Positions 1 to 64,000 of a stretch of DNA of 64,000 bases are shown piece by piece; positions within the stretch are counted from its first letter, which is position 1, and the number at the start of each line of letters is the position of its first letter. This stretch comes from a bacterium (GTDB lineage Bacteria; Zhuqueibacterota; Zhuqueibacteria; Residuimicrobiales; Krinioviventaceae). Under the pieces are notes generated by a model. The model saw only the letters and a program-made list of their open reading frames with translations. It was not told where the DNA came from and ran no database searches. Position numbers and translations under genes: made by a program. The DNA lies in NCBI GenBank assembly GCA_963675755.2, contig CAXXMD010000003.1, forward strand, positions 2,528,001 to 2,592,000, read 5' to 3'.

Positions 1-1
1 C

Positions 2-217
2 ATGGGCAGACCCGAAGGCGGTCCTGGTGGTGGAATGGGTGGAGGCCCTGGTGGTGGTGGTATGGGCGGACCTCCCGGAGGTGGAGGAGGCGGCCGTGGT
101 GGTATGAGTGGTGGACCGGGAGGAGGCCCTGGTGGTGGCCCCGGTGCTTCTCAGGATAGTGATATATCTAAAGACACGAAAGCATGGTTTAAACTGATAA
201 ATACAATAGCTCAATAA
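2..217 (+). CDS. C-terminal fragment of a protein with a Gly/Pro/Met-rich low-complexity tail (5'-truncated by window)
   Basis: Open frame from window edge; GGPGGGMGG repeats then non-repetitive C-terminus and TAA TAA. Confidence 0.7.
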   Translation: MGRPEGGPGGGMGGGPGGGGMGGPPGGGGGGRGGMSGGPGGGPGGGPGASQDSDISKDTKAWFKLINTIAQ

Positions 218-277
218 TAATACAATTCATATCTAAAAAATGAATTGTAAAGGATTGTAAAATTCTGGAAATGATGG

Positions 278-301
278 GAACATATTTTTAACTTATACGT
301 T
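278..301 (+). promoter_or_regulatory. ECF-type sigma promoter, sRNA unit 1
   Basis: GAAC(278-281)-N16-CGTT(298-301); same spacing recurs at 436-459 and 556-579. Confidence 0.65.
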
Positions 302-310
302 TAAGTAATT

Positions 311-374
311 AACAACCTTTACCCAGGTTAATAGTAGAAGGACAGTTGCCCTACCCAGCGGCTGTCCTTTTTTT
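311..374 (+). ncRNA. Putative small RNA, sibling 1
   Basis: Hairpin AACCT/AGGTT with loop TTACCC, then GGACAGTTGC/GCGGCTGTCC stem with CCTACCCA loop and T-tract; near-identical to 468-536. Confidence 0.65.
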
Positions 375-435
375 GATGATTTTTGGCTGAATTGTTGTTT
401 TTTTTTAATTTTTTTGAAAATTAATGGTTTTTTTA

Positions 436-459
436 GAACTTTTTTGCATATAATACGTT
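436..459 (+). promoter_or_regulatory. ECF-type sigma promoter, sRNA unit 2
   Basis: GAAC(436-439)-N16-CGTT(456-459). Confidence 0.65.
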
Positions 460-467
460 GTCTATAA

Positions 468-536
468 AACAACCCCTTTACCCGGGTTGATAGCAGAAGG
501 ACAGTTGCAACTACCCAGCGGCTGTCCTTTATTTTT
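468..536 (+). ncRNA. Putative small RNA, sibling 2
   Basis: Hairpin CAACCC/GGGTTG with loop CTTTACCC (compensatory change versus unit 1), same terminator stem with AACTACCCA loop. Confidence 0.65.
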
Positions 537-555
537 ATTAAATGTGAAATAAAAT

Positions 556-579
556 GAACTTTTTTATAAATACCGGGTT
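556..579 (+). promoter_or_regulatory. ECF-type sigma promoter, sRNA unit 3
   Basis: GAAC(556-559)-N16-GGTT(576-579). Confidence 0.5.
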
Positions 580-585
580 GAATTA

Positions 586-655
586 ATATACCCTCCATTA
601 TTCCTTTTATAGTCAAAAGGGCGGTTGCTTTAATTAGACAACTGCCCTTTTTTTT
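586..655 (+). ncRNA. Putative small RNA or leader, diverged sibling 3
   Basis: ATACCCTCC anti-SD-like 5' end, ATAG before the stem as in units 1/2, terminator AAAAGGGCGGTTG/CAACTGCCCTTTT plus T-tract. Confidence 0.5.
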
Positions 656-728
656 ATGGGATTAATTGGATATGCTCACCTGTTTTATCATTTATTATCT
701 GAAAATAAATAATAATCTGGAGGGTAAC

Positions 729-1271
729 ATGAAGAGAATTATATTGGGTGTTGTATTGGCATCTATTGCCTCATTTGCGTGGGGCGCATTTTACTGGATG
801 GGTCCGTTGAGCGCTAACGCGTTCAATATTCAACCGGATGATAACAAACTTCGTACTGCATTAAAAGAAGCTTTGCCGGAAAGCGGAACGTTTTTCGTTC
901 CAAATCCCAATATGGCCCAGGCCGACCATGCAAAGCTGCATGAAGAGGGACCCATCGCTATGATCCACTTTGTCCGCGACGGTAAACCGTCAAATATGGG
1001 CGCGTTTATGGGATTGGGATTTTTGATAAATATGGCCCTGGCTGCTTTCCTTGCCGTTTTGTTGAAAATTGGAGCTCCCCGGTTGTCCGGTTATGGTAAG
1101 CGGGTTGGTTTTGTTGCACTGATTGGCCTGGCAGCTTCCGTGTTCACCCGGATTGGTGGTGGTGTTTGGTGGTATCACAATGCAACATGGGTATCCGTTA
1201 TGTTCTTTTATGATTTGACTGTTTATATTGTGATCGGGCTGGTTTTGGCGAAATTTGTCAAGGCTGAATAA
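729..1271 (+). CDS. Hypothetical integral membrane protein (~4 TM)
   Basis: ORF 666..1271; ATG at 729 after GGAGG; four hydrophobic segments. Confidence 0.75.
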   Translation: MKRIILGVVLASIASFAWGAFYWMGPLSANAFNIQPDDNKLRTALKEALPESGTFFVPNPNMAQADHAKLHEEGPIAMIHFVRDGKPSNMGAFMGLGFLINMALAAFLAVLLKIGAPRLSGYGKRVGFVALIGLAASVFTRIGGGVWWYHNATWVSVMFFYDLTVYIVIGLVLAKFVKAE

Positions 1272-1338
1272 AAAGGACTTGATAAAATGCTCGGTTTGTT
1301 CTAATTTGTATTTTATTGAAATGAAAGGAATTTGAATT

Positions 1339-2103
1339 ATGGGTTGGCTGGGCAAAGCCATTGGCGGATCTTTGGGATTTATGGTGGGTGGACCCTTTGG
1401 TGCTATTTTCGGCGCTGTATTGGGACATCAGTTTGACAAAACACAAACCTATTCACCTTTTGATGGGCAGCAACAGCGTCAATCTTTTACCGATCAGGAA
1501 AAGAACCAGGCTGTGTTTTTTGTTTCTACTTTTTCTTTGCTTGCAAAACTGGCAAGAGCAGATGGCAAAGTAACGCGCGAAGAAATTAATGTAATTGATG
1601 ATTATATAAAAAATTATTTGAATTTTGATAATGACGCCCGTGACATGGCGGTCAAGATATTCAATGTAGCCAAAGATTCAAACGAAACATTTGATGCATT
1701 TGCGCAACAGTTTTACGGTTTGTTCCGTAATGACCGGCAAATGCTCTACAGTATGTTGGAACTGCTGGTGCGAGTAGCCAAGGCAGACGGATCTATTCAT
1801 CCCAGTGAAGAGCAGATGCTGCAGCGGGCCGCGATCATTTTCAATATTGGAACGACAGAATATGAACGTATAAAGGGCATGCATGTTCAGGACAATAACA
1901 AATATTATGCAATTCTGGGTGCAACGCCAAATGATACAGATGATGAAATTAAAAAGAAATACCGTCAACTGGTTAAAGAATATCATCCCGATGCGGTTAT
2001 TGCCAAGGGAATGCCTGAAGAATTTATAAAATTTGCGACCGAGAAATTCAAGGAAATTCAGGAAGCGTATGATAACGTTATGAAAGAACGCAAAGCTGCC
2101 TGA
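1339..2103 (+). CDS. djlA: Co-chaperone DjlA (N-terminal TM, TerB-like domain, C-terminal J domain)
   Basis: GKAIGG..GGPFGA N-terminus, AKADG repeats, YAILG..YHPD J-domain. Confidence 0.9.
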
Positions 2104-2141
2104 TTGAACGTTGAACCAATTTAATACCAGGAAGAGTGTCT

Positions 2142-3044
2142 ATGAAAATTTATGATAAAGATATTTCAAGACGCCGGTTTATCAAGGTAACGGCGGGAGC
2201 TGCCGGTGCTGCCAGTATAAGCAATGTGGCGCGCGCGGCAGATAAAAAGCAAAAACGATCAGCCACTGATAAAGTGACTTTGGGTAAATCCGGATTGGTG
2301 GTTAGCAGACTTGCCATGGGTACCGGTTCGCAAAACGGCAAGGTACAACGGCAACTGGGGCAGGATGGTTTCAATGCTCTGGTACAATATGCTTATGACC
2401 AGGGAATTACATTTTTTGATACCGCGGAAAACTATCCCGGAATGCATGATATGCTGGGTATTGCATTAAAAGGTTTTGACCGTGATAAAATCCAGATCCA
2501 GACCAAAATGCCTTGGTGGAAATCTCCTGATCCGCAAAAAGAACTGGACCGCTACCGCAAACAGTTGAATTCCGATTATTTTGATACTCTGCTAATCCAT
2601 TGTGTAACCACACCAGACTGGGACGATACCCAGAAATACATCATGGATTTTTTGATGGAAGCCAAAGAGAAAAAGTTGGTAAAAGCACCGGGAGTCTCGA
2701 TTCATGGCAGACTGCCGTTAAAGACCGCTACGCTGGACGATTGGGGCGATGTGCGTATGGTGCGCATTAATCATAATGGTGCCAGCATGGATATTGCGGC
2801 CCAGGGTGAGCAACCGGATGTGAATGCAATTGTAGCAAATGTTAAAAAAATGCACGACAGCGGCAAGGGCATAATCGGCATGAAACTCATTGGGAACGGC
2901 AAGTTCAAAGATCCTCAGCTCCGCAAAGATGCCATGAAATTTGTAATGGGACTGGATTGCGTGGATGCGGTTTCAATCGGGTTCAAGAGTCCCGCAGAAA
3001 TCGATGAAGCTATTGGAAATATGAATACGTATTTGAATATCTAA
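2142..3044 (+). CDS. Aldo/keto reductase family protein with Tat signal
   Basis: SRRRFIK twin-Arg; LGKSGL..SRLAMGT, FFDTAENY, TK, D.LLIH motifs. Confidence 0.85.
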   Translation: MKIYDKDISRRRFIKVTAGAAGAASISNVARAADKKQKRSATDKVTLGKSGLVVSRLAMGTGSQNGKVQRQLGQDGFNALVQYAYDQGITFFDTAENYPGMHDMLGIALKGFDRDKIQIQTKMPWWKSPDPQKELDRYRKQLNSDYFDTLLIHCVTTPDWDDTQKYIMDFLMEAKEKKLVKAPGVSIHGRLPLKTATLDDWGDVRMVRINHNGASMDIAAQGEQPDVNAIVANVKKMHDSGKGIIGMKLIGNGKFKDPQLRKDAMKFVMGLDCVDAVSIGFKSPAEIDEAIGNMNTYLNI

Positions 3045-3050
3045 GTATTT

Positions 3051-3073
3051 AGTAATCAGTAATCAGTAATCAG
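3051..3073. repeat. Heptamer tandem repeat (AGTAATC)x3
   Basis: agtaatc agtaatc agtaatc ag right after the stop codon. Confidence 0.7.
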
Positions 3074-3081
3074 ATATAGAT

Positions 3082-3120
3082 AAATCCCTCTAAAACATTT
3101 CTGTTTGGGGGGATTTTTTT
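3082..3120 (+). terminator. Rho-independent terminator
   Basis: AAATCCCTCTAAA / TTTGGGGGGATTT stem (with G-U pairs) followed by T-run. Confidence 0.7.
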
Positions 3121-3215
3121 GTTTTGATCCATTCTGAAAATTTTTAAATTTTAAATGTACTATTGATGGGGCAATCTATCGATAATTTTTTTAAATTGTT
3201 TCATGGGGAGTGAGC

Positions 3216-4538
3216 ATGAAAAAACAATATATTCTTCACTTTTTAATTGCAACATTGACATTAAACGCACAAACCTGGGAAGCCTATACCAGTAAAAATA
3301 ATGATGTGCAAAAACCATATGTGCAAGTTACACAGAATATTGCCGGTGACAAGATTTATAGTATAGCAATTAATAATAACAGAATTTGTTATGGCACAAA
3401 TGGCGGTGTGACACTTGAAGATGATGGTGTTTTTACATATTTTAATACATCAAATAGCAGTTTACCTGAAAATACTATTAAATTTACAGCTTTTGATAGT
3501 TCCGGGAATGCCTGGTTTGCTTCTAATAATGTATTAACGCTTTATAATGGGGACAGTTTAAAACATTTTACCTACACTGGCAGAGATTTACCGTTTTACA
3601 CAATCACAGCAATGACAGTTGATACAAATGGGAAGCTTTGGTTGGGTTCTTTGGGATTGGGAATTTTTGAATATAATGGTGATGATTTTATTCAACATTT
3701 AGATCCGGACAGTGTGTTAAGGGGACATGCTGTATCAGCATTATTGGTTGATAACAATGATAGTAAATGGGTGGGCACTGCCCAATATACAGTTTTGGAT
3801 AATGGTATTGGTGCATTCAAGTATAATGGAACTGAATGGGAATTGTTTGATCATGATAACAGCGGTATTTATTCAATTAATATTAAATCTATGGAGATGG
3901 AAGATGATGGAACTTTGTGGTTTGGGGGATATGAATGGAATGGTGTTACTCGTTATGATGGGCAGCAATGGAAGTCATATTATCAAAAAAATAGTCAAAT
4001 AATTCCGGGTTCCATTGATTGTATAGCTATTGATACAAAGGGGCGTAAATGGTTTGGCAATCAATCTAGTGGTCTGAGTATGTATGATGGAAATAAATGG
4101 ACAACCTTTAATACAGTGAACAGCCAGCTAGAAAGTAATCAGATTCTATCACTTGAAGCTCATCCTGATGGAAGCATGTATATTGGTACGGCTGTTGGAT
4201 TATCTGTTTATAATGATAATATTGTAAATACTGTGAATGAATCGAACAAGATTCCCCCCAATGTGCAATTGCTGCAAAACTATCCCAATCCCTTTAACGG
4301 CGAAACAACTATTCAATACTCTGTAGAAAATCATGCGGATATTCAGATCCGGATATACAATACAAGAGGTCAACTTATAAACACATTGTTTAGAGGGAAA
4401 CAAATACCAGGGCAGCATGCTGTTCATTGGAATGGGAAAAATGATGTCGGGGAACCCGTATCGTCTGGAATCTATTTTGTCAGGTTGACCACTGATCAGA
4501 GAAATGTTGAAACAAAACGGTTGGTTTTTTTGAAATAA
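3216..4538 (+). CDS. Secreted beta-propeller protein (two-component regulator propeller repeats) with C-terminal FlgD-Ig/T9SS-type sorting domain
   Basis: Signal peptide; D..G..W.G repeats, NS.LP motifs; LLQNYPNPFN...WNGKND..SSGIYF tail. Confidence 0.85.
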   Translation: MKKQYILHFLIATLTLNAQTWEAYTSKNNDVQKPYVQVTQNIAGDKIYSIAINNNRICYGTNGGVTLEDDGVFTYFNTSNSSLPENTIKFTAFDSSGNAWFASNNVLTLYNGDSLKHFTYTGRDLPFYTITAMTVDTNGKLWLGSLGLGIFEYNGDDFIQHLDPDSVLRGHAVSALLVDNNDSKWVGTAQYTVLDNGIGAFKYNGTEWELFDHDNSGIYSINIKSMEMEDDGTLWFGGYEWNGVTRYDGQQWKSYYQKNSQIIPGSIDCIAIDTKGRKWFGNQSSGLSMYDGNKWTTFNTVNSQLESNQILSLEAHPDGSMYIGTAVGLSVYNDNIVNTVNESNKIPPNVQLLQNYPNPFNGETTIQYSVENHADIQIRIYNTRGQLINTLFRGKQIPGQHAVHWNGKNDVGEPVSSGIYFVRLTTDQRNVETKRLVFLK

Positions 4539-4581
4539 TTGGTTTGGATGACAGGGATTTAAGGCCTGATATTAATCTAAG

Positions 4582-4612
4582 TGTGCCAGGCACCTTTGAG
4601 ATGCCCGGCACA
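4582..4612. repeat. Inverted repeat / REP-like hairpin between convergent genes (possible bidirectional terminator)
   Basis: TGTGCCAGGCA-N9-TGCCCGGCACA. Confidence 0.55.
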
Positions 4613-4649
4613 TTGGAATTTGGTTAAAGAATACAATCCTGCATTAATA

Positions 4650-5483
4650 TTACAGTTCAATAAAATCAGTCCAGTCTTCCGGCCAGCCCGTTATGTAGCT
4701 GTTAAACTTGTCGAAAACAGTTTTGAATGCGCCTGAAGCATTCCAGATTGCCCAAAACAGATTTGACCCATTCGCATTTTGTTCCGGCCAGTATAGATTT
4801 CTCACATAACGGGATTCAAAAGATGTTAATAGTAAATATTTGTCAGTATTTTTGCCTCGATCTGATTTGATAACGACATATTTGCATCCGGGAATACAAA
4901 TGGAACCTATGGGGTTAAACTCGGTTTTTATAAATGATTCAAATTCTATTTTATCCACATTGGTGTTCAAAGTCAGAGTACCCATTGCATAAACAGGTGT
5001 TGATTGGTCAGTTAATTTAATGTTCCAGTTTTTTTCTGCAATATCCTCCGGTAGAATTGGATCTGCAATCTGTACAACACTCAATTCTAAAATTTTCCAG
5101 GAATTGTTCTGTTTTTCGAGAATCCGCGTAGAAGGATTCCCATTCTCTTTAAAAGTAACAAATGCCATATTGCCCACAATTCTGAATTGATAATCGGATT
5201 TTACTGGTTTCCATTCAGGATTGGCAAAATTTTCCATTTGTTCTTTCAGGTATGATGCAATAGCTTCCCATCCAAGGAATTCAGTATGTTTAAAAGACTC
5301 GGAAATAGAGTAATATGCTTGTGGTGAATGTACCCAAAGTTCGGATAATTTGTCAAAATCATTTTGACTAAAGGAAAGTGTTTCATCCTCTATTGTCTTT
5401 TGAACGGCTTTTTCATCATTGGTTAGTGCAAAAGTGCTGATAAATGAGAAAATCAAAAAAAGAACAACAGGTCTTGTAAACAT
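4650..5483 (-). CDS. Exported protein, N-terminal SnoaL/NTF2-like domain plus second uncharacterised domain
   Basis: Signal peptide; GWEAI...GNMAFVTF...R.LEK....WKI NTF2-like pattern; SD AGGAGG. Confidence 0.7.
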   Translation of the reverse strand: MFTRPVVLFLIFSFISTFALTNDEKAVQKTIEDETLSFSQNDFDKLSELWVHSPQAYYSISESFKHTEFLGWEAIASYLKEQMENFANPEWKPVKSDYQFRIVGNMAFVTFKENGNPSTRILEKQNNSWKILELSVVQIADPILPEDIAEKNWNIKLTDQSTPVYAMGTLTLNTNVDKIEFESFIKTEFNPIGSICIPGCKYVVIKSDRGKNTDKYLLLTSFESRYVRNLYWPEQNANGSNLFWAIWNASGAFKTVFDKFNSYITGWPEDWTDFIEL

Positions 5484-5559
5484 AATGACCTCCTAAAAAT
5501 TTTTTGAATGACTATCAATTGTAAAATTGTCAGCAATCGATCAGTGATTCATGATTTCT

Positions 5560-5590
5560 GATCGTGACAGAGACCCTCTCTGTCACGATC
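5560..5590. repeat. Perfect 14-bp-stem palindrome (REP-like or terminator)
   Basis: GATCGTGACAGAGA-CCC-TCTCTGTCACGATC. Confidence 0.65.
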
Positions 5591-5643
5591 TTGAACAGTC
5601 CTTATGTACTTCCGGCTATGATTTTCTAACGAATAGGGATTTA

Positions 5644-6597
5644 TCAAGCGGTTCTGAACAGCGGTTCTACCTGTTTGGCAACCTCGGTCAGCATGTCCAT
5701 TTCTTTGTCTGAGATTGGGGTAATGTTGGATGCAATATCTAAAGCTCTGGGAAAAAACAGGGGTTCACCGGGCGGGATAGCCGCGGTCACACCCTGGGCA
5801 AAGGTGAATCGTAGGGCCATATCTGCAAGCTGATCATCCTCAATGGAAATGGGATGGTACCAGCACTTGTCATACAGTTTTTCATCACCTTCCAGTATTC
5901 TGCCGCCTGCCAGGCCTTTTAACGCCAGAATTCCCATTTTACGTTCTTTGGCTTTGGCAACAGCCTTGTGACCAAAGTTGCCATTTAACCACGTTGCGTA
6001 ATTGATGGGCATAAGGATGGTATCAAAATCATATTTTTCCATCGCCAAAAGAGCAGCTTCTTCGCTGTGGGCCGAGAATCCCACATAACGGATTTTTCCA
6101 TCTCGCTGGGCTTTGTGAAATACTTCCATAGCACCATCAGGACCGAATACCTGCTCAACATCCTCTACAGAAGAGAGTGCGTGCAGCTGGTATAGATCAA
6201 AATGGTCGGTACGCATATTTTTCAGAGACTGGTCCAGTTCTTCCTGTGCACCGGCTCTGTCTCTCTTGTTGGTTTTGCAGGCAAGAAAAGCGTTTTTACG
6301 AAAAGGCTCTAGCGCGGGTCCTAGTTTTAATTCGGCATTGCCATAAGAGGGCGCAACATCAAAGTAATTAATGCCGCGGTCCACGGCCTGCGCAACGGCA
6401 CTATTGGCATTGTTTTGCTCTTCGTCCATAACCAGTATGCCCCCAAATCCAATTGCAGAGAGCATTTCGCCGGTACGTCCCAGTTGTCGTTTGGGGACGT
6501 TTTTTGTCGCCGCATCGCCGGTACAGCTCAATAAAGCAGCCAAAGAAATAGCAGCTCCTCCGGTCAAACCCGATTTTATAAAGTCTCTTCTCTCCAT
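5644..6597 (-). CDS. Aldo/keto reductase family protein with Tat (lipoprotein) signal
   Basis: RRDFIK...LLSC; LGRTG..LSAIGFG, YFDVAPSYG, DLYQLH, GFSAH. Confidence 0.88.
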   Translation of the reverse strand: MERRDFIKSGLTGGAAISLAALLSCTGDAATKNVPKRQLGRTGEMLSAIGFGGILVMDEEQNNANSAVAQAVDRGINYFDVAPSYGNAELKLGPALEPFRKNAFLACKTNKRDRAGAQEELDQSLKNMRTDHFDLYQLHALSSVEDVEQVFGPDGAMEVFHKAQRDGKIRYVGFSAHSEEAALLAMEKYDFDTILMPINYATWLNGNFGHKAVAKAKERKMGILALKGLAGGRILEGDEKLYDKCWYHPISIEDDQLADMALRFTFAQGVTAAIPPGEPLFFPRALDIASNITPISDKEMDMLTEVAKQVEPLFRTA

Positions 6598-6724
6598 AAA
6601 AACTCCTTACAGATGCTATTTTTTTTATTTCAGGATGAAACAAGCATTGAAATATTACGTTTGCATTTATAACAGGTTCATTTTATATTAACATTAAAAG
6701 ATATGTAATTATTGCGGAATTGCA

Positions 6725-7813
6725 ATGAAAATAGTTGATTGGTTTAAAACCCTCAGACGGTATTTTGAAATCCTGACCGCGGATATCAGCCTTTATGATA
6801 TGGAGTACATGATCAAGCGGGAGGGTCCGAGTGTTTTTCAATTTTACAACCAGGGCAACGCAAATCCTGATAAAAAACGAAACCGTTTTTTTCAAACACT
6901 GAGTTTAATCAAAAATCTTTTTTTGGGATTTATTTTAAAAATGAATCCCACCAATCGTTGGATTTATATTCTTTCTGTCTATTTGGTTATTGCAGGATTG
7001 TTGGAAAATCATGACCTTACTGTATTAACCGGGTTTATTTTTCTGAATATTATGCTTGCGTTTGAAATGGCCGGCAAGATTATGGCGAAGGATGAATTGG
7101 AAATAGCCCGGGACATCCAAATGCAACTGCTTCCGGAAGCTCCTCCGAATTTAAAGCGCTATGATATCTCTTTTTTCTCCGAAGCTGCCCGTGAAGTGGG
7201 TGGAGATTTTTTAGATTTTATCCACAACGGGGAAAAACTGACAACGGTTATTGGAGATATTTCCGGCAAGGGGATGCGCGCCGCCATACATATGGTACAG
7301 GTGCATACAATCATCAATAGTCTTAAATCAACATCGGGTACACACGAGTTTCTAACGCAATTGAACGACCGGTTAGAAGGTGTGCTGCCCAAATCGGTTT
7401 TTGTTACCACCAGCTTTTTGTGTATGAACGGTAATGATACTGTTGAATTTTACCGTTCGGGTCATTTGCCCATGTTTAAATATGATTCTAAAACGCAAAA
7501 TTGTGAATCTATTGTACCACCAGGATTAGGAATAGGGCTTGCAAGTACAGAGAAATATGAAAAATCACTGAAATGTGAAAAATTGAATATCAATACTGGT
7601 GATGTTTTTCTGCTATTTACTGATGGACTGGTAGAAACCATGGATAGTGTGCAAAATGAGTATGGTGAAGACCGCTTGATGCAGGTTTTGTGTGAAAATG
7701 CAACGCTTACGAGTAAAGAAATTCAGGATGCCATTTTAAAAAGTGTTGCTTTGTTCCGTGGTAATCAGGCCCCCCACGATGACCTTACACTGGTCATAAT
7801 CAAATGTGTTTAA
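6725..7813 (+). CDS. rsbU: PP2C/SpoIIE-family phosphoserine phosphatase (RsbU-like) with N-terminal TM segments
   Basis: AREVGGDFLD, GDISGKG, SGH, FTDGLVE, HDDLT motifs. Confidence 0.85.
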   Translation: MKIVDWFKTLRRYFEILTADISLYDMEYMIKREGPSVFQFYNQGNANPDKKRNRFFQTLSLIKNLFLGFILKMNPTNRWIYILSVYLVIAGLLENHDLTVLTGFIFLNIMLAFEMAGKIMAKDELEIARDIQMQLLPEAPPNLKRYDISFFSEAAREVGGDFLDFIHNGEKLTTVIGDISGKGMRAAIHMVQVHTIINSLKSTSGTHEFLTQLNDRLEGVLPKSVFVTTSFLCMNGNDTVEFYRSGHLPMFKYDSKTQNCESIVPPGLGIGLASTEKYEKSLKCEKLNINTGDVFLLFTDGLVETMDSVQNEYGEDRLMQVLCENATLTSKEIQDAILKSVALFRGNQAPHDDLTLVIIKCV

Positions 7814-7936
7814 TATGTGTTTCTAATCATTGCGAATAATTGTTGCTCAATACATTTGTTTTTTTTCGTGTAAATCTAAATTTTTCTAATGTTCAATATT
7901 TGTAACTTTTGATTAATCCCACTTGAATTTTAAAAC

Positions 7937-7973
7937 AAAAAAAAGCCCTGATGTTTAATCAGGGCTTTTTTTG
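7937..7973. terminator. Bidirectional Rho-independent terminator
   Basis: A-run AGCCCTGAT / ATCAGGGCT T-run between convergent genes. Confidence 0.85.
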
Positions 7974-7987
7974 TTAATCTTGAAATT

Positions 7988-8869
7988 TTAGGGTTTTTCT
8001 ATTTGCAATTCAAAGTTTGTTCCACATAACGAGCCGAACAAGCCAATACCTCCTACAATACCGCCTTCCAACTCGGGGTGTTCCCTGTAATTGTAATGCT
8101 GCAAGTTTTCATCAATAGCCGCAATCTGCATGGTGTTTGATCCAAAGAAAACGATCATTGCATTATACCATGATATAACAGGCTGATTATCATAATCTGA
8201 TGATTCGAGGTCTTTTAACTTCATAGAAGCCCAGATACGACGGGGTTCACTGTTTTTGCCGCCATCGTATTCTTCCTGATCATCTGGAAATGTATGGCTG
8301 TCGCTGAATGGATAAATATATTCTGCGTTTTCATAGGTTTCGTTGCAAAACATTTCCACAAAAATAATCTGTTCCGGGTCTTTATGTTCCAGATAAACCG
8401 GTTTACGCAAGCCCAATTCTGTTTGATATTCATGATTCACTTCGGTATTGCTCAAATCTGTTACCATCGTCAATAAAGCAGGTACTGTTGTAACAGAGCT
8501 TACCTGTTGATCGCCGGTGTTGATGTTCAGCGCATAGGTTTTTTCCGGTTCAATCATTAAATCCTCATTGTAATAGTAACCGGGTTGAGTCGTAGATTCA
8601 ACCAGTACAGTGGTTTCTCCGCTGCCGGTTTCGGTTATGGTTACATCCGCATTGCGAATGGCCGCTTCGGATTTGTCATAATAATCATATACCGGCTGCG
8701 AGTAAAAGACCGTAATTGCATGCTCTTCAGAAAGGGGCTCGTTTCCATATAAATAACCATATACTACAATTTCTTTTTCATATTCAGGTTCTGCGGGATT
8801 TTTGTTGCATCCCATAAAAATAATTGATATTGAAAAAACTATTATTATTAATTTATATATATTTTTCAT
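7988..8869 (-). CDS. Lipoprotein, DUF4249-like TonB-receptor partner
   Basis: Lipobox FMGC; NADVTIT..PG.Y..Y.L.I...TTVP and C-terminal I.GGIGLFGS; directly downstream of a TBDR. Confidence 0.75.
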   Translation of the reverse strand: MKNIYKLIIIVFSISIIFMGCNKNPAEPEYEKEIVVYGYLYGNEPLSEEHAITVFYSQPVYDYYDKSEAAIRNADVTITETGSGETTVLVESTTQPGYYYNEDLMIEPEKTYALNINTGDQQVSSVTTVPALLTMVTDLSNTEVNHEYQTELGLRKPVYLEHKDPEQIIFVEMFCNETYENAEYIYPFSDSHTFPDDQEEYDGGKNSEPRRIWASMKLKDLESSDYDNQPVISWYNAMIVFFGSNTMQIAAIDENLQHYNYREHPELEGGIVGGIGLFGSLCGTNFELQIEKP

Positions 8870-8884
8870 GTCTGATATCCTCCC

Positions 8885-11101
8885 TTAATAATTTACAGAA
8901 AAACCAACCGTGGGAATGAATGGAAGCATGTTGGCATCATCCACAACCGCGGGATTTTGATTAGTATCAAACTGTCTGAACCAGACATTTTTATTGTTAT
9001 AGACATTGATCATCTGGATGAATATTTCACCTTGTTTACCCCAGAAAGAGGTGTCCCGAAAGAGACCAATATCAAGTCTGTGGTATGCAGGCAAGCGGTA
9101 AAAGTTTTTCTCACCTTCCAATACCGTATCGTATTCACGACCGTTTTGATCAACAACTGTATAACGGGCAGTTGCTTCTGTATAGGGTTGGCCGGAGCCG
9201 TATTTGAAAGCAAAGTTTAACCGCCATTTACGGGTCAGACGGTAATCCTGAATGGCTGTAAAGGTGTGGCGTCTGTCATAAGTAGGATAGTACTCTTTGC
9301 CAAAATTATATCCGTCAACTTGCTTTTTCGTCCAGCCCAGTGAATAGCCAAACCAGCCAGTGAATCCCCAGATGTTGTTGCGTAAATAGATGTCCATACC
9401 ATAGGCTTTGCCTTTGCCGCTCAAAAAGTTGTCGGCAGCTGACATGTTTTCAACGGATTCGTCCGCATCTCTAAATTCACGATATTCAGCAATGTTGTAA
9501 TATTTTTTATAATACCCTTCAACGTTGATAGAAAAGGTCTTGTCGTTATCATAAGAGTAACCCAAAATAAAATGATCAGCTTTGCCGGGCTCAAAAGTGT
9601 CATCAACCGGGAACCACATATCTGCAAAGCTCAAGCCTTCCATTTGTACCAGGTTTAAAAACTGGTGATATCTGCCAACGCTTAAAGTTACATCTGATTT
9701 ATCAGTCAGTATGCGCTTTAAAGAAACGCGGGGATCGAACCGTACATAATTGCCATCTGTGTATTGGTCCAACCGGAGCCCGGTTTGCAAAATTGTTAAT
9801 GGAGTGATTTTGAGATTGTCTTGAAAAAAGATGCTGTTATAATATCCTCCAAAGGAGTTACTATATTCAGTGTCTACCACATAATAGTCCAGATCAAAAT
9901 CTACATATTTAGTTTCAAATCCAAAATCCATCGAGTGACCTGAGGACGGAGTATAGGTAAGCATGCCTTTAAAAGCAAGGTCTGTCACTTCGTTAAAGTT
10001 GCCAAATTCAACCTGATCAAAAGTTATCTTGCTGTCACTGTCAAATCTGCTTCCCGCAAACACAAAGTGAGAAAACAGGTTGCTGCTGAACAGGTGGGTC
10101 CATTGAGATGAAAAAGTCCGGTTACCCCATTTTAAACCAATATCTGTACCACCGCTGCTCATATCAAGCACATCGTGACCAGAGTAAAAACTGAGGCTTG
10201 CCTGATTATTGTGATCAATATCCCAGTTGATCTTGCCATGTCCATCATAAAAATAGTAGGGGAGATCAAAATCTACCATTTTTTCAGCAAGCTCGAGATA
10301 AGTCCTACGTCCCGAAATCATCCATGAACCGTGTTTCCAGGGGCCTTCAAGGGTAGTGCTGGCACTCAAGAGGCTCAGGCTGGTTTTACCTTCAAATTCC
10401 TGCCTGTTACCTTCTTTATTCACTACATTCAGCACAGAAGACAGCCTGCCGCCATATTGTGCAGGATAACCGCCTTTTAACAGCTCCACCGATTTAATAG
10501 CGTCTGTGTTGAACGTGCTGAAAAAACCAAACATGTGATTGGGATTATATACATCGATGTGGTCAAGCAAGATCAGGTTTTGATCCGCGCTGCCGCCTCG
10601 AATATACAATCCTGCTGAAAAGTCAGACAATGTTGCAACACCCGGAAGCATCTGCAAAGAGCGGAACAGATCTGCTTCTGCAACGGACGGAATGGACTTT
10701 AATTGCGGAACCTTCATTGCAATTTGTCCCGGTTTGATATCCATTTCGCGCTGTTCACGGTCAGCTTCAACTACCACATCCTGCATTGTGATTGTTTCAG
10801 ATTCCAGATCGATATCCAGAGAAACATCATCATTGTTTTGTAAAGATTTTGTTACTATCAGAGTTTTGAAACCAATATAACGAAAACATATTTCATATGT
10901 ACCGGCAGGGATAGAAGTTAATACAAAATATCCCTTCATATTCGTAGTTGTGCCGATAGTGGTATCCTTGATCCAAACGTTGCCCATAATAATCGGTTCT
11001 TTGTTATCTTTTTCTCGTACAAAACCATGTATTGTGGCCGCGTTAACCGGTAACACCCCCGCGACGATACATATCAGGATTAACACTTTTTTCCAGTTCA
11101 T
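8885..11101 (-). CDS. TonB-dependent receptor with N-terminal CarboxypepD_reg-like domain
   Basis: LPGV, YIRGGSADQNL, KGGYPAQYGGRLSSV plug motifs; RLPAYHRLD; terminal aromatic residue. Confidence 0.92.
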   Translation of the reverse strand: MNWKKVLILICIVAGVLPVNAATIHGFVREKDNKEPIIMGNVWIKDTTIGTTTNMKGYFVLTSIPAGTYEICFRYIGFKTLIVTKSLQNNDDVSLDIDLESETITMQDVVVEADREQREMDIKPGQIAMKVPQLKSIPSVAEADLFRSLQMLPGVATLSDFSAGLYIRGGSADQNLILLDHIDVYNPNHMFGFFSTFNTDAIKSVELLKGGYPAQYGGRLSSVLNVVNKEGNRQEFEGKTSLSLLSASTTLEGPWKHGSWMISGRRTYLELAEKMVDFDLPYYFYDGHGKINWDIDHNNQASLSFYSGHDVLDMSSGGTDIGLKWGNRTFSSQWTHLFSSNLFSHFVFAGSRFDSDSKITFDQVEFGNFNEVTDLAFKGMLTYTPSSGHSMDFGFETKYVDFDLDYYVVDTEYSNSFGGYYNSIFFQDNLKITPLTILQTGLRLDQYTDGNYVRFDPRVSLKRILTDKSDVTLSVGRYHQFLNLVQMEGLSFADMWFPVDDTFEPGKADHFILGYSYDNDKTFSINVEGYYKKYYNIAEYREFRDADESVENMSAADNFLSGKGKAYGMDIYLRNNIWGFTGWFGYSLGWTKKQVDGYNFGKEYYPTYDRRHTFTAIQDYRLTRKWRLNFAFKYGSGQPYTEATARYTVVDQNGREYDTVLEGEKNFYRLPAYHRLDIGLFRDTSFWGKQGEIFIQMINVYNNKNVWFRQFDTNQNPAVVDDANMLPFIPTVGFSVNY

Positions 11102-11162
11102 CTGATTCCTTTCAAACAGTATTATTAATTTGGTTGTAATTTAATTGGAATTCGGTCGGTAA

Positions 11163-11187
11163 TACGGAAAGGATTCATATAGGTTTC
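11163..11187 (-). promoter_or_regulatory. ECF (SigW-like) promoter of the TBDR-lipoprotein operon
   Basis: Minus strand GAAAC-N16-CGTA ending ~60 nt upstream of the start. Confidence 0.55.
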
Positions 11188-11369
11188 GTTTTACCAGCAA
11201 AAAAAATGCATTTGTATGTTTAATTTGCGCTATTGTATTATGTTTCTTGAATTTCGGCATTTTGTTTTTTTCTGGTTTTTTAATGGTGAATAAATATTTA
11301 TGTTTTGTTACATTATAAATTGTATATTATGGTTTATAAATTTTATGTGAATATGGAGTTTTTAAACAG

Positions 11370-12617
11370 GTGCAGGAAATTCTTCAATTAGGTAAACAGG
11401 CACGACAAGCTGCTTTAAAATTGTCTACACTATCCGGTGAAACCCGTCAAAATGCCATTGCAGCAATGCCTCAAAAGTTGTTTTCTGTAAAAGACGAACT
11501 TTTAAAAGCCAATGCTGCAGATGTTAAGGAAGCCAGCGAAAACGGTTTAGCGGGTCCGTTGTTAAAGCGCCTTGAGATCAGTAATAAAGTTTTTGATTAT
11601 ATGATGAACCGACTCCTGGAGGTTGCGCAGTTGCCTGATCCACTGGACAGGGTGTTGGAAGGGCATACGCGTCCCAATGGTTTGCGCGTGGAAAAGATCA
11701 GTGTGCCATTGGGTGTAATCGGAATCATCTATGAATCCCGTCCCAATGTAACGCCTGATGCAGCATCTGTATGTTTAAAAGGCGGAAATGCCGTGATTTT
11801 ACGCGGTGGATCAGAATCTTTACGCACCAATATTGTATTGGCAGATGCCATGATATCTGCTCTTGCAGAGAATGGTGTACCTGAACATGCGGTACAAATT
11901 GTACGAGTACCGGGACATGAAGCTGTTAGCGAATTATTGAAACTTGATCAATATATTGACGTATTGATACCCCGGGGCGGAAAAGGTCTCATTAAACGAA
12001 TTGCAGAGGGTACACGCATACCTGTTATTAAACATTATGAAGGATTGTGTCATTTATATCTGGCAAGTGATGTTAAAGAAGATATGGCGGTTGCGCTGGC
12101 GGTGAATTCAAAATGTCAAAAAGTTGAAGTTTGTAACGCGCTTGAAACGTTGCTGGTAGACTCGGCATCCGCTGAACGTTTGCTGCCTGTACTGGACAAG
12201 GCGTTTAAAGAAAATGGTGTGGAATTGCGTGGATGTGAAAAGACCCGGGCGTTTTTACCAGAGATTAACGCTGCAACAGAGGATGATTGGTCAACCGAGT
12301 ATCTGGCACCTGTTTTATCTGTCAAAGTTGTAGATGGAATTGAACAAGCAATGGACCATATCAATTCCTATGGTTCCGGTCATACGGATGGTATTGTGAC
12401 CCAATCCCTTGAACTGTCAAAACAGTTTGTGAATGGAGTGGACTCGGGTTCAGTACTGGTAAACGCATCTACCCGGCTTTCCGGTGGCGGTGATTATGGT
12501 TTGGGTGCAGTTGTTGGTATTTCAACTGATAAGCTGCATGCACGCGGTCCGGTTGGACCCAATGATTTGACCTCCTATAAATGGGTGGCATATGGTAATG
12601 GACATTTGAGAAAATAA
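11370..12617 (+). CDS. proA: Gamma-glutamyl phosphate reductase (glutamate-5-semialdehyde dehydrogenase)
   Basis: VPLGVIGIIYESRPNV, GNAVILRGGSE, IPRGG, VCNALET, GISTDKLHARGPVG. Confidence 0.97.
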   Translation: MQEILQLGKQARQAALKLSTLSGETRQNAIAAMPQKLFSVKDELLKANAADVKEASENGLAGPLLKRLEISNKVFDYMMNRLLEVAQLPDPLDRVLEGHTRPNGLRVEKISVPLGVIGIIYESRPNVTPDAASVCLKGGNAVILRGGSESLRTNIVLADAMISALAENGVPEHAVQIVRVPGHEAVSELLKLDQYIDVLIPRGGKGLIKRIAEGTRIPVIKHYEGLCHLYLASDVKEDMAVALAVNSKCQKVEVCNALETLLVDSASAERLLPVLDKAFKENGVELRGCEKTRAFLPEINAATEDDWSTEYLAPVLSVKVVDGIEQAMDHINSYGSGHTDGIVTQSLELSKQFVNGVDSGSVLVNASTRLSGGGDYGLGAVVGISTDKLHARGPVGPNDLTSYKWVAYGNGHLRK

Positions 12618-12633
12618 AAAAAGAGATAGATTG

Positions 12634-13287
12634 ATGAAAAAACAGTATACGCATATTTTGTGGGATTGGAACGGAACTTTGTTGAATGATATGGACCATT
12701 GTGTAGTCTCTATTAACAAAGTGTTACGAAAACATAATAAACCTGAAATTGATATGGAAACCTATTACCGGGAATTTGATTTTCCTGTTCGTGATTATTA
12801 TGAAAGAATAGGATTTAATTTTCAAGAGATCCCCTTTGAAGTCGTAGGTACAGAGTTTATAGAAGAATATTATGAAACCTGGACAGAGTGCAAAATGACC
12901 CAGGATGCTATAGATGTACTCAGGGCAGTTAAAGAGGCAGGTATTTCACAGTCCATTTTATCTGCAGCCGGCACAGACAAGCTGGAAATGTGTACCGAGT
13001 ATTTTAATATTCAGGATTATTTTACAGAATTAACAGGCCTGGATCATCATTACGCGCATGGCAAAGTTGATATTGCGCTAGAATATATGAAGCGAACCGG
13101 TATCCCTCCGGAAAAGATTTTGTTTGTGGGTGATACGACCCATGATTATGAGGTTGCAAAGACTATTGGTGTTGATTGTGTCTTGTACCAAAACGGACAC
13201 CATCCGCTAGACAAGCTGGAAGCGTGTGATGCGCCAACCATCAACTCTTTAAATCAGGTTCTGGATCTGATCAATCATTATTCATAA
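12634..13287 (+). CDS. HAD-superfamily hydrolase (phosphoglycolate phosphatase-like)
   Basis: WDWNGTL motif I, ILSA, GK, VGDT..D. Confidence 0.9.
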   Translation: MKKQYTHILWDWNGTLLNDMDHCVVSINKVLRKHNKPEIDMETYYREFDFPVRDYYERIGFNFQEIPFEVVGTEFIEEYYETWTECKMTQDAIDVLRAVKEAGISQSILSAAGTDKLEMCTEYFNIQDYFTELTGLDHHYAHGKVDIALEYMKRTGIPPEKILFVGDTTHDYEVAKTIGVDCVLYQNGHHPLDKLEACDAPTINSLNQVLDLINHYS

Positions 13288-14530
13288 AGTTGACTTCTTC
13301 CGGAAGGGCGTAATTGAGTTTAAAACTCGATATCAGTTCAGATACATTGAGCGTTGTATTGTTTTTAATACCAGCTGAGAAATTGAGCCATATACTGCTT
13401 TTGATATTGAGCTCTGCTCCCAGATTGAGCATAATTGTATTTTCTTCCAGTTTTTCATAGCTATACAGCCCTTCTGCAAATCCTTTCAAGCCGTTTGTCC
13501 CCAAATAGAACCTTGAAATGGCTGTAATATTTTCTTCACGCGCACCCAATCCACCCGGCTTGAATGACGCCGCATTAAAACCCAGTAATAATTGCGACGA
13601 ACTGCCAACAGGCAAACCCAGTGTTGCCCATATATTGACATTGTTTAATTGAACATTTTTTGCAAGAGAATCCGGTTTTTGTGCACCCAGTGCAAATGCC
13701 AGATCGAATTTAGTCTTGTTCCAGTTGGCTGCTTTAAACTCTGATTTTAGGCGTTCTATCTCTTTGTCCGGATCTATGCCTTTTTGTTCAACAAGTGAAA
13801 ACCGAAGATTGATTATATAATCAATCAAAGTTTTGATCTCTTTTACATTCGCGTTGTAATCCTCAGGTTTTACAGCCAGTCCTGTTAATAGATTGTTTCT
13901 TAGATCGTTTTTAATCTCTTTAACTGAATTCAATTCCGGTGCAGCCTTGTAAAGAATCCACTGGTTAAATATTTCCGATTTTTCATAGACATCAAATCCA
14001 TAATAGGGCTTGAATGATTTGTTGAATTCGTTTACCAGGTCACCATGAATATCAACAGACTGTTTGAGTATTCCCGCGGCTTTGCGTTGAAAAGACAGAT
14101 CTTGTAAAAGGTCGCCTTTATCTAAAAGGGTCATCCTTGCACCAAAAGCAAGTTTCGAAAGATTGGTGGAATCGGTTTGTGCTGCTGTTGATATTTTAAG
14201 ACTGTACCAGAGGCGGTTTTTTTTATAATCCTGAATACCGGTTCGGTCAGATTTGAACAATAAAAAGGGTGAAATTTCCACAGCAATGGTTTTGGGAATG
14301 CCCAGTTGAGAACCATTATAAAAATCTGAAAATGACATGTTGAAATCTTTGAGTGTTGAAGGACGCAATATATTACCGGGACTTTTATCCATTGCATTAA
14401 ACGCAGGGATGTCAGGTATGGCAAAGTTGAGTTCATGTTGTAGTAAGGCTGTGTGATAAGGGGCTTGAGCGTATAGAATAAATGGATTAATTATCATTAA
14501 AGCAAAAAGTAATAGCAGTCTTTTTTTCAT
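13271..14530 (-). CDS. Hypothetical exported protein, probable outer-membrane beta-barrel
   Basis: Signal peptide; alternating-residue beta strands in C-terminal half with a helical insertion. Confidence 0.65.
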   Translation of the reverse strand: MKKRLLLLFALMIINPFILYAQAPYHTALLQHELNFAIPDIPAFNAMDKSPGNILRPSTLKDFNMSFSDFYNGSQLGIPKTIAVEISPFLLFKSDRTGIQDYKKNRLWYSLKISTAAQTDSTNLSKLAFGARMTLLDKGDLLQDLSFQRKAAGILKQSVDIHGDLVNEFNKSFKPYYGFDVYEKSEIFNQWILYKAAPELNSVKEIKNDLRNNLLTGLAVKPEDYNANVKEIKTLIDYIINLRFSLVEQKGIDPDKEIERLKSEFKAANWNKTKFDLAFALGAQKPDSLAKNVQLNNVNIWATLGLPVGSSSQLLLGFNAASFKPGGLGAREENITAISRFYLGTNGLKGFAEGLYSYEKLEENTIMLNLGAELNIKSSIWLNFSAGIKNNTTLNVSELISSFKLNYALPEEVNFMNND

Positions 14531-14534
14531 TGAA

Positions 14535-14930
14535 TCAACCTATGGTTTGAGACAAAAGAATGTTTTTAAGTATGGTTTGGGTTGCTCCGGTCAGGTTGCC
14601 GCTTTCCGCATAGAGCCCCCCAATAGATTCACCGTTTTGCTTAAATGTTACATATATATTATAGGGTTTAAAGTTTTCGACATCCAATCCTTTAAAGTTA
14701 CTGAGGAATTGTAAACGATATTTTTCGTTATTTAAATCATTAACAGGCAGGGTGATAGTCTCAATAATTGAACTGTCAGTAGAGGTTTCGATATTATCTT
14801 TAGTAACGGTTAGTATCTCTGTATCATTCAAATCATAAACTGACAGTTTGTAAGCTGCTATCATAACGCCTTCAAAAACCGGTTGTATATTTATATCGCC
14901 ATTTGCTTTTTGAAACTCTATTGATTGCAT
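14535..14930 (-). CDS. Hypothetical beta-rich protein
   Basis: 131-aa ORF with SD AAGGA, ends 4 nt before the next gene. Confidence 0.65.
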   Translation of the reverse strand: MQSIEFQKANGDINIQPVFEGVMIAAYKLSVYDLNDTEILTVTKDNIETSTDSSIIETITLPVNDLNNEKYRLQFLSNFKGLDVENFKPYNIYVTFKQNGESIGGLYAESGNLTGATQTILKNILLSQTIG

Positions 14931-15226
14931 TGTCGTCCTTTCTTGTTATTATTACACTGAAATTACAAAAAATAATATTTCAAAACAACGAATCCGTTGA
15001 ATTAATGGAATGAGAATCCATTGTAAACTGTTAAAATGATTCATAGAATACGTAAAAATGGTTTGTTTTTGTTAAGAAAAATTTGTAAATTAATTACTTT
15101 GTAACATCTTGAGTAAGTACCAGCCTGTAAATACCCTTCCGGTCAGATTAACCCGATTTACATGTTTCTCAGATGTCTTGACAGCAATTGCGGGTTTATG
15201 CATAAAAACGATTTGAGTAAAAAAGA

Positions 15227-16822
15227 ATGAATTTGTTTGAAAATCTGGGCTTGTCCCGGAAAACATTGAGAGCTATTGAAGAAAAAGGATTTACCGAACC
15301 TACCCCTATTCAGGCAGCAGTAATTCCATTATTGTTGCAGAATAAAAAAGATGTTGTAGGCCAGGCACAAACCGGAACTGGAAAGACTGCTGCATTTGGT
15401 CTTCCAATGATCGAAACTCTCGACACGGGCAAGCACACAAGTGCCCTGATATTGACCCCTACCAGAGAATTAGCAATTCAAGTTGCCGATGAGATTAATT
15501 CTTTGCAGGGAAATAAAGGATTGCGTATTGAACCTATTTATGGTGGACAATCCATTGATACACAATTGAAAAAGCTGAAAAAGGGAGTAGACATTGTTGT
15601 GGGAACTCCGGGCCGTGTTCGTGATCATTTAAAGAGAAAACGGTTAAAGCTCGATCGATTGTCTTATCTTATTCTTGATGAAGCAGATGAAATGTTGAAC
15701 ATGGGATTTGTTGAAGAGATTGAAGAGATTTTAGAATATGTGAATCCTGATCGACGTACGTTATTGTTTTCTGCCACCATGCCAAAACCGATATTGAATA
15801 TCGCGCAAAATTACATGGACGAATATGAACTGGTTAAGGTTACTCCGCAGCAGGTTTCTACCGAACTGGTTGAACAGGTGTACTATCAGGTCAATGAAGG
15901 CGATAAACTTGAAGCACTTTGCCGTGTAATGGATATGGATAAAGATTTTTACGGATTGGTATTCTGTCGTACCAAAGTGGATGCAGACAAGGTATCGCGT
16001 AAATTAATTGACAAGGGTTATAATGCTGACGCATTACACGGAGATATAACCCAACAACAGCGTGAAAAAGTGTTAAACAGTTTTAAAAGACGCACCGTAA
16101 ATGTGTTGGTTGCTACAGATGTAGCGGCTCGCGGTATTGATGTGCAGGATTTAACGCACGTTGTGAATTATACAATTCCACATGATCCTGAAGCTTATGT
16201 ACATCGTATTGGACGTACCGGACGTGCAGGAAAGATGGGTACTGCTGTTACCTTTGTTACTCCTGCCGATTATAAGCATATGAAACGAATTGAACGTTTT
16301 GCCAATGCTAAAATACAACATGGCAAACCACCCAAAGTTCGCGATATTATCAGAGCTCGTAAAGCCCGCATTAAAAATGATGTGCTGGCATATTCTGGTA
16401 GTGAAATCGATGAAATTTATTTGAAAATGGCTCATGATCTATTGGCAGAAAATGATCCTGAACAGATGCTTGCAGCCATGTTGAAATATGCTTTTCGTGA
16501 TAAGCTGGATCGTGACAATTACAAAGAAATTTCAGCTCCCCAACCCTTTGTCGAAGAAGACAATAGTAGTGGCAAAGTAAGACTGTTTGTTGCACGTGGT
16601 AAAAAAGATGGTATGAACGATAAAAAACTAAAACAACTCGTGCGCAAAGGTGTAGATGTTGCTCCCCAAAAGATAAATAATATACGCGTGTTTGACGATT
16701 TTTCATTTATTACCGTACCTTCAAAAGATGCGGATAGGATCCTTAAAATACATGGTAAAGGTGATCGTAAACGCAAACCATTGGTTGAACGAGCCAAGGT
16801 ACCGGCAGGGGCAAAGCGATAA
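15227..16822 (+). CDS. deaD: DEAD-box RNA helicase with C-terminal DbpA-type RNA-binding domain
   Basis: Q motif, AQTGTGKT, PTRELA, DEAD, SAT, HRIGRTGR; C-terminal RLFV..G.KD..FSFI domain. Confidence 0.92.
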   Translation: MNLFENLGLSRKTLRAIEEKGFTEPTPIQAAVIPLLLQNKKDVVGQAQTGTGKTAAFGLPMIETLDTGKHTSALILTPTRELAIQVADEINSLQGNKGLRIEPIYGGQSIDTQLKKLKKGVDIVVGTPGRVRDHLKRKRLKLDRLSYLILDEADEMLNMGFVEEIEEILEYVNPDRRTLLFSATMPKPILNIAQNYMDEYELVKVTPQQVSTELVEQVYYQVNEGDKLEALCRVMDMDKDFYGLVFCRTKVDADKVSRKLIDKGYNADALHGDITQQQREKVLNSFKRRTVNVLVATDVAARGIDVQDLTHVVNYTIPHDPEAYVHRIGRTGRAGKMGTAVTFVTPADYKHMKRIERFANAKIQHGKPPKVRDIIRARKARIKNDVLAYSGSEIDEIYLKMAHDLLAENDPEQMLAAMLKYAFRDKLDRDNYKEISAPQPFVEEDNSSGKVRLFVARGKKDGMNDKKLKQLVRKGVDVAPQKINNIRVFDDFSFITVPSKDADRILKIHGKGDRKRKPLVERAKVPAGAKR

Positions 16823-16863
16823 TACATATGAAAAGATAATTGTTTTCTAGTATTATATATTAT

Positions 16864-16899
16864 AGGGTTCGGAAATCATAATTTCAGAACCCTTTTTTT
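16864..16899 (+). terminator. Rho-independent terminator
   Basis: AGGGTTC.GAAAT / ATTTC.GAACCCT plus T-run. Confidence 0.8.
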
Positions 16900-16902
16900 A
16901 TT

Positions 16903-19131
16903 TTATAACCTCCAGGCATAACCTATCTTGCAAAAAAATACCCTGTCAGTTTCATAAAGCGGGTCCATATTATCGCCAGTATAATTATCTGTATATCCCA
17001 GATATAATGCGGTTTGCGGATTGATTTTGTATGAAAACAGTAGTTGAGTAAAAAAAGATTTATCTATTGATTTTACGTCATCATCAATATAAAGAGATGA
17101 ATTCCTTTTATAATAACAGTATTGTAATATTGACCGGATGAACATGCGTTTACTGAATTGATATACAAGTTTTATATTACTGATATGCGCATTGTATAAT
17201 CTACCGGGTTGTACATCAAGATATTCGTATTTCTGTTCCCATTCTAAAGAAAAATGATTTCCCGGTTTTAAGACAAGGTTTGTATATAACAATAGTTTAC
17301 TGCCTGCACGCTCATTGCTGTAATCGATCTGGTCTCCATATTTGCACAAAAATTCAACTAGCAAGAGAGAAGAAGGGCGGACCATAGACCAGAATCTGAT
17401 AAAACTGGTAGGATACCGTTTGCCATTGTAATAATCAAAAGCATGCTCACCATAAATCGTTATATTTGTTTGGAATGGACCTTTATAAATGATCCTGCTG
17501 GTCCATGCACTGTGCAGAGGCAGGTACATCCAATCCCTTTTAATATCATGACTTGCATACCAGTTCAATACCGTAAACCAACTGCCGGGCCCTCGCTGCC
17601 ATTTCAGCATTCCACCCAACTCTTGATAACGTATTCCAACCTGGGTAATGAATCCCAAATCTGCTCTATACCCCGGAGCAAACTGTTGATACAATCCATA
17701 CAACATATAGTTGCGATTTTCATGATAATGACTTACCGATAACGCCGAGCCGTTTACATTGCCTGGATTTTGTTCAAATGCCTTTGAAATCGAATCCGGG
17801 TATTGGGTTGAGGAATTCAATATTTGAAAACGAAACTGATCTTGAGGTGTAAAACGCAATAATCCATCTATGCCACCCAAACGGTTGGAATAGTTATCAC
17901 CCTCTCTATCTGTCAGAATGATCCCAATATTTGAGGCGTTATAATCATATTTGTAGCGCAAGGCGGTACTGGTATTCTCTTTAAAGAGGGTACCGCTTTG
18001 GGATGATTGTTTTCCCGGAATGATTAGATTTGTAATATTGTCTCGCAGACTGAAAAATCCCACAGTATGTGGCCCTTCTTTACCCGTGAGTTTTATACCA
18101 AAATCGGGATCGGCAATCGCCCGGGTGTATACCGCGCTGGTATAGGTTTTAAAATAGTCTCCACTCTCTAAAAAGAAAGGGCGCTTTTCAGCATAGTTTA
18201 TGGCGTATTGACGGTTAATATCCAGGTGTTTATTATCCGCTTCAACCTGTGAAAAATCAGGATTCAGTGCGCCGTTCAAGGCAATATTCGGAGTCAAGCC
18301 AAGACGGGCGGAAACTCCTGCATCAACATCCTGCTGATCTGTGATCATGGGTGAACCATACCCGTCCTCTCTTGTTGTGCTGTGAATAGAAGATAAAGTG
18401 GGAGCAATCTCTAAATCACGACCTGGTTTAACGTTTTGAAAGCCTTTTAATTTTAAAGCCTGACATAAATAGCAATTGTTACTGCGGTCTCTGGGAAATG
18501 CACCAAAATAATGTCTCACGTTGCGGGGATAATTGCGTACGATATCGAATCCCCATACTTGTTCTTTCGTGTTTTGTTGAAATCCTAACGAGCTAAAGGG
18601 GATAGCCATTTCTACAATGTAACCGTCAGATGTTATCCTCCCATGTGAATCCCAAATACCTTCCCATGAAATAGTATTTCCGGTTGCGTCTTTTATCAAA
18701 TCTCCCTGAATGCCAAAGGGATTACAGTAAAAATTAGTGCTGCGCTGGTTATCATTAAAAGTATCAAATAAAACCATCACCCAATCGTCGCTGAAAATTT
18801 TATCCCGGTCACAGAAATGGGCCCTGATATCTTTTGGGGAAGGATCTTTGCAGATAAATCCTACATATACATAATCTTTGTCATACATTAATAGTGCCTG
18901 GGTTTGTATCGGTGCCGGAATGTTTTCACCTGGTTGCACTTCAATATCGGCATTGACTAAAAGAGCGTTTTTCCACTGTGGTTCATCAAGCTTTGCGTCA
19001 ATATGAATTCCTGATTTGACCTGGGGGATTTGCAAAGGATTTTCTGGATTTTCATGTGAAAGTGCGTTGACTGTAAAAAGTTGCAATAATATAAATAAAC
19101 TGATGATTTTGTAATATATGTTCATATACAT
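16903..19131 (-). CDS. CBM9-like + DUF5916 outer-membrane protein
   Basis: IDAKLDEP.W, EMAIPFSSL, LNPDFSQVEAD, EKRPFFLE motifs. Confidence 0.85.
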   Translation of the reverse strand: MYMNIYYKIISLFILLQLFTVNALSHENPENPLQIPQVKSGIHIDAKLDEPQWKNALLVNADIEVQPGENIPAPIQTQALLMYDKDYVYVGFICKDPSPKDIRAHFCDRDKIFSDDWVMVLFDTFNDNQRSTNFYCNPFGIQGDLIKDATGNTISWEGIWDSHGRITSDGYIVEMAIPFSSLGFQQNTKEQVWGFDIVRNYPRNVRHYFGAFPRDRSNNCYLCQALKLKGFQNVKPGRDLEIAPTLSSIHSTTREDGYGSPMITDQQDVDAGVSARLGLTPNIALNGALNPDFSQVEADNKHLDINRQYAINYAEKRPFFLESGDYFKTYTSAVYTRAIADPDFGIKLTGKEGPHTVGFFSLRDNITNLIIPGKQSSQSGTLFKENTSTALRYKYDYNASNIGIILTDREGDNYSNRLGGIDGLLRFTPQDQFRFQILNSSTQYPDSISKAFEQNPGNVNGSALSVSHYHENRNYMLYGLYQQFAPGYRADLGFITQVGIRYQELGGMLKWQRGPGSWFTVLNWYASHDIKRDWMYLPLHSAWTSRIIYKGPFQTNITIYGEHAFDYYNGKRYPTSFIRFWSMVRPSSLLLVEFLCKYGDQIDYSNERAGSKLLLYTNLVLKPGNHFSLEWEQKYEYLDVQPGRLYNAHISNIKLVYQFSKRMFIRSILQYCYYKRNSSLYIDDDVKSIDKSFFTQLLFSYKINPQTALYLGYTDNYTGDNMDPLYETDRVFFCKIGYAWRL

Positions 19132-19360
19132 AGTATAATACTCCATTTTTCATCTGACAATTAACGGATTTTGTCAATAGGGTTTGGATATACGTCTCTC
19201 ATGATGTGCTTGGGCATAAAATCACACCTGGTATTTAATCAAGATATTTTAGAGCCTGTTATAAATCGGGGATGTTTTTAATCTTGTATGGATGTACCTC
19301 TCTTGTGAACCCATTCGGATAATGGGAAAGGTTTCTATACGCTATTAATGTTTTTATTTA

Positions 19361-19392
19361 AAAAGGGCCGGTGTTTAAGAATCCGACCCTTT
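19361..19392 (-). terminator. Terminator-like hairpin after blaR
   Basis: AAAAGGGCCGG / CCGACCCTTT inverted repeat. Confidence 0.55.
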
Positions 19393-19411
19393 GTTTGGAG
19401 TCTGAAGGAAG

Positions 19412-20935
19412 CTATTTGTCAAGGTTGTTAAAATCAACAAAATCTGCTGGATTAACGTTTTCATTATTTATCAGGATTTCAAAATGAAGGTGAGGGCCGG
19501 TTGATTTGCCTGTAGTGCCTACGGTACCGATTTTTTCACCAGCTTTGAGGGTTTGACCCAAAGTTACATTGATATCCTGCATATGAGAATACAGGGTCTG
19601 TATATTGTTTTCATGCTGAATAACAACATAGCGTCCCCGACCTTTGTTAATTGTATATTGAGTAACGACAGTAACTACGGTACCATCTGCCGAAGCCAAT
19701 ATGCTGGTTCCTTTTGGTGTTTTGATGTCAATCCCGGAATGGAACCTTTTCTTTTGTGTAAAAGGATCTATCTGATCTCCATAGTCTGCACTGATTCTGC
19801 CGGTTTCAAGCGGCAAAACAAACTCTGTTTGAAATGCAGATATTGATGATGGTTCTGCTTTCGATACTGATTCAGGCATCGGTGTTTCTGCCGACACCTT
19901 GGGCAGGTATACTGCCATTGGCAGGACTAATAGTCCCAGCAGCAGTACACCTACCCTGATGATGGTGTTGTTCGTTTTCATAAGCCTCCCTCTGCTTATT
20001 TGTTGTAAACGATTTTTTATGAATTGTGAATTACGTCCAAATTCTGGTAGTAATGCGATGCGGTTTGAAGCTGCAACATTAAATTTCAATACCTGAATTA
20101 AACCCATACCATATTGTTTCCTTGATAGAGCAGGATTCTTTAATACCATTTGATCACACAAAATTTCACGCGATTGGTTGAGTCTCATATTTGTATACCA
20201 TACCAATGGATTGAAGAAATAGATAACCTGAATCAGGTATTGGAGTTTTAACCACATATCGTCATAGCGTTTAATATGCGCGCACTCGTGCGCGATAACC
20301 GGTTCTACGGTCTTGAATTCTGATACTGCCAAAGCGTGGGGCAGGCATATCACTGGATTAATAATACCAATCGTAAAGGGAATATGATATCCTTTGGTCT
20401 CCATCAGTCTAATGTTTCGTTTAATGTTAAAATGACGCTTCCAGAAATCTACTGTATGTAATAACTGTTTGTCGTTCAGTAGAGTTGAGCGTTTAATTAA
20501 CAGACGATAATGTTCCAGTCTGACGAGTAGAACAACAAGAAACAGGAATATACCAATTAACCATATTGCGACGAGTGTGTTTTGTATTGTAATAATATTG
20601 TTTTCAAGATTAGGCACCTGTAACATGGCATTATCTGCTTCAGCAATAAAGGTATTGTCTGAAATGAGCAGATTGTTTTCAGCATTTACTTGTTTAGGTA
20701 TTACTTGATATATGGCTGAAACCAAATTCCTTGCACTCCAGGGGGCTGAAATATCTGTGGGGAGAACCAGCCGTATCAGCACCAGCGTCCATAATGCATA
20801 GTGCAGGTAAGGTGATTTTTTTCTAAAAACAAAAGATAGAAAAAGAACCAACAGGAAAACCAGACTTGAAAACAACACCTGTTCTTTTAAATACTCAAAT
20901 AGCTGGTGAGAGATAGTGAACAACATGGTTTGCAT
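19412..20935 (-). CDS. blaR: BlaR1/MecR1-type M56 peptidase fused to C-terminal M23 peptidase
   Basis: HECAHIKRYD, YFFNPLVW, REILCD (M56); HSGID, YSH, STGPHLHFE (M23). Confidence 0.9.
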   Translation of the reverse strand: MQTMLFTISHQLFEYLKEQVLFSSLVFLLVLFLSFVFRKKSPYLHYALWTLVLIRLVLPTDISAPWSARNLVSAIYQVIPKQVNAENNLLISDNTFIAEADNAMLQVPNLENNIITIQNTLVAIWLIGIFLFLVVLLVRLEHYRLLIKRSTLLNDKQLLHTVDFWKRHFNIKRNIRLMETKGYHIPFTIGIINPVICLPHALAVSEFKTVEPVIAHECAHIKRYDDMWLKLQYLIQVIYFFNPLVWYTNMRLNQSREILCDQMVLKNPALSRKQYGMGLIQVLKFNVAASNRIALLPEFGRNSQFIKNRLQQISRGRLMKTNNTIIRVGVLLLGLLVLPMAVYLPKVSAETPMPESVSKAEPSSISAFQTEFVLPLETGRISADYGDQIDPFTQKKRFHSGIDIKTPKGTSILASADGTVVTVVTQYTINKGRGRYVVIQHENNIQTLYSHMQDINVTLGQTLKAGEKIGTVGTTGKSTGPHLHFEILINNENVNPADFVDFNNLDK

Positions 20936-21327
20936 CAGGATTCCTCCTCATCCAGGTTTTCAAGATAAGATTCAAGCTCTTGAATTTCTTCCGGGCTGAG
21001 AGTATTTGAATCTGCAAACATGGATACTACCTGGGCAGTTTCTGTTTCAAGCACACGGTCAGCAAAAAAACGGACAAAATGTGCTAATCCTGCAGGGCGC
21101 GAGATAAGGGGGGTATAAAGGAAAATACCATGAAAATCTTCACGTTTTAACAAGTTTTTATTAACCATACGGTCCATCATGGTTTTGGTTGTTGTGTATG
21201 CCCAGCCATAAGTAACTTGAAGCTGATCATGTGTTTCGCGAACGGTTTGTTTTCCGGTTTTCCAGAGAGTTCTTAAAATATCATATTCTGCCCTGGAGAG
21301 TTCTGGTAATGGTTTGTTCTGCGTCAT
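20935..21327 (-). CDS. blaI: BlaI/MecI/CopY family transcriptional repressor
   Basis: LSRAEYDIL..LW, WAYTTTKTMMDRM..K; coupled to the M56 gene. Confidence 0.9.
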   Translation of the reverse strand: MTQNKPLPELSRAEYDILRTLWKTGKQTVRETHDQLQVTYGWAYTTTKTMMDRMVNKNLLKREDFHGIFLYTPLISRPAGLAHFVRFFADRVLETETAQVVSMFADSNTLSPEEIQELESYLENLDEEES

Positions 21328-21354
21328 TGTTTAGTCCTGTTTATTTTTAACATG

Positions 21355-21370
21355 TCTACTAATTTGTAGT
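21355..21370. promoter_or_regulatory. Putative BlaI operator
   Basis: CTAC-N6-GTAG palindrome between blaI start and a minus-strand TTGACA (21402-21407). Confidence 0.5.
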
Positions 21371-21527
21371 AGTATTGTTAATTTATAAAATTATTTGAAT
21401 TTGTCAAGTAATAATTACAAATTCTTTTTCTTTTTTATCCGGTTTTTGCAATATTTTTTGAATGTTTATTGAATTTTACTTACATTGTATCAAATTTATT
21501 ACAATATCTAAATCGGGAGTTTGGGTA

Positions 21528-22742
21528 ATGAAAATTAGAGAGATTGTTGGTGCAATTGGACCTGCTTTTATTATGGCCTCTGTAGTATTGGGCCCCGGTA
21601 GCATAACAACATCATCAAAAATTGGTGCTGATTATGGTTACCAACTGTTGTGGATTATTGTTCTCGCTGCTATTGCTATGGGTGCATATATTATGATGGC
21701 TGCCAGATTTGGTGTATCGCATGAAAAAAGTATATTAAATACTATTGCTGACTCTTATGGCCGCTGGTTTGCGGGATTAATTGGTATTTCCTGTTTTTTA
21801 ATGGCTTCCAGCTTTCAATTTGGCAATAATCTGGGTGTAGCAACAGCTATGCAAACCATTACAGGTATACCTGAACCGGTTTGGCCAATCATGTTTACTT
21901 CAATGGCCATTATTTTGGTATTTTATGCAAAAAATTTATACAAAGTTTTAGAAAAGCTTATGATGGTTTTGGTAATGACCATGATTGTAGCGTTTTTTAT
22001 TAACCTGGTATTTACCAAACCTGATTTAGCGGCAACAGCAAAAGGATTTATCCCTACAATTCCTAATCATGCTTATAACGAAGTTGCAGCATTGGTTGCA
22101 ACCACTTTTTGTCTGCATATAGCTATTTATCAATCCTATCTTGTTCAAAACAAGGGTTGGAAAATTGATGATTTAAAAAGCAGTATGCGGGATAATATTG
22201 CCGGAATTATCATGCTTGGTGGTATCAGTATGCTGATCATTATGACATCAGCTGCTGCACTGAATCCACGTGGCATTCATATCGCAACAGCTGCTGATAT
22301 GGCTATCCAGCTTGAGGCGCTTTTCGGTCCTTTTGCTAAAATCATATTCAGCATTGGTTTATGGGCAGCTGCATTTTCTTCTTTGACTGTAAATGCAGTT
22401 GTAGGAGGAGGATTAATGGCTGATGGTCTGGGATTAGGACGTACTATGGATGAAAAATGGCCCAAGATCTTTACAGTGTTTGGAATGTTGGTGGGAATGA
22501 TGATTGCCGTATTTTTTAAAGGTAATATTGTTCATGCATTGGTTCTGGCCCAAGCCTCGTCATTGTTTGCCGTTCCCGCTGTTGCAATTGGTTTGTTTAT
22601 GATTTTGAATAATAAAAAGGTTATGGGCAAGCTTGTAAATACCTGGCAGCAAAATATTGTAGCGGTTTTTGGTTTGTTTTTAATTATGATTATGGTTTGG
22701 CGCATGTATGAAAGATTGGTTGGTTTTCTGGGTCAGCTCTAG
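21528..22742 (+). CDS. Nramp-like (YcsG-type) divalent metal transporter
   Basis: GPAFIMAS..GPGSITT..GA.YGY.LLW, FQFGN, ~11 TM. Confidence 0.85.
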   Translation: MKIREIVGAIGPAFIMASVVLGPGSITTSSKIGADYGYQLLWIIVLAAIAMGAYIMMAARFGVSHEKSILNTIADSYGRWFAGLIGISCFLMASSFQFGNNLGVATAMQTITGIPEPVWPIMFTSMAIILVFYAKNLYKVLEKLMMVLVMTMIVAFFINLVFTKPDLAATAKGFIPTIPNHAYNEVAALVATTFCLHIAIYQSYLVQNKGWKIDDLKSSMRDNIAGIIMLGGISMLIIMTSAAALNPRGIHIATAADMAIQLEALFGPFAKIIFSIGLWAAAFSSLTVNAVVGGGLMADGLGLGRTMDEKWPKIFTVFGMLVGMMIAVFFKGNIVHALVLAQASSLFAVPAVAIGLFMILNNKKVMGKLVNTWQQNIVAVFGLFLIMIMVWRMYERLVGFLGQL

Positions 22743-22766
22743 ATTTTATATATTTTATTATAATTT

Positions 22767-22804
22767 AAAAGCCCTGTATCATTTTAAATGATGCAGGGCT
22801 TTTC
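22767..22804 (+). terminator. Rho-independent terminator
   Basis: AAAAGCCCTGTATCAT / ATGATGCAGGGCTTTT. Confidence 0.85.
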
Positions 22805-22889
22805 TCGTTTTGGGGCATTTGTTATCTGGATTAACCAGGAAATGGTATATATATTGCTATATATCTTTTGAGGTAAAGAGAGGTATGTT

Positions 22890-24002
22890 ATGTATTTAAA
22901 ATTTATTGAAAGACCTTCAAAAGATGCATTACTCCAAACCTTGAAAAAAGTAGAGGAAACTACTTTATATAAATCTGTATTGATTCTCGCAACTGCTAAT
23001 CTGGAAATGACGTCGGATGATTTTTTAAATGTATTTAATTCTCTGCATATTAAGGTGTTTGGAGGATTGTTCCCACAAGTTGTGTTTGAAGATCGGTCTT
23101 TTGAAACCGGTTTGATAGTAGCTGCATTTGAACAAGATGTTGAATTGATCAAGCTTGAAAATATTAGTGATCCGAATTTTAGTATTGAAACTTTTATTGA
23201 TTCAAATCAATCTATTGATTTCAATACCATGTTTGTTTTTATAGACGGACTTGCCAAGGGTATAAGCAATGTTATTGATGAGCTTTTTAACGAGTTTGGA
23301 CTGGATGTGAATTACATTGGGGGTGGTTCAGGTAACATGTCTATGCAGCAGGCACCTTGTTTGTTTACCAATGATTCTTTTTTTGATGATGGCGCTATTC
23401 TGGTCTTGATGTCAATTCAAAGCGGTATAGGTGTAAGCCATGGCTGGAAAGATTTGACAGGTCCCTTTAAAATTACAGATTCATTTCAAAATGTCATCAA
23501 AGCAATTAATGGCGAACCTGCTTTTGAACTTTATAAACGAGTTATTGCTCAATATACAGATTTGGAGATCACAGAAGAAGCATTTTATGATATTGCCAAG
23601 TCCTATCCATTTGGTATTACCATGTTAGATGATCACAGAATTGTAAGAGATCCTATTAAGGTTGTGGATGGGAAATATTTGGAATGTGTAGGTAATGTGC
23701 CCAATGGTTCTTTTGTTTATATTCTATCTGGAAACCGGGATGACTTGCTGTCTGCTGCCAAAGAAGCATTGAAAAAGGGAGAAATGAATTATAAAGGCAG
23801 CGATAAAAAAAGTTATATTTTTATAGATTGTATCTCCCGTACACTTTATTTAAAAGAATCCTTTCTTTACGAGATTACCACGGTTTATCATCCCGAGTAT
23901 CAAATGTTTGGGGCATTGACCATAGGTGAAATCAGTAATACAGGTAAAGAATATCTTGAATATTATAACAAAACTATTGTCGTTGGAGTAATTGAATCTT
24001 GA
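22890..24002 (+). CDS. FIST (FIST_N + FIST_C) signal-sensing protein
   Basis: GGLFP, FIDG, GGGSG, HGW, PA...Y, DCISR, GEI motifs. Confidence 0.88.
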   Translation: MYLKFIERPSKDALLQTLKKVEETTLYKSVLILATANLEMTSDDFLNVFNSLHIKVFGGLFPQVVFEDRSFETGLIVAAFEQDVELIKLENISDPNFSIETFIDSNQSIDFNTMFVFIDGLAKGISNVIDELFNEFGLDVNYIGGGSGNMSMQQAPCLFTNDSFFDDGAILVLMSIQSGIGVSHGWKDLTGPFKITDSFQNVIKAINGEPAFELYKRVIAQYTDLEITEEAFYDIAKSYPFGITMLDDHRIVRDPIKVVDGKYLECVGNVPNGSFVYILSGNRDDLLSAAKEALKKGEMNYKGSDKKSYIFIDCISRTLYLKESFLYEITTVYHPEYQMFGALTIGEISNTGKEYLEYYNKTIVVGVIES

Positions 24003-27000
24003 AAGATGATTTGACACAATGCATGCAAAATTGTTATGAAGTTGCTTTATCTATAGGGACGAGTCTCGATTTAGATAAAATGCTTAAAAATGCATTGTTG
24101 AAATATACCAAAAAACTGAATTGCTTTGCCGGGCTTGTACTGGAGGCTGTAGATAATAACAGATATAATGTAATATTTTCAATTCCTAAACGGAATATGA
24201 CATCTTTGATAGAGATGGCTGGCTTAACTCGTGTTCATGATGACGATGTCTATTCATTATCTGATAACGATATGCAATTTCCACATTTGGTAACCATTGA
24301 TAAAGATTATGTTCAATATATGAAATTGGATGATTTTGGTTTATTAATACTATTTAAATATGGTTCTCCCTTTAACCAGTTTATATTTGATTCATTAGCA
24401 CCATTAAATGCTAAGCTTGCTCATGCTTGCATTGCTGCAAGAACGAATGAAGCATTAAAAAAGGCAAACGAAGCATTGATTAAAAAAACGATTCACTTGA
24501 ATGAATCTCAAAATCAATTGCTTGACATGATGGATGTCAATGAAAAAACCCGTGAAGCATTGATTAAAAGTGAACGGAAATATCGTTCAATATTTGAAAA
24601 TATACAGGATATCTTTTATAGAACAGATAAAGATGGTATCATAACTGAAATAAGTCCATCAATTTATCGTTATTCTGGTTTCCCAAGAGATGAAGTGCTG
24701 GGTCAACCCGTTGATTTTTTTTACAAAAACAAAAAAGACAGAATAAAATTAGACCAGGCATTGCGTGCTGAAGGAGAAGTTACTGATTTTGAAGTAAGGT
24801 TGAGACATAAAGATGGTAAAGTAATTTACACATCTGTAAATGCCCACCTGTTGTTTGATCTGCACCGACGTCCTATTGGTATTGAAGGTTCCCTTAGAGA
24901 TGTGACAAATCGAAAATTAGTTGAGATGAAGCTTACCCAGAGTAAAGAGCAATTTCAAACCATTGTAAATTCATTACCACAGGGAATCATTACCATTGAT
25001 GCGGAAACCAAAAAAATTGTCAACTGTAATCCCAAAGCTTATGAAATGTTGAAAACAACAAATGAGAGAATGCTTGGCTCTCATTGTTACAACTTTTTTT
25101 GTCCTACACCCAAGAACTGCTGCCCGATTGATAGAAATATTGAAGTTGTTAATGATGAAAAATTTATAACCGCAGCAGATGGTGAAAAGATACCGGTTAT
25201 GAAAACGGTTGTTACTTTCCATGATAACAATAAAAAGTATTATCTTGAAAGTTTAATTGACATTCGAGACAAAGTTAAGGCAGATGAAGCATTAAAAACT
25301 TCAGAAAGCAAATACAGAAGTTTGGTAGAAAATATTCGTGATTTAATATTTACGATTAGCCCTGATGGAACAATAACCTATGTAAGCGATAGTATGGAAG
25401 AAATTTTGGGTTATTCTCCCGACTACTTTTTAGGCAGAAAATTATTAGATATTGTACCGGAAACAGAGCAACGAAGAGCTCAGGTATTGTTGAAAAAAGG
25501 ATTTAGTGGAAATAAAGTTACTCAATATCAGGTTAGTACCCGTCACAAAACTGGTGAACTGGTTTGGCTTGAAGTATCTTTTTCACGAATATGGAACAAT
25601 GAACAGATTGAAGGTGCGTTGGCAATTGCCAGGGATATTACAGAAAGAAAACGTTTTGAAAATGAACTGGTTAAAGCCAAAGAATCTGCAGAAGAAGCAA
25701 ATGAATCTAAAAGTAGGTTTTTAGCAAATATTAGTCATGAAATTAGAACCCCTATGAATTCTATAATTGGTTTTGGTGATCTTTTGGGTGATTTGTTAAG
25801 CGACAAGACACAGTTGGAATACTTGGGCGCTGTCAAGTCCAGTAGTCATGCACTTTTGGCCTTATTGAATGATATATTAGACTTGTCTAAAATTGAAGCA
25901 GGCAAAATGGAGCTGAAATATAAATTTATAGATATTTATGAATTTATAAATGATATAAATCAACAGTATATATTCGCAGCACAAAAAAAGAATGTAAAAT
26001 TTGAAGTAGAGATAGATCCTAAATTGCCGCATATGCTTTCAATTGATGAAGTACGTGTAAGACAAATATTGATAAATTTGATCGGGAATGCTATTAAATT
26101 TACTCATAAAGGTAAGGTTGTTGTTTCTATAGGTTTTGACAAAAATAATAAAACCGGCAAGTGTATAGATCTTGTCTTCAAAGTAAGTGATACAGGAATA
26201 GGCGTGCCTGAAGATCAATTTGAGAAAATTTTCCAATCTTTTGTTCAAAAAAGTGGTCAGGATAATCGAAAATACGGCGGTACCGGTTTAGGGCTTGCTA
26301 TTACAAAACGTTTAACTGAAATGATGAATGGCGATATAAGTATTGAAAGCAAGTTGAATGTAGGCAGTAGCTTTACAGTTCATTTGAAAAAAATTGAATA
26401 TCAGGAACATGCCGCAAGCCACAAAATTCTTGTTGATAATTATACAGATGTCGAATTTTTAGGGCAATCCATTTTGATTGTTGAAGATAATAATATGAAT
26501 CAACGTCTGATGAATAAATATTTTCAAGATTACAATTTAAACATCCGTCAGGCGATGAATGGTGTAAAAGCGATGAAGATTTTAAAAACCTTTACACCTT
26601 CATTGATTTTAATGGATCTACAAATGCCGGAAATGGATGGTTATGAAACCATACAGGAAATAAAAAAGATTGGAAGGCTTGAAGATATACCGGTTATCGC
26701 TTTTTCAGCCACCATGGTTTCAGATTCTAATCGTGAATTTATTGATAAATATTTTAACGAGTTTTTAAGAAAACCTGTCATTAAAAAGGATTTGATTCAT
26801 GCAATCAGCAAGTATCTGAATCATATCAAAGTTGATGAAAATAACACCAGGGTGGATCTGACTCAAAATGAATCGAATGTCATATTTGATCTGTCTGAAA
26901 CCAAAAATGAATTTTTTGATGCTCAATTTATAGAATATTGGAATGACATAAAAGAGACTATGGTTATTCAGGAGATAATTGATTTCACGAATAAAGTTGA

Positions 27001-27139
27001 AACCATATCAAAGGTTCAAAACGATATAGAACTGCAAAAATGGAGTGAAATGACCCGAAACGCAGCTAATAATTATCTTGTTGAAGATCTTGAAGAATTG
27101 ATAACAATTTTTGATGATTTTATAGGCGAAACCAACTAG
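23999..27139 (+). CDS. Hybrid sensor histidine kinase with three PAS domains and receiver
   Basis: FLANISHEIRTPM, NLIGNAIKFT, DTGIG, GGTGLGL; receiver VEDN..MDLQMPEMDG. Confidence 0.93.
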   Translation: MKDDLTQCMQNCYEVALSIGTSLDLDKMLKNALLKYTKKLNCFAGLVLEAVDNNRYNVIFSIPKRNMTSLIEMAGLTRVHDDDVYSLSDNDMQFPHLVTIDKDYVQYMKLDDFGLLILFKYGSPFNQFIFDSLAPLNAKLAHACIAARTNEALKKANEALIKKTIHLNESQNQLLDMMDVNEKTREALIKSERKYRSIFENIQDIFYRTDKDGIITEISPSIYRYSGFPRDEVLGQPVDFFYKNKKDRIKLDQALRAEGEVTDFEVRLRHKDGKVIYTSVNAHLLFDLHRRPIGIEGSLRDVTNRKLVEMKLTQSKEQFQTIVNSLPQGIITIDAETKKIVNCNPKAYEMLKTTNERMLGSHCYNFFCPTPKNCCPIDRNIEVVNDEKFITAADGEKIPVMKTVVTFHDNNKKYYLESLIDIRDKVKADEALKTSESKYRSLVENIRDLIFTISPDGTITYVSDSMEEILGYSPDYFLGRKLLDIVPETEQRRAQVLLKKGFSGNKVTQYQVSTRHKTGELVWLEVSFSRIWNNEQIEGALAIARDITERKRFENELVKAKESAEEANESKSRFLANISHEIRTPMNSIIGFGDLLGDLLSDKTQLEYLGAVKSSSHALLALLNDILDLSKIEAGKMELKYKFIDIYEFINDINQQYIFAAQKKNVKFEVEIDPKLPHMLSIDEVRVRQILINLIGNAIKFTHKGKVVVSIGFDKNNKTGKCIDLVFKVSDTGIGVPEDQFEKIFQSFVQKSGQDNRKYGGTGLGLAITKRLTEMMNGDISIESKLNVGSSFTVHLKKIEYQEHAASHKILVDNYTDVEFLGQSILIVEDNNMNQRLMNKYFQDYNLNIRQAMNGVKAMKILKTFTPSLILMDLQMPEMDGYETIQEIKKIGRLEDIPVIAFSATMVSDSNREFIDKYFNEFLRKPVIKKDLIHAISKYLNHIKVDENNTRVDLTQNESNVIFDLSETKNEFFDAQFIEYWNDIKETMVIQEIIDFTNKVETISKVQNDIELQKWSEMTRNAANNYLVEDLEELITIFDDFIGETN

Positions 27140-27152
27140 GGGTGTTATTGTG

Positions 27153-28403
27153 ATGAATGAAAGCGAAATTAGAGATTCACTTGTTCTGGTAGTAGATGAT
27201 AATCCTAATAATATTCAGGTATTGGGAAAAATATTGACAATACATGGATTCAAACCAGCAATTGCAACAAGTGGTAAACAAGCAATCAAAATTACACAAA
27301 AACGAAAGCCAGATTTGATTTTAATGGATATTATGATGCCGGAAATGGATGGATTTGAAACAACCAAACAAATCAAGAGCAATCCGGAATTGATAGATAT
27401 TCCTGTTATTTTTCTTACTGCCAAAATTGAATTGCAGAGCAAGCTGCGAGGCTTTGAGCTGGGAGCAGTTGATTATATTACAAAACCTTTTGAATCCATT
27501 GAGGTTATGAAAAGAGTAGAAACTCATCTAAAGCTCAAAAAAGCAATTGATATAATAAAAAAATATAACAATGAACTTGAAGTTCTTTTAGAAGAGCGTA
27601 CACGGGATCTGATCGAAACAGAAAGACATGCAGCTTTTAGTTTAATGATACAGGGACTCATACATAATTTTAAAAATGTACTGACCGGAATATACAGTTA
27701 TGGGGATTATTTGCAATATAAAATGACCGATCTTGAAGAAAAGTTGTCAAATAATGATTTGGATCTGGATGGGATTAGTGAAAGAATTACTGAAATGATT
27801 CCCTATTGTGATAAAGTTGTAGAACGGTCTCATGATATGAATGAGATGGTTAGCTCGCTTATGGTAAAAAGCCGCCAGGATAAAAGTACAGAGTTGCAAC
27901 TTGTTGATTTGAATGATTTGCTGAAACGCGAATTGGATTTTTATAATGCCAATTTGAAATACAAACACAATGTTACCAAAGAGATTTATCTAAGTGATGA
28001 GTCCTTGTATGTGCAAATTGTGCCTGGTGAAATGACACAGGTCTTTCAAAATCTTATCAGTAATGCTTTGGATGCATTTGGAGATACCAAAAAAGCAATT
28101 CTTGAATTTACTTCTGGCAGAGAAAATGGCAATGTTTGGGTTTCAATTAAAGACAATGGCCCCGGTATTCCTCAGGAAATTCAAACAAAAATATTTGACC
28201 CTTTTTTTACTACCAAAAAAAGAGCAGATAATCAAGATGAAGGGCCATCAGGTACAGGTTTGGGTTTGTACATGTGTAAACAAACTGTAGAATCATACGA
28301 TGGAGAGTTGAAACTTGAATCTCAAGTGGGTCAGGGAACCCGTTTTAAAATAATATTGCCGGAAGGTAATAAAGGAAATGGGCTAGAAAACATTATTTGC
28401 TGA
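27153..28403 (+). CDS. Receiver-histidine kinase hybrid
   Basis: N-terminal VVDD..MDIMMPEMDG..KP; HNFKN H-box, NALDA, DNGPG, FFTTK, GTGLGL. Confidence 0.92.
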   Translation: MNESEIRDSLVLVVDDNPNNIQVLGKILTIHGFKPAIATSGKQAIKITQKRKPDLILMDIMMPEMDGFETTKQIKSNPELIDIPVIFLTAKIELQSKLRGFELGAVDYITKPFESIEVMKRVETHLKLKKAIDIIKKYNNELEVLLEERTRDLIETERHAAFSLMIQGLIHNFKNVLTGIYSYGDYLQYKMTDLEEKLSNNDLDLDGISERITEMIPYCDKVVERSHDMNEMVSSLMVKSRQDKSTELQLVDLNDLLKRELDFYNANLKYKHNVTKEIYLSDESLYVQIVPGEMTQVFQNLISNALDAFGDTKKAILEFTSGRENGNVWVSIKDNGPGIPQEIQTKIFDPFFTTKKRADNQDEGPSGTGLGLYMCKQTVESYDGELKLESQVGQGTRFKIILPEGNKGNGLENIIC

Positions 28404-29196
28404 TTAATTTTGATGCACCTGCAGTTTTTTCTTTTCTATTGATCCAATATAGAATGTTTTCCTGACTGCGGTCCCATGCTATGCCCTGGCCATGATTATC
28501 AATAGATATTGTTTCTTTCCATAGTAATACCGAGCCTGCTTTGGGGAGTGATAATACATATACCTCACCCAGATCATGTCCTGTGCAGTATAAATTTCCA
28601 TTCGGTCCCCAGGAACCACCCGAGTTACTCATAGGTTTGAATTTTTCAATGATTGTGTCCGGAAAAGTCCAGCTTTGCACTTCTTTCCAGTTTTTATCGA
28701 GTTGTACCAGTACCGTAGATTCTACTCCCTTGCCGGTTTGTGCTTTAAAACGTTCATAGTGAGAAAAAACCGCCCACCATGAATCATTAAAAAAATCTAC
28801 CCAGGTGCAAGAACCCCATTTAATTCCAAAACTGTGCGAACCTATGTGCTCAAGCGTTTCAGTATCCCAGATTTCTATAGAACTGGTCATGGGTATACCC
28901 GGATAGTTGGAATGGGCCGCATATAGTTTTCCGTCTATGATTACACCGCTATCCAGATGTATAATGGGTTCCTGTTCTGAACTCTGCCAGGATTTCAAAA
29001 GTTTATGTGTTGTTTTATCATACTTGGCGATCTTTTTTGTAGAAATAGCATAAATAGCATGGTTGTCAACCGCTATACCTTGATGGGCTTCGGGGCAACG
29101 GAATTTCAATAGAGTCTGAAATTCGGACTGCTGTGAAAATGAGTACATTGAGGATAAAAGTATGAGCAGAATTGTTTGAAATGCTGTTTTTTTCAT
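28393..29196 (-). CDS. Hypothetical exported beta-propeller-like protein
   Basis: Signal peptide; QGIAVD / QGIAWD repeats. Confidence 0.7.
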   Translation of the reverse strand: MKKTAFQTILLILLSSMYSFSQQSEFQTLLKFRCPEAHQGIAVDNHAIYAISTKKIAKYDKTTHKLLKSWQSSEQEPIIHLDSGVIIDGKLYAAHSNYPGIPMTSSIEIWDTETLEHIGSHSFGIKWGSCTWVDFFNDSWWAVFSHYERFKAQTGKGVESTVLVQLDKNWKEVQSWTFPDTIIEKFKPMSNSGGSWGPNGNLYCTGHDLGEVYVLSLPKAGSVLLWKETISIDNHGQGIAWDRSQENILYWINRKEKTAGASKLISK

Positions 29197-30776
29197 AACC
29201 GCCCCATTATTTGAGCACAGATGATAATAATTACAAGCGCTATGGGATAAACAGTAGCATAAGCAATTTGCGGAGCATCACAGTCTGTCATGGGATCAAT
29301 TGCAGCCAGGCCGGGGGTACTGGTCATACCGCCGGTTAATGCACCCAGTAAAGTAAGAAAATTGATTTTGAATAAAAATCTTCCAATAAATGTACCTATA
29401 ACCAACGGTACCAGGGTAATTATTGCACCTACAATGAATAAACTTATGCCATATTGTTTATAACTTTCAGTAATATGAGACCCAGCTTCGGTACCTACTG
29501 CGGCCAGGAAAAACAATAGTCCCAATGTTCTCAATAGCTGGTTAGCTGTTCCGGACATTGACCAGACAATGGGGCCGGTTCGACCCAGTTTGCTGAGCAA
29601 TATCGCAACAGTTAAAACACCGCCGGTCAAACCCAGGCTAAAGGATGTGGTCCCATACAGGGGAATACGGAGTTTGCCGATTAGGATACCTAAAACAATT
29701 CCCACCGCTATGGGAAGAAAATCAGTCTCGGAAAGTTTACTGGCATTGTTACCCAGCAGTTTTATAATATTTTTCATGTTTCCCTGATCACTGGCAATCA
29801 TCAGTTTGTCACCCATTCGAAGTTGATTGTTCGGACTGGGGGAAATATCGATACCACTTCGGCGAATTCGTGTAACATTGGCGTTATAATTACGCAGCAG
29901 GTTCAATTCGCCCAGGGATTTTCCTACAACTTTTTTATTTGTGATCAATATCCACTGCACATCATAACCCTTGCCGAGGGGCATTTCATCTTCTGTTTTT
30001 GAACCAATTAAAATTTTAATTCGTTCAAGATCTTTTTCAGAACCAACTGCTTTAATCATATCTCCGGTATAAAGAACTGTTTCCGCTACAGGGGTTATGG
30101 CTTCATCTTTGTGCATCACTCTGGAGATTGTAGCGCCTGTCATGGTTTTTACCTGCATCTCGCGCAAGGTTTTTCCATTTACATTTACATTCTCAACCAA
30201 AAAATTTGCGTTAAAGATTTTTGGGTATTGTGAATAAGCTTCTTTGTTATGATCTAGTACTGCCTGATGAATGTCAACTTTGATGGCTTTGGGAAGCAGT
30301 CTAACGAAAAGAATAACTCCCAGCACACCAAAAGGGTATGCAACACCATATCCGATTGAAGCAATAGGAGAACCTGCGCTTTCAATTGCAGCTGCAAGTC
30401 CTGGTGTACTTGTCAAGGCCCCGGTTAAAAGGCCTACACCAATTTTATAATCAATACCATAAATGTTTACCAGAGCAATTGCTATCAATGTTGCGCTGAT
30501 CATCATGGCAACAACAGTCAGTATGATCTTGAGCCCTTGCTTTTGAAACGACTCGAAAAAACCAGGCCCGGCTTGAATACCAATTGTGAAAATAAATAAC
30601 AAAACACCAATTTTGTTAAAATCCTGGGGGACGATAATACCAAAATAACCCATTACAAGTGCAACAAATATCACCGCAGAGATATCTAGCGATATTCCTT
30701 TAATCTTGATATGACCAAACAAGATTCCAAGGGCTATAATCAAAAAGAGCGCGAAATAACTTTCAGACAACAGCAA
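29193..30776 (-). CDS. AspT/YidE/YbjL antiporter family transporter with two TrkA-C domains
   Basis: Duplicated GALTSTPGLAA / GGMTSTPGLAA and YPFG / YPI; RCK-C segments. Confidence 0.9.
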   Translation of the reverse strand: MLLSESYFALFLIIALGILFGHIKIKGISLDISAVIFVALVMGYFGIIVPQDFNKIGVLLFIFTIGIQAGPGFFESFQKQGLKIILTVVAMMISATLIAIALVNIYGIDYKIGVGLLTGALTSTPGLAAAIESAGSPIASIGYGVAYPFGVLGVILFVRLLPKAIKVDIHQAVLDHNKEAYSQYPKIFNANFLVENVNVNGKTLREMQVKTMTGATISRVMHKDEAITPVAETVLYTGDMIKAVGSEKDLERIKILIGSKTEDEMPLGKGYDVQWILITNKKVVGKSLGELNLLRNYNANVTRIRRSGIDISPSPNNQLRMGDKLMIASDQGNMKNIIKLLGNNASKLSETDFLPIAVGIVLGILIGKLRIPLYGTTSFSLGLTGGVLTVAILLSKLGRTGPIVWSMSGTANQLLRTLGLLFFLAAVGTEAGSHITESYKQYGISLFIVGAIITLVPLVIGTFIGRFLFKINFLTLLGALTGGMTSTPGLAAIDPMTDCDAPQIAYATVYPIALVIIIICAQIMGRL

Positions 30777-30928
30777 AATGAATCTCCAATATTTGAGGGG
30801 ATAATATACAAAAAAGGAAACACAATTTAAATCAAATTTTAGTATTTAGTGTTATTAAGTTTGGTGTGATTTTTTTTTGTTTTTTAATTGAAATATACTA
30901 AGTTAGTTAAAGGAATAGAGGAAAGGTA

Positions 30929-31414
30929 ATGAAAACTTTAAAAGAGATAATTTATATTATTACAATATCAGTTGTGTTGGGTTTGCTGGTAAATATGTTT
31001 CATCCCAGGGCAGCAGCATTATCCTGGGAGCGCCCCTCACCCATAATGAATGAAAACGATGGGATGGAGCTTGGTAATAGTCCTGAAATCATTCCAATTG
31101 AAGCGTTTAAGGATTTGATAGCAAAGGATAATATATTAATCATAGACGCCAGATTACCGGAAGAGTTTAGTGCAGGGCACATTCCCGGGGCAATAAATGT
31201 TTCATTTGATCTGCTAGGGGAGCATATACAAAAAATATTACAAGAATCAAGGGACCGGATCCTTGTAACTTATTGCGACGGCCCTCCTTGTGATAAAAGT
31301 GTTGTGTTGGCAACCGAGCTAAAGAGTTTGGAATTTACTACAGTTTATGTCTATTATGATGGATTGGCAAACTGGCTAGAAAATGGAAATCCATTAAACC
31401 GGGAGCAACAGTGA
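30929..31414 (+). CDS. Membrane-anchored rhodanese-like protein
   Basis: IDAR..EF.AGHIPGA, TYCDGPPC, G...W. Confidence 0.85.
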   Translation: MKTLKEIIYIITISVVLGLLVNMFHPRAAALSWERPSPIMNENDGMELGNSPEIIPIEAFKDLIAKDNILIIDARLPEEFSAGHIPGAINVSFDLLGEHIQKILQESRDRILVTYCDGPPCDKSVVLATELKSLEFTTVYVYYDGLANWLENGNPLNREQQ

Positions 31415-31833
31415 TGAATAAATGGATATTACTGGGAATTCGTCTGGTGTTGGCCGCGGTTTTTATTTATGCGGGCATAGGGAAAATACTGGATCCTGCT
31501 GGCTTTACTGCTGATATTGAAAATTACAGGCTTTTACCCTATTTTCTTTCTGCTTTGACTGCTGTGGTATTACCCTGGATTGAGGTGATTTGTGGAATCT
31601 TGCTGATAACCGGAAAATGGATCAGCGGCGCATCTTTGATCATTATAATATTGAATATTGTTTTTATTTTTGCCATAACAAGTGCTATTTTGAGGGGATT
31701 AGATATAAATTGTGGATGTTTTTCTTTGAGTAAAGAAGGTTCAAGCGTTTCTATAATTCGTATTGCAGAAGATATTTTGTTTTTAGGATTTGCTATGGCG
31801 ATTTTCTTTTCTAATCGGAAATCGAATCTGTAG
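31411..31833 (+). CDS. MauE/DoxX family redox-associated membrane protein
   Basis: R..LA.VF.YAG.GK, LPW.E, RGLDINCGCF. Confidence 0.88.
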   Translation: MMNKWILLGIRLVLAAVFIYAGIGKILDPAGFTADIENYRLLPYFLSALTAVVLPWIEVICGILLITGKWISGASLIIIILNIVFIFAITSAILRGLDINCGCFSLSKEGSSVSIIRIAEDILFLGFAMAIFFSNRKSNL

Positions 31834-31947
31834 AATTTATCAAGAATTTTGAATTTTTGTCTGTTTATCCTTGTTTATCAATAAAATTTTCATTATTACT
31901 TTATATTATCAATTAGTAAATGTTTTATTTTTGTAGTAAAATTAAAT

Positions 31948-34596
31948 TTGAATGATTTAAATAAAAAAATCAACCTTGTTAACAACACAAATGATATTGT
32001 TCAGCTTTTTGAGCGTTATTTGATTTGGTTGCTACCTGTATTTATTTTGGAATTTATTTCCAGTTCAAGTGGATTGTTCTCTCAAGATTTTCATCCCTTT
32101 TATATCATTAAATCTATTGTTTTATGTATTGCTTTAATATCAATCTTTATCAGAACTGTTGTAGGGCAGAATGTTCGATTTATTATCTATGTTGCAATAA
32201 TGTACATATTGGCATTTTCCCAATTATTACAATGGGGTCCAATCAGTTCAGCAAGTTTGTATTTTGTTGCTGCATTGATTTTTGCTTATGCAGGGGGTGA
32301 AAAACATCGTTTTTATCTGATACCTGCCAGTCTGATTTTGTTTTTAATCGTTTCCATCCTAATTCTTGTTAATAGTTTTCCTGTGTTTATGATTGATGAG
32401 AATCAAACGCTGTTGTCAATACTATCATTTTATGCTTCATTTGGTTTGATGATATATATAACTGTGATACTACAAGGTACCGGAAAAAGTGAAATGCTTG
32501 CCAGTAGCGAAAATGGTCTTGATTACAAAAACTTGTTTGAAAACTCGATTTTGGGTATCTATAGATCTACGCCAGAGGGGGAGATTCAATACGCTAATCC
32601 TTCTTTGTTAAAAATGCTTGGATATGATTCTCTAAATGAACTGCAAAATCGAAACCTTGAGCAGGATGGGTATCTTGAAAGTGATTCCCGTACAAAATTT
32701 AAAGAACAAATTGAACAAAAGGGACGGATAATAGGATTTGAATCCGCATGGAAAAAATATGATAATTCATTTATTTTTATTCGTGAAAATGCAATCTGTG
32801 TTCGATCAAAAAATAAAGTACTTTATTATGAAGGTACAGTAGAAGATATTACAGAACGTAAAGTTACAGAAGAGCGATTGCGTCTTTTTCAAAGTGCCTT
32901 GGCGGCTTCTTCAGATGCTGTTGGCATGTCTACCCCAAAAGGGGTACACTGGTTCCAAAATAAAACATTTGACGAACTGTTTGGTGATATTGGAAGTGAT
33001 CCTCCAGCTACTTTGTATGTAGATCCTCTGGTTGGGAAAAAAGTGTTTGAAACGATCAAAGGTGGAGAGCAGTGGATTGGCGAAGTAGAAATGTATGGTA
33101 AAGAAGGTAGTATTTTGCAAATACTGCTGCGAGCGTATCCATTCAAAGATAAACAGGGGAACATTTCGGGCCTGGTTGGTCTGCATACTGATATAACCAG
33201 TTGGAAAAAAGCAGAAATTGCTTTGCGTGAAAGTGAGAAAAAATATTCTACAGTAGTTGAAAACAGTAATGATGCAATATTGATCCACCGGAATGGTAAA
33301 ATTCTTTATGCAAATGCCGCCACATTCAAGTATACCGGTTATACATATCATGAGTTGGTGGGGAAAAATATGTTCGAGTTTTTACATCCTGAGGATATAA
33401 ATACTATCAGTGTGCGGATGAATGATAGAATTGCCGGGGTGGATTTAAAGAGCTCGATTGAAGTATCTATTAAATTGAAAAATGGTGAATTCCTGCCGGT
33501 AGATCTGAATGCAACTAAAATTGAATACCTGGGAGAACCTTCCATTGTTGTATTTCTGCGAGATATTCAGGATAGAAAAGTTGCGGATGAGAAATTAAGA
33601 CAATACAAGCGAGCTATTGAAGGTGTTAAAGATCTTATTGCTGCTGTTGATAAGGATTACAAGGTTATTTTTGCCAACAAGATGTATTTAGAAAGACATC
33701 AATTGCAAAATGAGCAGATTATAGGGTACCATTTTGCAGAGATTGTTGGTGATAAAGTTTTTACTAATGTATTAAAACAAAAGATTGATCAATGTTTACG
33801 TGGAGAAATTGTATTTTTTGAGGTGCCATTTACCTACCCTGAAATTGGTGAAAGGCAACTTGAAGTTTGGTATTATCCATTAAAAAATGAAAAAAATGAT
33901 ATTGAAGGTGTAATTGGAATTGTTAAAGATATTACTGATAGAAAAAAAGCTGAAGATCAAATAAAAAAGAATTTACAGGAAAAAGAAGTGATGTTGAAAG
34001 AAATACATCACCGGGTAAAGAATAATCTTCAGATCATGAACAGTCTGATTTATCTCCAATCTCGTCATAACAGCAAAATGACTTTTAACGAGTATGCGAA
34101 AGAACTATCTGGCCGGATTCAATCGATGGCGTATATTCATGAACAATTGTACAAAACTGAAAATATGGCGAGTATTTATATGCCAACATATATTGAAAGT
34201 CTTGTAGGCTCTATTATGAACAATTATTCATGTAATAATATTATGATTACCAAAGATATTGATGATATATATTTGGATATAGATCGCTCTGTTCCAGCGG
34301 GACTGATTTTTAATGAATTGATGACCAATATAATAAAACATGCATTCCCAGAGGAAAAAGGGGGGCTGGTCAATATTTCTTTAAAGATAAAAGATGATTT
34401 TTATGTGCTTATATTTAAGGATAATGGTGTGGGTCTGCCCGATTCAATTGATATTAACGAGCCTTCAACTCTGGGGCTAAAGCTGGTTTCAATTCTGGTA
34501 AAACAATTAGATGGAATATTTGAAATAGAAAACCGTAACGGTTTGACCGTTACGGTTAAAGTTCCTGCAAGTGAGAATGACACTCCTCACGATTAA
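31948..34596 (+). CDS. Membrane-bound multi-PAS sensor histidine kinase (HisKA_2/HWE type)
   Basis: N-terminal TMs, four PAS repeats, KEIHHRVKNNLQ, ELMTN..KHAF, DNGVG, LGL.LV. Confidence 0.92.
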   Translation: MNDLNKKINLVNNTNDIVQLFERYLIWLLPVFILEFISSSSGLFSQDFHPFYIIKSIVLCIALISIFIRTVVGQNVRFIIYVAIMYILAFSQLLQWGPISSASLYFVAALIFAYAGGEKHRFYLIPASLILFLIVSILILVNSFPVFMIDENQTLLSILSFYASFGLMIYITVILQGTGKSEMLASSENGLDYKNLFENSILGIYRSTPEGEIQYANPSLLKMLGYDSLNELQNRNLEQDGYLESDSRTKFKEQIEQKGRIIGFESAWKKYDNSFIFIRENAICVRSKNKVLYYEGTVEDITERKVTEERLRLFQSALAASSDAVGMSTPKGVHWFQNKTFDELFGDIGSDPPATLYVDPLVGKKVFETIKGGEQWIGEVEMYGKEGSILQILLRAYPFKDKQGNISGLVGLHTDITSWKKAEIALRESEKKYSTVVENSNDAILIHRNGKILYANAATFKYTGYTYHELVGKNMFEFLHPEDINTISVRMNDRIAGVDLKSSIEVSIKLKNGEFLPVDLNATKIEYLGEPSIVVFLRDIQDRKVADEKLRQYKRAIEGVKDLIAAVDKDYKVIFANKMYLERHQLQNEQIIGYHFAEIVGDKVFTNVLKQKIDQCLRGEIVFFEVPFTYPEIGERQLEVWYYPLKNEKNDIEGVIGIVKDITDRKKAEDQIKKNLQEKEVMLKEIHHRVKNNLQIMNSLIYLQSRHNSKMTFNEYAKELSGRIQSMAYIHEQLYKTENMASIYMPTYIESLVGSIMNNYSCNNIMITKDIDDIYLDIDRSVPAGLIFNELMTNIIKHAFPEEKGGLVNISLKIKDDFYVLIFKDNGVGLPDSIDINEPSTLGLKLVSILVKQLDGIFEIENRNGLTVTVKVPASENDTPHD

Positions 34597-34606
34597 ATTT
34601 TGGGGA

Positions 34607-35515
34607 TTAAAAATTATCTGCGTCTATATAAGCTTGTAAAAGTGCTTTTTCACCTTCAATGCCTTTTTTAGACAATCCGTGTTCCATTCCCATAATATAA
34701 GATGCGTCTTTTTCATAAATGTGTTTGAAAATGTTGCGATAGTTGATCTCTCCGGTCCCGGGTTCTTTGCGTCCGGGATTGTCACCCATTTGAAAATATC
34801 CTATTTCGCTCCAGGCCATATCCATATTGGGAATCAGGTTGCCTTCAGTAACCTGCTGGTGGTAGAGATCGTCTAGAATTTTACAAGAAGGGCTGCCAAC
34901 AGCCTGGCAGATCATATATGCCTGTGGAATTTTTGTAAGAAACAGACCCGGGTGATTGGTCCAGTGATTTAAAGGTTCTAATACCATAACCAGCCCAGAG
35001 GGTTCACAAATTTCTGCAGCGCGTTTTAAATTATCAATAACATTGGCGGTTTGATAATCCCATTCCAATCCTTTATCATAACAGCCGGGTACAACAGTGG
35101 TAAATTTTGCATTTACGCGTTTGGCTACCTCTACAGCGGCTTTAATATCTTTGAGGATCTGTTCGCGAATTTCTTTGTCGTTACTGGCAAAGTTAACATT
35201 TTTAAAATCAGCAGTTGCAACAAATACACCCATTTCCAGGCCCAAACGGTCCATTTCTTTTGCGATTTTTTCCTGGGTTGCAATATCACGGCCTTTCATT
35301 CCGTTATCTTCAAATGCTCTGAATCCTGCGTCGGCAATGAATTTCAGTTGATCAATAAAGTCTTCACCCGCATGGTGTTTAAACATGCCAAAATGTGGTG
35401 CATATTTTAATTTAAAATTTTGTTTTTCTACTGCAGCGGAAGCGTTTTTATAGCTTGTTGCAGCAACACCTGCTGCGGCAATACCCGTGGTTGCCAAAAA
35501 TTCACGACGATTCAT
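34607..35515 (-). CDS. Hydroxypyruvate isomerase / sugar phosphate isomerase TIM-barrel protein with Tat signal
   Basis: RREFL; LEPLN, DLYHQQ..EGN, DNPGRKEPGTGEINY. Confidence 0.88.
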   Translation of the reverse strand: MNRREFLATTGIAAAGVAATSYKNASAAVEKQNFKLKYAPHFGMFKHHAGEDFIDQLKFIADAGFRAFEDNGMKGRDIATQEKIAKEMDRLGLEMGVFVATADFKNVNFASNDKEIREQILKDIKAAVEVAKRVNAKFTTVVPGCYDKGLEWDYQTANVIDNLKRAAEICEPSGLVMVLEPLNHWTNHPGLFLTKIPQAYMICQAVGSPSCKILDDLYHQQVTEGNLIPNMDMAWSEIGYFQMGDNPGRKEPGTGEINYRNIFKHIYEKDASYIMGMEHGLSKKGIEGEKALLQAYIDADNF

Positions 35516-35656
35516 TGTACCTCCGAATTGTAAAATAATCGATTAATTCTTTTTTTATTCTATGGCTTTTTGGTTAAAGAATCAAGAAAAAAAAGTTATT
35601 GTTTAGAGCTAAACTACAGCATTTACAGTAATTGGGCTTTAAACCTGCTTTTTGTA

Positions 35657-35702
35657 TTGACATTCAATTCAAGAATAATTATAATCAATTAGGAATGATT
35701 AT
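35657..35702 (+). promoter_or_regulatory. Consensus sigma70 promoter with overlapping Fur/PerR-like inverted repeat
   Basis: TTGACA(35657)-N17-TATAAT(35680); ATAATCA-N8-TGATTAT at 35681-35702. Confidence 0.75.
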
Positions 35703-35714
35703 TAGTTAAGCAGT

Positions 35715-36129
35715 ATGGAAGCAAAAAACAACCGTTCTCTTTACAGACAAAGCAAACAGCGCGACAGGATTTTAGAACTTTTGCGTTCTACCAAAACCCA
35801 TCCTACAGCCGACTGGATTTACGAAAATCTAAAAAAAAGAATTTCCCAATCTCAGCTTGGGAACCGTATATCGTAACCTTTCTATTTTAGCAGAGCAGGG
35901 CTTTGTTAAAAAGATTCAGTATGGAAGTACATTTGACAGATTTGAGGCCAATATTGCATTACATTACCATTTGATTTGTGATAAATGCGGCAATATTTCT
36001 GATTTTGAAATGCCTGTTGAGCAGGGTTTGAATGAAAAAGCAAACCAGTTTACTGAATTTCAGGTAAAACGACATAAATTGGAATTTTACGGATTATGTG
36101 AATCTTGCAAGGAGCTGGAAATAGACTGA
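35715..36129 (+). pseudogene. perR: Fur/PerR family regulator interrupted by a frameshift in an A8 run
   Basis: Frame from ATG 35715 gives SKQRDRIL..HPTADWIYENLKK; removing one A at 35831-35838 continues as EFPNLSLGTVYRNL..HYHLICDKC..CESC. Confidence 0.85.
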
Positions 36130-36288
36130 GTGAACGGGAGCCAGGGGCCAGACAGTTAATATTAATGCTTTGATAAAATAATATCTTTTTTGTACATTAC
36201 AATGTGCATAATATTGTTATGCACCCTGTTTTTTTATTCTCTCAAATTATTACATAAATCATCACTGAAATTCTTGGAGGAATTTGTA

Positions 36289-36783
36289 ATGCATGAAAAA
36301 AGTATAGAGCTGTTAAACAAGGCTGTTGCGGATGAAATGACTGCAGTTCATCAATATATGTACTTTCATTTTCATTGTGACGATCAAGGCTTTGATTTGC
36401 TGGCAAATCTGTTTAAACGTACCGCAATAAGTGAAATGATGCATGTAGAACAATTGGCCGAGCGTATTTTGTTTTTAAAAGGTGAAGTTGAATTACATGC
36501 TTCAAAAGATGTTGAAAAAATTCATGATGTTAAAGATATGTTGAAAACCGCATGCGGTATGGAAGAAGCGTCTGTTAAGGATTATAACATGTGGGCGAAT
36601 GAATGTGCACAAAATGCAGATTCTGTATCTAAAAAACTTTTTGAAGCACTTGTAGCGGATGAAGAAGGCCACTTTGATCAGTTTGATACTGAACTTGAAA
36701 ATATTGAAAAATTTGGCGTTCAATATCTGGCACTGCAATCCATTGAAAGAAGTAAAGCAATGGGAGCCGGAGGCGCAGCTTAA
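36289..36783 (+). CDS. bfr: Bacterioferritin
   Basis: LLN....DE.TA..QY..H, EMMH, ERILFL.G, E, DEE.H ferroxidase ligands; SD GGAGG. Confidence 0.9.
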   Translation: MHEKSIELLNKAVADEMTAVHQYMYFHFHCDDQGFDLLANLFKRTAISEMMHVEQLAERILFLKGEVELHASKDVEKIHDVKDMLKTACGMEEASVKDYNMWANECAQNADSVSKKLFEALVADEEGHFDQFDTELENIEKFGVQYLALQSIERSKAMGAGGAA

Positions 36784-36819
36784 AAAATAATTTTATTCTT
36801 GAATATTTTTTTTTAAATT

Positions 36820-36849
36820 AAGGTCTGTTGTAAAAACAGACCTTTTTTT
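36820..36849 (+). terminator. Rho-independent terminator
   Basis: AAGGTCTGTT / AACAGACCTT plus T-run. Confidence 0.85.
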
Positions 36850-36974
36850 ATTGGCCGTAATTAGGGGCTATATCGGCTCTTTAGTTAACAACCCCACCCT
36901 AAATTATCCTTCATCAGATATTATCATATATATATGTTGGTAATGTAGATGTATATTTCTAGAAAGTCATTATT

Positions 36975-38699
36975 ATGGTTCAGGAACGATTTGAACCCAA
37001 ATTGATCACTGTTATCAAAGAGGGCTATTCCCGGTCGAAATTTTTGAATGACCTGGTAGCAGGAACAATAGTTGGTATTGTTGCGCTTCCGTTGGCACTT
37101 GCATTTGCTATTGCTTCAGGAGTCAAGCCAGAGCAAGGGCTTTATACTGCAATTATTGCCGGATTTTTGATTTCGTTTTTTAGTGGAAGTCGTGTACAAA
37201 TTGGCGGCCCTACAGGTGCATTTATTGTCATTGTATACAACATTGTACAGAATTATGGTTATAGTGGTTTGGCCACGGCTACACTCATTGCCGGAATTTT
37301 ACTCGTCATTATGGGCTTTTTACGTCTAGGCACAATTATAAAGTATATTCCGTATCCTGTAACTGTGGGGTTTACTTTTGGTATTGCAATTATTATTTTT
37401 GCAGGACAAATGCGTGATCTGCTGGGATTGGATATGACATCCGTACCTGCTGAATTTGTAGAAAAGTGGATTGCTTATGCAGACCATATACATTCATTTA
37501 ATCCTTACGCATTTGCTGTTGGGCTTTTATCTATTTTGATTGTAATATTCTGGCCCAGGGTTACCCATAGAATTCCCGGTTCTTTAATTGCTATTTTGTT
37601 TACTACGGCTATTGTGCAGGTGTTTCATATACCCGTAGAAACCATATACAGCCGTTTCGGGAATGTTTCCGGTAAATTTACTGCAATTCAAATCCCGCAA
37701 TTGGATTTACATCAAATAAGAAACGTGTTTTCACCAGCGGTGTCAATTGCTTTACTGGCGGGTATAGAGTCATTACTGTCTGCTGTAGTTGCGGATGGTA
37801 TGACAGGCCGAAAACACCGTTCTAATATGGAGCTTGTGGCACAAGGGATAGCCAATATTGTTTCTCCGTTATTCGGAGGAATTCCGGCAACAGGTGCAAT
37901 TGCCCGAACAGCTACCAATATTAAAAATGGGGGCAAAACCCCAATCGCAGGAATTGTGCACGCTGTTGTTTTGCTGTTAATCATGCTATTTCTGGGTAAA
38001 TGGGCAGCTTTGATACCCATGGCAACTCTGGCTGGAATTTTAATTATTGTTGCATACAATATGAGCGAGTGGCATTTGTTTATTAAATTGTTCAAAAGCC
38101 CCAAAAGTGATGTGCTGGTATTGTTGATTACCTTTTTTCTTACCGTTTTTGTTGATTTGATAGTTGCTATTCAGGCCGGAGTTGTGTTGGCTGCGTTATT
38201 GTTTATGAGAAGAATGACCATGGTCACACAGGCTGGCTATATAAATGGTATCGTTCAGGATGAAGAAGAACAGGAAGATCTAAACAGTCTTTCTCGGAGA
38301 ATAATACCGGATAACGTTGAAGTATTTGAGGTAAATGGTCCCTTTTTCTTTGGTGCTGCAGACAAGTTCAAGAGCGCGCTGTGCCAGGTACAGAAAAAAC
38401 CGGATGTTTTGATTCTAAGAATGCGCAAGGTGCTATCCGTTGACGCTACAGGATTGCGTGCCCTGGAAGAGGTCGTTAATAAAACTCGTCAGGAAGGGGC
38501 AGTGCTTATTTTGTCAGGTGTGCACGCGCAACCGCTGGTTGCCATGGAGCGTTCCGGACTGTTGGAAAAGATAGATAGTGATAATTTGTTTGGAAATATT
38601 GATGACGCTTTAAACAGGGCCAGGATTTTAATGGGCCTTCCTGTTGTGGAACCACCACAACCCTTTATTCCGGTTGTCAAACGAGAAATGAATAAATAA
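36975..38699 (+). CDS. sulP: SulP family inorganic anion transporter with STAS domain
   Basis: DLVAG..VG.VALPL..AFAIASG..P, GPTGA, ESLLSA, GPFFFG, DATG. Confidence 0.95.
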   Translation: MVQERFEPKLITVIKEGYSRSKFLNDLVAGTIVGIVALPLALAFAIASGVKPEQGLYTAIIAGFLISFFSGSRVQIGGPTGAFIVIVYNIVQNYGYSGLATATLIAGILLVIMGFLRLGTIIKYIPYPVTVGFTFGIAIIIFAGQMRDLLGLDMTSVPAEFVEKWIAYADHIHSFNPYAFAVGLLSILIVIFWPRVTHRIPGSLIAILFTTAIVQVFHIPVETIYSRFGNVSGKFTAIQIPQLDLHQIRNVFSPAVSIALLAGIESLLSAVVADGMTGRKHRSNMELVAQGIANIVSPLFGGIPATGAIARTATNIKNGGKTPIAGIVHAVVLLLIMLFLGKWAALIPMATLAGILIIVAYNMSEWHLFIKLFKSPKSDVLVLLITFFLTVFVDLIVAIQAGVVLAALLFMRRMTMVTQAGYINGIVQDEEEQEDLNSLSRRIIPDNVEVFEVNGPFFFGAADKFKSALCQVQKKPDVLILRMRKVLSVDATGLRALEEVVNKTRQEGAVLILSGVHAQPLVAMERSGLLEKIDSDNLFGNIDDALNRARILMGLPVVEPPQPFIPVVKREMNK

Positions 38700-38705
38700 G
38701 AGTAT

Positions 38706-38747
38706 AAAACACCGGCAGCCCTCCTGCTTGCTGCCGGTGCTTTTTTT
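38706..38747. terminator. Bidirectional terminator
   Basis: CACCGGCAGC / TTGCTGCCGGTG flanked by A and T runs. Confidence 0.8.
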
Positions 38748-38749
38748 GC

Positions 38750-41071
38750 CTAGTGTCCAAATGTAAATCCAATTAATAATCTTCTGGGTATGGTTGGGCC
38801 ATATACATATCCGGCATCTCTTGCTATGCCTTTATCAAAATCAGTTTGAAATGAATCTGTAATATTGTATATACCTGCAGTAAATGTACCATATAGATGT
38901 CCCATGAGGGGTATTTTATATGATGCAACCAGATCAAAAGTTACAAAGCTTTTGGTGTACTCTAACCTGTCGTTTTCTATATAACCTGCATAATGGGGAA
39001 CATACATGGGGCCGGTATATTTTGAAATACCCAGCAGATTGATATTGTTTGTGATATCATATGAAAAACGGATGCTTCCATACAAATCCGGAGTGCGGAA
39101 TATATGTATTGATTCAAAATCGGGTTCCGGGGAATCTAATTCACTGTCTTGCAGCGTTACCCCGGTTGTGATTTCGGCTTTCCGCATTCTATATCCCAAT
39201 TCGAATTCAATACCTTGTACAACAGATCCATCACCGTTGGTTCTGTAAAATTCGAATTCATCAGTCAAAGGATCATCTCTTTCATCCAATACAAACGTTT
39301 CAGTTAAATTGGTATAGAAACCGTTTACACTAAACCGTAATCCGTTCGTTCCTATGATTTCAGTCCATTCAGCTCCGCCATATAATGTTGTTGCACGTTC
39401 TTCTTTTAAATCCGGATCGTTTCTAATGATTTGACCTTCACCGCTAACCTGGGTAATGTGCAGATCTTCATCAAAGATTTGTGGCGGTTTAAAACCGGTT
39501 GAAATGCCGCCTCTTAGTGTGAGAGGTGAGGCTACATGCCACCTGAGTACCGCACGTGGACTAAGAATAGGAGTTTCAATTTCCGAGTGTTTATCTAGCC
39601 TTGATCCAAAAACAAGTTCAGCTTGATTATCGTTTCCAATTGACCATGAATCCTGTAAAATAATTCCAATATTTGTATATGTATCATTAATTATGCGGTT
39701 ATATGCCAGGGCTTTATCATTCAGTTCTTCATATTTATATTGTATGCCTGATGTAATAAGATGATTGCTAAAACGGTAATTGCCTTGTATTCCACTGATA
39801 AATAGGGGATTGTCGGTATTGCCATAAGCATTGGGATCCTGTTCTGCACCGTAATAAGTATCTCGGTTTGTCAGTGCTATTGATGTGAAAATTTTATAAT
39901 CAAATATTGCATTAGGATTTTGGGTCCATTTCAGGGAACCTCCATAGCGCTCTGTTTCACTTGCTTCGGCTATATCTGCTTCGTGAGGTGCAAGATCAAA
40001 CTTGTTTCCACCGCGGCGATCTTCATGAATATAGTGGAGCTGAAGTGCAAGTTCACCAGTAGTTACAGGTTTATAATACCAGTTCATACCTATTGCCTGA
40101 TTTTCAAGTTTGCCAATTTCGCTGAAGTCATCTCCATTCGCGTCCCAGGCAGCACGATTACGCATTGTTGCAAACAAGTAGCCGCTAGAATTTCCTTTCT
40201 GATTCACTCGAGACAGGGTGATTCCCATTTTATGATCAAGGTCTCCGTCAATAGAACCATTTCTATAATCCAAAGATATGTCATTGTGGGTAGGGCGTCG
40301 GGTGATCAGGTTGACAACGCCGGCAACGGCAGTACCACCATATAGTGCAGAGCCACCACCTTTGACAATTTCAACTTTTTCAATCATTTCATCAGGGAAC
40401 TGTTCAAGTCCATAAACATTTGCAAGACTGCTGATAACGGGATCACTGTCAATCAGTACCTGAGTGTGGTGCCCTTCCATGCCTAACAGCCGGACCTGAG
40501 TAAAATTACAGTTCTGACAGTTTTGTTCTACTCTTACACCAGTTTGAAAGTCCAATACTTCAGCCAGGTTGTTTGCTTTTTGTGCCTGTATCAGTTTTCT
40601 TGAAACAACAGAGGTTTTAACAGGCACATCTTTGTAAAATTGAGGAACTCCGGTAGCGGTAACGACCACTTCTTCCGCCTTGATCACTGAGGGTTTGAGT
40701 TCAAATTCCATGTTGGTTGTTTTATTTAAAGATATTTGAACGTCTTTTTCAATTGACTTGAATCCCATCATAGAAACAACAAGTGTATAAGAACCGGGTT
40801 GAAGGTTTGATATTTTAAATGAACCATCCTGGCCAGTGGCAGCACCTAAATATGTTCCGCTAATTAATACGTTGGCGCCTGGAAGCGGTTCATGGGTGTC
40901 GGTATCCAGAATTACACCTGTCAATGTACCGCTTTGAGTATTATGATGTTGACCTTTACGGTGTTGATGTCTGTTGGTTTCCTGTGCGTACAAAATATAT
41001 GTATTCAGGGATTGAAATATATATAAAACAGCGATGAACACTGCCAATTTGATAGAATAATTCCTTGACAT
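38750..41071 (-). CDS. TonB-dependent receptor, probable metal uptake
   Basis: VVVTAT TonB box, NCQNC plug motif, IEKVEIVKGGGSALYG; His-rich N-terminus. Confidence 0.92.
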   Translation of the reverse strand: MSRNYSIKLAVFIAVLYIFQSLNTYILYAQETNRHQHRKGQHHNTQSGTLTGVILDTDTHEPLPGANVLISGTYLGAATGQDGSFKISNLQPGSYTLVVSMMGFKSIEKDVQISLNKTTNMEFELKPSVIKAEEVVVTATGVPQFYKDVPVKTSVVSRKLIQAQKANNLAEVLDFQTGVRVEQNCQNCNFTQVRLLGMEGHHTQVLIDSDPVISSLANVYGLEQFPDEMIEKVEIVKGGGSALYGGTAVAGVVNLITRRPTHNDISLDYRNGSIDGDLDHKMGITLSRVNQKGNSSGYLFATMRNRAAWDANGDDFSEIGKLENQAIGMNWYYKPVTTGELALQLHYIHEDRRGGNKFDLAPHEADIAEASETERYGGSLKWTQNPNAIFDYKIFTSIALTNRDTYYGAEQDPNAYGNTDNPLFISGIQGNYRFSNHLITSGIQYKYEELNDKALAYNRIINDTYTNIGIILQDSWSIGNDNQAELVFGSRLDKHSEIETPILSPRAVLRWHVASPLTLRGGISTGFKPPQIFDEDLHITQVSGEGQIIRNDPDLKEERATTLYGGAEWTEIIGTNGLRFSVNGFYTNLTETFVLDERDDPLTDEFEFYRTNGDGSVVQGIEFELGYRMRKAEITTGVTLQDSELDSPEPDFESIHIFRTPDLYGSIRFSYDITNNINLLGISKYTGPMYVPHYAGYIENDRLEYTKSFVTFDLVASYKIPLMGHLYGTFTAGIYNITDSFQTDFDKGIARDAGYVYGPTIPRRLLIGFTFGH

Positions 41072-41204
41072 TTTCTTCTCCAATTCAGATGAAAATATTT
41101 ATATGTATCCTGTATTATTGGACAGAATAGGATATAGTACGGCTATAATCCATCTCAATAAACAGGTTGATAAATGAATGTATTATACTGTGAAAATAGT
41201 TGTA

Positions 41205-41582
41205 CTAGTTCGTAGCAGGAGGTGCTCTAAGAATTATAGAAAATGTAAGCAGTAGGGACCGTATAATGCGCATTTGCCTGATTTTGAGCTGTTGCGCGAA
41301 TTTTTGGTCAATGAGAGAGTGTATGAATAGTGTTACAAGAAAAGCTAACAGTGTAAACAGCGTATGGCAAAGAAGAAACCCACTTTCAGTGTGAGAATGG
41401 TTTTGGTATGGATTTCCGGTTTTGTTGAATGGTAATGCGTGGCTGTGAACCACAATTTTCCCATCAGGTAGAACGTGAATATGAGTAAACAGCATTGTAG
41501 CAATTAATAGCATAGACAATGCTGCAATCAAACAGATTGATATTATCGAACAAAAAAGATTTTTTCTATTACGACAAATCAT
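41205..41582 (-). CDS. His-rich two-TM leader protein ending in RAPP (DUF2946/CruR-like arrest peptide candidate)
   Basis: TM1, HIH..DG..HSH..HSH loop, TM2, ~30 aa linker, LRAPPATN-stop; upstream of a TBDR. Confidence 0.75.
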   Translation of the reverse strand: MICRNRKNLFCSIISICLIAALSMLLIATMLFTHIHVLPDGKIVVHSHALPFNKTGNPYQNHSHTESGFLLCHTLFTLLAFLVTLFIHSLIDQKFAQQLKIRQMRIIRSLLLTFSIILRAPPATN

Positions 41583-42124
41583 TTTTCCTGCCTGAAATAG
41601 TTTTCGTTACCTGCAAAATAACATTCAAGTTCGCAAACATCACAATGTTCATCCTGATGAGTACAATTGTAATTATATTCTGAAAAGGCTTTGCGAAATG
41701 CTATAGCTTTTGGATCATCTGAAAGATAAAAGCCCATAAATGATAAAATCTTGGCACTGGATTCTTTTGTAACCAGGTGCTCAATTTTGCAGGCATCTTC
41801 TTCGGCAATTGCAGGATTCACCAGCATAATCTCGGACAATAATCTTTCAAACAATCTTCTTTTCGAAAGTACCGCGTTTACAAGTTGTTTCCCAGTGTCA
41901 GAAAGTTTGAAAAAACGGTTTTTATCTTCTATAATATAGCCTTTTGCTACTAATTTATTAACCGTTATGGAAACACTGCCACGCGTTAAACCCAGGTAAT
42001 TTGAAATATCAATACTCCTTGCGTAACCCTGTGTTGTAACAAGAGTGTGTATTGCCATAAGGTAATGTACCGAACTGTGGCTGAGTTCGATTTCGTCGAA
42101 TTTTTTCCAAACATTTTGAATCAT
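41579..42124 (-). CDS. mntR: DtxR/MntR family metal-dependent transcriptional regulator with C-terminal Cys cluster
   Basis: HYL.AI..L...GYAR..DI...L...SVS....L...GY, A.EDACKIEH. Confidence 0.85.
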   Translation of the reverse strand: MIQNVWKKFDEIELSHSSVHYLMAIHTLVTTQGYARSIDISNYLGLTRGSVSITVNKLVAKGYIIEDKNRFFKLSDTGKQLVNAVLSKRRLFERLLSEIMLVNPAIAEEDACKIEHLVTKESSAKILSFMGFYLSDDPKAIAFRKAFSEYNYNCTHQDEHCDVCELECYFAGNENYFRQEK

Positions 42125-42135
42125 AGTTACTACTT

Positions 42136-42187
42136 TTGTTTTATATATCAAACAATTAAATATAGTATTTATTTATTTGTTTTGCAA
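42136..42187 (-). promoter_or_regulatory. Promoter with overlapping DtxR/TroR-like palindromic operator
   Basis: Minus strand TTGCAA-N17-TATATT; 20-bp near-palindrome TTGTTTTATATATCAAACAA at 42136-42155. Confidence 0.65.
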
Positions 42188-42278
42188 GTAAAAAATGTTT
42201 ATTTTGATTTGAAAGTATATGAATCGAATTCAGTTCTGTTTAATTTGCTCTTGAATTTCTTGCAGTATGGAGAAATAT

Positions 42279-42638
42279 ATGAAAATTGATGTAAAAATGA
42301 ACGGTAATATTCTTGTTTTAACATCTTCGGGGAACTTGATGGATTCTGAAAAAAAACAATTTCTGGAAGACTTTTTTTCATTTGTCAGAGAAAATAATCC
42401 CAGATATGTTCTTATTGATAGTCGGAAGCTTGAAGGACGTTTTTCAATCGGAGATATATTTTTTCAAGTCAAAGATATATCCCTGCGTACTGACAGAACA
42501 TATGAAAAAGTTGCAATAGTTGAGCGACAAGAGTTTCATGAAAAAATTGAATTTTACAGGGTAGCAGCCTGGAACGCGGGATTGCGTTTAAATTTCTTTT
42601 ATGATTATGATAGCGCTCTTGATTGGTTCAAGACCTGA
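42279..42638 (+). CDS. Hypothetical SpoIIAA/STAS-like protein
   Basis: VLID.R, KVAIV, FF.D...A..W pattern. Confidence 0.7.
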   Translation: MKIDVKMNGNILVLTSSGNLMDSEKKQFLEDFFSFVRENNPRYVLIDSRKLEGRFSIGDIFFQVKDISLRTDRTYEKVAIVERQEFHEKIEFYRVAAWNAGLRLNFFYDYDSALDWFKT

Positions 42639-42756
42639 GCACATGAATATAGATTTATGGAGCTATTGCCATAAATGGAAGTGAAATCTTTTTTATTCAA
42701 GGGGGAAGCATTGTTTTTATTGAATATGTGAATATTAAGAAAACACAGGTGTTAAT

Positions 42757-42799
42757 AAGGGCTTGTTAAAAACATTACTGAATTATAATCAAGCCCTTG
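42757..42799. terminator. Hairpin between convergent genes
   Basis: AAGGGCTTG...CAAGCCCTT. Confidence 0.45.
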
Positions 42800-42823
42800 A
42801 ATGGTAAAACAGCCAGGAATTTT

Positions 42824-44185
42824 TTATAGATTTTTCAATTTTTCTTTCAATTCCAGGTACTCGCAAAGCAAATTGATATTCATGTTAAAAACGCTGCTGC
42901 TGATCCTGTCCTTGGTAATATATTCACCACTCCATCTTACTCCGGGAATGTAATTTTTATACTTGTCATTTTTTGAAATCCAGCGTCCTTGCTCGTCCTG
43001 GCTTTCAATAATTTTCTTGATTTGTGGCTCAATCTCTAACAGACGTGCTTGTATACCATCTTTGGTTTGCATGGGGTCTGGTAACGGGATTTTATTTTGA
43101 ACAGCGTCAAGCGTAATTTGATAACGCTTTTTTACAGCACTCAACGCGTCACTCAGATCATTTTCATACCCGTAACCGGTTCTGCGTTCGATGTGCAAAC
43201 TGTCAGTAGTTTCTACTCTGATGCGACCGCGATCGTAATAAAGGGATTTGTTGGTATAGAGTTCAACAAACCGGGCCCACTTGCCATTGGGGAGCTGGAT
43301 ATCATCCAGCCAGTTTAATGCATCTGGTATTGCAACAAGATAGTGTGGGTCATTAAGACATTCAAACATATCTAGCAGACTGTTCATGACGCGTATGGTA
43401 ACCAGGGGACAGACAGCAGGGGGTTCAAAATCGCGAGCCCATGCCGGCTGCAGGTGATGATTATATTGTTGTGCCCAACCGGGTTGTGGGGGTGCAATTT
43501 GAGATATCATGAGAAACCGGCCCACTTTTTCTAATGATTTTCTGTAATCCGGGTTTTTATAATATTGCCAGGCATCCATCATGACCTGAATGCAGTCATT
43601 AATTCCCCCATCATTAAAGGTGGCAAAATCGTGATAATTACCTTGTTCAGGATATTTGTGAGGCCAGCCACCATCTGCCAGTTGGCTTTTTTGCATCATA
43701 TCCAGTGCTTTGTTTATTGCGAGTGTTAGAGAATCATCATTAATAATTTGATCAAGTTGCATTAAAAAACGTATTGCGCTTTGAGTTTGATTATCATCAA
43801 AGCTTACAATATCACTTTTATGGGTTACATTGATAGTATGGTCCCAGCCACCGAGATCATTTTGACCACGAATTAAAGCATAGGCCGCTGCCCTGGCAGC
43901 TTCAAGTGCAGTCTGACTGGAAATTATATTGTAGGCACGAACAAAACTCATACCCACAGCAGGAGTTCCCGGAGGCTGAACCTCAATGGTGTTTTCATCT
44001 GTCCTGCCTTCACCCCAGCGTTCAGTCATATCCAGTGTATAGTTATAAACATAGCCGCCGTGTACATTTATAGAGTAGTAATATTCTACTCCCTTTTCGA
44101 TTGCGTTTTTTGTGTTTTGGACAATGTTTTGTGAAAAAGCGGTAAAAGAAAAGAGGACGAAAATAATAACCATATTCTTTTTCAT
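42824..44185 (-). CDS. pelA: Pectate lyase PelA-like (PL10)
   Basis: SFDDNQT, Q...GGWP, ATFND, GWAQQY....PAWARDFEP, WARF.E. Confidence 0.85.
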   Translation of the reverse strand: MKKNMVIIFVLFSFTAFSQNIVQNTKNAIEKGVEYYYSINVHGGYVYNYTLDMTERWGEGRTDENTIEVQPPGTPAVGMSFVRAYNIISSQTALEAARAAAYALIRGQNDLGGWDHTINVTHKSDIVSFDDNQTQSAIRFLMQLDQIINDDSLTLAINKALDMMQKSQLADGGWPHKYPEQGNYHDFATFNDGGINDCIQVMMDAWQYYKNPDYRKSLEKVGRFLMISQIAPPQPGWAQQYNHHLQPAWARDFEPPAVCPLVTIRVMNSLLDMFECLNDPHYLVAIPDALNWLDDIQLPNGKWARFVELYTNKSLYYDRGRIRVETTDSLHIERRTGYGYENDLSDALSAVKKRYQITLDAVQNKIPLPDPMQTKDGIQARLLEIEPQIKKIIESQDEQGRWISKNDKYKNYIPGVRWSGEYITKDRISSSVFNMNINLLCEYLELKEKLKNL

Positions 44186-44329
44186 AAGAGGTCTCCGGAA
44201 GTGAGTTGTTTTTATGATTGTTAGTATATACATATTTTGTTTTGTTGTCAATAATTATATTTTCGCTGTTTTCTGAGAAAAGGGTATTGAAAAAAATGGA
44301 AGAAACCAGAATTGTTTATGTTATAATAT

Positions 44330-44356
44330 TCAAGAAACTGTCTGATTTGCCGACAA
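44330..44356 (+). promoter_or_regulatory. Sigma28 (FliA/SigD)-type promoter
   Basis: TCAAG-N14-GCCGACAA ~100 nt upstream of the GNAT-like gene. Confidence 0.55.
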
Positions 44357-44453
44357 TATGTAATAATGCCAAATCCTTTCTTATGCATTTCAATTGTTTT
44401 CTAGTATTATAATTAACAACATCTTAAAATTTCAAATTAGAATTGGGGAAGTG

Positions 44454-45323
44454 ATGGAATCTTTTGACTCTCAATTAATTGAAAATATAAAGCTTGAACC
44501 CGCAGATCTTGATTCTTTTGCAAGTTGGAAAAAAGAGAATGGTCACGATATTATATATAATGAAGGTATCTATTGGGAAAAGATATTTCAGGGTTTTTAT
44601 CAACCGGCGCATATAGTACAAAAATTAAGTCTTGAGCAAATCCATTATCCTCAATTTTTACATTGGGGCGTAAGAGGGGTTTTACAGGATTCAGAGTCAT
44701 CCCTTGCGAATGGATTGATCCATTTTTATGCTTTTGAACACATAAAAAAATTCGACATTACAGTTTTCTCTCATCAACGAAGATCCAATGTTCGTAAATG
44801 CTTTAGAAATGTTGATATACGTGAAGTTAAAGATGAAAAAATAATGATGGATCAAGGTTATGATGTTATATCATCTTCATTGCAAAGAACAAATCATTTA
44901 GAGATACCTTCAAAAGATGAATATTTAAAGCATTGTACAGCGTATATAAATAATGGAGATAACAGCCATATTATATTAGGCGCATTTCTGGAAAACAGAC
45001 TTTTAGCATATCTTGATATTTGTGCTGTTGAAGAAACTGCATATTTGATGAATATGTATATTCACTCAGACGCTTTAAATTTTTCTGTTAGTCCGGGTTT
45101 GTTTTATAGTGCATTTTTACTTTGCCGGGAGAGTGAAAAAATTACCCAGGTATTAGCAGGCGGGCCAACACCTGATGATAACGGATTGGAAATATTTAAA
45201 AAGAGAATGGGGTTTACTATAGTTGATGTTCCAACGTTTTGCAAAATGAATAAAATGGTTGCTTTATTATTAAGAATGAAATGCCCTGAAAGTTATCATC
45301 AATTATTAAGTGTGCACCACTAG
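44454..45323 (+). CDS. FemAB/BioF2-like GNAT-fold protein, paralog 1
   Basis: RRSNVRKC helix, GAF....LLAY, GL..FK..MGF; aligns with the next gene. Confidence 0.7.
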   Translation: MESFDSQLIENIKLEPADLDSFASWKKENGHDIIYNEGIYWEKIFQGFYQPAHIVQKLSLEQIHYPQFLHWGVRGVLQDSESSLANGLIHFYAFEHIKKFDITVFSHQRRSNVRKCFRNVDIREVKDEKIMMDQGYDVISSSLQRTNHLEIPSKDEYLKHCTAYINNGDNSHIILGAFLENRLLAYLDICAVEETAYLMNMYIHSDALNFSVSPGLFYSAFLLCRESEKITQVLAGGPTPDDNGLEIFKKRMGFTIVDVPTFCKMNKMVALLLRMKCPESYHQLLSVHH

Positions 45324-45378
45324 TTTTATTCATTTTGACAAATCTGATAGTATTACTTTATAAATCAGGTGGATTTGA

Positions 45379-46254
45379 ATGAAAACTATAGATATTGAAC
45401 CAATCCTTTCAAGTATTAAACTTGTTCCTGCTTCAATCACAGATTTTGCAATTTGGAAGGCCTCACAGGGTCATCATATTGTTGAAAAAAACAATTTATA
45501 TTGGCACGAAGCGTTTAAAGGCTTTTATCAACCCATTCATATTTTACAAGAGTTGCATCAGAGCCAAATCCATTCACCTAAAATGATGGCCTGGGGAGTA
45601 CGAGGTGCATTAAATAAAAGTGAACAGTTTTTGGCAAATGGAGCGATCGAGTACTATACCCTCGAAAATTTAAACAGTTTTGATTTCAGCATGTTTTCTC
45701 AAAAAAGGAGAGAGAATATTCGTAAATGTTTTCGCAGGGTAGAGATCAAAGAAATCAAAGATGAAAATATTTTACTAGAGCAGGGATATGATATTGTTCG
45801 TTCTTCATTGGAACGAACTCATCATGCTTCTATACCAACAAAAGATAAGTATCTTGAAAATTGTACAGCCTATGTGAACAAGGGGGATAACAGTCATATG
45901 GTTCTTGGGGCATTTGAAGACAATAAATTGCTCGCTTTTTTAGAACTCTCTGCGGTTGAGGATACGGTTTATCTGGTAACCATGATGATTGCATCTGATG
46001 CATTAAAACATGGTGTGAGCTCTGGATTGTTTTACACGTCTTTTGAACTAAGCAAGTATGCTCCTGGAATAAAACGAATGTTTGCCGGTGGCAGAACCAG
46101 CGGTCATGAAGCTCTTGATGTTTTTAAACAAAGTATGGGGATGACCATTGTTAAAGAACCCTTCTGGAGTGATATAAAGCCTTCTGCAAAGTTTGTTTTA
46201 AAACACAAATACCCTCAAAAATACAACCGTTTGATTGGCGGATTAGCAGCTTGA
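45379..46254 (+). CDS. FemAB/BioF2-like GNAT-fold protein, paralog 2
   Basis: RRENIRKC, GAF....LLAF, L..FK..MG; shares GFYQP.HI, WGVRG and CTAY.N.GDNSH with paralog 1. Confidence 0.7.
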   Translation: MKTIDIEPILSSIKLVPASITDFAIWKASQGHHIVEKNNLYWHEAFKGFYQPIHILQELHQSQIHSPKMMAWGVRGALNKSEQFLANGAIEYYTLENLNSFDFSMFSQKRRENIRKCFRRVEIKEIKDENILLEQGYDIVRSSLERTHHASIPTKDKYLENCTAYVNKGDNSHMVLGAFEDNKLLAFLELSAVEDTVYLVTMMIASDALKHGVSSGLFYTSFELSKYAPGIKRMFAGGRTSGHEALDVFKQSMGMTIVKEPFWSDIKPSAKFVLKHKYPQKYNRLIGGLAA

Positions 46255-46372
46255 TTTGGTGATGTTGAGCGGGTTGCGTTTTTTCAACAGTTTATGACAA
46301 CTGGTTTTTTATATTGACAATAGTGGGGATTCTATGTATATATAAGTAATGTATAATTAACAAGGGGTGACC

Positions 46373-46777
46373 ATGAAAGTAATTCCAATTTTAATTCTGT
46401 TATTGGTGTTGACGGCTTGTTCAACACTGCTTGATCCTGAAGATCAGGCCAAACTGGTGCTTTATGATGGTTCCTATGAGAATTTTACAGATGCTTCCGG
46501 AGAAACGCATTCAGCAATACAATGGAAGTATCGCGTAAAATCTGTCTCCTGCCAGATAGGGGGATATGGAATAATAAAGGGCGATCATACTGCTTCTGTT
46601 AGCTGGTGGAAGATGAAAACCATAGAACCGGGTATAGAGTATACGTTCACAGACACACTCAATTCAGCAATCGCGGCTAACAGTGGAACACGGATTTCCA
46701 TGGAGGGATATATAGATCATGATCATGGCGGGATTAAATCCATTTCTTCTGAAATTCATTTGGTAGAGCGAAAATAA
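46373..46777 (+). CDS. Hypothetical lipoprotein
   Basis: Lipobox LTAC. Confidence 0.7.
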   Translation: MKVIPILILLLVLTACSTLLDPEDQAKLVLYDGSYENFTDASGETHSAIQWKYRVKSVSCQIGGYGIIKGDHTASVSWWKMKTIEPGIEYTFTDTLNSAIAANSGTRISMEGYIDHDHGGIKSISSEIHLVERK

Positions 46778-46939
46778 AAATTATCCTGACAATAGAAGTT
46801 GTTCCAAGTAATTAATTCTTGTATCCTGCAAAAGAATTAATTATACTCTGGTGTATACTGTTTGTATTTTTTTTAACAGCTATTCTTTTTTGTCCATCCT
46901 TTTTTAAGAGAACTGTAACCGAAAATACAAAGGAACACT

Positions 46940-48391
46940 ATGAAAAATCTACCTCGTCGTCGATTTTTACAGCTAGCAGGTTTAGCGGGGGCATCAATCG
47001 TAATTCCAGGTTGTGCAAAAAAAATAAAACCCAATATTGTATTCATCATGGCCGATGATATGGGTTATGGTGATCCGGGTTGCTATAATCCGGAAAGTAA
47101 AGCACCAACCCCTAATATCGATCAGCTTGCGGCTGATGGAATGCGGTTTACCAATGCTCATTCAGCCGGGTCTTTGTGTATTCCTGCACGATATGGATTG
47201 CTGACCGGCAGATACCCCATGCGTGAGGATATGAACAAGCACCGCTATACCAATCTGATTGAACCGGGTCGTGAAACTCTTGCCACCATAGTTAAAAAAA
47301 GCGGTTACCGAACCGCTATGGTTGGGAAATGGCACTTGGGATTTGAACATGTTGATAACCCGGATTTCAGTAAACCACTCAAAGGCGGCCCTGTCGATTG
47401 CGGTTTTGATTCCTTTTTCGGCATGCATGCATCGCTGGATATTCAACCCTATTATTATATCGAGAATGACCGTGCTGTGCTTCCGCCCACAGAGACGATA
47501 GAGGCCCACAACAGTCCCGATGTTACTCCTGTTCAGGGAGCATTCTGGAGAAAAGGAAAAATAGCACCGGGATTTAAACATGAACAAGTGTTACCCAAAT
47601 TTGCGGAAAAGTCCATTGCATTTTTAAATCAGCAGGATAAAAGTAACCCGTTTTTTCTCTATCTGGCACTTGCCGCACCGCATACTCCCTGGCTGCCACA
47701 GGGTAAATTCCGAGGGATGAGTAAAGCAGGGGATTATGGGGATTTTGTATCGCAGGTTGATGATGTAGTCGGCCGGGTCCTGAAAACGCTTCAGGAAAAA
47801 GGTCTTGCAAATAATACACTGGTCATATTTACCAGTGATAATGGTCCAGTCTGGTTCAAAGAAGATGTGGAACGATATGATCATCGCTCTGTTTCTTTTT
47901 TACGGGGAATGAAAGCCGATGCCTACGAGGGTGGACACCGGATGCCCTTTATAGCACGATGGCCCGGAAAAGTACAGCCGGGCAGTGTAAGTGAAGAAGT
48001 CATTAGTTTTGTGGATGTTCTTGCAACGCTTGCTGATGTTTCTGGACAGCCGTTAACTCAATATGCTGAAGACAGTTATAGTATTGTTCCGGTGTTGATG
48101 AACAAGGATTACCCAAAACCTTTGCGGGAAGCTACTGTCATCGACAGCAATACGCTTATACAATGGCCCTGGAAACTGATTGTGGGTTCCGGACTAGGTG
48201 GAATTCATGCACATTATAATCCCGAATTGCAGGATGATCGAAACAAAGGGAAGCATTTTAACGAACTTTATAATTTAGATAAAGACCCTTCGGAAACCCA
48301 AAATCTTGCAGAACAGCAACCTGAAATTGTAGAGCGTTTAAAACGATTGTTAACTACATATCAAGACCAGGGATTCAGTGTAAAACGTTAA
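46940..48391 (+). CDS. Arylsulfatase (Cys-type) with Tat signal
   Basis: RRRFL; PNIVFIMADD.G, CIPARYGLLTGR, GKWHLG, FTSDNG. Confidence 0.95.
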   Translation: MKNLPRRRFLQLAGLAGASIVIPGCAKKIKPNIVFIMADDMGYGDPGCYNPESKAPTPNIDQLAADGMRFTNAHSAGSLCIPARYGLLTGRYPMREDMNKHRYTNLIEPGRETLATIVKKSGYRTAMVGKWHLGFEHVDNPDFSKPLKGGPVDCGFDSFFGMHASLDIQPYYYIENDRAVLPPTETIEAHNSPDVTPVQGAFWRKGKIAPGFKHEQVLPKFAEKSIAFLNQQDKSNPFFLYLALAAPHTPWLPQGKFRGMSKAGDYGDFVSQVDDVVGRVLKTLQEKGLANNTLVIFTSDNGPVWFKEDVERYDHRSVSFLRGMKADAYEGGHRMPFIARWPGKVQPGSVSEEVISFVDVLATLADVSGQPLTQYAEDSYSIVPVLMNKDYPKPLREATVIDSNTLIQWPWKLIVGSGLGGIHAHYNPELQDDRNKGKHFNELYNLDKDPSETQNLAEQQPEIVERLKRLLTTYQDQGFSVKR

Positions 48392-48419
48392 TTTAATTCT
48401 GATAAAAGGTGAGAGTTTT

Positions 48420-64000: not shown

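Follow-up and report, generated by a model that had tools for sequence, protein, structure and literature searches.

The small RNAs (sRNAs) RybB and MicA of enterobacteria are controlled by sigmaE. CpxQ and MicL are Hfq-dependent single-copy sRNAs, which are found at the 3' end of a gene region for envelope stress and share its terminator, and LhrC, RsaE and RNAIII are regulated by two-component or quorum systems and not by ECF sigma factors. According to the available text of PMC8383071, RybB and MicA depend on Hfq, use seeds of down to 7 nt and have many targets. FopS of Bacteroides thetaiotaomicron is described as a family of 14 copies with a single-stranded 5' seed, which carries the R1 sequence of GibS, and with housekeeping sigma-ABfr promoters (PMC11697453, available text). 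The tandem array analysed here is best read as an ECF-driven, Hfq-independent family of sibling sRNAs, which probably represses an outer-membrane transporter.

The window comprises 64,000 nt (contig CAXXMD010000003.1, positions 2,528,001-2,592,000), and the coordinates of the units are counted within it. In the following, G000 is the genome itself, G001 a sister species and G017 a genome of another genus, g5. The array and its neighbours comprise these features:

2..217, + strand: 3' end of the last gene of the upstream cluster (289 aa, no family match); the sRNAs lie in its 3' region, and the gene order is the same in G017
278..301, + strand: predicted ECF-type promoter of unit 1, with -35 GAAC (278-281), a 16-nt spacer and -10 CGTT (298-301); boxes identical in G001, spacer 9/16; motif enrichment and ECF autoregulation as evidence
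308..374, + strand: sRNA 1 (about 67 nt, predicted start), with 5' hairpin 314-329 (loop UUACCC), linker and U-tract; fold z-score -5.2; 65/67 identical in G001; predicted 41-bp duplex with a receptor leader
within 308..374, + strand: terminator stem of sRNA 1, 338-349/358-369, loop CCUACCCA
436..459, + strand: predicted ECF-type promoter of unit 2, GAAC-N16-CGTT (CGTT at 456); both boxes identical in G001
466..536, + strand: sRNA 2 (about 70 nt, predicted start), with 5' hairpin 470-489 (loop CUUUACCC) and U-rich tail; fold z-score -5.6; 65/69 identical in G001 (466-534); predicted 38-bp duplex with the receptor leader
within 466..536, + strand: terminator stem of sRNA 2, 497-508/518-529, loop AACUACCCA
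556..579, + strand: predicted ECF-type promoter of unit 3, GAAC-N16-GGTT (GGTT at 576); both boxes identical in G001, spacer 11/16
586..656, + strand: sRNA 3 (about 70 nt, predicted start), with unstructured C/U-rich 5' part, terminator 615-627/639-651 and U-tract; fold z-score -5.3; 62/71 identical in G001
589-597, + strand: anti-Shine-Dalgarno-like UACCCUCCA, first part of sRNA 3
718-726, + strand: Shine-Dalgarno region TGGAGGGTA of the downstream gene, read from the sequence; perfect 9-nt complement to 589-597 of sRNA 3
729..1271, + strand: downstream gene, 180-aa membrane protein without family match; synteny marker
1339-2103: djlA, following the 180-aa gene; synteny marker

A first-pass annotation had proposed three GAAC-N16-(C/G)GTT units, each with about 65-70 nt and a terminator, and all three are present as listed. 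Roughly 7-10 nt past each -10 box lies a stretch of 67-71 nt, which ends with a G+C stem and a U-tract. Units 1 and 2, proposed to be near-identical, share 88% identity over 67 columns. The compensatory difference suggested for their 5' hairpins can be read directly from the sequence as AACCT/AGGTT (314-318/325-329) in unit 1 and CAACCC/GGGTTG (470-475/484-489) in unit 2; both units form two hairpins, and UACCC is present in both loops of each. Unit 3 is diverged and keeps TACCC, as had been claimed; however, its TACCC (589-593) is located at a single-stranded 5' end outside any loop, and the unit possesses only the terminator and no 5' hairpin. For each of the three units, none of 200 shuffled sequences folded as stably, and in all three the + strand folds better than the - strand. 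A simple terminator scanner missed the hairpins of the + strand, flagging instead the 5' hairpin of unit 2 on the - strand. An open reading frame of 101-107 aa on the - strand over 293-616 was treated as spurious because G001 carries indels in this region. One contig, from a run that is possibly the assembly's own source, spans the stretch with no differences, and contigs from two runs over the locus revealed no variants. As the same array is also found in G001, it is, as far as testable, not an assembly artefact. Taken together, the computational tests uphold the sibling sRNA anatomy, and it is very probable that the three units are sRNAs.

The comparison of G000 with G001 indicates that the units are under selection, since the RNA parts and the promoter boxes (24/24 positions identical) are kept while the DNA between them drifts. 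Identity is 35/48 in the promoter spacers and 29/60, 37/61, 16/21 and 52/61 in the flanking spacers, and 26 of the 80 fourfold-degenerate sites of the next gene have changed. Using a model built from the six copies of both genomes, one syntenic copy with the same neighbours was found in G017. Its 5' hairpin has a different sequence with UACCCUUUAC, its terminator stem is diverged with the loop CCUUACCCU, and UACCC occurs both close to the 5' end and within the loop of the terminator. Among the findings that would speak against a family, the initial annotation had named homologs without the promoter spacing and a dispersed repeat. The G017 copy carries GAAC-N16-CGTT, and model searches of the own genome returned the three copies (E <= 7e-15) at one locus and nothing else below E 0.2; a contig scan for the array also detected one locus only. 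In the seven sequences, 93.4% of the cells of the terminator helix are paired, a share reached by none of 500 shuffles, and three pairs have changed on both sides, which does not exceed the shuffles (61/500). These seven sequences are not independent, because the RNA is confined to two related genera.

The Rfam comparison suggested by the first-pass annotation revealed no family at the gathering threshold: among the 4,227 models of Rfam 15, the best match over the units reached 21.8 bits, compared with a cut-off of 70 (E 3.3), and a scan of the sRNAs in loci L002 and L038 gave no match at E <= 1. A DNA search of 41 relatives detected the array in G001 only. Model R1 identified the G017 copy among 19 family genomes, with plain terminators as the remaining weak matches. 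Model R3 was used on 40 genomes of the order and 150 of the phylum, a search of limited sensitivity that scored 100 and 26 candidates per genome, respectively; all 17 further weak matches lacked the promoter. Across 125 genomes of the class, a promoter-plus-TACCC pattern occurred at control level outside G000, G001 and G017. Metagenomes contained one pattern match, which lacks promoter and terminator, and viral sequences none. Thus, the multi-copy family that had been proposed is multi-copy, but narrower than suggested: the genomes searched contain 7 copies, spread over 3 genomes and 2 genera. The family is real and conserved, probably functional, and new at the level of its sequence. Two 3' regions of G000 (C3:1475624-1475726, L052, and C2:1074415-1074517, L049) carry CTTTACCC just ahead of a terminator (E 0.6 and 0.25); the first of them lies behind a small barrel-like gene, and its loop contains TTTAACCC. 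They are possibly 3'-derived relatives of the sRNAs, or similar by chance.

The syntenic loci of relatives, 28 of which were read by pattern, allow another explanation to be weighed, according to which the units are stacked terminators of the upstream ECF operon and the complementarity to the receptor leader described below is a relic, e.g., an inverted leader copy, with no regulatory role. Two genomes of the genus of G017, G005 (C82, L180) and G014 (C36, L181), have only a terminator at this locus; its stem is unit-3-like, and any remnant of the promoter is decayed. The stretch from the upstream stop (217) to unit 1 contains no other terminator, and the leader match is colinear over about 53 nt. 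However, conserved promoter boxes and a conserved 5' part would be superfluous for a terminator, and promoter and UACCC are kept in G017 despite the different stems. In the 27-nt core, moreover, all transitions between sRNAs 1/2 and the leader go in the G-U-compatible direction, which is a weak argument because only four positions are independent. Stacked terminators are thus quite improbable as an explanation of the array, and the terminator-only state of G005 and G014 seems to fit a loss of the sRNA better than a gain.

The annotation had also assigned ECF-type promoters to the units. For Streptomyces sigmaE, promoters of the form AAC-N16/17-CGT are given in the available text of PMC6767563. 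In G000, 8 of 13 matches to GAAC-N14-TACGTT, which corresponds to a spacer of 16, are intergenic, unit 1 among them, compared with 3 of 90 at ten other spacers. The raw counts of the promoter pattern were not above the reversed control, and with a -10 box reduced to CGTT, spacers 11 and 14 are likewise often intergenic. Out of 24 ECF-like genes in G000, one (G000:C2:841215) is preceded by GAAC-N16-CGTT. Among the 30 of 39 pattern matches that were read in five relatives, three precede apparent orthologs of this gene, in G011, G014 and G005. A promoter motif ahead of the gene of an ECF sigma factor is the usual sign of ECF autoregulation. Enrichment at spacer 16 and autoregulation in four genomes substantiate the assignment, and the conserved upstream element is, judged by these patterns, a real ECF-type promoter motif. 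Genes behind AT-rich GAAC-N16-(C/G)GTT sites mostly start signal-peptide-like (14 listed, functions judged by eye); since many genes for exported or outer-membrane-type proteins lie behind this promoter as well, the sRNAs would form the repressing arm of an envelope-stress response.

The cluster upstream of the array encodes an ECF sigma factor, a putative anti-sigma factor and Spy-like proteins. This adjacent ECF, whose gene ends shortly before the window begins, shares 29% identity with the ECF encoded at C2:841215 and has its own conserved motif, GGAAT-N14-GTTGTC, just upstream in G000, G001 and G017. It is disfavoured as the driver of the array due to this different motif, and the distant autoregulated ECF at G000:C2:841215 is therefore the more likely driver of the two, as far as motifs can tell. 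The gene of the adjacent ECF apparently starts at an ATA codon (L025 ~3010-3060; G000:C3:2524010-2524060). The same cluster contains a 496-aa exported protein (G000:C3:2525800-2527290; L025:4801-6291), which carries Spy/LTXXQ-like units in repeated form and, at its C terminus, a sorting domain of the FlgD-Ig/T9SS type. On the other side of the array, the djlA-like gene has its closest named homologs past near relatives in Desulfobacterota-type genomes, with about 50% identity. The gene content would suit a member of the FCB group.

The best off-locus blastn match of units 1 and 2 runs antisense to the region around the start of a gene of 1,117 aa (G000:C3:255766, - strand), which is located 2.3 Mb from the sRNAs and encodes a TonB-dependent receptor with Plug and TonB-receptor barrel domains. 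It is the first gene of a cluster, followed by genes for a 685-aa FN3-like protein and a protein of the PorV/PorQ family. In a duplex scan of 4,874 start regions, for which gene starts were taken from a simple ORF caller, the receptor ranked first for sRNA 1 (-36.5 kcal/mol, next -25.5) and for sRNA 2 (-41.1 kcal/mol, next -33.3). When the 5' domain of unit 2 was shuffled 22 times, no shuffle reached this energy, and the best gave -32.2. An ungapped whole-genome scan allowing G-U pairs also returned the receptor site as best, with a score of 55 that was reached by 0/107 and 0/109 shuffles, and the receptor remained first among the top 300 once the folds of both RNAs themselves were subtracted. 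A GGGUA-containing ribosome binding site (RBS) as target, which the first-pass annotation had foreseen, is thereby upheld computationally.

The full duplex is predicted to cover -56 to -4 of the leader with 41 bp (5 G-U) for sRNA 1 and 38 bp (4 G-U) for sRNA 2. Loop 1 would pair together with the linker across the Shine-Dalgarno region, and a second GGGUA further upstream, the spacing of which matches, would be bound by loop 2. The leader contains three GGGUA sites, and three copies of GGGTA are present in only 3 of the 4,874 leaders; the third site is located in the loop of a 13-bp hairpin, the outer pair of which is swapped in G001. The pairing is retained in G001, where the target site is identical at 60/60 positions, as in 4 of the 25 leaders compared, and no compensatory sRNA-mRNA change was found between the two genomes. 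In G011, the only case of this kind, the receptor ortholog (65% identical) has a leader without GGGTA and no sRNA was found. G017 has no close ortholog of the receptor, so the receptor is not the ancestral target. For the G017 copy, no target was found among 30 of its 34 Plug-domain loci, and four seed-pattern searches gave control-level match counts; this makes the long duplex a lineage-specific feature, and the family may originally have worked by short-seed pairing to Shine-Dalgarno sequences. Repression of the receptor by sRNAs 1 and 2 is predicted and rated as probable. A separate motif, AAGGAGGTG, is found some 110-130 nt ahead of the start of genes of this receptor family in G000, G001, G011 and G034 (G000:C3:255880-255890 region; L021, L031, L033). 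It is conserved amid differing surroundings, a conserved small ORF is absent, and it is possibly a leader element of its own.

The same complementarity has been considered under two other mechanisms. The sRNAs might activate the receptor by pairing with an anti-Shine-Dalgarno arm of its leader (UCCUUCU), thereby freeing the RBS, or by protecting the mRNA. UCCUUCU is complementary to the leader's own AAGGAGG, is kept in G011 and is spanned by the sRNA pairing. However, the predicted duplex runs on via GGGUAAAGG and GGUU to -4 and covers the Shine-Dalgarno sequence, and the predicted leader fold has no stable stem that sequesters it, which makes activation very improbable. The other mechanism is a dCas12f-sigmaE system, in which guide RNAs target DNA upstream of a SusC-like gene (PMC13472631, available text). 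With that system the array shares an adjoining ECF gene and a match ahead of the gene of a TonB-dependent receptor, but the match lies on the RBS and needs G-U pairs and therefore points to RNA-RNA pairing. Moreover, the matching part is located at the 5' end of a 70-nt RNA, where the scaffold would not fit. PF07282 had no match in G000, although this profile may miss diverged dCas12f, and none in the neighbouring genes that were scanned. Guide RNAs are hardly conceivable here, and repression of the receptor is the reading pursued below.

Further candidate targets were ranked in the same scans. Two TonB-receptor-like genes appear for sRNA 2 at rank 2 (G000:C3:2115366, L028) and rank 5 (G000:C1:372233, L240); the rank-2 site is unchanged in G001, and both fall after structure correction. 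A curli-like cluster (G000:C3:3466210-3479918, L239) comprises eight curlin-type genes, two of them confirmed as PF07012, and csgE/F/G-like genes; curlin matches occur in 3 of the 19 family genomes. The high raw ranks of the receptors and GGGTA near curlin starts are weak hints of short-seed anti-Shine-Dalgarno pairing. They fit the proposal of broadly acting siblings, the conserved job of which would be to place short UACCC-type seeds on many GGGUA-type RBSs (curlins, other receptors, the downstream gene), with the long receptor duplex as a lineage-specific addition. The G017 copy and unit 3 retain a 5' UACCCU seed without an extended target. TonB-receptor-like genes account for 4 of the top 20 for unit 2, or 3/19 minus the main target (p ~9e-4), although two of the matches had been used to seed the set of 52 receptor genes. 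The rank-2 site (-33.3) beats 22/22 shuffles and is kept in G001; after structure correction, however, the secondary receptors no longer rank among the top 12. GGGTA is found within 25 nt of the start in 5 of the 8 curlin genes and in 123 of 4,874 genes overall, but the curlin genes are paralogs, and the distributions do not coincide: G017 has the sRNA and no curlin match, G014 has curlins and no intact sRNA. Broad action is an unlikely account of the array, and it is compatible with receptor repression and does not exclude it.

For unit 3, no target stands out as an outlier: 104 of 109 shuffles reached its best score. The gene of a putative small barrel protein, g953, was rejected as its target because the pairing is not kept in G001, where it drops from -28.7 to -16.1. 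For this unit only, a cis-acting role has to be considered, in which it serves as leader or attenuator of the downstream gene and read-through RNA pairs UACCCUCCA with the Shine-Dalgarno sequence of that gene. The 9-nt complement to 718-726 is perfect, and in the read-through fold part of UACCCUCCA pairs there. Against this stand the strong terminator in between, a duplex of sRNA 3 with this Shine-Dalgarno region of only -19.9 kcal/mol, which is outside the top 25, and the different Shine-Dalgarno sequence of the downstream gene in G017. A cis-acting unit 3 is accordingly rather improbable; it is more readily seen as a diverged sibling with an open anti-Shine-Dalgarno seed.

The proposed mechanism of receptor repression builds on the computed anatomy, conservation, promoter motif, complementarity and its rank, and the missing Hfq match. 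We infer that envelope stress would free an ECF sigma factor, most likely that of C2:841215, which would transcribe each unit from its own GAAC-N16-CGTT promoter to the intrinsic terminator. The units would act in trans as paralogous sRNAs. By displaying UACCC in two loops, sRNAs 1 and 2 could dock at two start-proximal GGGUA sites through loop-loop kissing and nucleate the duplex of 38-41 bp over -56 to -4. The duplex would hide the Shine-Dalgarno sequence, thereby stopping translation of the receptor, a large outer-membrane barrel, without Hfq, and would probably invite cleavage by RNase III. Hfq (PF17209) was found in none of the three genomes, with a positive E. coli control, and its absence suits the long pairing. 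All three genomes contain an RRM-domain gene, which is located at C3:3486651 in G000 and is RbpB-like by domain only.

A more far-reaching interpretation, which we regard as tentative, holds that the array is an independently evolved, Hfq-free sigmaE-sRNA-OMP circuit. In such a circuit, two UACCC loops would read a repeated GGGUA code in the transporter leader, and a trans-encoded RNA would form a duplex as long as that of a cis-antisense RNA. The relatives would then represent stages at one operon terminator, from a terminator only (G005, G014) via one sRNA (G017) to three copies, two of which are fitted to a new target (G000, G001). The kind of regulation is a known one, and the target prediction is, as far as sequence can tell, unusually strong. 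If the receptor is repressed as proposed, the logic by which an envelope-stress sigma factor switches off an outer-membrane protein via an sRNA would reach a lineage without an Hfq match and, in the literature searched, without described sRNAs. The locus would also offer a compact example of how an sRNA is duplicated and retargeted. Its distribution is narrow. As the prediction names a promoter, a candidate sigma factor and one sharply defined target, a reporter strain would suffice to test it, and the organism itself need not be cultured.

The literature search, which covered the main texts of mostly freely accessible papers, found no paper describing this RNA, and a term search of the KSB1 paper PMC11683472, as far as its text was available, returned no sRNA passage. 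Among described systems, several resemble the array in single features. The sRNAs resemble CpxQ and MicL in their position in the 3' region of a gene cluster, which here has Spy-like genes. As described in the available text of PMC8383071, LhrC of Listeria monocytogenes and RsaE and RNAIII-rot of Staphylococcus aureus share with the array redundant C/U-rich motifs, which occur in a stem-loop and also in the terminator, and Hfq-independent pairing at the RBS. RNAIII-rot needs two loop-loop contacts, and the twin C-rich loops found here recall both LhrC and RNAIII-rot; these systems differ, however, in their Gram-positive hosts, in UCCC instead of UACCC and in their short duplexes (PMC8383071). 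DonS of Bacteroides fragilis also has long complementarity and represses a polysaccharide-utilisation locus as an antisense RNA, but it is described as cis-encoded (PMC13750123, available text), whereas the sRNAs here are located 2.3 Mb from the target and match it imperfectly. FopS comes close in several respects: its available description (PMC11697453) presents paralogous sRNAs of about 65-70 nt with an intrinsic terminator, which, as predicted here, repress translation of SusC-like TonB-dependent transporters by pairing beside the start codon in a lineage without Hfq. The array differs in having three tandem copies, seeds in two loops and a duplex of 38-41 bp, and its conserved upstream element is GAAC-N16-CGTT and not a sigma-ABfr promoter. 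The FopS architecture of a single-stranded 5' stretch and a terminator is found in unit 3, whereas units 1 and 2 have a 5' hairpin. RybB and MicA are also short RNAs driven by an ECF promoter. They match the predicted circuit in that they silence mRNAs of outer-membrane proteins (PMC8383071, available text) and form the repressing arm of an envelope-stress response. They are set apart by their Hfq dependence, as no Hfq was found here in three genomes, and by the long pairing, the one outstanding target and the lack of a sequence match. The best reading is therefore that the sRNAs would work like RybB/MicA and FopS and belong to neither, given no Rfam match, no Hfq match and a promoter class unlike that of FopS.
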